A stretch of 63,933 nucleotides of DNA, filler included, from Octopus bimaculoides (taxonomy: Eukaryota): NCBI RefSeq assembly GCF_001194135.2. It is 7 parts of 6 records of this genome, joined end to end, with 100 filler letters (N's around TTAATTAATTAA, not from the genome) between each part and the next. Parts side by side here need not be neighbours in the genome. Positions count along the whole stretch, not along the records: positions 1 to 7,256 come from NC_068984.1; 6 more parts are not named here. The stretch is one strand, 5' to 3'. The translations under genes and the position numbers were made by a program. Below the pieces are notes generated by a model. The model did no database searches. It was not told the DNA's origin and worked only from the letters and a program-made list of their open reading frames with translations. Shown piece by piece: positions 1 to 63,933 of the stretch; positions within the stretch are counted from its first letter, which is position 1, and every line of letters starts with the position of its first letter.

Positions 1-44
1 ATATATATATATATATACATATATATAATATAGCATAATATATA

Positions 45-483
45 ATATGGGTGGCTAATTCGCAATTTCACAACCTAAAGGCAGAAATATATACGTCACT
101 AAAGTGAACAAAGGGCACTAATCAGCACCGGTATTGCTAGAAATAAGAGTCAAAACAACTCAATAGCTGCAGAATCACTATCTTAATGAGCTGACAGGGA
201 GGATAAAACTCCCTACGGTCGCAGATTGATGCTTATCGGTGGCTCTCACCGCGCCATGGGTAAAACTCATCTCGCCTTGTCAGCTTATAAGATTTCCGTT
301 GAAATCATGCGCTGATTTCATAAACGGTAAAAGTGAAAATTATAAATGATATGGGTGGCTATTTCGCAATTTTACAACCTAAAGGCAGAAATATATATAC
401 GTCACTAAAGTGAACAAAAGTCACTAATAAGCACCAATATTCCTAGACATAAGATTATGATTTCAACGGAAAACTTATAAGCT
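45..483. repeat. Partial tandem (304-bp period) with an inverted 27-bp tail
   Basis: 45-148 is repeated at 349-454. 457-483 is the reverse complement of 282-308 with one mismatch. Confidence 0.8.
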
Positions 484-761
484 TATTGTGTGTGTGCGTG
501 TGCGTGCGTGTGCGTGCGTGCGTGTCCGTGTGTGTGTGCGTGTGTGTGTGTGTGTATTACGTATGTAATGACGTTCAATAATGATGTGTGTGTACGGACT
601 ATAATTCATAATAAGCGTAGTTACGTCACCAATTATTGATTATCCGAAACAGCTGTAAAGATAATACTTGATTACATCACATACATGTATACATATGTGA
701 AAGAAAGAGAGAGAGATACAAACATATATGCACACATATATACAGATATATATGCATGTGC

Positions 762-808
<47 letters not shown>

Positions 809-1015
809 TGCACACATATTTATATGTATACGCGCTTACATATCCATACGCATATAAATAGGTGTGTATTTACGTGTGCTTAAAAATACACACATTTAGA
901 CTCACACATACATAGAAACACACCTATGTGAATAGATTTTTCATATTTGTATGTTTTATTGCTTTTGCGAACGTGTATGCTTGTATAACTGTGGTATGCG
1001 TCTGCGTGTGTGCGC

Positions 1016-1053
<38 letters not shown>

Positions 1054-1465
1054 GTAATGACTAGATAGAGAGATGGGGCAGTAAAATTAAAGAAAGCGAG
1101 TTCGGAGAGAGATCCCTTGCTGAGGTAATACGAAATAGTTAAGTGACGCTGGATTTTCTTAAAAGCAGGAGAGGAAATAAGCTATATATATAAAATAGCA
1201 TATAATGAAAGAGGTATTTCACCCACTTCACCTCACCAAGAGGAGGTGTTATTTTACCTATGTTACAGCAACGCTAATACCACCAACAATTACAAGAGCG
1301 GCAGTTACAGCAACAAGAGTAGCCCAAACGATTACAAGAGAAATAAAAGCAGTGACAGCAAGGGCGAAATTCATTTGAATTGTCATAGAAATATGAGACG
1401 TGACTAACGTGTGGGTATGTGTATGTGCATGTGTAAATACATGCATATTATATACAATGCACACA

Positions 1466-1506
<41 letters not shown>

Positions 1507-1771
1507 NNNNNNNNNNTATATATATATATATATATATATATACATACGTACATATATACATACATACATACATAGACATATACATATATATGCATATGCA
1601 TATATGTATATTGTGTATATTAAACTCCCTCTCTCTTTCTATATATATATTATATACATGCATGTGCATACGTACGCACATACGTAAGTATGTATGTATG
1701 TAAGTATATTATATATAGTGCGTGTAAATATACACGAATGCTTGCGTGAAGAACGGCTTTTACAAACATAC

Positions 1772-1809
<38 letters not shown>

Positions 1810-2194
1810 GTTTCTGCATATGTATTTGTATGCATATATTCATATAAATATAGGGTGTGTCTTCGCTTAAGGAAATAACACAGATTGGTGAGTAACAACG
1901 GGGAGTAAATAAAAACGTCTAAGTGCTTGTTGCGTGCACGATATATGTTTGTGCGTGTGTGTGTGTGTGTGTGTGTGCGTGCGCGCGCCCATGTGCTCAC
2001 GCATGTTTGCGTGTACTTGGATATGCGTGACTGTGTGTGTGTATGTATGTGCGTGTGTATGTATGCGCGTGTTTTTGTGTATCATTATGTGTGTATTCCC
2101 ACGCGCGAAAGTGCGTAAAGTTAGTGTACATACCAGCGCTGCACTGCACACATCAAATGGTGCAGCATTGACAGACGAAATCTGAACAAAAACC

Positions 2195-2560
2195 CCGTCG
2201 TATAAGAACAAGGTACTGCAACAGCCTCGGATCAGAGGACCTCAGCTCTTTAATGCCCTGCCAAAACATTTGAGAGACCTGCAAGACATGGATATAGAGG
2301 TCTTCAACACCAAACTCGACGCTTTCCTCTCCACGATACCAGACGAACCAATGGCTCGAAATGAGACACAGTTTAGGGCAGCGATGTCAAATTCTCTTAT
2401 ACACCAGATGTGCCATCAAAACTCTTGATTGGACTATATCAGGTGCAGGAGAAGAGCCATGCAAGGAACGTGAAGAGAGCACAGCATAAAAACGGAAAGT
2501 CACGGTGGTGCTCCAGCATGACCACAGCCACTTGGCTGAAACCCATAAATAAATAAATAA
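2195..2560 (+). mobile_element. CR1/L2-like LINE 3' end with 3' UTR and (TAAA)n tail
   Basis: RGPQLFNALPKHLRDLQDMDIEVFNTKLDAFLSTIPDEP...AAMSNSLIHQM, then the tail ggtggtgctccagcatg...ggctgaaac. Confidence 0.75.
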
Positions 2561-3271
2561 ATATATATATATATATGTAGNNNNNNNNNNNNNNNNNNNN
2601 NNNNNNNNNNNNNNNNNNNNNNNNNNNNNNNNNNNNNNNNNNNNNNNNNNNNNNNNNNNNNNNNNNNNNNNNNNNNNNNATATATATATATATATATATA
2701 CTTGATTGTGTATGTATGTATGTATGTATTATGCGTGTGTTTGTGTTTGTGTGTGCGTATTCGTCACTCATCACCGCTTGACAACCAGTGTCCCCGTAAC
2801 TTAGCAAAAGGTAGAATAAGTACCAGGCTTCAGAGAAAAGTAACAAGTCCTGGGGTCGAGTCTCGATTGAAATTCTTCAAGGCGATGCCCCAGCATGGCC
2901 GCAATCTAAATACTGAAACACGTAAAAGATAAAAGAATTAAATGAAATACAGATGACTGTATAATAGTTTAAACGATACAAATTGCCAGGTACATAACTG
3001 GCGACTGCAGGAATTTGGGGTTCCTGCTCGTAAATTAATGCGGATTATAAGAGGTTTCGGACCATCAGTGTCAAGAAGGTCGATTGTTGTACCTACCCAA
3101 CCAGCCTTTCAACTCACTCGTGCACAACTTCTTATACAGGCCAACATAACACAAGCAACCTTTGAAATCCGCCCCACTCTAAACCGGCCCACCAGTGATC
3201 ATCAAACATTTTATGATCGAAGTATTCACTGCTTCACACTTACACACATACTTCGGTAACAGAAACTGCCA

Positions 3272-3509
3272 GGCGGCGAGCTGGCAGAAACGTTAGCACG
3301 CCGGGCGAAATGCTTTAGCGGAATTTCGTCTGACGCTACGTATTGAGTTCAAATTCCGCCGAGGTTGACTTTGCCTTTCATCCTTTCGGAATCGATTAAA
3401 TAAGTACCAGTTACGCACTGGGGTCGATATAATCGACTTAATCCGTTTGTCTGTCCTTGTTTGTCCCCTCTGTGTTTAGCCCCTTGTGAGCAGTAAAGAA
3501 ATAAGAAAC
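3272..3509 (+). mobile_element. tRNA-derived SINE, full length (octopus OK-like family)
   Basis: ggcggcgagctggcagaaacgttagcacg (A box), gagttcaaattcc (B box) and a shared body. Related copies lie at about 42203-42350 (-), 41140-41380 (-), 47815-48220 (-), 35900-36090 (+) and 18680-18850 (-). Confidence 0.85.
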
Positions 3510-3613
3510 TGTCAGGTACATCTAGTAAACTATCTAAAACTAACTGCTCCTGTGTCTCTTTCACATCCAATTTTGTGGTCCTCTGTCAGTCTGCTAGAAA
3601 CAATAAAGCAGCC

Positions 3614-4249
3614 GCAATGTTATCATCAGTCTGAATATGATTAATGCACGTTCGAACTTGGGAACAAGCTACTCACTGTGTTGAGGAGATAACTACTCCG
3701 AAATGCTAGCATCTCACAGTCTAGGTAGATGTCGCTGCGAGCTGAACTAGTTGTGTACAAACCATTATTCAACAAGCGAGATATATTCTCCGTGACAAAA
3801 CGCAGTGAGTAGCTTGTTCCCAGTTCGAACGTGCATTAAGCATATTTGGGCAGATAATAACATTGCAATTTTACTTATCACTGCTTAGCGTTCCCCCTCC
3901 GTAATTTATTTACGGTGAGCCGCCCTATAACGCTATCAGTCATCGTACGGTGATTGGAAAAGCATAAGAGAGGTAATGTCTTAATTCAGCTCGTAGTGTC
4001 GTCTGCCTAGTGTCTGTGACCGATGAGGAGATAACTACTCCGAAATACTAGCATCTCACAGTCTAGGTAGATGTCGCTGCGAGCTGGTCTAGTTGTATAC
4101 ACACCATTATTCAACAAGCGAGATATATTCTCCATGACAAAACGCAGTGAGTAGCTTGTTCCCCAGTTCAAACGTGCATCAAGCATATTCAGATTGATAA
4201 TAACATTGTAGTTTCACTTATCACTGCTTAGCGCTACCCCACTCCGTAA
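3614..4249 (+). mobile_element. Retrozyme-like non-coding element: partial tandem of a 342-nt hammerhead-bounded monomer with an inverted 5' tail
   Basis: Direct repeat 3683-3904 / 4025-4249. Segment 3614-3682 is the reverse complement of about 3799-3866. The hammerhead 3' half is present in both copies. Confidence 0.7.
3987..4086 (+). ncRNA. Type I hammerhead ribozyme motif with extended stem I (U4C core variant)
   Basis: Stem I 5' arm cagctcgtagtgtcgtctgcctag..ctgtga; core CCGATGA (4020-4026); stem II GGAG-ataacta-CTCC; GAAA; stem III ATACTAGCAT; C4055 cleavage site; 3' arm tcacagtctaggtagatgtcgctgcgagctg. Confidence 0.8.
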
Positions 4250-4819
4250 CAAAACAGCCGTCACGTTCACACTGAGTACACAATATCTACTTCCTATCTA
4301 TTCTTCGACGAAGGCATGTAACCTAGTTCGATATCCGGCGGCGTGTTATATGCTTGAGCGAGACACTTTATTTTTATTTCCTGTTGCTCCAGTCCTCTCA
4401 GAAAGCAAAACTAATTTGTAACTGTATTTCACAGGTCCAACCTTGTCGCATTCAATGTCGCGCCGAATCTCTCTGAGAACTACTTAAAGCTACGCGTGTC
4501 TGAGGAGTGCTCAGTCACTTGCACGTTAATTTCGGATCAAGTGGGACACTCATTGTCGTAATCGACTGAGTGCCAGTGAAACTTGTGACAATCTTGATTT
4601 AGAATTTTCACCAGCAGCCGTGTACCGTCTTTTAAATGCTCTCAGAGACACGATTATAAATCCTACTATAACCAAAGATTACATCGGAGAGGCTAATTTG
4701 CATAATATAACGAATTATTTACAGCTAGTTTATTCGTTTATTCTTCTATTTGTTTCAAACTGTGGCTATGCTGGAGTACCGCCTTTATTCAAACAAATCA
4801 ACTCCGGGACTTATTCATT

Positions 4820-5175
4820 GTAAGTCTAGTACGTACCCTATCAGTGTCTTTTGCCGAACCGCTTAGTTATTGGGACGTAAACACACCCACATCGGTTGTC
4901 AAGCGATGGTTTGGTTACAAACACAGACACACAAACATACACACACACACTCGCACACGCACACACACACACACACGCACACGCGCGCGCGCACGCACAC
5001 ACATTTATACGACGGGCTTCTTTCAGTTTCCGTCTACCACATCCACTCACAAGGCTTTGGTCGGCCCGAGGCTATAGTAGAAGACGCTTTCCCAAAGTGC
5101 CATGCAGTGGGACTGAACCCGGAGCCATGTGGTTGGTAAGTAAGCTACTTACCACACAGCCACCCCTGCGCCTAT
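4820..5175 (-). mobile_element. tRNA-derived SINE with an internal (CA)n/(TA)n tract (second family)
   Basis: Head ggctgtgtggtaagtagcttac..ggttcagtccc and body ggtagacggaaactgaaagaagcccgtc. Other copies lie at about 7420-7750 (-), 36465-36815 (-), 2755-2935 (+, 3' half) and 28490-28680 (+, 3' half). Confidence 0.85.
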
Positions 5176-6449
5176 GTTTAGTAAATTACAGGTATCTTAA
5201 TAGTGTTTTGTTTCAATGCTATATTGTAGCACGGAATATATCTATAGATTTTAGTCATCATTATAAGTAAGACATTGATGTCTTTATACAGAATATCATC
5301 TATGGAATACTCAGCCCGTTGGACGTTGAATTAACGAATAAGTAGCTCAGCTGATCCACCAACTGAACGCTCAACATTGAAATCGAAGGAAGTTCCATCA
5401 TATGCATGTATGTATGTATGTATGTATGTATGCATGCATGTATATATATATATATATATATATACATGGGTATGTAGCTGTATACGTCTGTATGCATTTA
5501 TTTCTATTTATCTATCCCTCNNNNNNNNNNNNNNNNNNNNNNNNNNNNNNNNNNNNNNNNNNNNNNNNNNNNNNNNNNNNNNNNNNNNNNNNNNNNNNNN
5601 NNNNNNNNNNNNNNNNNNNNNNNNNNNNNNNNNNNNNNNNNNNNNNNNNNNNNNNNNNNNNNNNNNNNNNNNNNNNNNNNNNNNNNNNNNNNNNNNNNNN
5701 NNNNNNNNNNNNNNNNNNNNNNNNNNNNNNNNNNNNNNNNNNNNNNNNNNNNNNNNNNNNNNNNNNNNNNNNNNNNNNNNNNNNNNNNNNNNNNNNNNNN
5801 NNNNNNNNNNNNNNNNNNNNNNNNNNNNNNNNNNNNNNNNNNNNNNNNNNNNNNNNNNNNNNNNNNNNNNNNNNNNNNNNNNNNNNNNNNNNNNNNNNNN
5901 NNNNNNNNNNNNNNNNNNNNNNNNNNNNNNNNNNNNNNNNNNNNNNNNNNNNNNNNNNNNNNNNNNNNNNNNNNNNNNNNNNNNNNNNNNNNNNNNNNNN
6001 NNNNNNNNNNNNNNNNNNNNNNNNNNNNNNNNNNNNNNNNNNNNNNNNNNNNNNNNNNNNNNNNNNNNNNNNNNNNNNNNNNNNNNNNNNNNNNNNNNNN
6101 NNNNNNNNNNNNNNNNNNNNNNNNNNNNNNNNNNNNNNNNNNNNNNNNNNNNNNNNNNNNNNNNNNNNNNNNNNNNNNNNNNNNNNNNNNNNNNNNNNNN
6201 NNNNNNNNNNNNNNNNNNNNNNNNNNNNNNNNNNNNNNNNNNNNNNNNNNNNNNNNNNNNNNNNNNNNNNNNNNNNNNNNNNNNNNNNNNNNNNNNNNNN
6301 NNNNNNNNNNNNNNNNNNNNNNNNNNNNNNNNNNNNNNNNNNNNNNNNNNNNNNNNNNNNNNNNNNNNNNNNNNNNNNNNNNNNNNNNNNNNNNNNNNNN
6401 NNNNNNNNNNNTATATGTATATATGTAAGTATGTATATATGTACGTACT

Positions 6450-6484
<35 letters not shown>

Positions 6485-6900
6485 GTATGTATGTATATGT
6501 ATTCACACACACTTGCTTGCGCACATTTATGTAAACATACATACATACATACATACATACAAGCATACATACATACATACCTGTATGTTTATGTTTAGGT
6601 ACATTCTAAACTATTGAATGCCTGCAATGCTGTCAAGTGTGAACAAGTGCAGCATGTGCATTTGATAGTTGCAGATAATATATCAACTGACGAATAACAT
6701 CTAGATTCTCTTACATCGGAATATATGCATTAGTATGGATGCACGAGTATTACCATGTACGTTCCTGTACTGAACATGTGTGTGTATGTGTATGCCTATA
6801 TTGTTTTCCTTTGCTTTGTGTGTATATTGAGTTTTTGTATGTGTGTGCGTTTATATTTGAATGTGTATATTTCTATGATTCTGTGTACGTGTTTAACACC

Positions 6901-6950
<50 letters not shown>

Positions 6951-7107
6951 ATTTGCCAGGTGCAAACAACTTGCAGATTCGGAATATGAAAGCAACCGTC
7001 TACAGAGGAGTACTACCAACTGTTGCAACTTCTGTTTCGATACTACGCATATAAACATTCACATAATTACACACATTACACATAGGAGTACCTACCTATC
7101 TATCTAC

Positions 7108-7195
<88 letters not shown>

Positions 7196-7300
7196 TGATA
7201 TATATATGTATATGTGGGGTGGGGTGTAATTTATGTAAAAGATATATAAACAGGGCNNNNNNNNNNNNNNNNNNNNNNNNNNNNNNNNNNNNNNNNNNNN

Positions 7301-7312
7301 TTAATTAATTAA
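7301..7312. other. Assembly spacer TTAATTAATTAA inside N gaps (also 14099, 32311, 48676, 57550, 62815)
   Basis: An identical 12-mer is embedded between N runs six times. Confidence 0.95.
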
Positions 7313-7559
7313 NNNNNNNNNNNNNNNNNNNNNNNNNNNNNNNNNNNNNNNNNNNNTTCCGATCTTGTATGTATGTATATATATGTATATATATATGTAT
7401 GTATGTATATATCTTTTATTGTATATTTTTTCAGTCATTAGTCTACGATCATATAGGAGACAAGTATTTATTCTATCGGTCTTTTTGTTCCAAGTGCTAG
7501 ATTACGGGACTTTAACACAACAACACCGGTTGTCAATCTGTGGAGAGCGGTAAACTCAG

Positions 7560-7606
<47 letters not shown>

Positions 7607-8771
7607 TTCTTACAGACATATAAATATATACGACATGAATTTTTGTTTATGTCTACTAAATCCTCTCGCAAGGTTGGCTCGAGGCTATAGTAGAAAATAC
7701 TTGCCCAAGATAACACAGAGGGACTGAACCTGGAACCATGTGGTTTAGAAGAAACGCAAACATGAATTACGAACACAGCTGCACAGTTATTTTTGTCAAT
7801 TATTGGAATAGAATTTCTATGAAATAAACGTATTTGGCTAATACTACATTTTCTAAATCATCAGTATATGCATAGTTTTATGCCTTCATTCGGTGGATAG
7901 CTGTTCTGCTACACTTGTTTATTGTTGAGTTCCTTTATAGGATACTTAATTCAGATTATTAATTCCTCCGTAATATAATATAAAGGAAACAAGCTGAATT
8001 CAGGTATGCTGCAGGGCAAAAAGTTTTCTAATCGATTCACTAATCGATAAACGATATCCAATCTGCAAGTTCATCCCATAACAACATTTCCCCACTCCCA
8101 CCCCGTAAGAAGTTATCTCTATGCAATTTCTATAATAGTACTATTACAAAGTTTCTTAGCTGCATTATCTAATGAATTACGCTGCTAGCAAAATAAGAGT
8201 ATTAAATATTAGCTTTTATGAAATTTCCGGAATCTATATTTGATAGAGACAGAAGAAATACAGATACAAAACGTGGAGAGAGGGGGAAATCATGTGTGTA
8301 TGCCTGTGTGTCTGTATCTGCGTGACAAAGAACAATAGACGGAATTAGAAAAGTGCCAGTGAGCGAGTATAAGGACTGCCACACTATATATTATACACAC
8401 GCACATACACCGAAACACGTGCATGGATATATGGCTGTTAGTTGTAGCAGTGTGTTTGTTTTTCTCAAGACATCACTTTTTCTGTGTCTACCTCTTCTGA
8501 TGTCATGACACACATTAACGATATTGTTACATGTATGCGTATGTATGTATGCGTGCACATATATATGTTGCATATATATATATATCTGTATGTGTGTGTG
8601 TGTGTGAGTGACCGTGTATGTGCATGCGTGTGCGCGCGTATGAATTGATATGTATGTGCATGCACTCAATGACATTAATATAAATATTGGATAAACGGCA
8701 AAATATGCTACGCAGATAAATAGATAAGAAATTATAGATTAGCTACAGTCAGACAGTTAAATACAGAACGT

Positions 8772-8811
<40 letters not shown>

Positions 8812-11419
8812 TATGAGTTTGTGTGCGGAAGTGTATGTATTTATGTATATCTATAGGTAAATATATGTACACATATATGTATGTGACTATATATATATAT
8901 ATATACATAAATACATACATATCACGATACATATGTAATTGTGTATGTGTAGAATATGTATGCACACATGAAAACACACACACACACACACACACACATA
9001 CACACGCACACACGCACACTCACATACATACATATAGATATATAAAGAGAAACAAAGAAAGTATGGTTGAAAATTTAAATACATTGATAGAGAGGCAAAG
9101 AATGAAAACAAAGAGAATTAGATTTAGATAGATTAACTGATTGATTGATTCCTTCATTCATTGAGTAATATTACGCTATGTGTACGGGGATAGGATTTAG
9201 GAAAATCAATTCATACTTAGGTAGATAGGTTATGAATAAATTTGACACGAATATTTATTCAAACATTCTTTGATCATCTAAACTTCCTTATATCAGATCA
9301 ACTAATATCGAATATTTCTGCAGTACACGATAAAAAAAAAACTTTCTGCTTTTTCCGTTGAGATTTCGTTGTTTCACTAGGTAAGATATTGGTTACCACA
9401 AAGTCTCTGTTTATTGTATTGATCTGTTTATTATATTCTAAGACGCTGAACTGCTAAACGTATCCCTTCGGTAGATGAGAAGAGGGAATAATAACATGAT
9501 AACGAGTATGAATACATGATTGTTTCATAAAGGTATAGAAAATATTCAATCATATCCTCTCATCTCATGCATTGTAAAGCGTATTGTTTTCAAATATTTC
9601 CCCGCTAACATGTACAACAGAGAACAAACTTCAGTTGACCAACGTAATCTATAAATTTGAAAGTTATAAACTTCAAGACTCCAACTGTTACATTCGCAAA
9701 TTGTAATACAACAGTACCTCGTTGGCGCACCATGCGGACATAAAAGGACAATCGTAAAACAATATACAACTCACCATTAACGAAGTTAGATGTAAAAATA
9801 CTGAAAGGTTAATACTTTAACATAACTCACAAAATAGAAAATTAATGATGGAAGCTATAATCATACAGTTACATTTATGCCAAAATAAACACACAAACAA
9901 CACATAAAAAATTAACTCGTGGCTACGAACATCAAATCTTAAAACTCCAAAAATGATCACAACAAAAGAAATTAACACGTGATTGTTGACGTGGAGACCT
10001 ACCGATCAAAAACATTTGGTAGGTAAGTGTTCAGAAATTTTGACCATTATTATAAAATTCTACGCGGACGCCAAATTTGTTGCAGTTGATGAGCATAATA
10101 TTGAAATCATGGACGCGTTGAATACAAATTTAGGAAAATATTGTTCCAAACTAATATTACGAAACTGACACGAAAACATGAAAATATCAGCGATTTAGTC
10201 TAGAACTGAAACACGTTTTTATGTAGTTTTTGTCGGCCAAGTTCTCTTTGAACGCATTTATGGCCAGAGTATGTACAAAAAATACGCAGTGAGATTGAAT
10301 ACGAAGCATTCGTAAACTTGTTAACCTCGCAAATATACATGCATCACTGTTAAATTTTATTTCATGCCGATTTCTCTAGTATTTGTATTCAGTTCAAGAG
10401 TTGGTTTCTGAATAAGATATAAACTTTTTCCTTTCTTTAGCAACTAACATTAATATGTCATTTACAATATAACTCACATTTTTACATTTATTAAGTCAAT
10501 TTCACAACGAATTTCAATAAAACAATCGTTAGAAAATATAAAAGAATGAAAAGAAGTAGAAGTATTCTGAGTTAGCGAACGTGTTGCATAAAAAGCACGA
10601 ATTAAATAACTCGCAAAGAATAACGTAAAGGAATTAAATTGCTATAAATTTGAATTTTAAATATAAACTCCAAGAAGACACAGTGACACGGAAAAGAAAA
10701 TCTTTGAATTTTAGGGAATCATAAATCCAAGGTCTATTAACAAGACAGAAANNNNNNNNNNNNNNNNNNNNNNNNNNNNNNNNNNNNNNNNNNNNNNNNN
10801 NNNNNNNNNNNNNNNNNNNNNNNNNNNNNNNNNNNNNNNNNNNNNNNNNNNNNNNNNNNNNNNNNNNNNNNNNNNNNNNNNNNNNNNNNNNNNNNNNNNN
10901 NNNNNNNNNNNNNNNNNNNNNNNNNNNNNNNNNNNNNNNNNNNNNNNNNNNNNNNNNNNNNNNNNNNNNNNNNNNNNNNNNNNNNNNNNNNNNNNNNNNN
11001 NNNNNNNNNNNNNNNNNNNNNNNNNNNNNNNNNNNNNNNNNNNNNNNNNNNNNNNNNNNNNNNNNNNNNNNNNNNNNNNNNNNNNNNNNNNNNNNNNNNN
11101 NNNNNNNNNNNNNNNNNNNNNNNNNNNNNNNNNNNNNNNNNNNNNNNNNNNNNNNNNNTATATATATATATATATGGATATCAAACACACACATATACAT
11201 ACACATTTATGTTTGTATTTATGTGTATCTGTGTATACATATATATGAATATATGTGTGTGTGTGTGTGTGTATGTCTCTGTGTGCTTGTGTATATTTCT
11301 ATATGCATACACACACACACACATACACACACACACACACACACACNNNNNNNNNNNNNNNNNNNNNNNNNNNNNNNNNNNNNNNNNNNNNNNNNNNNNN
11401 NNNNNNNNNNNNNNNNNNN

Positions 11420-11451
<32 letters not shown>

Positions 11452-12349
11452 AAATATAGATGCGTATATCTGCGTGTGAATAAGTTAGATGGAAAACGAA
11501 AAATGGAAAACCAAACCAAGAACAAGCAAAAAATAAAAAAAAATAGTGCATGAACGATAACAAATATTTGAAAAGTGTGTAACATCTGCAAATGTGTAAG
11601 TGGTTCGGGCGTCTTGTCTATGACCCATTCATCCTACTCTACACTCACCCTACAGCCGAGAAACTAAACGGCTGTGCATTCTACGACACAAGTTTTCTAC
11701 ATGGTTGGATTACAATGTAGGTTTTCCTCATGGACATCTAAATTTTTTCAATGCGGCACATATATATTTTATATGTATATATATATATATATNNNNNNNN
11801 NNNNNNNNNNNNNNNNNNNNNNNNNNNNNNNNNNNNNNNNNNNNNNNNNNNNNNNNNNNNNNNNNNNNNNNNNNNNNNNNNNNNNNNNNNNNNNNNNNNN
11901 NNNNNNNNNNNNNNNNNNNNNNNNNNNNNNNNNNNNNNNNNNNNNNNNNNNNNNNNNNNNNNNNNNNNNNNNNNNNNNNNNNNNNNNNNNNNNNNNNNNN
12001 NNNNNNNNNNNNNNNNNNNNNNNNNNNNNNNNNNNNNNNNNNNNNNNNNNNNNNNNNNNNNNNNNNNNNNNNNNNNNNNNNNNNNNNNNNNNNNNNNNNN
12101 NNNNNNNNNNNNNNNNNNNNNNNNNNNNNNNNNNNNNNNNNNNNNNNNNNNNNNNNNNNNNNNNNNNNNNNNNNNNNNNNNNNNNTATATATACACGCAC
12201 ATTTGAATACATGAATGAGCACACTTACGTGCAAGAACACATTCATGCTCCTATAATCTTTAAAAGAGATTAGGTCGGGCGGGGTGTAGAACTAAATAAA
12301 TAGAACAGCAAAAACAACAACAACAAAAGAATAATGAAAACTATCTGAA

Positions 12350-12382
<33 letters not shown>

Positions 12383-12610
12383 AGCGGTGGTGGTGGTGGT
12401 GGTGTTGGTGGTGGAAGTGATGGAGATTGCAGAGGTGGTGGTGGTGATAGCGATGATGATGAGAAGGAGAAGGACGAAGAGGAGGATTATGACGATAAAG
12501 AGAATGATGATATCAATGAGTATGTTGATAGACAACTACGTGGGTAGTATTGAAATTAATGATAACGATGTTGCCGCTGCTGCTGCTGCTTATGACGGTA
12601 ATAATGATGA

Positions 12611-12641
<31 letters not shown>

Positions 12642-12730
12642 GATGATGATGATGATGATGATAATGGTGATGGTGATGATGATGATGATGATGATCATGA
12701 TGATGATGATGATGATGACGATGATGATGG

Positions 12731-12803
<73 letters not shown>

Positions 12804-12948
12804 AATGGTGATGGTGATGATGATGATGGTGATGATCATGATGATGATGGCGACGACGATGAGGAATAATACCTAGTAGGTTATAATGTTCATGAAGATG
12901 GTGATGATTGAGAGGAAACGGCGATGCTGCTGCAGCGGATGATGTTGT

Positions 12949-13009
<61 letters not shown>

Positions 13010-13010
13010 G
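12350..13010. repeat. Long compound (GAT)n/(GGT)n trinucleotide tract
   Basis: Directly visible. It explains the poly-D/M/H/I ORFs in the track. Confidence 0.95.
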
Positions 13011-13182
13011 ACAACAATGAAGCTGAAGTTGGTGACAACATACACCGATCTCGAATTTATGACAAATGACGACAAAGATGCATTTCTAGCATGAACCGGT
13101 GACGACCAAACATTAGAAGAAAGGAGAAGAAGGAAACAAAACAAGCAAAACGAGCAGCAAAACTGTAGAAGAAAAAAAAAAG

Positions 13183-13268
<86 letters not shown>

Positions 13269-13999
13269 AAAACAAAACAAAAAACTAGAACAGTAACTAA
13301 TCACAAAACAATATATAAAAATTGGCGTAAATTTGAGCAAGAGAACACTAACTACGAATGACAAGTTCATTGGATTCCTTGCTCTTTTTACGAGAAGTTG
13401 TGTTAAGAAACACTGACATGCAAAAATTCTTTGACCCGTCTTGCGAATTGGTAACTAAATGCTGACACGAAACGAATGCCAGAGAATTTAGAAATAGAAA
13501 TAATGGAAAGCGTTCTCCGCTTCACCACATCTTGCATGAGTATTCGTCTTTTCCGTAAATACACGTACACGAACACACACACACGCACCGAGGCACACAA
13601 ACACACACAAACACACACAAACACCACGCATTTACATACATACGTATATATAAATATATACATGCATACACGCATATATTTATGAACATGAATATATAAT
13701 ACATAATAACGCACACACCACACATATTCACGCACACACCACACATCTACATACATTCATATATATATATATACATATATGTATATAAATACATGTATAT
13801 ACATTCATGAACATGTATAAAAAATACATGTATATATACATATATACATAAGCACACACACACACACACACATACCCAAACACACAAGCATGCATGGACG
13901 CACACACGCATACAAAACCCCCACACGTTTTTACATAAACATGTATATAGTTTAAAGTTGCTTCTTTTTCTTTTGGTTTGTTTATGTGTGAGTGTTTGC

Positions 14000-14054
<55 letters not shown>

Positions 14055-14429
14055 NNNNNNNNNNNNNNNNNNNNNNNNNNNNNNNNNNNNNNNNNNNNTT
14101 AATTAATTAANNNNNNNNNNNNNNNNNNNNNNNNNNNNNNNNNNNNNNNNNNNNATATATATATATATATACATATATATTATTATCATTAGGGTAACTG
14201 AGCTCGACGAGCTGGATTTCCGTAAGAGGCCTATGAAACTTTAAGTCACATAGAACCGAATCAAACTGTTTTAAGTAATATATAACTCTTATTAAATATG
14301 TTGAGCGCCTCTTTCCTTTGTCAACTCCCCCATATATATATATATCGTGTCAGTGGATCATACATCCGAAAAAGAAGCACACTCTAAAAGTTAGAGCAGT
14401 AATGTATTTACATGAAGTTAAATATATAT

Positions 14430-14502
14430 CCGATTATAGTGACCACTGGTTTCGCATCCATAAAGCGCTTAGCTTTATAGACGACTCGTCAGACTCCAAT
14501 GG
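14430..14502 (-). ncRNA. Type I hammerhead ribozyme, intact core, in the 3' region (pseudo-LTR) of a Penelope-like element
   Basis: Minus strand reads CCATTGGAGT CTGACGA GTCGTCTATAAAGC TAAGC GCTTTATGGATGC GAAA CCAGTGG TC ACTATAATCGG. All core nucleotides are present and all three stems can form. Confidence 0.85.
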
Positions 14503-14713
14503 CCGCGGCATATAACCTCTCTCCAAACTGGAGGTAGGAAACCATTACGGTCACATAATTTGTAAACAAAAGAATAATAACATTGTTTGAGCCTCAAACT
14601 GGACAAGTCACCACCCTTAGACTAGTTTGGTTGGCAAATCTTATGGACTTGAAGGACAAACAGGGAATCTCTGCCCTGAGGCTGGTTCCAGTCTGCAAGT
14701 ATGTTTTACAGCC

Positions 14714-15315
14714 CTAATCGACGTACGAGGAATCCCACGCCTGCATCAAGTAACGTTTGAAATGGAGGCAAGGGCTATAGATCTCGTGCGTCGAGTTTAA
14801 GAGAAATCTTGGGGCCAGTGAGTCTTTAGGGATCCTTGTCCGCTCTGCTATGCATCATCTGTTCCCGTTTATATAGGACTCCGGTTGTTCTTTGATCCTC
14901 CATTTTATTTCGTATTAAGTTCCTTCATCCTTAAGGCTCACATGTGTCTGCTCAGAGAGGTGATGTAACGTCTTTCCGGAACCCTAAAAGAGAACCTGTG
15001 GTTGTACAGGCGCCGCTTAAAGGCAGTTCTGGCCGACCCGATGTATCTCCAAACTTGAGTGTATATTGTGTTCACGCTTCTGGTGTATCTTCTGTTGGCT
15101 CTGGACCTGGAGTTGTTGTTGCCACTGCTGTTGTTGGAGCTGTTATCGGTGCTGTTATTACAGGCCGTGGGTCCGGCGTTGTCGCTGTAGTTGTTGCCGC
15201 TGCAGTACTCATCCCAGGCCGTAGTGTTGGTCTTGTTGCTGCTGGTGTGGTCGTCATCTGTGGCCGTAGCGCTGGTGCTGGTGCTGCGGGCGTTGCTGTC
15301 GACCTCGGTAACATT
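14714..15315 (-). mobile_element. Penelope-like element remnant: degenerate GIY-YIG endonuclease and ORF C-terminus
   Basis: IYTQVWRYIGSARTAFKRRLYNHRFSFRVPERRYITSLSRHM*, then frameshifted YEIKWRIKE and LNSTHEIYSPCLHFKRYLM. These match the PLE GIY-YIG motifs YIG..T.FK.R..NH..SF, T.LS.H.W and LN.R.E....C.H. Stops and frameshifts are present. Confidence 0.85.
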
Positions 15316-15464
15316 AATGTACACACACACACATACACATATATACACATACATTTACATATATATACACCGTATATGTACATATATATGTGTGTGTGTG
15401 TGCAACCGGTCGTGGGTGGGTTAATCGGCCTTGAAGGATTCAACCTAGTTAGGTCACAAAAAGA

Positions 15465-15990
15465 TTCTGGTGTGAAGACGCTGTCCTTGATGTCCAAGAT
15501 CTATTATATGCTACGTAGATGGAAGATGTTAAATACCTGAGACAAATGTTGAACATCAAGAAAACTAATCAAAATCATCAACAATGAGGTCCTGACATGT
15601 GCACCCAGATACCCGGCTTCCTTATACTTCAACAACGACATCTTCATTAGGTTACGTACATCGAATGTCAGATAAGAGGATCCAGAAAGACTTGCCATAT
15701 AAGGAACTTGCCTCCAGCAAGAGAGCAAGAAGGCCATTCCAGCTCCGATTCAAATATATCTGCAAGAGAGATATGATGTCTCTTTATAGGAACTTTGAAA
15801 GGTTGGAGGACACTGCTGGTAATCCATCCCAATTGAAACTAGAACCAAAAAATGGTTTAAAAAGATGTGAGAAGGTGGGGATTGCTGATGACGAAAAGAA
15901 ATCCCGGCGGAAAAACAGCACCAGGACAAGACTGGCAGATTGTGCCTTTAGATGCAGTCACAGCAGACCCATGGCCTCGTGAGACTAACG
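15465..15990 (+). mobile_element. RTE-clade LINE 3' fragment
   Basis: LGYVHRMSDKRIQKDLPYKELASSKRARRPFQLRFKYICKRDM matches the RTE pattern LGHV.RM.D.RIPK.LLYGEL..G.R..GRP.LR.KD.CKRD. Confidence 0.85.
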
Positions 15991-16197
15991 GCTGACTGAT
16001 TGACTGACTGTCTGTCTGTATGTATGTCCATATTTTTTCAATAATAGGTAGATATCTATTATTGAAAAAATACTGATCTCTTTCAGTAGGAAATCTCAAG
16101 TACCAGAAAATTAACAAAAATGATATTGAAAATAATTGTTCATCCATTTCTCGATACTGAATGCTGTTTTTCAGTTTGTTACTAATGCACCCCACGT

Positions 16198-16286
<89 letters not shown>

Positions 16287-16319
16287 ATTATAACTTAGAT
16301 TGGTTTCTGCTATTATCAG

Positions 16320-16800
16320 CCAGCCCATGACTAACTTGATAGCACCGCCTGGATTGGTCTTTCAAAACACATTTCAGGACACCATGGACAAGTCGAGCAG
16401 ATATGTCGTCTGAGATGTATCCAGGTGTTGGTGGTTTGTTTGGTACTTCTTGGATTCATTTTTCTAGGTACCGTTTGAATGTTGTGGGTCTTTATTTACT
16501 TTAAATGTTTTTCGGGATAACGTTGAATAAAGCAGGACCATTTGAGGTAAAAAAAAAAAGAAGAAATAAAAAACGTTGCATCACAATGTTCTTATGTAAT
16601 ATGAACTCGACTTTTGTAGGGAACGTATGACACGGAGGCTAGCCTTTGGTGACTCGTAAACTCGATACCGACATCAATATAGTCGGATCACAAGAAGATT
16701 TGACGTAATCAAAGAGTGGGTAAAATGCCCATGATCTTCGCAGGTCCTCTGAGATCGGTGAGACTGACAAGGATGTTGTTCAGCTTGAACTTCTCTATGC
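16320..16800 (-). mobile_element. CR1/L2-like LINE 3' remnant related to 2195-2560
   Basis: Decayed GIEFTSHQRL...NGPALFNVIPK...TFKRYLEK..QEVPNKPPTPGY, followed by a ggcggtgct tail. Confidence 0.55.
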
Positions 16801-19481
16801 ATACATGCAGACGTTCATACTCACTTAACGGTGCATCACCAGGCCTCCGTTGAATACAATATGTATGTATGTACACCAAAACTAGAATATACGCATATCT
16901 TTAAAAATAACATTCTAATAAAATCATTAATCCAGTGCAAGCACAATAGATCTGATATCGTTCTATTAGACAGGACTATGTATGTATGTATGTATGTATG
17001 TATGTATGTATGTATGTATGTATGTATGAATGTATGTATGTACGTTGAGATGTTAGTATGCATATATGCATGTATCTAATGTGTAGGTATCCAAATATGC
17101 TGGTATGCTTGTTTGCATATATGTATATACGTTAATATGGATATGTTTTTGCATGGATGCGTGCTTATGTAGACAATCATATATACATGTATGGATGTTC
17201 ATTATTCCGATTTTATTTTTAAAATTTCTCACCAGTAGTGAAAGAACCAGTTTATATTCGAGGAAGAAGACACTTTTATTGGAATTGAGACAACATTAAC
17301 CATGTAGGAAGTATGCATATAGGTATCTGCTTACATATGTGAATTTGTATTCTTTGGCTTATATATGCACTTAGATATGAATACATATATGTATATATGT
17401 ATGCATATAAGATATATAGCTATGTATACATATCAATAATTGTATATCTATACGGGTGTATATATATGTATGCACATATTGCAAACGAAACTTCTAGCAT
17501 GTTTTGCATATTTTCCCTGTTCCGTAATAAATTGTAATTACAATTTCTTATTTAATCACGCCCATTCTAATTCTGTGTAGCCCAGCTTCTGAATACTGAT
17601 GCTGAAGCAGTTAGTTACATAACCTAGTGCGGCAAAAAATAATGGGTATAGATCTAAAATTATAGCCCAGGTGTAGTACCTGTAGATTTCTTATTTTGAC
17701 AGAACTTTTTTGTTATCCTCTCCATTATATTAACATTTATTGAACAACACATTTCCACTCGCATACTTTTTTTTTCTCAATCCTAGATCATAAATTTGGT
17801 ATGTTTGCCTGCACTTTTACAAAGGTTTTGGCAGAAACATTCTCCTAATACATAATGGCAAAAAGTCATCCGTCATATGACGGATAACCCTGGAAATATA
17901 CTTTTTCCACCATAGGAAATATCAGGAAATATGACATACGTACAATAATTATAATTTAAACTTTCATCAAACTTCTTGGTGTTTATACAAAATGATGAAA
18001 CGAATTCTAATTGTCAAGAGAAAAAAATCTATTTATCTTAAAATAATATTAAATAAAACAAATTTCTCATTTGTATATTTGTAGAAAATGTATGTTATTT
18101 TTCTGAAGTTTATCAGCACAATCGCAATCTACTCTAGAGTAACATATCTTTGCAAAATTTCATTTAAAAAATGTGCAGTTTTCAGAAAGTTACAAGATCC
18201 TTCCCTGTATCTCTTTATTGTGCTAACTCTCTCAGTAGATCGCTTTTACTCGCCTCCTCTTCTACACAGTGTAAATCCTGACTGGAGAAATCAACCAGCC
18301 AGCAATTATATTGGTCATTATAAAATAAAGATGCTTTCATATTATAAATATACTATCTTCATCGTCGCCGATCGATCAAATCATACCAGCTATTTTCTCT
18401 CTTTCTTTGAGGAAGATTTCCCCCTTTGTTCTGAATGATTTTCGTCTTTTTGGTGCCAGATATCCAATTTTTGTATTAGTTTTAGTTCTTGAATACTTGC
18501 AGACGTTGGTGCATGTATTTTGTAGCTTATCCCCCAACCCATCACCTGACGCTCTAAGTTTCGGTTTGTCTTTAATTTAATTCTGTTTATCCAATAGGAA
18601 TGACCGTTAAATTTATTAATTTTCGGAGACATCTGAGGAATTTGGTGTACTTTTCTACCAAGCTAGCTCCAAGCTGCATGTTTGGTGTTGGATTAAATCG
18701 AACCACTACTTGATTGGTACTTTATTTTATTGACGCCCGGAACGGTCAAAAGCAATATACACCTTGATCAGGTTTGAGCTTAAACAAAATAAAAAATTGG
18801 AACAAATACCGCAAAGCATTTTGTCCTACACTCCAACGATTCTGTTCAATATCTAACATCATTGTAACTTATATTTTAATCTTCAGGGCGATACTTTCTA
18901 CAGATTGCGCTGTATAGTATTTTGGTCGACACGTCGTGCCTCATACGTCCATAATATTGTGATAAGATTTTCAGACAACAGCATATCATGTAAGTTGCAT
19001 TTTCGTTGTTAATTCTGATGAGTCCGATTCAGCTGTCACATTAGGCGTTTTAACTGCATCCCTTGTCTTTTTTTTTTTTTTTTTNNNNNNNNNNNNNNNN
19101 NNNNNNNNNNNNNNNNNNNNNNNNNNNNNNNNNNNNNNNNNNNNNNNNNNNNNNNNNNNNNNNNNNNNNNNNNNNNNNNNNNNNNNNNNNNNNNNNNNNN
19201 NNNNNNNNNNNNNNNNNNNNNNNNNNNNNNNNNNNNNNNNNNNNNNNNNNNNNNNNNNNNNNNNNNNNNNNNNNNNNNNNNNNNNNNNNNNNNNNNNNNN
19301 NNNNNNNNNNNNNNNNNNNNNNNNNNNNNNNNNNNNNNNNNNNNNNNNNNNNNNNNNNNNNNNNNNNNNNNNNNNNNNNNNNNNNNNNNNNNNNNNNNNN
19401 NNNNNNNNNNNNNNNNNNNNNNNNNNNNNNNNNNNNNNNNNNNNNNNNNNNNNNNNNNNNNNNNNNNNNNNNNNNNNNNNN

Positions 19482-19510
19482 CCCTAACCCTAACCCTAAT
19501 CCTAACCCTA
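19482..19510 (-). repeat. Short interstitial (TTAGGG)n-like tract at a gap edge
   Basis: ccctaaccctaaccctaatcctaacccta. Confidence 0.7.
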
Positions 19511-19942
19511 ATTGACTTGCTCCTTCCCTCAAAAACCATGCCTTGTGCCTATAATAGAAAGGTTTATTAGCTACTGCCAATATGCTTCAGCCATTTTTTG
19601 ACAAGGAAATAATAATTTTATCACCGCCGAGAATCGTTTGTTTACGTAGTCAGCACTTAATTTTTACGGCTGAATGGACGTCAGTCATTGGTTGAAATTA
19701 CAGAAATACGACAACTTTAACATGAAATAACTTGCGATGTACGTTTTTTTGTTAAGAAGACTAAGAGAAAAAGATGTTTTATATGACACATTCTACCAGT
19801 GTCCCAAGTTTCAAAGTGTTTCGTTAAGAAAATACTGGTGCCCCCGTTTTGAACAAGATCCGAGTGCTAATATAGCATATGTTGATCAAAGTTAGACTAA
19901 TCTGATTAGTCTGTGTGTTTGTATCTCTCCACATACATACAT

Positions 19943-20041
<99 letters not shown>

Positions 20042-20528
20042 CACACACACACAGATTCACACATGCAATGACATAAATGCATACAATCATACACGCACTC
20101 ACACACATCCACACAAATATGCATGTATGTATGTGATTTCGTACATGAACTTGTGTGTTGATTTACATATGTCTACAAATATATCAATGCCCATAAAAGC
20201 ATACATACATTCATGCTTCGGGCATGACTGTGTATTTATGGAACTATAAAGAAGGGGATGGTTTCTCTAAGAAACAAATTCCATCATCGAGCTGTTATTT
20301 AAAAAAATTCTAAGAGACCAAATGTATGTATTTAAAGTCATTATTGTTACAAACATGCGAGATATATGCAAAAAGAAAAGAAAAGGGAGAACCATAAGTG
20401 AGTAATAAGTTACTCACTTTTCAATTTTTTTTAAAAACATGTTCTTGTTGTTTCCCCTCAATGTTTAGTTTAAAATATAGGTTTTAGGTTCAATTCTAGA
20501 TGAGTCAGCAATATATTTTCATCTAAAT

Positions 20529-20880
20529 CAGAGCTTCTCAACCATTTTTCATCTACGGACCCCTTTCATTACTATTTTATTCTGGTGGACCCCACCTGGC
20601 CATTTAATGTTTCGAAAACTAGTTTTATAGAAACTCCTTTCAAAATTCCTATTTTTGCTTATCACACATTCACTAGCGTAAGTTGAACTATGTAAAATGT
20701 TAGAGAAAGAAACAATGCTGTTTCTTGCAATACATACCAATACATACATCTAAATCAAATTTTTTTCAGAATCCCTTAAACAGCTGTTGTGGATCCCCGG
20801 TTCACTATTTTGTTGTGTAGATCCCTCAAAATCTTATTTGGACCTTCAGGGGCCATATGGACCCTGGTTGAGAACCACTG
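20529..20880. mobile_element. hAT (Charlie-like) MITE with 8-bp TSD
   Basis: CAGAGCTTCTCAACC ... GGTTGAGAACCACTG, with TSD ATCTAAAT on both sides and subterminal ggacccc motifs. Confidence 0.9.
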
Positions 20881-21859
20881 ATCTAAATGAACGTTAGTGT
20901 TATTGCAGAAGTTTAAGATTAAAACCCGAAGTTGAAAAGACAGCAAGTAACATCTGAATGATAAGGATTGAGACTTTCTCGTCCAGTTTTCAAAAGCTTA
21001 CGGAATTATTTATATTTTACCATAAACAAATGGGCGATAATTATGGGGATACCATGCAGCATATTATGGTTAATTTTTTACTAATTACAACCATTTTCAA
21101 ATTTTGATTGGCAAACTTTCAGAATAGCTGTCACTACTTCATGGAGAAGGAAAAGGGCAAGGATTTGAGTGGTTGTTTCCTTCTGAGAAGGACTTTTTAT
21201 CCATTGATTCAATTTTTTTAAACATTTTTGTACCCCGTTCAATTCCGTGGCCTTTTTCGGTAAATTTGTACTATTACACCTGCCTCACGAGACGGATGTA
21301 ACAGAAAAAAGAAATTTCCATAATTTTAGATGAAATTGACTGAAGCATTGTTTCTCATAGGTGAGGGTTTAATAAAATGTTCGTAAACTTTCAAATTTGT
21401 CTAACACAATAGCAAGAAAGAAGAATTATATGGAGGCAAGCCATCTTTTGTTTTATCATTACTAAAAAGGAGGTAGGTTGGGGGAAATTTCAGTAATATT
21501 TTGTGGTGAGTGAGGCTGGCATTTGTCAGTTTGAGAGCCTAATGGATCTGGTATTAGAATACTGGTTCATACTTTGTGCGTTCAAATCACTATGGGTTTT
21601 TGTTGTGATTTTGGACATCTCACCCCCTTTTCACATTGCTTTCAGCTCACCTAACAGCTGGAAAGCTACGACCAATAGACTTGTCCTATCTATGATCGAT
21701 TTGTTTTTCACTTGATGCATATTTAAGACTACATTGCACAATATGTTCTTCCTGCTTAAAGATGGAAAGGTGTTATTTGAGGGAATTTGATTGCTATTTC
21801 TAGCAAGTATAGTGGTCACATACATGCTCCACCGTCGTCTCTTTTAAGTCTTGTAGCCT

Positions 21860-22800
21860 GTTACCTGACCCGATGCCAGGGTATTCAGCGTGCACCCTCT
21901 TTTGAAAGCTCTATTTTGTGCGTCCTTCTCTCAGCCCAACAATGAAGCCCGTCCAAATTTTTTTTCTACAACATCTTCCAGCCAACAACTTTATTATACT
22001 AGCTGCGAAAATTCATTAAAAAAAATCAGTTAATTTACTAACAAGAAATCTATAGATATAGAACAATGAAATATTGCTGAGTAAATTTGGGCAAAAATTT
22101 GGAATATTTCGCACCATACCAGATGACAAGTCGTAACACAACACGAGCTTCTCGACCACCACCCCTACCCCCACATGTGTCCTCCGTCCCTCAGTGTTTG
22201 GGAGTGACCACATTTGTCCTCTTAATTGTTAAGTTTATGTGTTTTTAATTGGATTAAGAAATTTTGTATATGTTATTTGTGGAGACACCTCGATTTTAGC
22301 AGCCTAGGGGATCTCCTAGTTTGCCTGGTGCTTCCACTCTTGCCTATTGTAGTTACATATCTCCTCCGTACGAGTTCCGAGATACATCTCGCAGATGCTC
22401 TGGAATGCATCATCAATAATGTTTTTGGAGTCTCGGGAGTTTTGGGTCTTCCAACATTAAATCTCAACGCCTAATTGACCCGACTAGGGTTGATCATGTC
22501 CCAACTTGCATCCAAGTAGCCTTCTTTATCCAAAGCCACACAGTCGCCTTCTGTTAGCTTCAGTGATGAAATTTATGATCCTCTTCTTTACTGCACCAGT
22601 AACTACAAACCTAATCAGAACTTTACAGAATGAACGCCCCACAAATGTCCGACAATCCAATGGTGTCACAACGCGTCTACCAGCCCTGGTTTTCTGCGCT
22701 GCTTTAACTAGCTCCTGGTATTAGTCGAACTTCTCATAAGCCTTCGCCATATATTCTTCCCAGGGCCCAGTCTGTTCCCACATGATTACCTGTTTGGTGG
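21860..22800 (-). mobile_element. Highly decayed RTE-like LINE remnant
   Basis: Broken-frame patches resembling RTE C-terminal motifs (LGHD.., D.R.PKTLL, WEDVVEKNL...DAQNR). Many stops. Confidence 0.4.
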
Positions 22801-23385
22801 AATTTGAGAACACGCAATGCACTAGGAATCACTTCATTTGTTGTCTTTATTGTTAAGTTTCCGTGTTTCTAACTGGATTAAAATTTTTTTTTGTGTGAGT
22901 TTATTTATGTCCCCTCCTCGGATTTTAGCGCCCAAGACGTTCTCCTTGTCTACCTGGTGCCTAGCGCCCGTTCCTGCCTATTGCTCTGAAGTATCTACTC
23001 TTTCATGCAAAAATTTGTATTAAAACAATTTTAATATCATTTAATAACAGTGATGATTAAATGGTGTAGTTAACACACCTAACTGGAAAGAGTGTTTTAA
23101 TTTTGTGTCTAGCAGTATATATTGACGGCCAGCAGAGCATAGCAACTTGTTTAGGAAATGGTTTTATGTTGGCGGCAAAAGCGGCGGCTGCAGCACCGGT
23201 AGCACCACCAGCAGCAGCAGCAGGCTATCATTGTACCAAAGCGTAATGAGTTATTTATGTATAACTTATCTTATTTGTTTACAATTATAGCTATAACCAC
23301 CATTCATATTCTCTGAAACCGGCTTCAAGTAGAGACGGCAAGACATCATTTTGCCTGATCACACACACACACACACGCACACACA

Positions 23386-23449
<64 letters not shown>

Positions 23450-23602
23450 CACACGCGTGCTCTCTTTGTCTGTCTGTCTCTCCTCCACTGTCTCTCACAC
23501 TTTCTATTATACACTCATATTATATGTTTGCATACTTACAGAGGGAGTAAAAGCAAGTCTGATAAATATAGAAAGGTAATAGGAGACAAATAGATAGATT
23601 AT

Positions 23603-23639
<37 letters not shown>

Positions 23640-23663
23640 TAGATAGCTAAATAGATAGATAGG

Positions 23664-23695
<32 letters not shown>

Positions 23696-24236
23696 GGAAG
23701 AGAGAGAGATGAGACTTACAAAGAGAGATCTTGAAGGAGAGGACAATAGCATACACATAAAGGAAAGAAAGAAAGAGAGAGAGTGAGAGAGAGAGAGATT
23801 CGCATAGAAATACAATACAGTCAAACATCTATACTATAATATCAGCAATGACGTAGATTTTCATTAGATACCCAGAGCCATCTACGTACTACGTAGGCAA
23901 CAACAACAAAAGAAAAAGGCAAAAAAAAAACCGAAAAAAAAAAAGTTAGAATCCGAAGAAACTAATAATTTACGTTCGACATCGGCAAACGCTGTACAAA
24001 ATATTCTGTGGAAATGTTTTATGTTCGTGAGAAGAAAATACTAGTTTTAGGCAGAACTTTTCTCAACTTCCTCTTGGCATAAAACTTATTCCATTGTTAG
24101 AATTACAAGTCCGTAGACATTTTGAACTCTTATATAAACACATACAATCGAGCAGTCGCTCTCCCACACACATACAGGTGCGCAAGTACAACCTCCCCCC
24201 ACCACACGCACATGCACACAGTTCTACACAAATAAA

Positions 24237-24283
<47 letters not shown>

Positions 24284-24463
24284 ATATATAATACGCATAT
24301 ACAAATGCAGGACAAAAAAAAAACACACTTTACCAACTTTGACTTTGTGCACCACGTTCCCATGTACTTTTGGCTATTATTGCTATCTTAACTTATCGTT
24401 GCTTTCCATCCCACCTTTTATCATTTTTCAATGAGTTGTAACTCACCTGAGCACTGTATTGAG

Positions 24464-24660
24464 CAGTGGTGCTCAACCAATTTTTGTCCGTGGATCACAT
24501 TGATTCCTATTTTATTCTCCTGGACTTCCATAACCATTTAATGCATATAAAAACCCTATTGTATTTATGATTAAATATTATTTGGAATCAAATGAAAAAA
24601 GACGTAATTGGAGTATTTTGTGTATCGTAGAAGTATAACCAATTTATTATGGTCCATAAG
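24464..24660. mobile_element. Partial hAT MITE
   Basis: cagtggtgctcaaccaatttttgtccgtggatc left end resembles the element at 20529. The right end is not seen. Confidence 0.45.
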
Positions 24661-24935
24661 AGTGGGAGTTCAGTCGGCAAATCTGTCCGGGGTCGGGAGG
24701 GCTAAAAAAAGAGACCTGTAACTATCTGCTGGACCCATCCCTAAAATAGAAAACAACTTCTCAATATCTTCAGTTCTGAGGTGACACTCCTAACTAGGGT
24801 TCTAAAGCAGTCTTGTTCCATTTTGCGGTCTTCTTGAACTGGAAAGGTCCTGCATACTCATGCCACGCAAGTTTTGAAGGTTATCTTATATGAATAAACT
24901 TACATGAATGCATAGATGAATCTATCTATCTATCC

Positions 24936-24983
<48 letters not shown>

Positions 24984-25400
24984 GTCTGTCTGTCTGTCTG
25001 TCTACCTGCCTGTCTATCTGTCTGTCTGTATCTATGAATATATACGTATGTATAGATATGTATGCTTGTATTGTACGTGTGTATGTATGCGTGTGTATAT
25101 ATACGTATGTATGAATACACGTGTGTAGCCTCTAATATCTTTTACGCGTTTTGGACATGTCTTATAATATATATATTATAAGACATGTATATATATATAT
25201 ATAATGTCCTGTACCCAGATATGCACCTATACATACAGGTGGATGTCGGTATGCACATACCTGTACGTATATATGCATATACTCATTTACTTTTGTTTTT
25301 ACATGATTGAACGCAGCGTCTCACAAAAATTGTAAGTAGTTCGTAAACTTATCCTCCGACGCTACTCTATCTCTTTCTCTTTCCTTTCTCCCCCCCCTCG

Positions 25401-25482
25401 TTCTTCCTCTGTACTACTACGTATCTCGCCTTACCCCTCTTGTTCTTCCTCTGTACTACTACGTATCTCGCCTTACCCCTCT
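25401..25482. repeat. 42-bp minisatellite running into a gap
   Basis: ttcttcctctgtactactacgtatctcgccttacccctct starts at 25401 and again at 25443. Confidence 0.85.
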
Positions 25483-26285
25483 NNNNNNNNNNNNNNNNNN
25501 NNNNNNNNNNNNNNNNNNNNNNNNNNNNNNNNNNNNNNNNNNNNNNNNNNNNNNNNNNNNNNNNNNNNNNNNNNNNNNNNNNNNNNNNNNNNNNNNNNNN
25601 NNNNNNNNNNNNNNNNNNNNNNNNNNNNNNNNNNNNNNNNNNNNNNNNNNNNNNNNNNNNNNNNNNNNNNNNNNNNNNNNNNNNNNNNNNNNNNNNNNNN
25701 NNNNNNNNNNNNNNNNNNNNNNNNNNNNNNNNNNNNNNNNNNNNNNNNNNNNNNNNNNNNNNNNNNNNNNNNNNNNNNNNNNNNNNNNNNNNNNNNNNNN
25801 NNNNNNNNNNNNNNNNNNNNNNNNNNNNNNNNNNNNNNNNNNNNNNNNNNNNNNNNNNNNNNNNNNNNNNNNNNNNNNNNNNNNNNNNNNNNNNNNNNNN
25901 NNNNNNNNNNNNNNNNNNNNNNNNNNNNNNNNNNNNNNNNNNNNNNNNNNNNNNNNNNNNNNNNNNNNNNNNNNNNNNNNNNNNNNNNNNNNNNNNNNNN
26001 NNNNNNNNNNNNNNNNNNNNNNNNNNNNNNNNNNNNNNNNNNNNNNNNNNNNNNNNNNNNNNNNNNNNNNNNNNNNNNNNNNNNNNNNNNNNNNNNNNNN
26101 NNNNNNNNNNNNNNNNNNNNNNNNNNNNNNNNNNNNNNNNNNNNNNNNNNNNNNNNNNNNNNNNNNNNNNNNNNNNNNNNNNNNNNNNNNATATATATAT
26201 ATATATATATATATATAATAAATCATCAAAGAAAATAGTAAATAGCAAAAATTGTAAAAGTACGATTACAACAATAACACACACA

Positions 26286-26338
<53 letters not shown>

Positions 26339-27851
26339 GTCTGTCTGTCTGTCTATCTGTCTGTCTGTCTGTCTGTCCGTCCGTCCGTCCGTCCGTCTGT
26401 CCGTCCGTCTGTCCGTCCGTCCGGCCGGCCGGCCGTCCATCTGTCTGTCTGTCTGTCTGTCTGTCTTCTGTCCGTCCGTCCGTCCGTCCGTCTGTCTGTC
26501 TGTCTGTCCGTCTGTCCGTCTATCTGTTTGTTTGTCTAACTAACCAACCAACTAACTAAATAATTTATTCAGAAGGCACTGGGCACTCCGGGTTTCTAAC
26601 AGAAGACATGTCCAAGGTGCCGCGTAGTGAATCCGAACTTGAAACTATATGGTCGTATAGTGAGCTTTTTAACTACACACCAATGCCTCTTCCCTTTTCA
26701 AGATAGTCGGGTGTAATTTGTGAGTAACTTGAAGACGATTTGACTGCTATTGTGCTAGTGTGTCCAGCGAACCATGTAGAGGCTCTCTCATTGCGCCGTA
26801 CATACTCGTCTGACATCCTCATCGGCAATACAGATCACTTCGAATTCATGTCAAAGTCACAGATAGTGAATGCAGGATTACGCTCAACCTTCATGTCTTT
26901 GTAATGGGTTAAGTCGTGTGTCAATAACTACAGGACTATCTCTTGATGTATATATTTTTAAGAACTGCTTAAGTCTTTTTAAAGTCAATATACCCACAGA
27001 AATTCTCTTATTACATCAGTAACTGTGAAGATCAGGCTTCACACTGTTGAAATAGTTACATTCCTCGCAGTTTTATTGCTATATAGAGAGAGTGAGCTTT
27101 GCAGAGAAATCGTTCAAAATACTTCAACAGTTTCCGCTCTGAGATACCGGCCTCACCTGACGTCAGAAACACTCTGGTGAGCACCACCTGCTTCAACGGA
27201 AGCTTCTGGAATTGATTTGATGCAGTCAGGTTTATTATTATTTAAAAAAATTTAAGTCATGAAACGGAGTTAATACTAAAGTACAGTAGATTCTTTCCTT
27301 ATCATTCATTTCATTGTAGGAAGTGCGTGAACAGGGCAGAAAATAACTTCAGTTATAAAGAGAGGGAAAATAAAACATTATACATCGAATAAGGTATTTA
27401 TAATATTAGACAAAGAAAAGAGATGCAGATAACTGGTAAAATTGTGTATACAAAATATCGAGTTTGTTATATATAAATATACGATAACTTAAACAAGTTT
27501 TGTGTGTGTGTGCATGTGTGCATGTGTGTGTGTTTGTGCGCGCGCGCGCGTATATGTGTGTATGTGCGTGCGTGCGTGCGTGTGTGTGTGTGTGTGTGTG
27601 TTAAAAGCGACAGAAAAATTACGGCGAAATTGCTGTAGGAAGTAGAATATCCAACGCTTCGGATAAAGTCCGTCTTCAAGATAAAGTTGATAGGAGAGAA
27701 AAATAAGAGACTGTACTCTTTCTGTCGACCTTTCCAAATAATACAAGTCTTGCCGACACAGACTACTATTAGTCTCCTTGCATTCTACTATTNNNNNNNN
27801 NNNNNNNNNNNNNNNNNNNNNNNNNNNNNNNNNNNNNNNNNNNNNNNNNNN

Positions 27852-27904
<53 letters not shown>

Positions 27905-29777
27905 ACTGCAACTATGTGAAATAAGACACGGTGCAACGGGTGCAAATCTCTTGCAAGTGTTGCACTAGCTGTGCAATTTAAGAAATCTATATTGCTAGTT
28001 ATAGTTGTTTTTTTCCAGGTCGTATTGACCATAGATTTCGTTCATACATCACGCCTTATAAATGCAATATATATATATATATAACATTTGCAAAAACGAA
28101 TGATAATTGTGAACGAAACGATGGCGCAATCAACGAGAAAGTCACAGGTTCCATTAATTTGCAATTAGATAGTTTAAGAGGCGCCAGTATGTTTTGATAA
28201 TGTCTCGTTTTGTGCAGCAACTTCGTTTCCATCTCGTATAGACAGTGTGACTCCATTCAAAATATTATAATGCAAAAAACTCTCTCTCTCATTCTCTCTA
28301 CATGTGCGTGTGTGTGTGTGTGTGAGCGTGCGTGCTTATGCACGTGCATATGTATATATGTAGTAAATATGGAGAGTGCTTTGCGTATGTAAACATGAAA
28401 ATACTTAATACACTGTTGTAGTGAAAACGTGGATGGTCTGCGTTATGTGTGTGTGTGTACATTATTTATGTATGTGTCTTGGTATTTGTCCAGCCACCGC
28501 TTGACAACAGGTGTTGATTTTGTTTACGTCTGCGTAACTTAGGGGTTCGAAATAAGTTGTCTAAAGAACAAGTGCAAACCTTTAAAAAATAAGAACTGGG
28601 ATTGATTTGTTCGAATAAATCCTTCAAGACGGTACCCTAGCATGGCTGCAATCCAATAACTGAAACAAATAAAAGAATATAAAGGTCTAAAATGCAGTTA
28701 CATTTGTGTAATTTTATTTACAGAGAGATGTGCGTGCGTTCTTTATCAAGTTTTTGTTAATATTTTTGTCTAAACATATGTGAGAGAAATAAGCAAGTAT
28801 GCATGTGAGAAAAAGGCGTTAGAATGGAAAGGCATAACGTGTAAGATTTGTTTTAAAAACCATGATGCCTTTGATCACGAATTCCTGTCACAACACAAGC
28901 CAATGTCTCGAGAGGAGTCAAGATGCAGGCTGGATATAAGTACCTTTTAGGATGTTCTACATACATTTTGGTGCATATATCAAACAAATACCAGTGGACT
29001 TTTGATGTTTGACAACAATTACCACAACTGCAGCGAGATGTCATTGACTGGAATAAATGTCGAAAGGCGTGTCTACATGTTTGCATGGGTGATTTAGCAC
29101 ATGGAGTTATTTTGTTCTCAAATGTAGAATTGTTGTTCAGACTGCTATTTGCACATAGAAAATTTTGTGTTCGATCCCAGAAAGAGTGAACTGTTACATG
29201 CTTATAGAGCAACTATTTACAGAAAAACGTCAATACACACACAAACACAAATCTAATGAAATCATTCCGTTTATTAGAGGGCTATTGTCATTGTTGTTTT
29301 GCTGCAGGTGTGCCGAATGGAGCAGACAGACCTGTGGTCAAAGGTGTTTTAGTCATGACTATGTCATCTCTTTAGTTATTAATTTACTGATTTTGCATAT
29401 CTGAAACTCACCTGCCAAATGTATTCGTCATTATTTAAGACAATACGCATGATTTATAGGAGATTTGGCTGTAATTTCTAGCGGTTCAGTCTACCACATA
29501 GAGGCTCCTTCATTGCCTCGAATATATGTGTGAGAATGAGAGAGCGCAAGGAAAAAAGGGAAAAAGAAAGAACACATAGACATATAGACATATTTTATCT
29601 TCTATCATAATTCCATTCGTATCTAGGGTGTATTATAGAAATATGGGGCGGCTGCAGTACATGTTTAACACTTTATTGTATCGTCCCCAGACGGTGGGAA
29701 GGCAAAGTGGACCATGTCAGGGTTTGAACATAAAGGCTGCAAAACAGTTTTTTTTCACACTGTAATGAATCATAATT

Positions 29778-30090
29778 GGCACTCTGTTGGTTACGACGAT
29801 GAGATTCCAGTTGATCCAATCAATGGAACATCCTGCTCGTGAAATTAACGTGCAAGTGGCTGAGCACTCCACAGGCACATGTACCCTTAACATAATTCTC
29901 AAGGAGATTCAGCGGGACACAGAATGTGACAAGGCTGGCCCATTGAATTACAGGTACAACTCATTTTTGCCAGCTGGGTGGACTGGAGCAACGTGAAATA
30001 AAGTGTCTGGCTCAAGGACACAATGCACCTCCAGGAATCGAACTCACGGCCTTACAATCGTGAGCCAAATACGCTAACCACTAAGCCACA
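29778..30090 (-). mobile_element. tRNA-derived SINE (third family)
   Basis: Minus-strand head tgtggcttagtggttagcg...gagttcgattcc. The 3' part is shared with the plus-strand fragment at about 4400-4580. Confidence 0.75.
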
Positions 30091-30189
30091 TGATAGACAA
30101 ACGAAAGATAAGAAATATAAATAAAAAAGAGAAAAGAAAAGGAGATAAACAAAATACTTCTCTTCCTTCAGGAACCAACGTGGTACTCT

Positions 30190-30520
30190 TTACGAGGTTG
30201 CTCAGCCAGTCTTTTTACGAGCTTGGTCTGAAGGATGAGGCAAGGCCTATGGCCTCCGCATGCTCTCGGAGATGGGCGAGATTGATGCTGGTAATGTTCC
30301 GCTTAAACTATTACTAGAGAACAACTGCAAGAAAGACTTGTGCAAGGAGGGATTTCAAATGGGCCAACGTTCAGAGGAGGAAGGACTGAGCGTAGTGGTT
30401 AGTGCAGCGTCTGAAGGAGTGTGTGACCACAACATGGGTGATGAGAGGAGGAGAGACGTGTTTGAGTGAAGGTTACCTGTGGCGTAGATAGAGTATGCGT
30501 GGCTCGGAGAAGCCCTTGAG
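30190..30520 (-). mobile_element. CR1/Zenon-like LINE 3' remnant
   Basis: RRCTNHYAQSFL..TLAHLKSLLAQVF...FKRNITSINL resembles RT.HY..SFF.RT..LWN.LP..VFP...FK..IN. Confidence 0.5.
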
Positions 30521-30700
30521 TTTGCCACCCCCTATACAGGCTTATACATAAAACCTATAAATGCCGCCTCTATAAAAGTGCCGTCGGAGACGGATAACCC
30601 CCGTCTTTTCCCCTCACCCTTACTACACAACTGGCAGAGTCACAAGACCGGTAGCTCTGAAAAGTAAGGCCAGTGTAGTAGCGAGCGAGCGAGAGAGAAG

Positions 30701-30761
<61 letters not shown>

Positions 30762-32052
30762 GGAAAGAAAGGAGGAGAAGAGAGGAAGGAGGGAGGGGGA
30801 AAAGAACAGGGAGTAGCATACATAAATCAGACAGAGGCTGGAGCGTGTCTGTAAGTGGGGCAAAGAGCCTTTCTCTTGATGCGGTGGTCTAGGATGCCTG
30901 TGTGTCTGTAGCAGAAATACCGTCCCGAACGTGGGAGCATATGGGTCATATCTGTATTATGCAGAGGGTTATAAGTTACTGGCCGTCAGCATGAGTGATA
31001 TACGATACTATAACTTCTTTACAAAATTCTATCATAGGCATGCATGGCTGTCTGGTAAAGTCTCGCGCTTTGCAACCATGTGCTTTCGGATTCAGTCCAA
31101 CTGCACGGCAACATAGGTAAGTTCTTTCTACTATAGCCACGGGCCGAGCAAAACCTTGCTAGTAAATTTGATGGACGGACACTGTGTGGGATCCCGTCGT
31201 ATAAATATATATATATATATANNNNNNNNNNNNNNNNNNNNNNNNNNNNNNNNNNNNNNNNNNNNNNNNNNNNNNNNNNNNNNNNNNNNNNNNNNNNNNN
31301 NNNNNNNNNNNNNNNNNNNNNNNNNNNNNNNNNNNNNNNNNNNNNNNNNNNNNNNNNNNNNNNNNNNNNNNNNNNNNNNNNNNNNNNNNNNNNNNNNNNN
31401 NNNNNNNNNNNNNNNNNNNNNNNNNNNNNNNNNATATAGGTGTATGTGTGTGTGTGTTTGTATTTGCCCACCACCACTACCACCACCACCACCACCACCA
31501 CCACCTCCACCACCACCACCACCACCACTTGACACCGATGATGGTTTGTTTACATCCTCGTCACTAAGCGGGTCAACAAAATCGATCAAAAGAAAAAGTG
31601 GCACACCTAAAAATAAGTGCCGGGGTCGATTTGTTAGATTAAACCCTGGCTGTAGTCCATTAACTGGAACAAATAAAAGATGAAAATACTCGCAATGAAA
31701 GGATCCCTGGTTTTCTGCCATTTTATTTGTCTACCCTAATCGGTGTGTCTATAGAGACTGTGGGGTGAATTTCTTTTGGTACTGATTTTAAGAGAGAGAA
31801 CTTCTCACGCCCTAGAACAGTGTTAATGGATTGTATAGTTCTAGACGCAACACACGAAGAAAAAATGGGATGGTCACGGCTGGAATACCTTTGATTATAC
31901 GTCAGCTCGATCAGATCTGACTTGGTGCTAAACAGCCACAACAACCTTTCTCCTCTGTCTGTCTGTCTCTGTCTCTCTCTATACACACACACACACAGAC
32001 ACACATATATATATATGCATACATACATATACACACCACACACACACACACA

Positions 32053-32217
32053 GAGTGGCTGTGTGGTAAGTAGCTTGCTTACCAACCACATGGTTCCGGG
32101 TTCAGTCCCACTGCGTGGCACTTTGGGCAAAGTGTCTTCGACTATAGCCTCGGGCCAACCAAAGCCTTGTGAGTGGATTTGGTAGACGGAAGCTGAAAGA
32201 AGCCCGTCGTATATATG

Positions 32218-32266
<49 letters not shown>

Positions 32267-32441
32267 NNNNNNNNNNNNNNNNNNNNNNNNNNNNNNNNNN
32301 NNNNNNNNNNTTAATTAATTAANNNNNNNNNNNNNNNNNNNNNNNNNNNNNNNNNNNNNNNNNNNNTCTTCTACTATAGCCTCAGGCCGACCAAAGCTTT
32401 GCGAGTGGATTTGGTAGACGGAAACTGAAAGAAGCCCGTCG

Positions 32442-32479
<38 letters not shown>

Positions 32480-32710
32480 AATGTATGTGTGTGTATATGT
32501 TTGTGTGTCTGTGTTTGTCTCCCCCAACATCGCTTGACAACCGATGCTGGTGTGTTTACGTCCCCGTAACTTAGCGGTTCGGCTAAATAGACCGATAGAA
32601 TAAGTACTAGGCTTCCAAAGAATAAGTCCTGGGGTCGATTTGCTCGACTAAAGGTGGTGCTCCAGCATGGCCGCAGTCAAATGACTGAAACAAGTAAAAG
32701 AGTAAAGAGA
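32053..32710 (+). mobile_element. Plus-strand copy of the second SINE family, partly duplicated across an assembly gap
   Basis: Head at 32053; tail ggtggtgctccagcatggccgcagtcaaatgactgaaac at 32653-32691. Confidence 0.85.
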
Positions 32711-34688
32711 GTATATGACGATGATGTTGATGGAAATGGTTATGATGCAAGTACTGATAATGGAAGGTCATGGTGGTGGTTTAGCGGTTCCCTTGATGGA
32801 TACAAAAAGGGCTATCTGTTCTTAGAGGACGACTATGATGATGGTTGGAGTGGGGAAGAAGGCGGTGAGGAGACGGAGTTACGGGAGAAGGGCGAGGTCG
32901 TGATGGTAGTGATGGCTACTATGGCGATAATGGTAATGTTAGTAGTGGCGGTGGTGATAATGATTGTGAGGTTAGTGATGATGATGATGATGATGATGGT
33001 GAAAGAACATGAGGAGGGAAAGGAGGGGTAAAAAGGAGCGGAGTAAGAGACTAGATTTCTTTTGATCTAACAAATAAAGGAATAGAAATCTAAACAAGAC
33101 TGAAATAACAGTCACAGAGAAACTAGAGTTGAAGAAATTACCTAGCCAAGATATCTCGAGGAATTTTGAAAAAATTGCCAAACCGAAAATCAAAATCAAT
33201 AACATATCTAACAACTTCAGTCAAGTCTCTATGCAACAAGTTACAGTTTGTGTTGTTTTCACCATTTTCTGACGTGTTTTCTTTTGGACCAAAACCAAGA
33301 TTTATTCTTCTCTTTGGCATCTGGGATCTTTGTAGTCTTCGTCACTGTTTATAATTTTGTTCCAGTTGTTTTCAAATTTGGTATATTGATAAGTTTTGTA
33401 TACTAATTATACTACCTATAAATCCATAATTAAAAAGTTATTAGCCTTTAGAATTTGCAAAATTTGGGTATTTTAGCCTATCAGAAGCGCGTATTTTACG
33501 CATCACCATGGCGAAGAACTGTTTCCATAGTAACCAAAGATGCAGCGTATGCACATAGGGACGAAAAAGAGATACGAGAAAGATAATCTACTATCATAAT
33601 ACTCTTGTGTTTTTCTCCGTCAGAACATGAATGAGGAAGGAAGAGGTGATAGATGAGTAAGGAAGGAAGGGGTGCTGGCAAACTGGTGGGACGGTGAACA
33701 TTCATTGACAAGTGTATTAATTTGATTTACCATTCAGAGTACAGCTGTGAGTGCATTACTAATTAAAAGATGTAATATCTAATCCCACTTAAATGTGGAT
33801 GTTTTGTTGGAACAACCTTTACTGCGGTCGATGCCATGAGAGAAACTCTCATACAGGCTTGTTTATATTGCGAGCAGGGAGATAATTTCTTGCCACCTCT
33901 ATCTCCGAGACCACCAGATCACGAGATTTTTATTTCCCTTGGTCTCATCGGTGTTGGACGCTCGACCGCTAGCAATATATAGAAAATCAGTGCCTTAACA
34001 GGCACTGGTGTCGCGATTAGCCAGTGGGCTTGAGAGTATCTCTCATGGTAACCACAGCAGTATAGTTTGTTCTAACAGAACATCCAGGTTTAAGTGGGAA
34101 TAAATATCTCTCAGTATAAATACTACCGCTGTCGCTAATGTATACTTAATGATTAAAACTGTTCAACTGCTTGACTCTTGGCGATTTCCTCTCTCTCTCT
34201 CTCTGCTTTCTTTATAGTTATATAATTTACCCTTTTCTCCATTTTGTGGGTGGTTGGTGGAATTAAGTATATATTGCTCAATTTAAAGTATAGGTGTAAA
34301 AAGTTCTAGCCCAGCTAAAGTGGAGTATGGCATCTTATGAAAAGGATGTTTTGTTTCTTCCGTCATCTGTAATAATTTTCAAATGCAAAATATTAGAGAT
34401 GGAACCTGGCTAAGTGGTAGAATAATTCCATTTCACAAGAAATGGTTCTTGTATACGTTATCAAGCGAGACCTCTTCACTTGTGTGAATGAACTTACCCA
34501 GTAAACCAACCACACACACACGAATGTGTAGTATATTCGCGTGGGTATGTGTTTGAGGGTGGATGTACATACATACATACATATACAACCTGCTGTGGTT
34601 GTTTAACGAAACATTTTACTAAGTGGAAATCCATATGTTCAACAGTCGTTCGTGTAAAACAAAAAATAAATAATTGCAGAGAGAGAGA

Positions 34689-34730
<42 letters not shown>

Positions 34731-35479
34731 CAGAAAGACGGAGAGGGAGACGAATGGAAGGAACGAGAGATAATATAGAGGGGGTGTGGGGAAAACTGTA
34801 AAAGAGAGTGAAAATATACAAGAGATATTGGTAAGATGTGGATGGCAATGCTGCCAAGTGGGAATCAAGTTTATAAAAGTTTCTTGAAAGTAAAAGAAAC
34901 AGTTTTTCAGTAGTAATGCCATCTTGGAACAAACTTGGGGCGTTTCGCGTATATTTGTTTGTGTGTGTGTTTTTCTGCGTGTGCTTGTGTGTGACTGTCT
35001 GAGAGTAGGTATGTATGTATATAGGCATGTCTGTGTGTATCTATATTTATGCGCCTGGACCTGTGCGTATCTATGTGTCATAAATACACACGCGCTTTCA
35101 TGCGTGTGTGTGTGTTTATATGTATGTGCCTGTACCTGTGTAGGGTTGTGTGTATGTGTATATATTTTCTTAGCTATGTGTGTATGTTTGTAGGCGTGTG
35201 TATATGTGTGTATCTATAAGCGCACATGTGAGTGTGTGTATTTCCTCTACCCCCCCCCCCACTGTTGTTGCTGTTGCGTCTTGTCTTGGAGAGAAAAAAA
35301 AATGTAGCAGAGAAGGCTAGATTGCAAAGAACCAGTAAATTCGTTACAGCACGGAAGGCGGTGCTCCAGCATAAGCTGTACATTTACAGCTAAAACAACA
35401 CCAAAAACAACTAAAGAATAAATGTAAATCCCAGAGTTAAAATCTTGCTGTGTATGACATTTAGAATTTCTTGGGCCAA

Positions 35480-35800
35480 GAATTTGAGGCGGCGGTGATT
35501 ATCCGAACTCAAGGTACTATGGTGCAGTAAAGTGTTGGATAGATGCTGTTCAAGAGACTGTACTATATTTTACTATTTTTAGGCGTAACTCATCGTAAGA
35601 TAAATACCACCATGACCGATATCCAGACTACAGTGGAGAAGGCTAGCCACTGGATTTGGTTAAAAAGAGACGACGAGCGATGGCTAGAGAAATATTGAGC
35701 TTTGTTTTTAATAACCAGTTGATCTAGCAAGCGGGGCCTCATATCAGAGAGGTAGGCCCCGAAACGGCGCGTATTCTCTCCTGATGACCCCATACACTTC
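35480..35800 (+). mobile_element. Possible HERO/R2-group non-LTR element 3' end
   Basis: TVEKASHWIWLKRDDERW...* resembles the AE.AS.W.WLKR.D..W terminus as I recall it. The 3' UTR contains CCCGAAAC...CTGATGA. Confidence 0.4.
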
Positions 35801-37838
35801 CTGGCTTCCGGTACGCGGAGTTCTCGACTGGTAGCACTTGCATGTGCGAGTTGTTTGCAAGACATACTCAGAGTGCTTATGTCGGTTTCAAATTTTAGCA
35901 CAAGTCCAGCGATTTCGTGGGGAGGGAGAAAGTCGATTACATCGATCCCTAGTGCTCAACTGGTCCTTATTTTATAGAAACAAAAGTAATGACAGGTAAA
36001 GTCAGCCACGGTGGAATCTGAACTCAGACATACAAAATGCCGCTAAGCATTTTGCCTGGTAGGCTAACGATCCTGCCAGTTCGCTGCCATATTTGGTTCA
36101 TGAACAGAATGATGGACAGCTAACTGTGAGATCGGTGGTTCGTATTCAAATTGTACCAGTGGTAAGAACACTTAGCTTGCAAATAACTTACTCTACGTAG
36201 CAGTAATTGGGTACCAGAGCCATGTGGTTTAAACAATGCTCCAAGAACAAGCCATCGAAAGAGCCACTATTTTCTTCAAACAACGCTATCGTGTTTTATA
36301 AAGGGACATGTTGGGCAACATGATCCGAGTTACATTGTCTCAAAATCAGAGGGGACGGTCATCATTGGAATGCCTTTCAATACATATCTGCTCAGTCTGT
36401 GCTGACCTGAGGCTAAACAATAACCACATTTTTTTTGCCATTTTAAATATCTTATATTTTACTTGTTTCAGTCATTAGACTGCGGTCATACTGGGGCACA
36501 ACCTTGAAGCTTTAGTCGAATAAATCTACCCTATTACTTTCTTAAAGTCTGGTACTTACTCTATCGGTCTCTTCTGCCAGGAACGTAAACACACTAACAC
36601 CGGTTGTCAAGCCGTAGTGGGGGAAAACACAGAAACATACATATACATATGTACACACTCACGATGGGCTTCTTTCAGTTTCCGTCTACCAAATCCACTC
36701 ACAGGGCTTTGGTCGGCTCGAGGCTATAGTAGAAGACACTTGCAGAAGGTGCCATGCACTGGGACTGAACTCGGAACCATGTGGTTGGGAAGCAAGCTTC
36801 TTACCACACAGCCATGTAGACACTTCTTCAATTTCGTTAATTCTACAGAGGATTCACCGAAGACTGAGGTTTGGGTATTTAGGATTAGGGATTCATTGTG
36901 TTGTGGTTGTATAATGTTGTAGCTACGGTGTGGTCGTGTTGTAGTTGGCTGGTTGATTGGTTGCAGTCTTGAATTGGTTGTGACAGTCTTGAATCGGTTG
37001 CCGTTTGGTTGCAGTGTGGTGGTCCTACTGAGGCTGTGTTGGCGGCGGCGGTAGTGAGATTTTAGTTCAGTGATTTGTAGTATGAGATTTTCAGAGGCGG
37101 TGGTGAGAATGGAATTGGTAGCAACGATATAGTTGTTGATGATGGACGATGTTTGCAAATCGGGACGCTATTAGTGTTATATTTTGATAAGATACACACA
37201 TACACCCACACATATATCGCTTTAGATTCAGACTCCAAATAACCAAATAATAATGGTTCATCTTTGATGAGAGATAATTACTCAAAACAGATCTGTAAAG
37301 AGATTCTCAATTATTATTATAATTATTATTATTATTCTGCCTACTTCAAAGAACAATAGAATATTTCCAGCTTATTTCAATATCAACTAATTCCATCGAG
37401 AACAATTTGCAGGTGTTCCGCTTAGAAGGAAAAAATGAAACAAGAAATATCATAACAAAACAATGTTGAGATTATTTTTCAGTCAAAAAAAAAAACTCTC
37501 GTGTTTATGGAACCCTGTACAGAATTTTATATGAAAATATAAAAAGCACAGAAAAAATAGTATTCTGTCGTATTAAATGATTGTTTCACTTGCATTTGTG
37601 TTGTTTTCCGTTGTTTGAAATGTACAGATAGGTTTTGATGGGAGAAAATATCATTAATTTCCTTCTGAATATAAAAAAGACTGTGCACAATATTAATAAT
37701 TTATTTATTATCATTTTTTTTTTCAAAGCACCCCCCCCNNNNNNNNNNNNNNNNNNNNNNNNNNNNNNNNNNNNNNNNNNNNNNNNNNNNNNNNNNNNNN
37801 NNNNNNNNNNNNNNNNNNNNNNNNNNNNNNNNNNNNNN

Positions 37839-37874
<36 letters not shown>

Positions 37875-37959
37875 GCAAACTTAGAGAGAGAAATAGAAAA
37901 GGAAAAAAATAGATATATTAACGCGCACATGCACACACATGCATAGAAATATACGAATA

Positions 37960-38409
37960 CATAAGCGCGCGCTCATGCTCACACAGACACACCGAGAGTA
38001 GAGTAGAGCCTCGCTCCGAGTTCAGCTTGTTTGCCGTTTACATAGTGTAGCGTGCGTCGTACTCAGGCGCGCTGTCAGTGGAAGCAAGCAAGTAGTGGAA
38101 GCAGGTTGTTGTTTCTGTGTTAGCAGTCGCTCTATAACAATAACAACAATAACATACCACAACACCATTAATAATAATACTAACATCATTATTATTAACA
38201 CAAGAAGCAGTGAGGAAGAACTACATACGTTTGGAAATCAGTTATTCCTAAAATAAGACCAAATAATCATTAGCGTCAGTCAACAGATCTCGTACCCATT
38301 TTCTCTTTCACTATTCGGAGTGTATATAAATAGAAATATATATATTATATATATAGTGGAGTATATAATATATAATATATATATCGATATATAAATAATT
38401 ATATTTACG
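37960..38409 (+). promoter_or_regulatory. Probable promoter/5' UTR of the USP-like gene
   Basis: Non-repetitive, locally CpG-richer stretch (gcgcgctc..., cgtgcgtcgtactcaggcgcgctg) directly upstream of the ATG. Position-based inference only. Confidence 0.35.
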
Positions 38410-38485
38410 ATGGCGATGACAGGTGAAAAACGAAATGTCATTTTAGCAATGGATGGAAGCGAACATTCCAATTTTGCTTTAGAAT
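38410..38485 (+). CDS. First coding exon of a universal stress protein A-like (USP domain) gene; downstream exons not identified in the window
   Basis: ATG at 38410 gives MAMTGEKRNVILAMDGSEHSNFALE plus 1 nt, followed by a GTAAGT donor (phase 1). This matches the USP N-terminus (R.V.IA.DGS..S..A.EW); the split codon T|GG would give the conserved Trp. Too short to appear in the ORF track. Confidence 0.8.
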
Positions 38486-38779
38486 GTAAGTAAATTTTGG
38501 ATTTTTATTTAATTACTCTTTTTGTTTTTGTTTTTGTTTCTACCTCTCTCTTTCTCTCCTCCAGCTCTTGTTTGTGTCTTTACTCGCTGAAATTAAGAAG
38601 CGTCAGGCGTGTGAGTGCGTTCGTGTGTGTGTGTGTGTGTGTGTGTGAGTGAGTGTTTGTATGTGCGTGTGTGTGGTGTGTGTGCTTTCTTTCAAACTGA
38701 AATTCTATGTGGGGGGGGGGCTTGACTTCGAGCTTTGTCTTGTGCTTTTTCATGATACCGCTGCATGGCACACACACAC

Positions 38780-38906
38780 ATTATCTCTCGCATACACTCT
38801 CACACTACAACACACACACACACATATATATTCTCCTCCCCCCACTTCACACACAGAGAATCTGTCTCTCTCACTCACAAACACAGTCTCACACACACAA
38901 ACACAG

Positions 38907-38943
<37 letters not shown>

Positions 38944-39400
38944 CTCTCTCTCAGTTTCTCTCACTCACTTACGCACACAGTTTCTCTCTCTCTCACACAC
39001 ACACACACACAGAGTCTCACTCATACACACAGTCCCTCTCTCACTCACAGTCTCCCTCATTCACACACACACACACATACAGTCTCTCTCTCAGTTTCTC
39101 TCTCACTCACTTACGCACACAGTCTCTCTCTCTCTCACACTCATACACACAGTCCCTCTCTCACTCATACACAGTCTCCCTCATTCACACACACACACAC
39201 ACACACACAGTCTCTCTCACTCACACACATTGTCCCTCTCTCTATCATACATACACTCTCTCGCATACAGACACACACGTCTCTCTCACACACAATACAT
39301 AGACAAAAAAGACACACACACTCACACACACGTCTCTCTCACACACAATATATACAGACAGACACACACACACACAAACACATACACACAGGTTTTGCAT
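38780..39400. repeat. Compound (CA)n/(CT)n minisatellite
   Basis: Recurring cacacacagtctctctctc / cagtccctctctcactca units. Confidence 0.85.
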
Positions 39401-39813
39401 TATATTATCTAAATGAAAATTCAGATGATGCCTACAAAAGGTGATGACAAATGCAAATACACATTTATTTATTAGTGGGAGCCGCCTATTGTGATCACTT
39501 TGGGATGACGCCTTTCCGATTACAATAACCGGTTCAAAGCATTACCCATGGTTATAATAACCAACCTTCATGTGTATTTGTTTGTGCGTGTGTAAAAACG
39601 TTTCACGCCTCCATTAAATAAGAAACCAAAAAAACTCCACCCCCACCCAACAATAAAGGCCATCTCTGCTAAATTTAAAGGAAGTCTGTCAATGGGTTAT
39701 ATAAACAGAATGCGATGCCACCAACCTGGAACGTAATGAATACCAAGATCTAACCTTCTGTGACATGAAGATGCTAATAATAGAAGTACCGATGATGCGG
39801 GCGTGTGTGTGTG

Positions 39814-39855
<42 letters not shown>

Positions 39856-39884
39856 TATACACACACACACACACACAAATCAAC

Positions 39885-40095
39885 GGGTACTGAAAAGTTC
39901 TTGGCTTTGGGTAAAAGAAAATACACCTGGATTAGTTAATTAGGATTTTATTCATCATATTCACCTCTCAGATGCACGCCCTTACTGCAACGGTCCTTCA
40001 GTTTTTCTAAGCCTCGTGAAAGAACTCGAGCGGTTAGGCCTCCATCAAGGCTTTTCGCGATTCTCTTCAAACCAGGCGCTTTTCAGCACCACCCC
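39885..40095. mobile_element. Mariner-like MITE
   Basis: gggtactgaaaagttc ... cttttcagcacc inverted ends resembling mariner TIRs. Confidence 0.5.
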
Positions 40096-41452
40096 CATCA
40101 CATGTGTGTGTGTGTATGTGTGTGCATTCAACAGTAAAATTTGGCAGAATACCATCTTTTCTTCTTAGTGGAATGACATCGAGTTGGTGTGATGCCCTGG
40201 TGGTTTTCATGCATGTTCTCCAAAGACATCTATGTAACTTTGCCTGATTTTTGGTATACCAATTCCGTGAAGTCTCTTACCTCATGGGGAAAGAATAGAT
40301 TTTTATTTTTTATATGCTTTTTCACTTTTTCCTTGTTAGTATTTTCGTGTTTCAGACAACGGAGATTACGATATTGAGGTGGGAGAAAGAATCTCTTTTT
40401 AGAAAATTTAATTTCTTTTCCCCCACATTTTTACCAAGCAGCTGGTATCTTGTTACTTTTCCCATGCGACATGGGACTTCGAAAGCTAGTTATTCCGAAA
40501 CTCTGCAGTAACTTTATCCACTAATATAGTCGGGCCCAGTGACGGTGATATTTCGATCATCTCCACTCACAAAGTTATATAACACAATCTCCATTTCCCT
40601 TGTTAATCCTGTCCATACCAGCTCTTTGACCACCACCAAAGTTAGTCGCTGAGATATCTAAACTAAACTTATATCGACTTTAGTTTTAAAGGACTTCAAG
40701 TTTCTAGGTCATATTCTAAGAACTATAGCAATGGACATAAATCGTCTCGCAAGAAGTTCCGTCAATGCTTTGGCATTCACAACAGTTGGTGATATTTTCA
40801 ACTCCTCAGGCAGCAAACCGACGATTTTCATGTCGCAAACCCAGTCTTAAGAGTCAATTGTTAACAAACCAATTCCTTATTTCCATTGAAGAATCTCTTA
40901 ATTGTCCTAATTTCATTAAGAGTAAACCAGGTTTTCTTTTAATACAAGAATATGAAGACATGCTTGTATCGATCGTCTTACCAACCAAAAGCCTTATTTG
41001 CATATTTTATGATTATTATAACGCATATTAAAGTACAACCTTGTGTTTATCACAAGAAAATGTTGTGATGTCTCTGCCTTTTCGAACGTGTTAATTTAAA
41101 TTGGAGATGCCTTTCACCAAGTATTGAGACTGCCTCGTAGATTGTTGAACGTTTACTCCCACCCCTCCAAATCATAAATAATGCTTTCAAATTTGGGTAC
41201 AAGGCCAGCAATTTTAGTGGAGTGGGGGTTACGTCAATTAAATCGATCTCAATGCTTGATTGATACTTTATCGACCCCAAAAGTAAAGTCGACCATGGCA
41301 GATTTAGAACTTAGAACGTAAATAGTCGGAAGAAATGCCGTTATGCATTGTCTGAAGCGCTAACGATTCTGCCCAACACCGTCCAGCATATTATGATTAA
41401 TAATTACAAATCAGCAGGGAGAACCTTTGCATGGTTGCTCGACCCCCTCGAG

Positions 41453-41680
41453 CAGAGATTCTCAACAGGGGTCCATATAAAATTTTGTCGTTAAAATTTA
41501 TCTGCTATAAATCGCTTATACTTCAACAATCGACAACCTATTTGAACACTTCTTCATACAACAATATTTAATCAAATATATAAAGTTTTTAGACATCGAA
41601 TGGCTATCAGGGTCCCTCCCGCCCCAAGTAAAATGGGAATCCAAGGGGTCCATTGGTAAGAAATGGTTGAGAACCACTTC
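41453..41680. mobile_element. Older hAT MITE of the same type
   Basis: cagagattctcaac ... ggttgagaaccact with ggggtcc motifs. No clear TSD. Confidence 0.6.
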
Positions 41681-42479
41681 TCTAGAAATAGCTCTCAAAT
41701 CTCCCTCAAATCAAACCCTGTTATCTTAAGCAATGAAGATGGATAATCTGTTCATCGAACACCTATAAAGAGGAGATAGTCATAACTGGAATACCTGTGA
41801 TTATTATTAGCCCGAACTTTTACCTGGTGCTAAAACGACGTAACGCTTCTGCAATGCCAAATATTGTTGATGTGTGTAGTATAATCGGGTCTGTATACCC
41901 TGGTACGTAATTGGTGATTTGCTTATCTTTCTCGAAAGGGGGGAAATTCAAAGTATGTGAGTTCAAATCGCAAAAGTATGTAATTATTTAGCACAAACTC
42001 ACTACCAATTCCGCCACTTCAATAAGTTCAATCATTTGTGTGGATGTGTTTATCATTGTTTTCACCACCACACCACTGCACTAATTCTGATCTTTCTGTA
42101 CCGAATTATTAGCTGGGCTTCCGGAATGGCTAATTTCATCTTGATATAGAAAATGTAACAAAAAAAAAAAAATTATCATTATTATTATTATTATTATTAT
42201 TATTTCTTTATTGCCCACAAGGGGCTAAACATAGAGGGGACAAACAAGGACAGACAAAGGGATTAAGTCAATTACATCGACCTCAGTGCGTAACTGGTAC
42301 TTATTTAATCGACCCCGAAAGAATTTGAACTCAGAACGTAACGGCAGACGATAATAATAAATAAATAGATAAATAAATAAAAGAAATTTTTTTAAGTGAA
42401 AGAGAAAAGAAAAAAAGTTCCTCCACTCATGCTCTGAATTAAAGTCCCGTGGGAGACGCCTTATACATACAAATATATA

Positions 42480-42531
<52 letters not shown>

Positions 42532-43319
42532 GAACACGACGGCCGCAGACATAACTGTGTTTAAAAGAAGTTCACTTTGTAACAACGTGGTTTTGAGTTC
42601 AAACCGATTGTGCGATACCACGAATGAATATCTTCTATCAGGGCCAGGGACCAGCCAAAGTCTTATGGTTAAAATTTGGTCGGCAGAAACTGTGTCGGAA
42701 CCCTTCTCGTGCTTGTTGAACTTTGCCATCCTATTAGGCACCTCCCGAATACCCACGGGTACCTCAAGCAGATTCCTCTCTCTCTCTGCTGCATTCAAAT
42801 TTCCAGTGAAAGGATTACCTCTTCCCTTCGTTCCAGGTTTTTCGACTCATTAAAGAAATTATTATAAAAATATAAGTACCAGTTATACCCCGAGAACAAT
42901 TCAATTGAGGCTGCCTCGTCCGTGCAAAGATGTAGTCGAGATAAAATATAATGTGGCAGAGAGAGAGAGAGAGAGGCGAACAAGGAATATGAGCGACTGA
43001 TTGAGCAACACTACTTATCATAAAGGGGAAAACTCCTTTCCAAATGAAACTATAGTTGTGATTTTTCATACACACACACACACACACACACAAGCAGACT
43101 GACGCATACATGTACACACAATACAAACAGTTTAAGATATATAGACACACATACACATGTATATATGTATATATATATATATATATGTGTGAGTGTGTGT
43201 GTATACACACACACACACACACACGGCGTTTCGATTCTGCTTCATGAAATCACATCATCTCATTTACTGATCTAAAAATAGACTGCCTTGAACCTAAACG
43301 CGCGCGCACAACACACACA

Positions 43320-43800
43320 AAACGAGTTCAAATCCCGTAGAAATCAACTTTGTCCCATCATTTCAGGGTCGATAGAATAAATTACAAGACAATTAGCGAT
43401 GTTGATGACATCGACTAATCCCCTCCCCTCAAAATCGATGGCCTTGTGCCAAATTTTGAAAGAGTTATTAGTATTATTATTATTATGATGTGCTGGCCGA
43501 ATCATTAGCACTCCAAACAAAATGCTTAGCGGCATTTCGTTCGTCTTTAGGCTCTGAGTTCAAATCCCGCTGAGCTCTAATTTGCCTTTCATCTTTTTGG
43601 TGTCGATAAAATAAGTACCAGTTGAACACTGAGGTCAATGTAATAGACTTGCCATTATCCAGAGCTTGCTGGCCTTGTGCCAAAACCTGAAAAAAAAAAA
43701 AAAAAAAAANNNNNNNNNNNNNNNNNNNNNNNNNNNNNNNNNNNNNNNNNNNNNNNNNNNNNNNNNNNNNNNNNNNNNNNNNNCACCACCATCATCATCA

Positions 43801-43831
<31 letters not shown>

Positions 43832-44330
43832 GGCGGTAAGCTGGCAGAACTGTTAGCACGCCGGGCAAAGTGCTTAGCGGCATTTCACTCGCCATTACGT
43901 TCGGCGTTCAAATTCCGCCGAGATCGACAAGTCTCTTCGCTCCAAATTTCAGGCTTTTTGCCTAAAGCAGGAAGAATTATTATTATTATTGTGGCGTGCT
44001 GGCTGTATCTTCAGAGCATCGGGAATGTGTTCAGTGGAATTTCTTCTCACTTTCTATGTTCTCAGGGCAACTTTGGTTTTCATTCTTTTCGGGGGTCGAT
44101 AAAATGAAGAACTTGTCAAGTGCTGGGGTCAATATAATCGACGATTCTGTAACATTTATGCTATTCAAGAAAACACCATACAACGTTATATCCTTTCTCC
44201 TTTACGTTCTGAGTTCAGATCCCGTTGAGAGATTTATCGTCATCGTAGTAACTTATCTCCCTACCTTACATCTTCCAATGTTGATAAAAATCAAGTACTA
44301 GTCATTCACTGGGTTTGATATACATAATTC
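43320..44330 (+). mobile_element. Head-to-tail cluster of about four related SINE copies separated by (ATT)n tails
   Basis: Repeated gagttcaaatcc / aaataagtaccag / ggccttgtgccaaa motifs at about 43325, 43490, 43832 and 44000. Confidence 0.75.
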
Positions 44331-46219
44331 TAACTGCCCACCAAGATATATGACGGTGTGTTTATACTAGAAGCCAATAAATTTGGTGGGGTATAGAAGA
44401 TACATAAGGGGGGGGGGGAGAATATTTCTTGATTACAGGAGTTGATAGCTTTTCAGAATATTGGCAAATGTTTTGATATATTATAAAGCTTTGCCTTGTG
44501 AGTCCAAATATATCCAGAGTCGATAACTGAAATACCAGTTATATATTGTGGATACGCCAATGAAGTCAATCACACGTTTCAGTCGTGACACAGTGCATCA
44601 TTTTTCTTCTTTATATCTGCCGTATCGTGCGATGTGCTGACTTTGCTAAGACGGTTGGTTGACTTGAGCGATCTCATCTTTAAAGACAACTGGGGAAAAC
44701 AATGCACTTGTTTCAGTTTAATTGCGCCTCTTCAGTGAAGCATATTATACTCAATCGATTAAATTTAATAATGATCAATACACGCGCGCACGCGCGCACA
44801 CACGTGCCTTATAATGGACGGCACACATTTCAAATAAGTATCTAGGACTGGGACAATATATATAAAACATAACCAAGACCACCAGTTCCATTATCATTAA
44901 ACACACTCTCTCTCTCTCTCTCATATATATATAATGTTTAACCGTTAATCTCGACACATGTTTTTCTTTCTTAATTCTTTTCCCCTCTCATCGAGTGTAG
45001 ACTCGAAACGTCAAAGATTTTTCCATTCTTCCAGAACGTCAAACTAATACGCCTGCTTGTTGCTCCCTCACATGTCTTTGTCTTTTGTTTTCTGTACATT
45101 TGAACCGAGAACATTATTTTTCTTGGTGGTTGGGTCGTTGATGACCTCTTTCTTGCATATTGGATGTCCACCAAGTGGTCATCCCTTCTTATACACATGT
45201 AATACAATTTTTCTGAATTTTTCAGATTTTTTTATATGCTAGGCTACTTGGTTTTAAATTGAATTGATATTCAATTTATCACCCTCTATATATAAATAGT
45301 AATTTATATATATATATATATATATATACATACACACACACACACATCGCACAAGCACGCACGCACATATGTATACCTACACACACTTCTGGGGAATATG
45401 TATCGATATTGAGAATACAGAATACATCACTTGTTCATTGAGTACACTTTTGTATGAGTATATACAGAGTACACTGTACTATATCTGTATTCATATAACT
45501 TGATATTTCTCACATGTGATATGTGAATTGAATAAAGACTATGTAACACGATTTTTCCCCTTGGGTAGCAACTGTTATTTCTTATTTGCTTACCTCTAGA
45601 AAGTATGAAAAATGGTTAATATTTTCTTCAAACTTTGCTTTTGTGACATTTATTAAAATCCCAAAGAATCTCTTTCAACACATGGCTATGATGCTCACCT
45701 ACTACTCCTGCTCAGAGATGCACATATAGTCGGCCACCAAGAGATATTCTCAAGTGGTTAAGATCAAGCAAATGACAAGCAGATCTGTGGTATTAAGCAG
45801 AATATTTGTTATGATATTTCTGCTTCAGCAACTGAGAGCTGCATGTTTGAAATGTAATAGAAAATAGGTCAGTTTCAAAACATTGATGTCCAGGTCACTA
45901 AAGCAAAGTTTGAAGGGAAGAGTATTCATTTCCTTTGATTTCTAGATAGAAGCAAACAGGAAATAACATACCAAAAAAAAAAAAGAAAAAAATTATAAAT
46001 AAACAAATAGTAGTTTTGTTTCACAGTGTTATGAAATTAATAAACCAAAACATGTGTATGTGTGTGAACATCCGTCCTATTTCCTCTCAACTGCACAGAC
46101 CAATTAACTAACTTTAGCACCAGTTTCTGGGTCGGTCACTTGCAACAAAGACTGGTGTCATGTCGTTGAGGGTTAGTTTCTGCTGCGGCTTCATTTCATG
46201 ATAAAGGAATCAACTATAT

Positions 46220-46615
46220 CAGAGGTTTTCAAACTTTTTGACTTGCGGACCCCTTTATATTTCAGGCTTTACCTTATGGACCCCCTTATAAACACTTGTG
46301 AAATTTATACATAAATATTTGCTTAAAATAACATATATTTTTACATTTATTTATTTAACAGTATTTAACAAATAGGTTTATTGTCAATTAAAAGATTTCG
46401 ATTAAAAAAANNNNNNNNNNTTAAAATAACATATATTTTTACATTTATTTATTTAACAGTATTTAACAAATAGGTTTATTGTCAATTAAAAGATTTCGAT
46501 TAAAAAAACATATATAAAATCAAATTGCCCATAAAAAGTATTTGCTGTCCACGGACCCCCTGTCTTATCCTTGCGGACCCCCTGTGGTCCGCGGACCACA
46601 GTTTGAAAACCCCTG
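46220..46615. mobile_element. hAT (Charlie-like) MITE with TIRs and 8-bp TSD
   Basis: CAGAGGTTTTCAAACT ... AGTTTGAAAACCCCTG, with TSD AACTATAT at 46212-46219 and 46616-46623. The internal duplication around the 10-N gap is probably an artifact. Confidence 0.9.
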
Positions 46616-47421
46616 AACTATATTAATCAAACATTCCCTGTATGTATTGCCTATTTCAACAGCAAGACAGAATATTATATCTTAAAATATATTGTTATTG
46701 TTGTCGGTACGAGGTGTATCTCTGGTTGTTTAAAATATATAACTTTAGTGAGGACTATTTAATAAAGTCTTTTTTTTTTAATATCAAAGAAAAAAATTTG
46801 ATCTTGTCATATGTAATTATACCTCAAGACCACACTCCAACGGAGAGGCCTCTAATGTGGTTACTTGATTGCTAGAAACAAGCAGTTACCTGATCTTGAT
46901 TAATAAAAACAACAGTCAAATCACACTACCTACGTAAAAATAGTCGTGTGTGTGTGTGTGTGTGTGTGTGTCCAGCCCGCCTAGCTAGCGGGGTAGCATC
47001 ATTCAAAAGCTACCACAATGCGGGTAAGCGCATTGTGATCAGCGGTGTGCAACAACCTCCGATAGTCTGGTCAATACAGTGATTTATGTTACTGGTAACA
47101 CCAAGAAAAAGAAGGTGCTACTTTTCCACTCACCGAAGGGAAAAGGGCTATGGCCAGGAGGAATCCAATTATGAACGGGTATTTTGACCCCCGACCCTCC
47201 CATTAGTGGTCAGCAGAGGTGGCCAAATCACTGCTCATCATCTTCTGGGTTGCAGTTTATATATATATATATATATATACAAGAATAAGGGCAGAGAATC
47301 GTCAATTAATAATAGAATTAATAATTAACAATAATTAACAATTCTGCCAAGTAGTTCTTTGACTGCTATTTCTAAATTTTCAGTATGTTGGAGAAGCAAC
47401 TCAATTGCTAATCCCTGTATA

Positions 47422-47468
<47 letters not shown>

Positions 47469-48589
47469 CAAGAATGGACAATCACAATTTAGTGCAACAT
47501 AGGTTTCAGAAGCTATCCATTGATTATTTGTGTATTACATCATATATGCATAAACTAGAATTTTACCCATAATATAAAGAAAGTCGTTGGGAATATATTT
47601 TTGCCCTGATTGTAATATCAGTTAATGTTACATACATACAATAATTCTATCAAACAATGTTACAATACTTATAATTTTACCGCTTGAAAATTCCATGGTG
47701 GAATATATATACTTATGAATCTAAGACTAATTTCCAAAATTAAGAGTAATTAAAGTAAAAATAAATTAAAACGAATTTCTCATTTGCATATATGAAATAT
47801 GCTAACAGTAATATTGGTTTTTGATTTAGGTACAAGGCAAGAAAATTTGAGGGAAGGGTGCTAGACGATTACAACGATCTCAGTACTTGAATGGCACTTT
47901 ATTTGATCGACCTCGAAATGATAAAAGGCAAAAGTTGGCAGAAACGGGATTTGAAATCGGGATGTCGGAAGAAATGCCGGATGACAGTTTTTGCAGACGC
48001 TCTAACGATTCTGCCAGCGCACTGCTGTTTATGTTACCATTAATAAAAATCCTTTGTTATAGGCACAAGGCCTGAAAGTTTGGGGAGGCGAAAGCCAATG
48101 TAATCGATTCCGGTGCATGACTAATACTTATTTTATCGACCCCGAAAGAATGAACGGCAAAGTCGACCTCGGTGAAATTGAACTCGAAACCTAAAAACTG
48201 GCGAAATACCGCTAAGCATTCCTGATACTACCAATAATCGTACAAGTATCTTCCCAAAGTTACCTGTTGATGTAACTAAACCACTAGATTGGGATAAATC
48301 CATTAAGAAGATCAAAGTAAATTTTTCTCTTTGAAGGACGGACAAACAGAGAGAGATGGGGACGCACTGCCAATTCTATTGATAGCGAAGGATCTGTGGT
48401 GGCTGGAACATCATTGACTAATAGTCTGATCTGTCAGTTAAAGAATAGTTGTTTGGTGAATATGTTATTGGCAGGAATGTAGTACTAGCGAATCTAAAGA
48501 CCCAATATTCAGTGATGTCACGATGTTCACACTTTTCCCTTGAACTAACTGAAAAAAAATGATCAGCATTTTTTTTCCATTTCATAGTT

Positions 48590-48631
<42 letters not shown>

Positions 48632-48731
48632 NNNNNNNNNNNNNNNNNNNNNNNNNNNNNNNNNNNNNNNNNNNNTTAATTAATTAANNNNNNNNNNNNN
48701 NNNNNNNNNNNNNNNNNNNNNNNNNNNNNNN

Positions 48732-48985
48732 ATATCTATTTCCTTGGTAAAGCCGTGTACTGTCTGTAGTAGTGTTTCTAGCTCTTTGTCATTTTTTGCA
48801 TATAATATTAGGTCATCCATATATAAAAGGTGGCTGACTGTTTTTCCGTAGCATTTGTAACCGCATCCAGTTCTATTTAGCAATTCAGTTAAAGGTGTGA
48901 GTGCGAGGCAGGACAGGAGTGGAGATAGCGTGTCTCCCTGGAATATTCCTCTTCTAATGGGGATGGCTTTCGTTTTCACAAGTCC
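48732..48985 (-). mobile_element. R4/Dong-like non-LTR retrotransposon RT fragment
   Basis: IRRGIFQGDTLSPLLSCLALTPL...SHLLYMDDLILYAK contains the QGD..SP and YMDD motifs. It begins next to an (AAT)n tract. Confidence 0.9.
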
Positions 48986-48988
48986 CTC

Positions 48989-49058
<70 letters not shown>

Positions 49059-49079
49059 TATTATCATTATTATTATTCC

Positions 49080-49600
49080 TTCGTAACACAGTGTAGGTAA
49101 AAATGCACCAGAGTCTTTAGTCATCTCTTGAGTCACAACAAGGACTTCAGATAGATAGTACTTTCCTTAAGATGTGCACTGTGCCCAATAAGGCTGCCTT
49201 TTGCAAGACATCAATCTTGCATGGGATTTCCAGTTGCCTTAAGAAGTTTTGAAGTTTGAATGAGATTGAGCGAAATGCTCCGATCATCACTGGTATCACT
49301 TTTATATTACTCTCTTGTACAGTCTTGTCATTTCCACTTTCCATTCGGAGTACTTGATGATTTTTTTTCAACCTCTTTACTCACAACATTCGTGTGATTT
49401 GGTACTTCCCTGAATTGGTAACGACAGTCTGGACGTGTGCAGCAATGATCAAACTTTCAGGGGTACGCTTCAGATCGACTCACTCAAGCCATGCCCACGA
49501 TGCTGTATTATCCATAACGTCCTAGGTATTCCTTTCAAACTGTCCATGCATTCTCATTTCAAGAAGGTCCTCTTTCCTATTCTTTTTTTCTCTTCTCCTC
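49080..49600 (-). mobile_element. R4/Dong-like 3' fragment with internal deletion
   Basis: MHGQFER...SWAWL...ESLIIAA, followed by KVIPVMIGA...LQKAALLGTVHILRKVLSI*. Flanked by (AAT)n tracts on both sides. Confidence 0.8.
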
Positions 49601-49654
49601 AGCTCTTTGGTTAAACTATTCCTTGCCCATCATTTTTATCTGCATTTACACCCA

Positions 49655-49686
<32 letters not shown>

Positions 49687-49727
49687 GTATTAGTATTAGT
49701 ATTATTATTATTAGTAGTAGTAGTATT

Positions 49728-49793
<66 letters not shown>

Positions 49794-51933
49794 TGCACTA
49801 CGTATTAAAAAATAATGGGAAAAGCATTTCGGTAAAAAAAAAAGAAGAGAAGAAAAGTTTTGAAAATTTTCGAATTTTTCAAACCCCTCTCCACTCAGCA
49901 CTTATTTAGACCATTTTTTCCGTTTTTGCACTATGCCCTTAAAAACGATGGGAGAAGGCTTAAAGCTTAAAATAATATTTTGGAATTTGACGATCAAAAT
50001 TACAAAACAGAAAATGAAGCGTAAACAAATAATGAAAGCATTTATAATTTCTCATTACTGATACTCCTACATAAATCCTAAAATTTCGTCCTTTTTCGAA
50101 GCATTTTCAAATTATAATTTTAAAATACAGACGATCCGAATCTGCAGTTTGTTACTATTTATAATTAATTTATCTGTTGTTTCCAGCACATCCAAGTATA
50201 TCATAAAGGGAATGATATAATCTCTACAATTTCTAGCCTCAGTCAGCATGATTACATTTCTGACAAATTCAAAATAGGTATGCATATATATACATGGTAT
50301 ACTATACTATATAACATTATAATGTACTATATTATATATATTATATTATATTATATTGTATTATATCATATCATATTATATATTGCATACTATATCTAAA
50401 AAGCTTGAGAATTAGTTTCTTATACGATTGGGTGGTGAAATACAAATCATAATAAATTCTTCATATAATAAGATGTGAAAAAGGCTCTACTTTATTAAGA
50501 ACTTTCATCACTTTGTCACGTGAGCGGGCCAAAAATATCATGAAAAATATAGACCTGGTAAATTAGCAGATTCAGATAAATAAATCGATATACACTTTTA
50601 GTGACATTGGAACAGGCTATTCGGAAGTCTCCAACGAGAATGTGAAGACGACTTAGTTAAACGATTTCAGCTACAATGGAAAAGCATTTAGAAATCGTGA
50701 AAACATATCGTGAAAATATATACAGGAGATATATACAGGAAACAAAGAACCTGCGGATTCAGAGATTACCATTTTTTATGCAACCACCCATATAACACCA
50801 TCTTCAACTGAGTCCACTTGAAAACGGCTTCCAAGATATTAGAAGTATTTTAGCCAGCAAAGCTATAAAGTCTATGGTTGATAAGCGCACTTGGATAGAC
50901 AAAGTATCAGAGTTTTAAAATACAGATTTTAAATCCGAATTTGCAATTTGTTTCTATTTATAATTTCAAAATGACTTTCAAATTAAAAAGTGTGTGATTT
51001 ACAGTTGATTCATCTGTTGTTTCTATCACATCCAAACTATATCATAAAGGAAATGATATAATCTCTATATTTTCTAGTCTCAGTCAGCATGATTACATTT
51101 CTGACCAATTCAAAATAGGTAGTGTATCTTAAAGTGATATGTGTATACATATATATACATAAGCTATATAATATAACATTGAATCATATTATGTTATATT
51201 ATATCATATTATAATATATTATATCATATTATATTATAGTATATTATATTATATTATATTATATTATATTATATTATATTATATCATAGTATATTATCTT
51301 AAACGACAGCGATAATCTATGCAGCAAAAGTCTAATTTAAATACAAAATCAAGAAAATATATATCAAAATATAAAATGGAATGGCCAAAACAACTTTAAA
51401 AAAATAATTGTCAACCCTTTATCGCCCCGATAGTGAAAACTAATTGAAAAGGTAGAGACAGAAACACAGTAATATAATATATCAAAGAAGAAAGAAGTGT
51501 ATGTAGGAACTTCTTAAGTAACTGATGGTTGATAGATCGCAAATCGAAGCGATAATGATTCGGACCGCGGAAAATGTGACTTTATTACGTCCTATAAAAG
51601 TCTCTTCACTCTACTTGTATATCTACTCGAAATGGTATGGAGCTTGCAGCCGCTTCTCCAATATTTTGTTGAAGATCTGGAATCCTACAATTTTTCCCAT
51701 TGAATGACCTCCGTTTTATTATTTAAACAGATCTTATCTCCATTGAAGATTATTAAATACTGTTCACTATCCTATACATAATAAGAAGCAACGCGTGACC
51801 GACGGGTCTCGCATCACCGTGAAAGCGTAGAAAATCCTACTTAAGTGGAGAGTGCTATTTCGAAAACCCGCCAAGCGTCCTGTCATGGAAATTATACGAC
51901 GATGTCGAGATGCGCAGCTAATCTGCACGTGTA

Positions 51934-52036
<103 letters not shown>

Positions 52037-53078
52037 ATGTTTATATATATATATGTGTTTAAAGAAATATAGATGTAGGTAAAAAAATAGAATGATATAG
52101 ATACAGATATGTTTGTTTTGTGTATTTACATATATCCATGTGGATACGTAAACTTCATACATACCATAGAATATGTAGAATAAACTATTTGTCGATGCTA
52201 CAATTACAGAGGCACAAATCAGTGTGCACTGACTGGTGTGAAAAAACCTTGTTTGCTCAAGATCAGGTGGGCCTCCATCAACATCATNNNNNNNNNNNNN
52301 NNNNNNNNNNNNNNNNNNATTACATTGTATCATTGCTTATGTATATTCTACAGAGCTTCTGTGCGTTTGACTACATACATACATACATACATACATACAT
52401 ACACACATACATACATACATACATACATACATACATACATACATGCATACATACATACATACATGCTGTTGTGTCGATGCCCCCAGGCGAAGAAGTAGAA
52501 TCTCCCAAGACATATAAATAGAGGTACTCTAGCCGTGGTAGGTGCGTTAAGTAGCAGTCGAGTAGCAGTTGTGTAGAGATCATCCGAAGGTGCTGGATAG
52601 CAGTAGCTTGAGACATAACACANNNNNNNNNNATGTAGAATAAACTATTTGTCGATGCTACAATTACAGAGGCACAAATCAGTGTGCACTGACTGGTGTG
52701 AAAAAACCTTGTTTGCTCAAGATCAGGTGGGCCTCCATCAACATCATCTTGGGAAGATTACATTGTATCATTGCTTATGTATATTCTACAGAGCTTCTGT
52801 GCGTTTGACTACATACATACATACATACATACATACATACACACATACATACATACATACATACATACATACATACATACATGCATACATACATACATAC
52901 ATGCTGTTGTGTCGATGCCCCCAGGCGAAGAAGTAGAATCTCNNNNNNNNNNNNNNNNNNNNNNNNNNNNNNNNNNNNNNNNNNNNNNNNNNNNNNNNNN
53001 NNNNNNNNNNNNNNNNNATACGAAAACGTAAGCGGACAAGACATTTAAAATCACCTAAAAAAAAAACACATTATTAAA

Positions 53079-53135
53079 CAGGGACCGGTTTCGGATTTAA
53101 CGAATCTTACCGATTGTTTATTCCTCTTCAGCCTG
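53079..53135 (-). ncRNA. Minimal type I hammerhead ribozyme with palindromic stem III
   Basis: Minus strand reads CAGG CTGAAGA GGA(N26)TCC GAA ACCGGT C CCTG. The core is perfect, stem I is CAGG/CCTG, and ACCGGT is self-complementary. Confidence 0.85.
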
Positions 53136-53186
53136 ATTTGTAATGTAACCGCAATCATCAGAATCGTATACATACATACATACATG

Positions 53187-53264
<78 letters not shown>

Positions 53265-54215
53265 TTTGTGTTTCCTTATGTGTGTATTTGTATTTAGTTC
53301 TTGTTTGTGAGTAGCAGTTGTATATTACGTGTCATATCAACATGGTTGTAACGTTTTGCATGAATTTCATGCAAATTAGAATGTAACGAGTTTCAATCTA
53401 TCTATTCTACCAGACATATGCCGTGGAATATAATTTAGGAATTAGACTAGAACTAAACTTATACAAATGCAAACACCTTATCTCAATACATTTACATTAA
53501 CAAATATACGACAATCTTTCTCGAAACTTGAATTAAATAAAATTCTATTCTCGGTCTTTTTGTTGTTAAGCAAACATATGTATATTAAATATAACTATGT
53601 TTTTCAGGTTATAAGTAATAATAGCCACGAGTTGGTATTCTTTGATTGGCGAAAATTTGTGAGGACATGGCCTCCTGAAGCGTAAACTGAGCTAATTTCT
53701 AGTCTCCAGTATAATGCTCTTTACATTTAGGGTACCGATCTAACATCGAGGTCCTCGAAGTTTACCACTATCTATAGAACTAAACTATTTGGTAAAAAAA
53801 AAAAAATGCAATTCCATACGATCTGGATTGAGTGAATAACGTGTGCACCTCGTAATCAGTCAGGAAAACCCGAATATCATAGTTATATTTAAATTACATA
53901 TTTTTGCTTAACAACCTAAGTACCGAGAATAGAACTTTATTTCGTGGTCAGTCACTGATAATTTTATTAATTAAGGCTTCGAGAAAGAGTGTCATATATT
54001 TGTTAATGCAAATGTATTGAGATAATGTATTTGCATTTGTATAATCTTTGCTCAAGTTTAATTTCTAAATTATATTCCACGGCATATGTTTGCTAGAATA
54101 TTCTAATTTGCATGAAATCCAATTAAAACTTTACAGACATGTAGATATGACTTGTAATGTACAACTGCTACTCACAAAGAAGAACTAGATACAAATACAC
54201 GCATAAAGGAACAAA
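53265..54215. mobile_element. Foldback-type element with about 335-bp inverted arms
   Basis: 53265-53599 is an imperfect reverse complement of 53878-54215 (e.g. catatgccgtggaatataatttag / ctaaattatattccacggcatatg). A further arm copy lies at about 57350-57485. Confidence 0.75.
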
Positions 54216-54577
54216 GAAGTTTTCGGTTTTTTTCGAAACATTTTAAAATTAAAGTTTAAAACTAAGACGCTCCGAATCTGCAATTTGTTTATATTTATAA
54301 TTCCGAATAACTTTCAGACGAAAATGTGTGTAATTTAAGGTAGATTTGACTGTTGTTTCTAGCACATCCAAACTATATCATAAAGAGAATGAGATAATCT
54401 CTATAATTTGTAGTTTCAGACAGTAAGAGTACATTTCTGACAAATTCATACATAATACGTGGTGTATGTTGAAGTGATATGTGTATGCATATATGTATAT
54501 GCGTGTGTGTGTATATATATGTACAAATTGGCTGATATTTAGCAAGGTGAGACACACATAAGAACGAAGGAAACAAA

Positions 54578-54622
54578 GGACCACTGATGAGGTCACAGAA
54601 GTGTGACGAAAGAACTCTGGCC
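54578..54622 (+). ncRNA. Minimal hammerhead ribozyme motif, slightly decayed
   Basis: GGACCA CTGATGA G GTCACA-GAAG-TGTGAC GAAA GAAC TC TGGCC. One base is unpaired at the bottom of stem II and stem III (AGAACT) is one change from a palindrome. Confidence 0.6.
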
Positions 54623-54728
54623 GAAATAAGATTAAGATTAATGTAATATAAAGCTGAAGCAAATTAACACCAAATATACAGTCCGTGTGTTTTTATTGGC
54701 TAAACTGGCAATATGACCATCCCCAAGT

Positions 54729-54761
<33 letters not shown>

Positions 54762-55582
54762 NNNNNNNNNNNNNNNNNNNNNNNNNNNNNNNNNNNNNNN
54801 NNNNNNNNNNNNNNNNNNNNNNNNNNNNNNNNNNNNNNNNNNNNNNNNNNNNNNNNNNNNNNNNNNNNNNNNNNNNNNNNNNNNNNNNNNNNNNNNNNNN
54901 NNNNNNNNNNNNNNNNNNNNNNNNNNNNNNNNNNNNNNNNNNNNNNNNNNNNNNNNNNNNNNNNNNNNNNNNNNNNNNNNNNNNNNNNNNNNNNNNNNNN
55001 NNNNNNNNNNNNNNNNNNNNNNNNNNNNNNNNNNNNNNNNNNNNNNNNNNNNNNNNNNNNNNNNNNNNNNNNNNNNNNNNNNNNNNNNNNNNNNNNNNNN
55101 NNNNNNNNNNNNNNNNNNATATATATATATATATATATATATACATGCATATGTTACATTATATTACATTACCTTATATTCTATCATATCATACTATATT
55201 ATATATGGCTTATTATATCTAAAAACCCTGGGAATTAGTTTCTATGCGATTAGATGAAGGGCAAATTGTAATAGATTCTTCATATAACGAGATATGAATA
55301 TAGTCTACTTTATCCAGGATGTTCATCACTGCGGTGTGAGCGAGCCTGTAATGCCGTGAAACTGAATCTGGTAAATTATCAAGTTCGGATAAATAAATCT
55401 ACACTTTTATTGAGATCGGAAGAGGCCACTCAGAAGTCTTCCTCAAGAATTGGGAGACGACTTAGTTACACGATTTGAGCCAAAAGCGAAAAGCATTTAG
55501 AAATGCTGCCCACAGATTTATTTGGTTCGTCTATATTTTACAATTCTATAGTGAAAATTAATATCGGAGAAAAGAACCTGTG

Positions 55583-55880
55583 ATACCGATTCTTGAATGA
55601 ATCAGCCGTTGCCCCAATGTAAACATACGGCCCTCCCCTTGTGTGCACGATACATTTATATAGAAGATTTGTACTCGCACAGAGGTTCATCAATGAGCGT
55701 TTTGATTTTTCTCTGCATGAGCATTTATTATATTTATTTGTATATCTGACAGTTCTGACCTCATTTTCCGACGTTGTTACAGTGTTAGCTACATCACAAT
55801 CATTTCTACTCTTACGATTTGTCCGTATCTGGTGTTTTTCATTGCAGTTTACGTCTCCTTTGTTGGTACTTTGATGCATA
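55583..55880 (-). mobile_element. Second Penelope-like GIY-YIG fragment including the Cys-rich linker
   Basis: NKCSCREKSKRSLMNLCASTNLLYKCIVHTRGGPYVYIGATADSFKNRY matches the PLE pattern C.CR....CPL...C...N..Y......YIG.T...FK.RY. Confidence 0.8.
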
Positions 55881-55977
55881 TGTTTGCTAACACCAATTGT
55901 CGTGATTAATAAAAACTCTTGTATCTTCCATCTTCCGTCACTCATTAAACAGAACTATATATATGTATATGTGTATG

Positions 55978-56091
<114 letters not shown>

Positions 56092-56269
56092 TACCTTTAT
56101 ATATTTGTTCTGCAAGATTTCGAATATGAAATCACGTGTTGAAACAGATATTGATATATTTGAGGATGGTCTTTTTTGCCATCTAGCTTCACGAATTAAA
56201 TACTTGGTATTCACTTCACCTTTATCATCATTCTTATTTTAGTGTTCTTTATTTGCAAATCTTTCGTCA

Positions 56270-56356
56270 CACATTCTGTGACCTCTTCAGTGACTCTCTA
56301 TCCCACGTATCTCCTCCTCGTGGGATAAAGAGTCGCTGGAGAGGTAACACGTTGTG
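56270..56356 (+). ncRNA. Candidate pre-miRNA-like hairpin
   Basis: 31-position stem (56277-56307 / 56319-56349) with 2 G.U pairs and 2 mismatches, and an 11-nt loop. Confidence 0.35.
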
Positions 56357-56472
56357 TAACAAAAGATTTCCAGGCAAAAGACATTAAAAGCGGAGTAATA
56401 TTAAAGCTGAAGTGAAGATCAAGTATATAGTACACGTGGTTAATTATCAAAAACATATGACCAAATACAACA

Positions 56473-56507
<35 letters not shown>

Positions 56508-57901
56508 CATTCTCAAGAGTAAAACAGAAAGATTTTTGTATTGATGTTGGCTTTTAAATTGTCATTACCTTTCCGGAAAAATATCGGAAAGTGATGAGCG
56601 CTGAGATAAGAAGGGAGGAAACGGAATCAATAGATTATGACTGAATGTGAAGGTCTCGATAACGTTCGGTGAACATGAAACATTGCCACGATTTTACTCT
56701 GTCGTGGGAGCAAAGGAAAAACTGGAGCTAGTGATGCCAGGTAAACATCACAGACGGAACACGTGGAAGTGAATGTCACATGACGGTTTCTGCACATAGG
56801 AGCTGAGCATAAGGTAGAGAAAGAGAGAGACGGGCTACTGATGTAGCAACAACAGTTAGTCTCAGAATCTGCTGTTTGTAGAGTATCACATTCGAGCTTA
56901 GAGAAAGAAATGTCTTCATCTTCAAAGCTTGAAGGCGACAACTTGATTTCACAATACAAGAAAATATATCCTACTCCACTTTCTTCTCTGCTTGATATGC
57001 CGTTTTACAAGCAAAGTTACTTACTTAATAACATTAGATCAAGAATTCCAAGCATGATTGTTTTGTGTTGCTCGCTGATTACGAGGTGTGCAAGTTATTC
57101 AGTCGATCAGGATCGCATGGAATGGCAGTTTTTACAAAAGAGTTTAGTTCAACAGTTAAGGGTAAACTTTGTGGACCTGAATGTCAGATCGGCACTCTGA
57201 ACGTAAAGAAAATTATACTGGAGACTTGAAACTAGTTCCGTTTACAATTCAACGAGGTCGCATCCTCACATATTTTCAGGCGTCCAAAAACATTCTCAAA
57301 CAATGTCAACTTATTACAATTATCAAATATAAGCCGAAATAATGTGTTGGCATTTATATCAATTTTGTTCTAGTTTAATTTCTAAATTATATTCCGCGGC
57401 ATATGTTTGCTAGAGTAAACAGATTGAAACTAGTTACATTCTAATTTGCATGAAATCCATTTGAAATATTACAAACATGTAGAAAGATATATATATATAT
57501 ATATANNNNNNNNNNNNNNNNNNNNNNNNNNNNNNNNNNNNNNNNNNNNTTAATTAATTAANNNNNNNNNNNNNNNNNNNNNNNNNNNNNNNNNNNNNNN
57601 NNNNNTATGTATGTATGGATGGATGGATGAATGGATGGATGGATGGATGGATGGATGGATGGGTGGATGGATGGATGGATGAATGGGTGGATGTGTGTGT
57701 GCTTGTGTGTATGGTGTGTGTCTTTGTGTCTGTTTGTCAGCACCCCACGCAACTTGATTATCGGTGTTGGTTTGTTTAAGTCCCTATAACATATGGACTT
57801 AATTTATGTTGTAATGAACGTCTGATTGCTTGAAACACGTTCGTGTCCCAAGAAATAATGGTGTATATCCACGCACAATCATATTTCCCAAACACGTTCG
57901 T

Positions 57902-58570
57902 GTACACTTGGATGTGGGAAGGCCTTTCGTTGCAGAAATACTCTAAGGAGAAAATTTTCCTCTTAGATAATACATTGCTGTGAAATACTGATACAGTATT
58001 CGTTACTAATTAAAAATAACGACGCAGAAAGAATTGCGTCTAACGAACCAATGAAGTCAATCATAGCTCAGTCATGTGTTTACATAAGTGTTATCTATAA
58101 GGAGAATTTTTTTCGAAAGATTATTTTTGCAGCGAAAGACCTTTCCACATTCAAGTGTACGTAAATGTGTTAAATATAATTGAACATACAGATACTCAAT
58201 TCAATGCTGTTCCGTGCGTCTCCCGTACATTACAGAATATGGACGTGGGAAGGCCTTTCGTTGCGGAAATGCTCTCAGGGGAAAATTTTCCTCTTAGATA
58301 ATACATTGCTGTGAAATACTGATACGGTATTCGTTACTAATTAAGAATGACGAGCCAGAAATGCATGCGTCTAATGATCCAGTCAAGTCAATCATGGCTC
58401 AGTCATGTGTTTACATAGGTGCTGCCTATGAGGAGAATTATTTTCCAGAAACTATTTTCGCAGTGAAAGACCTTTCCACATTCAAGTGTACGCAAATATG
58501 TTAAATATGACTGAACATACATATACTCAGTTTAATGTTACTTCGTGCGTCTCGTGTAGATTATAGAATA
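57902..58570. repeat. Tandem dimer of a 331-bp unit with about 39-bp inverted arms
   Basis: gga(t/c)gtgggaaggcctttcgttgc at 57910 and 58241. Arm 57902-57940 pairs with 58122-58160. Confidence 0.85.
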
Positions 58571-60149
58571 TATAATGTATTCGTTGAATTTATCGCTTCA
58601 GTTTATTTAAAAGTGTCCCACAGATTTAGCTATACTTATATATCACTATATTAACGCTCTGAACCTGAATTATTTTCACGTTTACTGAGTTGTCTGCTAA
58701 TAGCTTTATACAAAACAGACATACATACATTTTTGTTGCGAGCTGTTTATTCGTGTAAATAATATTTATGCACAGACATTTACATATGTATATATGCATA
58801 CAAATGTACATAGTTAAAATTCATGCATATAAATGCATACATATACGTACAGACATACGTAAGTACACACATACATACATACATACATACATACATACAA
58901 AGAAAAATACCCAGTTGTTGATGCTGAAATTCCAATGAAGGAGCCATGGATCTACGTTAGAAACCCGGTTCTTTCTCTATTGGCAAGAAATCTTGAAATA
59001 AACTGAATAATCATACATACATACATTCATATATACATATATTTTGCTATATGAATTCAAAAGAATCAAGGCATATCAACTAGTAAGACGCCAGAAATGG
59101 CTAGGTACGACAACATAGAACTTACAGTGAAATAAACAACATTGATGTCATCAAGTGTCGGTAGGATACCGTAGATATGCAAGATCCAAACCTAATTTAA
59201 ACCATAGATCCGACTCAGAGATGGGTCCTGGGTGTGGCGTTTTAAATTTACGACAGCTGTATCGGTCGAATTCTATTTATTTAATACAGCCCTAAAAGAT
59301 TACATTATAACATAATTCCCCGTCGTCTGGTAAAATTTTAAACAGCTAACATTGTCATGATCTATAATGTACGTACGTATGCATGTATGCGTGTATGTAG
59401 ATCAAAGGTAATGAACATGGAGGTCAATAGGAAATGTGTATGTGTATACATGTGCGTATACATGTATAGATCTGTGTGTGTGTGTGTATGTGTGTGTGTG
59501 TATGTGCGTGCGTGCGTGTGCGTGCGTGCGTGTGCGTGCGTGCGCGCGCGTATGCGTGTATAATACATCCCCTACAACTTCACATTATCGATTGCCTACA
59601 TCTTTTTCTTTTTTAAACCGATCTGATACATCTATAAAACAGATATCAAACGAAGTTCTTCGTTTGTTCTAAGCATCGTTTCTAAGGCGACATCGTCCCA
59701 CGCCAATATTATAATATCGATTAGCTGCAACAACCCTTTTATAACACACCAATGGTCCTATTTCTCGTACCATATTTATTTCCTTTCAATGGAGACAATT
59801 ACTGGCTTAAACCGGATTTCTTTCGTTGTTTGTCTAATGCACTTGACTGATCCAACTTGATCTATTTATTATGATATCTAACATTCACAACAAAGACACA
59901 CTTTTCTTTGTAGGGCAGAATATATGGTCGATTTAAATTAACCTCATTAGCTTATTGGGTGCTTTATTTTATCAACAGATTGGAACTCTAGCGGTAGGGG
60001 AAGTAAGAAATTAAAGGGACGTAATTACTATATTCTGCAAAGCATTTGGTTTGCAGCTCTGCCGATTCTCCAACTCTATTACCTTTTTTTTTTTAATAAG
60101 GACTTCTGACAAGGCGGCAAGCTGGCAGAACGTTAGCACGTGGGGCTTC

Positions 60150-60895
60150 TTCTGTATGCTGTCAGGTCAGTACTCCAATTCGCCATACTTTTTCCAAGCA
60201 ATCCCTCAACATTCGATGCAATATCAAATAGGTTCATACATTCCATAATCCAAGAATGTGGGATTATATCGTACACTTTACGATAGTCGATCCATGACAT
60301 GGTTAAGTTATTTTTCTTCCTCTTGCAGTCTCTAAGTACAGTTTTGTCTACCAGGAGTTGATCCTTGGTCACTCTGCACTTACGCTTGCAACCATTCTGC
60401 ACATGTGGCAGGACTCCATTTTTTCCAGATGTTCGTACATTGACTCTGCGAGTATTCCAGTCAATTATTTCCACATAAGTGGCAAACAGGATATCGGCCT
60501 GTAATTGTCTGCCGTATTGCGTTTTACGATGTTTTTCAAGCACAGCACTGTCTTACCCAATGTCAACCACTCTAGTATTACTTGGTCGGCATTTAACAAG
60601 GTGTTGAGTTGCGCAGCTATTTGTGCATGACATTCACCAAATCTTTTGATCCAGTAGCCTTGAACTCCATCTGGTCCAGTTGCTCGTTTTTTTTTTTTTT
60701 GCTGATTTCCTTCACTTCCCTAACTGAAATGACTAGTTCTGCCTGTTTTGGACAGACTGCTGTTTGTTTCATTTCTTGCAACCATTCAGCATCCTTCTTG
60801 TGCTCCTTGTCTTTGCTCCAGATGTCACTCCAAAACCTTTGACTTTCAATGTCATCTGGTATCAACTTTTCACCTGTACCTCCTCCATTTATTTC
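60150..60895 (-). mobile_element. R4/Dong-like RT N-terminal fragment, frameshifted
   Basis: FWSDIWSKDKEHKKDAEWL, GPDGVQGYWIK and [40 protein letters not shown]. It abuts an (AAT)n/(AAC)n tract. Confidence 0.88.
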
Positions 60896-60961
<66 letters not shown>

Positions 60962-62134
60962 ATTGAGTGAGAGGGCAGTGCATGCCATCAAAATAACACT
61001 GGGGTACAAATATACGAAACCCAGTATCCTCATCATAACTCCCCGTCTGATAAGGGTACACCAGGCATATGCATCACAACCATATGTGCGCGACATGGTG
61101 ATCTCACACCAAGATAAACAGCGCATAAACTTGCTGGTGGAGCCCAACACTATTAGTTTAGGAAGTAAGTTTCGTGAAAAGCATGTTAGAGGGAAAGAGC
61201 TCCTCTTCGTTGTTTCTACTTGCTTTTACTTGGGGTAGATTCTTCTTTTTAAAAGTTATTTTGCTTTTTTTATTGGGGGGGGGGATCAACAGTCTACCAT
61301 CTCTGCTAACCATCCATGTCCTCTTCATTACGGCAATAAGATGGTGTGGTCCTAATGCGTGTGACTGATGACAGATTCCTATCATCGTTGCCTTTTGGTC
61401 TTGAAGATGAGACAAAATTTTGATCTGTCTTCAAAGCCGCACTCAGTGATGTGACTGATGGTGCGTTGGGAGCAACAGAACTTATGAGTACTGATGACTT
61501 CTTTTGATCTCTCTTGACCACATGTTATTCCTCATGACCTCTTCGTCCACAAAGTTCCTCTATTATGCTGCGGGAACAATGGATTGCTCGAAAATTGTCT
61601 GTATCCAGCAGCAATGGCGCCAAAACTGCTTTCAAGTCCGCTAACATTCTCGCTCGGTAAAATGTGGGTGTGTGAAAATGTATGCCTGCGTGGGTGTTAA
61701 CATCTGCGTGTGTATGTGTGACTGTGTACGTGCGTGAGCGTACCAATATTGTTGTTGTTGTTACTTCTGTTGTTCGCCTTAGAGCAGAGAATATTGAAAC
61801 GAATATAATCGCTTTCTATCGAAAAATCAATTTTTTTTCCTGAATGCGCAATGCTTACGCTGGTTGTATCATTAAATTTATTTACTTATATGATTGATTG
61901 TTTATTTATTTAAATGGTTGCTTATTTATTCTTGCTTGCTGTGTTGTTGAATTCGGCAAATGAATTCCTCGGGATGCTAAGGAGTCGGGTGTTGTCCCTT
62001 TCTCTTGTTAGAATCAGCTATCTTATGTTTATGTGTAAACACAACAAATTTGTTTTAGGAGCGGTGAATCTCGAATTTACAAACAATAACTTGTAAATAT
62101 GAAGTTAAAAATCCTTTGGGAAGAAAATATCGAA

Positions 62135-62447
62135 GGCACCCAGTTGGACTTGAACCCACATCTTTTGTAAACATGACTGGTGTTCTACCATTGGACCAAA
62201 GTAATCTTTCGAATTGCTCTACTCTTTGGATAAGAAAGTGATTTTAACCCAAAATTTACACACGATAATTCATAGCATCATTTGCTTCGAGATTCACCGT
62301 TCCTAAAAATAATCATTTCACATTCTTGAAGTTTCTAAACTTTAACAGCGTCAACAACATACAGAATAATTTGAAGGTTGTTTTCGTCGAATGGTAGACC
62401 ATCTGTGATGTCTACAAGAGATGTCGATTCCAGTCCTGCAGGTGGCG
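62135..62447. repeat. Inverted, divergent pair of tRNA-like (A/B box) sequences
   Basis: 62135-62203 (minus) and 62379-62447 (plus) align without gaps at 50/69 identity by hand count. Confidence 0.65.
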
Positions 62448-63362
62448 TTATGACTTTCTATTCAAAAAGTTTTTTTTTTTTTTTTACAAGCCAATATCTA
62501 CAACAAATTTATTTAAAACTCCTGATAAATGACCAATATTATTTCTATTCCAGTCAGGGCGAAATATCTAGAAACGATCCAGAAAAGTTCTCTGGAGGAA
62601 ATATTTTATAACAAATCCTTTTGTTTTTCTTCAGGTACTTTTGTTAAAATAAGAAAAGAAAAAAAACGAAAATAAAAGTGAAAATAAGAGAAACATACTA
62701 CTGCATTCAAATCCGAATTTCGCTTTTAATCCTTTCAGAAATTTCTCGCTTTGTACCTGTTACAAATTATNNNNNNNNNNNNNNNNNNNNNNNNNNNNNN
62801 NNNNNNNNNNNNNNTTAATTAATTAANNNNNNNNNNNNNNNNNNNNNNNNNNNNNNNNNNNNNNNNNNNNTGTGTGTGTGTGTGTGCGAGTGTGTGTGTA
62901 TTCTCCAATTTCATTAAAAAAGGAAATGAAAGTACAATGCGTATTTCACAGTGTCTGATTTATTTCTTTTATTGCTATTTGTATTCTACAAACCTTCGCT
63001 ATTCAGACGAACTTATTTTTCTTTGTTATTCGTCCTACATTGCTAAAATTTGTTATGAGTTATAATTCCTAAGTCACGAGACCAGTGCACACTGAAGTTT
63101 AGCAGAAGAGGAAGCTACTTCCACGATTGAATCTGCGAAACATCTAGACAGAATAAGTAATAAATTAAGAAAAAGGAAATAAACAGGATATAAGAAACAC
63201 CGTTACAATCAACCCACGATTTATAGCTAAAATAGGAAACTACATTAGGAAAGCAAATATATATTTAAATAGGAAGAATGCAAGGAAACTGAACAACAAA
63301 AAAATATAAAAAAACAAGAAAAATTAGGGATATCAGAAATGAAACATAGTGAACATAACCAC

Positions 63363-63408
<46 letters not shown>

Positions 63409-63444
63409 TATAATAGAGAGCAGTCATCATATGTTCTTCCACAT

Positions 63445-63538
63445 CGGCTAACTCTGATGAACGTAAATTTATATAATCGGATTGTTACCTAACTCTCCAT
63501 TGAAATATTTATGCGAAACCGATTGTTAATATCAGCCG
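63445..63538 (+). ncRNA. Degenerate minimal hammerhead motif
   Basis: CGGCTAACT CTGATGA ACGTAAAT...ATTTATGC GAAA CCGA TT GTTA..AGCCG. There is an A.C mismatch at the base of stem II and ACCGAT in place of ACCGGT. Confidence 0.4.
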
Positions 63539-63885
63539 TGATGGATATTTATCACTATACTTTTCGGATTATATAGGTACGTATATATAAGTATATATTT
63601 CGAAACGCGGAGTAAATGGACAGGGGCAACTGATGAAGGGAAATTTCTTTATGTTGCATGTCTCGTTTCTCTGTTTATTTTTTTCGTTGTTCGAAAAAAA
63701 TGTTTGTTTTCTGTTTTGGTCTTTATGTTTTCGTTTCTGATTGTGTTTAACGTTTGTTTGTGATGTCCTGTACCCATATATGCATGTATGTACACATATA
63801 GATGTACGTATGTACATATATGTATGGATATATACATATATTTATATATTATTTATATTATATATATATATATATAGACATACAT

Positions 63886-63933
<48 letters not shown>

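What the first reader, a model, noticed from the sequence alone, without database searches (positions are those of the whole stretch)
3614..4249. Retrozyme-like tandem: 342-nt non-coding monomer bounded by type I hammerhead ribozymes
Seen: a direct repeat in which both copies carry GAGGAG-ataacta-CTCC-GAAA-T(G/A)CTAGCA-TC. Predicted cleavage falls after C3713 and C4055, 342 nt apart. Copy 2 has a stem I of about 30 bp whose deviations are mostly G.U wobbles on the plus strand, and copy 1 has a perfect palindromic stem III (ATGCTAGCAT). The left end is an inverted fragment that truncates hammerhead 1. Known: non-LTR retrozymes are tandem few-hundred-nt units delimited by type I hammerheads that yield circular RNAs, and partial tandems with inverted 5' tails are typical of Penelope-like retrotransposition. 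Inference: this is a genomic copy of a non-autonomous, circRNA-producing retroelement family, possibly mobilised by Penelope RT. I do not know whether it has been described in cephalopods. This copy has a U4C core change and may be inactive.
Basis: partly seen in the sequence, partly recalled or inferred. Interest (0 to 1): 0.88.

Follow-up and report, generated by a model that had tools for sequence, protein, structure and literature searches.

The report
Decayed hammerhead retrozyme copy in octopus-like DNA
This is an old, broken genomic copy of a small non-coding mobile element that carries a self-cleaving hammerhead RNA motif; such elements (retrozymes) are already known in many animals including molluscs, so it is a new example rather than a new kind of thing.

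Summary
Bases 3615-4249 are one insertion: a 68-nt inverted piece, then 1.66 head-to-tail units of a 342-nt non-coding sequence. It is flanked by a candidate 10-bp target-site duplication (9/10 identical).

One complete type I hammerhead lies at 3986-4087, with predicted cleavage after C4055. It matches 12 of 13 conserved core positions. It has a 4-bp helix II with a 7-nt loop, a short palindromic helix III and a 30-bp helix I. The upstream hammerhead lacks C3-A6 and its helix I 5' strand.

Rfam's hammerhead models do not report it. A covariance model built only from four experimentally validated retrozyme hammerheads puts its best hit in the piece exactly there (19.3 bits, E about 4e-4). My own descriptor found no hit in 300 shuffles. 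The plus-strand unit folds far better than shuffles (z = -5.5); the minus strand does not (z = -1.7).

The architecture matches published Penelope-like insertions: partial tandem, inverted 5' piece, a roughly 40-nt tail at one end. This copy cannot release a circle. It has a single complete ribozyme, weakened by U4C and a helix III mismatch.

Family copy number, consensus and circular RNA could not be tested, because no cephalopod genome was on hand.

Verdict: new member of a known kind, of moderate interest.

The parts
3605..3614 (.). Candidate target-site duplication, left copy (AAAGCAGCCG)
   Evidence: It abuts the insertion and is 9/10 identical to 4251-4260. Only 0.28% of random junction pairs in the piece do as well.
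3615..3682 (-). Inverted 5' piece: reverse complement of unit positions 85-152 (3798-3865 / 4141-4208)
   Evidence: (I16), 15, 21: 88-90% identity over 68 nt
3683..3713 (+). Truncated hammerhead 1: G8, A9, helix II, GAAA, palindromic helix III (AUGCUAGCAU) and C17; C3-A6 and the helix I 5' strand are missing
   Evidence: the model R1 gives only 9.9 bits, E 0.22
3714..4055 (+). One full 342-nt unit, from cleavage site to cleavage site; non-coding, 43% G+C
   Evidence: The circular plus-strand fold is -107.3 kcal/mol, z = -5.5; the minus strand has z = -1.7.
3986..4019 (+). Helix I, 5' strand of hammerhead 2 (6 bp next to the core, internal loop at 4011-4013, then 24 more pairs)
4020..4026 (+). 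Core strand C3-A9, CCGAUGA; position 4 (4021) is C instead of U
4027..4041 (+). Helix II (GGAG/CUCC) with 7-nt loop 2 (AUAACUA)
4042..4055 (+). G12 A13 A14, helix III (A15.1-U16.1, U-A, A.C mismatch at 4047/4052, loop CUAG) and C17; predicted cleavage between 4055 and 4056
4056..4087 (+). Helix I, 3' strand of hammerhead 2
   Evidence: 4056-4086 is identical to 3714-3744 in copy 1
4056..4249 (+). Second, partial unit (first 194 nt), ending at the right boundary of the insertion
4209..4249 (+). One-sided 'tail': 41 nt (38 nt in copy 1, 3866-3903) by which the direct end reaches further into the unit than the outer end of the inverted piece
   Evidence: It is compared with the 30-40-bp tail described for PLE insertions (PMC8557442). 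Calling it a tail is an inference.
4251..4260 (.). Candidate target-site duplication, right copy (AAAACAGCCG)

Best explanation
Bases 3615-4249 are a single, old, dead insertion of a non-autonomous, non-coding retroelement of the non-LTR retrozyme kind. It lies in a genome carrying an Octopus-type SINE.

**Inferred life cycle of the source family**
1. Tandem master copies are transcribed on the plus strand.
2. The type I hammerhead, one per 342-nt unit, cuts after C17.
3. [quoted passage not shown] A host tRNA-type ligase then closes a highly paired circle.
4. A Penelope-like reverse transcriptase/GIY-YIG endonuclease copies more than one unit of this RNA into a staggered chromosomal break.

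**What the sequence shows**
- The hammerhead anatomy.
- The strand-specific fold.
- The lack of coding capacity.
- The insertion architecture: inverted 5' piece, then 1.66 direct units, a one-sided tail of about 40 nt, and a candidate 10-bp TSD.

**What is inferred from the published model**
- Cleavage, ligation and circular RNA.
- The identity of the reverse transcriptase.

**This copy.** It has one complete hammerhead, weakened by U4C and by an A.C mismatch in helix III, and one truncated hammerhead. At most it could cut a read-through transcript once, and it cannot release a unit-length RNA. Its parts differ by about 9-12%, so it has been decaying for a long time.
For: - **Repeat and inverted piece:**
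- **Hammerhead by descriptor:** the only hit in the piece, with none in 300 shuffles.
- **Hammerhead by independent model:** a covariance model was built from four experimentally validated retrozyme hammerheads, from coral, mussel and two axolotl families (NAR 2020 Suppl. Table 2). Its best hit in 7256 nt is 4014-4061 on the plus strand, full length, 19.3 bits, E 3.6e-4. The truncated copy ranks third.
- **Same layout as the validated ribozymes:**
  - 6-bp helix I before an internal loop.
  - 4-bp helix II.
  - GAAAY...RUH.
  - A palindromic helix III.
- **Fold:** the 131-nt region has z = -5.2. The circular unit has z = -5.5 on the plus strand against -1.7 on the minus strand, and -0.1 to -2.1 in control windows. 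Helix I has 30 pairs, 5 of them G.U.
- **Non-coding:** no ORF above 59 aa and no Pfam domain in six frames.
- **TSD:** 9/10 identical, p about 0.003.
- **PLE hallmarks as described in PMC8557442:** partial tandem, inverted 5'-truncated piece, 30-40-bp tail at one end.
- **Penelope elements in octopus:** they are present and recently active in Octopus vulgaris (PMC13282606).
- **Retrozyme-PLE link:** retrozymes were shown to be related to PLE pLTRs in Xenopus (bioRxiv 10.64898/2026.07.22.740005).
- **Source genome:** the adjacent SINE ORF is 88% identical to an Octopus bimaculoides protein.
Against: - Rfam's curated hammerhead models report nothing, even on 126 nt at E<=10.
- The core is not canonical (U4C) and the family consensus is unknown.
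- Only one locus was seen. There is no second copy in the piece and none in the metagenome, viral or prokaryote collections. No cephalopod genome could be searched, so 'family' is an assumption.
- Only 1.66 units and one complete ribozyme are present, short of the published definition of a retrozyme, which requires a hammerhead in every unit.
- The TSD is imperfect.
- Differences between the two units are unevenly spread: 1 in 62 nt against 25 in 159 nt, p = 0.002. Simple rolling-circle copying of one circle followed by neutral decay does not predict this.
Confidence: 0.72

Rival explanations
1. It is not a separate non-autonomous family. It is the terminal (pLTR) part of an autonomous Penelope-like element that was extremely 5'-truncated on insertion, so that only the hammerhead-bearing end is present as a partial tandem.
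For: PLE insertions are heavily 5'-truncated, form partial tandems with inverted 5' pieces and tails, and carry hammerheads in their pLTRs. Retrozymes and pLTRs are sequence relatives in Xenopus. Penelope families are active in octopus.
Against: A complete 342-nt unit repeats head to tail with no trace of RT or GIY-YIG coding sequence. PLE hammerheads are described as minimal variants that lack helix III and the loop-loop contacts. This one has helix III, a 7-nt loop 2 and an internal loop in helix I, like retrozyme hammerheads.
Confidence: 0.14
2. It is a hammerhead-bearing short repeat (satellite or SINE-like) inserted by another reverse transcriptase, for example a LINE. The inverted piece would then come from twin priming rather than from Penelope-type integration.
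For: An inverted 5' segment next to a direct 3' segment with a TSD is also the signature of LINE twin priming (established knowledge of L1 integration). LINEs make up 12.9% of the O. vulgaris genome. The retrozyme literature states that no conserved motif identifies the mobilising element.
Against: There is no poly(A) or simple-repeat 3' tail at 4249. The more-than-unit-length tandem copy and the one-sided tail of about 40 nt fit the PLE description better. Retrozymes and PLEs co-occur in 32 of 35 species surveyed.
Confidence: 0.1
3. It is a local tandem duplication plus a foldback rearrangement of unique DNA, and the hammerhead-like motif arose by chance.
For: Only one locus was seen. The core deviates at U4. 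Rfam hammerhead models are silent. The piece is rich in repeats and assembly gaps.
Against: The descriptor gave no hit in 300 shuffles. An independent model gives E about 4e-4, with the hit exactly at the motif. A 30-bp helix I brackets the core, and the excess folding is specific to the plus strand. A candidate TSD bounds the whole structure.
Confidence: 0.04

Closest known systems
Metazoan non-LTR retrozymes (Cervera & de la Pena, NAR 2020, PMC7229834), e.g. the Mytilus galloprovincialis 350-390-nt repeats
   Same: - Head-to-tail non-coding units of a few hundred nt (342 here).
- G+C below 50%.
- One type I hammerhead per unit, with a 6-bp helix I before an internal loop, a 4-bp helix II, GAAAY/RUH and a short palindromic helix III.
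- A highly self-paired predicted unit RNA.
- A TSD longer than 4 bp.

   Different: - No sequence similarity outside the ribozyme core.
- Only 1.66 units and one complete ribozyme.
- U4C in the core.
- An unusually long helix I (30 bp).
- Expression and circularity were not tested.
- No cephalopod example was found in the literature held here.
Penelope-like elements and their pLTR hammerheads (PMC8557442; Cervera & de la Pena 2014)
   Same: Partial tandem, an inverted 5'-truncated piece next to the upstream copy, a 30-40-bp tail at one end, and a type I hammerhead in the repeated terminal part.
   Different: There is no RT or GIY-YIG ORF. PLE hammerheads are minimal variants without helix III or loop contacts, whereas this one is of the canonical style.
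Amphibian satellite 2 / axolotl retrozyme hammerheads and Schistosoma Sm-alpha
   Same: Type I hammerheads in repeats of about 330 nt. Their palindromic helix III/loop 3 can extend into a dimeric helix III. The copy 1 helix III here is a 10-nt perfect palindrome.
   Different: Helix III here has three pairs plus a tetraloop in copy 1. That resembles the invertebrate ribozymes that cleave as monomers, so a dimer is not required.
Viroid and viroid-like hammerhead RNAs (Avsunviroidae, satellite RNAs)
   Same: Unit-length processing by a hammerhead and a compact self-paired circle. A natural U4C core variant with lowered in vitro activity still supports viroid infectivity (PMC3088659).
   Different: This element is DNA-encoded and chromosomally integrated with a TSD. 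It has a hammerhead on one strand only.

Membership tests
Hammerhead ribozyme, type I | Conserved core C3 U4 G5 A6 N7 G8 A9 / G12 A13 A14 / A15.1-U16.1 / H17 | tested here: inconclusive
   12 of 13 positions fit. Position 4 is C (4021). U4C is a known natural variant with reduced activity. The family consensus is unknown.
Hammerhead ribozyme, type I | Three-way junction with helix I open and helices II and III capped by loops | tested here: met
   Helix I is 30 bp and open. Helix II is 4 bp with a 7-nt loop. Helix III is 2-3 bp with the loop CUAG.
Hammerhead ribozyme, type I | Match to the curated Rfam hammerhead covariance models | tested here: not met
   No hammerhead family was reported at E<=10 on 7256, 741 or 126 bases.
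Hammerhead ribozyme, type I | Match to a covariance model built from experimentally validated retrozyme hammerheads, this sequence excluded | tested here: met
   The best hit in the piece is 4014-4061 on the plus strand: 19.3 bits, E 3.6e-4, covering model positions 1-44 of 44.
Hammerhead ribozyme, type I | Self-cleavage at the predicted site | not testable with these tools
   This needs in vitro transcription of this copy and of the family consensus.
Non-LTR retrozyme | Head-to-tail units of about 150-450 bp, each with a type I hammerhead | tested here: inconclusive
   The unit is 342 nt, but there are only 1.66 copies, with one complete and one truncated hammerhead.
Non-LTR retrozyme | No protein-coding capacity; no LTR, PBS or PPT | tested here: met
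   The longest ORF is 59 aa and has no homologue. No Pfam domain was found in six frames.
Non-LTR retrozyme | Low G+C (below 50%) and a highly self-paired unit RNA | tested here: met
   G+C is 43%. The circular plus-strand MFE is -107.3 kcal/mol, z = -5.5, with 65% of bases paired. This is a prediction only.
Non-LTR retrozyme | Multi-copy family dispersed in the host genome | not testable with these tools
   No cephalopod genome collection is on hand. No other copy was found in the piece or in the metagenome, viral or prokaryote collections.
Non-LTR retrozyme | Expression as linear and circular unit-length RNA | not testable with these tools
   This needs RNA-seq or northern blots of octopus tissues.
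Penelope-like element (insertion architecture) | Partial tandem with an inverted 5'-truncated piece next to the upstream copy | tested here: met
   compared with the description in PMC8557442.
Penelope-like element (insertion architecture) | A 30-40-bp tail present at one end only | tested here: inconclusive
   The direct end extends 38-41 nt beyond the outer end of the inverted piece. The size fits, but calling it the PLE tail is an inference from a single locus.
Penelope-like element (autonomous) | ORF with RT and a GIY-YIG endonuclease | tested here: not met
   There is no such domain in or around the insertion, checked over roughly 3520-4360 in six frames. If PLE-related, the element is non-autonomous.

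The most novel reading that the evidence does not exclude
The junctions of this copy may be a direct footprint of Penelope-type integration acting on a hammerhead retrozyme. They comprise an inverted 5' piece, a one-sided tail of about 40 nt and a TSD of about 10 bp.

The two units are nearly identical over the ribozyme but about 16% different elsewhere. That would mean the template was a heterogeneous multimeric transcript, not one monomeric circle copied by rolling-circle reverse transcription. If so, the usual circular-RNA model of retrozyme spread would need changing.
Probability: 0.2. Interest if true: 0.55.

Novelty: new member of a known kind. Interest (0 to 1): 0.38.

Why it matters
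Retrozymes are abundant sources of small circular RNAs in animals. Which enzyme moves them is still argued from co-occurrence and from sequence relatedness in frogs.

A copy whose ends show the peculiar Penelope-type insertion scars would add structural evidence. A genome-wide survey of retrozyme junctions, here in octopus where Penelope elements are recently active, could settle the question of the mobilising enzyme.

It would also extend retrozymes to cephalopods, whose repeat annotations held here do not mention ribozymes. For this locus itself nothing functional is expected, because it is a decayed copy.

Tried and rejected
- **Rfam.** cmscan in E-value mode on the whole piece, on 741 nt and on 126 nt gave no hammerhead family. 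The only outputs were sub-threshold miRNA and snoRNA look-alikes. MIR6140 (54 bits, gathering score 140) merely reflects the 68-bp hairpin made by the inverted piece. The C/D-box snoRNA hits (E 1-8) come from the GAUGA string. All were rejected as identifications.\n- **Exact-pattern scans for the ribozyme or helix I.** Metagenome, viral and prokaryote contig collections gave 0 matches.\n- **Degenerate helix II pattern.** It gave 12 metagenome matches, all G+C-rich, with no CUGA upstream and no helix III, so they are chance hits.\n- **Reaching family copies through spurious ORFs.** The 59-aa ORF across the ribozyme has no homologue. As a control, the SINE ORF found only one UniRef Octopus bimaculoides protein, and that protein is not on record in the contig collection. 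The protein route therefore cannot reach cephalopod DNA, and the missing retrozyme ORFs say nothing about copy number.\n- **MITE or DNA transposon.** Rejected. The inverted repeat is not terminal, because its right arm ends 41 nt inside the element.\n- **tRNA-derived SINE.** No tRNA was found.\n- **Similarity to published retrozymes outside the ribozyme.** None was found.\n- **Hammerhead on the minus strand.** None was found.\n- **TRF.** It does not list the repeat, because there are fewer than two copies.

Full report
**1. The observation**

The stretch was read directly and the repeats were computed.
- 3683-3903 and 4025-4249 are direct copies with a period of 342/343 nt (families D12/D13). 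They have 26 differences over 226 aligned columns.
- 3615-3682 is the reverse complement of 3798-3865 and of 4141-4208, at 88-90% identity over 68 nt (I16).
- Both direct copies carry GAGGAG-ATAACTA-CTCC-GAAA-T(G/A)CTAGCA-TC.
- The inverted piece joins copy 1 at 3682/3683, inside the ribozyme core. Hammerhead 1 therefore lacks C3-A6 and the 5' strand of helix I.

**2. The hammerhead**

In copy 2 the motif reads as follows.
- Helix I 5' strand: 3986-4019.
- Core strand: CCGAUGA at 4020-4026.
- Helix II: GGAG/CUCC with loop AUAACUA, 4027-4041.
- GAAA: 4042-4045.
- Helix III: A-U, U-A, A.C with loop CUAG, 4045-4054.
- C17: 4055.
- Helix I 3' strand: 4056-4087.

Twelve of the thirteen conserved positions fit, and position 4 is C. 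Helix I has 30 pairs (25 Watson-Crick, 5 G.U), one U.U mismatch, and an asymmetric internal loop after the sixth pair.

Four tests were run.
- My own descriptor, relaxed at position 4, hits only 4020-4055 on either strand. It gave no hit in 300 dinucleotide shuffles of the piece.
- The 131-nt region folds with z = -5.2.
- Rfam's hammerhead models report nothing at E<=10, even when only 126 nt are given. This is a real negative and I cannot explain it fully.
- I took the four retrozyme hammerheads whose self-cleavage was shown experimentally: coral, mussel and two axolotl families (Suppl. Table 2 of PMC7229834). I aligned them and built a covariance model without the present sequence. Searched over the whole piece with filters off, its best hit is 4014-4061 on the plus strand: full length, 19.3 bits, E 3.6e-4. 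The calibration is shortened, so the E-value is rough. The truncated hammerhead 1 ranks third at 9.9 bits.

Side by side, all five ribozymes share the same layout:
- a 6-bp helix I before an internal loop;
- a 4-bp helix II;
- GAAAY and RUH;
- a palindromic helix III.

The motif is therefore a canonical-style type I hammerhead. It is not the minimal variant, lacking helix III, that is described for Penelope-like elements.

**3. The unit RNA**

The 342-nt unit (3714-4055) has 43% G+C.
- Folded as a circle, the plus strand gives -107.3 kcal/mol (z = -5.5 against shuffles).
- The minus strand gives -86.6 kcal/mol (z = -1.7).
- Seven control windows from the same piece give z from -0.1 to -2.1.

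The excess structure is therefore specific to the plus strand, the strand that carries the ribozyme. No hammerhead is found on the minus strand.

**4. The insertion**

- The element has no coding signal. The longest ORF is 59 aa and has no homologue. Six-frame translations of the element and its near flanks match no Pfam family.
- The homology to the unit stops at 3615 on the left and 4249 on the right.
- The 10 bases before the left end (AAAGCAGCCG) and the 10 bases starting one base after the right end (AAAACAGCCG) agree at 9 of 10 positions. Only 0.28% of random junction pairs from the piece do as well. I read this as a decayed target-site duplication.
- The direct end reaches 38-41 nt further into the unit than the outer end of the inverted piece.

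Three features match point by point the description of Penelope-like insertions in PMC8557442:
- a partial tandem;
- an inverted 5'-truncated piece next to the upstream copy;
- a 30-40-bp extension at one end only.

The match to that description is an inference from one locus.

**5. Source and context**

- The piece is non-coding, rich in microsatellites, and has three assembly gaps.
- Just upstream (3268-3510) lies a SINE. Its incidental ORF is 88% identical to a UniRef protein of Octopus bimaculoides, so the piece comes from an octopus or a close relative.
- Penelope elements are reported as recently active in Octopus vulgaris, with 30 families and 329 recent insertions (PMC13282606).

**6. 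Relatives elsewhere**

None could be reached.
- Exact patterns from the ribozyme and helix I are absent from the metagenome, viral and prokaryote collections.
- A degenerate pattern gave only chance matches.
- The protein route does not reach cephalopod DNA.

As a result, copy number, family consensus, covariation and expression remain untested.

**7. How it most likely works**

Shown:
- the ribozyme anatomy;
- the strand-specific fold;
- the non-coding unit;
- the insertion scars.

Inferred from the published retrozyme model (PMC7229834, PMC7761336):
1. Master arrays are transcribed.
2. Each hammerhead cuts after C17.
3. The long helix I keeps the two ends of the monomer adjacent, so a host tRNA-type ligase can circularise it.
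4. A Penelope-like RT/endonuclease copies more than one unit into a new site.

This copy is a dead end.
- Only one ribozyme is complete.
- It carries U4C, a change reported to lower activity considerably in vitro, though a viroid with it remains infectious (PMC3088659).
- It also carries an A.C mismatch in helix III.
- Two cuts are needed to release a unit.
- The three versions of the shared 68 nt carry 4, 3 and 3 private changes, and the copies differ by 9-12%. The insertion is therefore old.

**8. Unexplained**

The differences between the two units are unevenly spread. There is 1 in the 62 nt that hold the 3' part of the ribozyme and the helix I 3' strand, against 25 in the next 159 nt (Fisher p = 0.002). 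Copying one circle twice, followed by neutral decay, predicts an even spread. Three explanations remain possible:
- the template was a heterogeneous multimer whose ribozyme part was held by selection in the source array;
- there was gene conversion;
- it is chance.

**9. Comparison and novelty**

In what it works like and in every feature testable here, this is a non-LTR retrozyme copy with Penelope-type insertion scars.
- Membership of the hammerhead class is supported by anatomy and by the independent model, but not by Rfam.
- Membership of the retrozyme class is incomplete on the points that need a genome (a multi-copy family, a hammerhead in every unit) or RNA (circles).
- Non-LTR retrozymes are described in cnidarians, a mussel, rotifers, trematodes, insects, annelids, planarians, crustaceans and amphibians. 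Their derivation from PLE termini was recently argued for Xenopus.
- I found no paper in the held library that reports hammerheads or retrozymes in cephalopods.

It is therefore a new member of a known kind. Its main value is the insertion architecture, which bears on the open question of which enzyme mobilises retrozymes. Interest is 0.38.

Noticed in passing
window 35-483: A second 'partial tandem plus inverted piece'. 35-148 repeats at 339-454 (period about 305, about 90% identity). 457-483 is the reverse complement of 282-308 (26/27). The structure lies against a (TA)n tract at 1-34. Its sequence is unrelated to the hammerhead element, and neither the descriptor nor model R1 finds a hammerhead there. 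A hairpin GGAG-GAUAAAA-CUCC preceded by CUGACAG at about 191-214 faintly resembles the helix II region of the hammerhead. This may be another Penelope-style insertion of a short non-coding unit.
   Followed up: partly
window 3268-3510 (and about 2800-2935): These are octopus-type SINE copies. The incidental ORF 3349-3570 (-) is 88% identical to UniRef A0A0L8H450 of Octopus bimaculoides, which places the piece in an octopus-like genome.
   Followed up: partly
window 3615-3865: In a plus-strand transcript, the inverted piece and its partner (3615-3682 with 3798-3865) would form a hairpin of about 68 bp with a 115-nt loop. Rfam MIR6140 scores 54 bits here, against a gathering score of 140. This is a by-product of the insertion structure and a possible source of double-stranded RNA, not a miRNA gene.
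   Followed up: no
window 3683-3744 versus 3745-3903: The two units diverge unevenly: 1 difference in 62 nt over the ribozyme 3' part and helix I 3' strand, against 25 in 159 nt downstream (p = 0.002).
   Followed up: partly
window 716-930, 1400-2120, 5400-5500, 6410-6600: There are many sub-threshold Rfam 'miRNA' matches (mir-297, mir-466, mir-5014, mir-3149 and others). All sit on (TA)n, (CA)n or (GTAT)n microsatellites and are artefacts of low complexity.
   Followed up: yes
window 1507-1516, 2581-2679, 5521-6411: These are runs of N inside microsatellite-rich DNA, that is, assembly gaps. ORFs listed across them are meaningless.
   Followed up: yes
window 7092-7195: A (CTAT)n tract grades into (CTGT)n, with 26 copies at 95% matches.
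   Followed up: no
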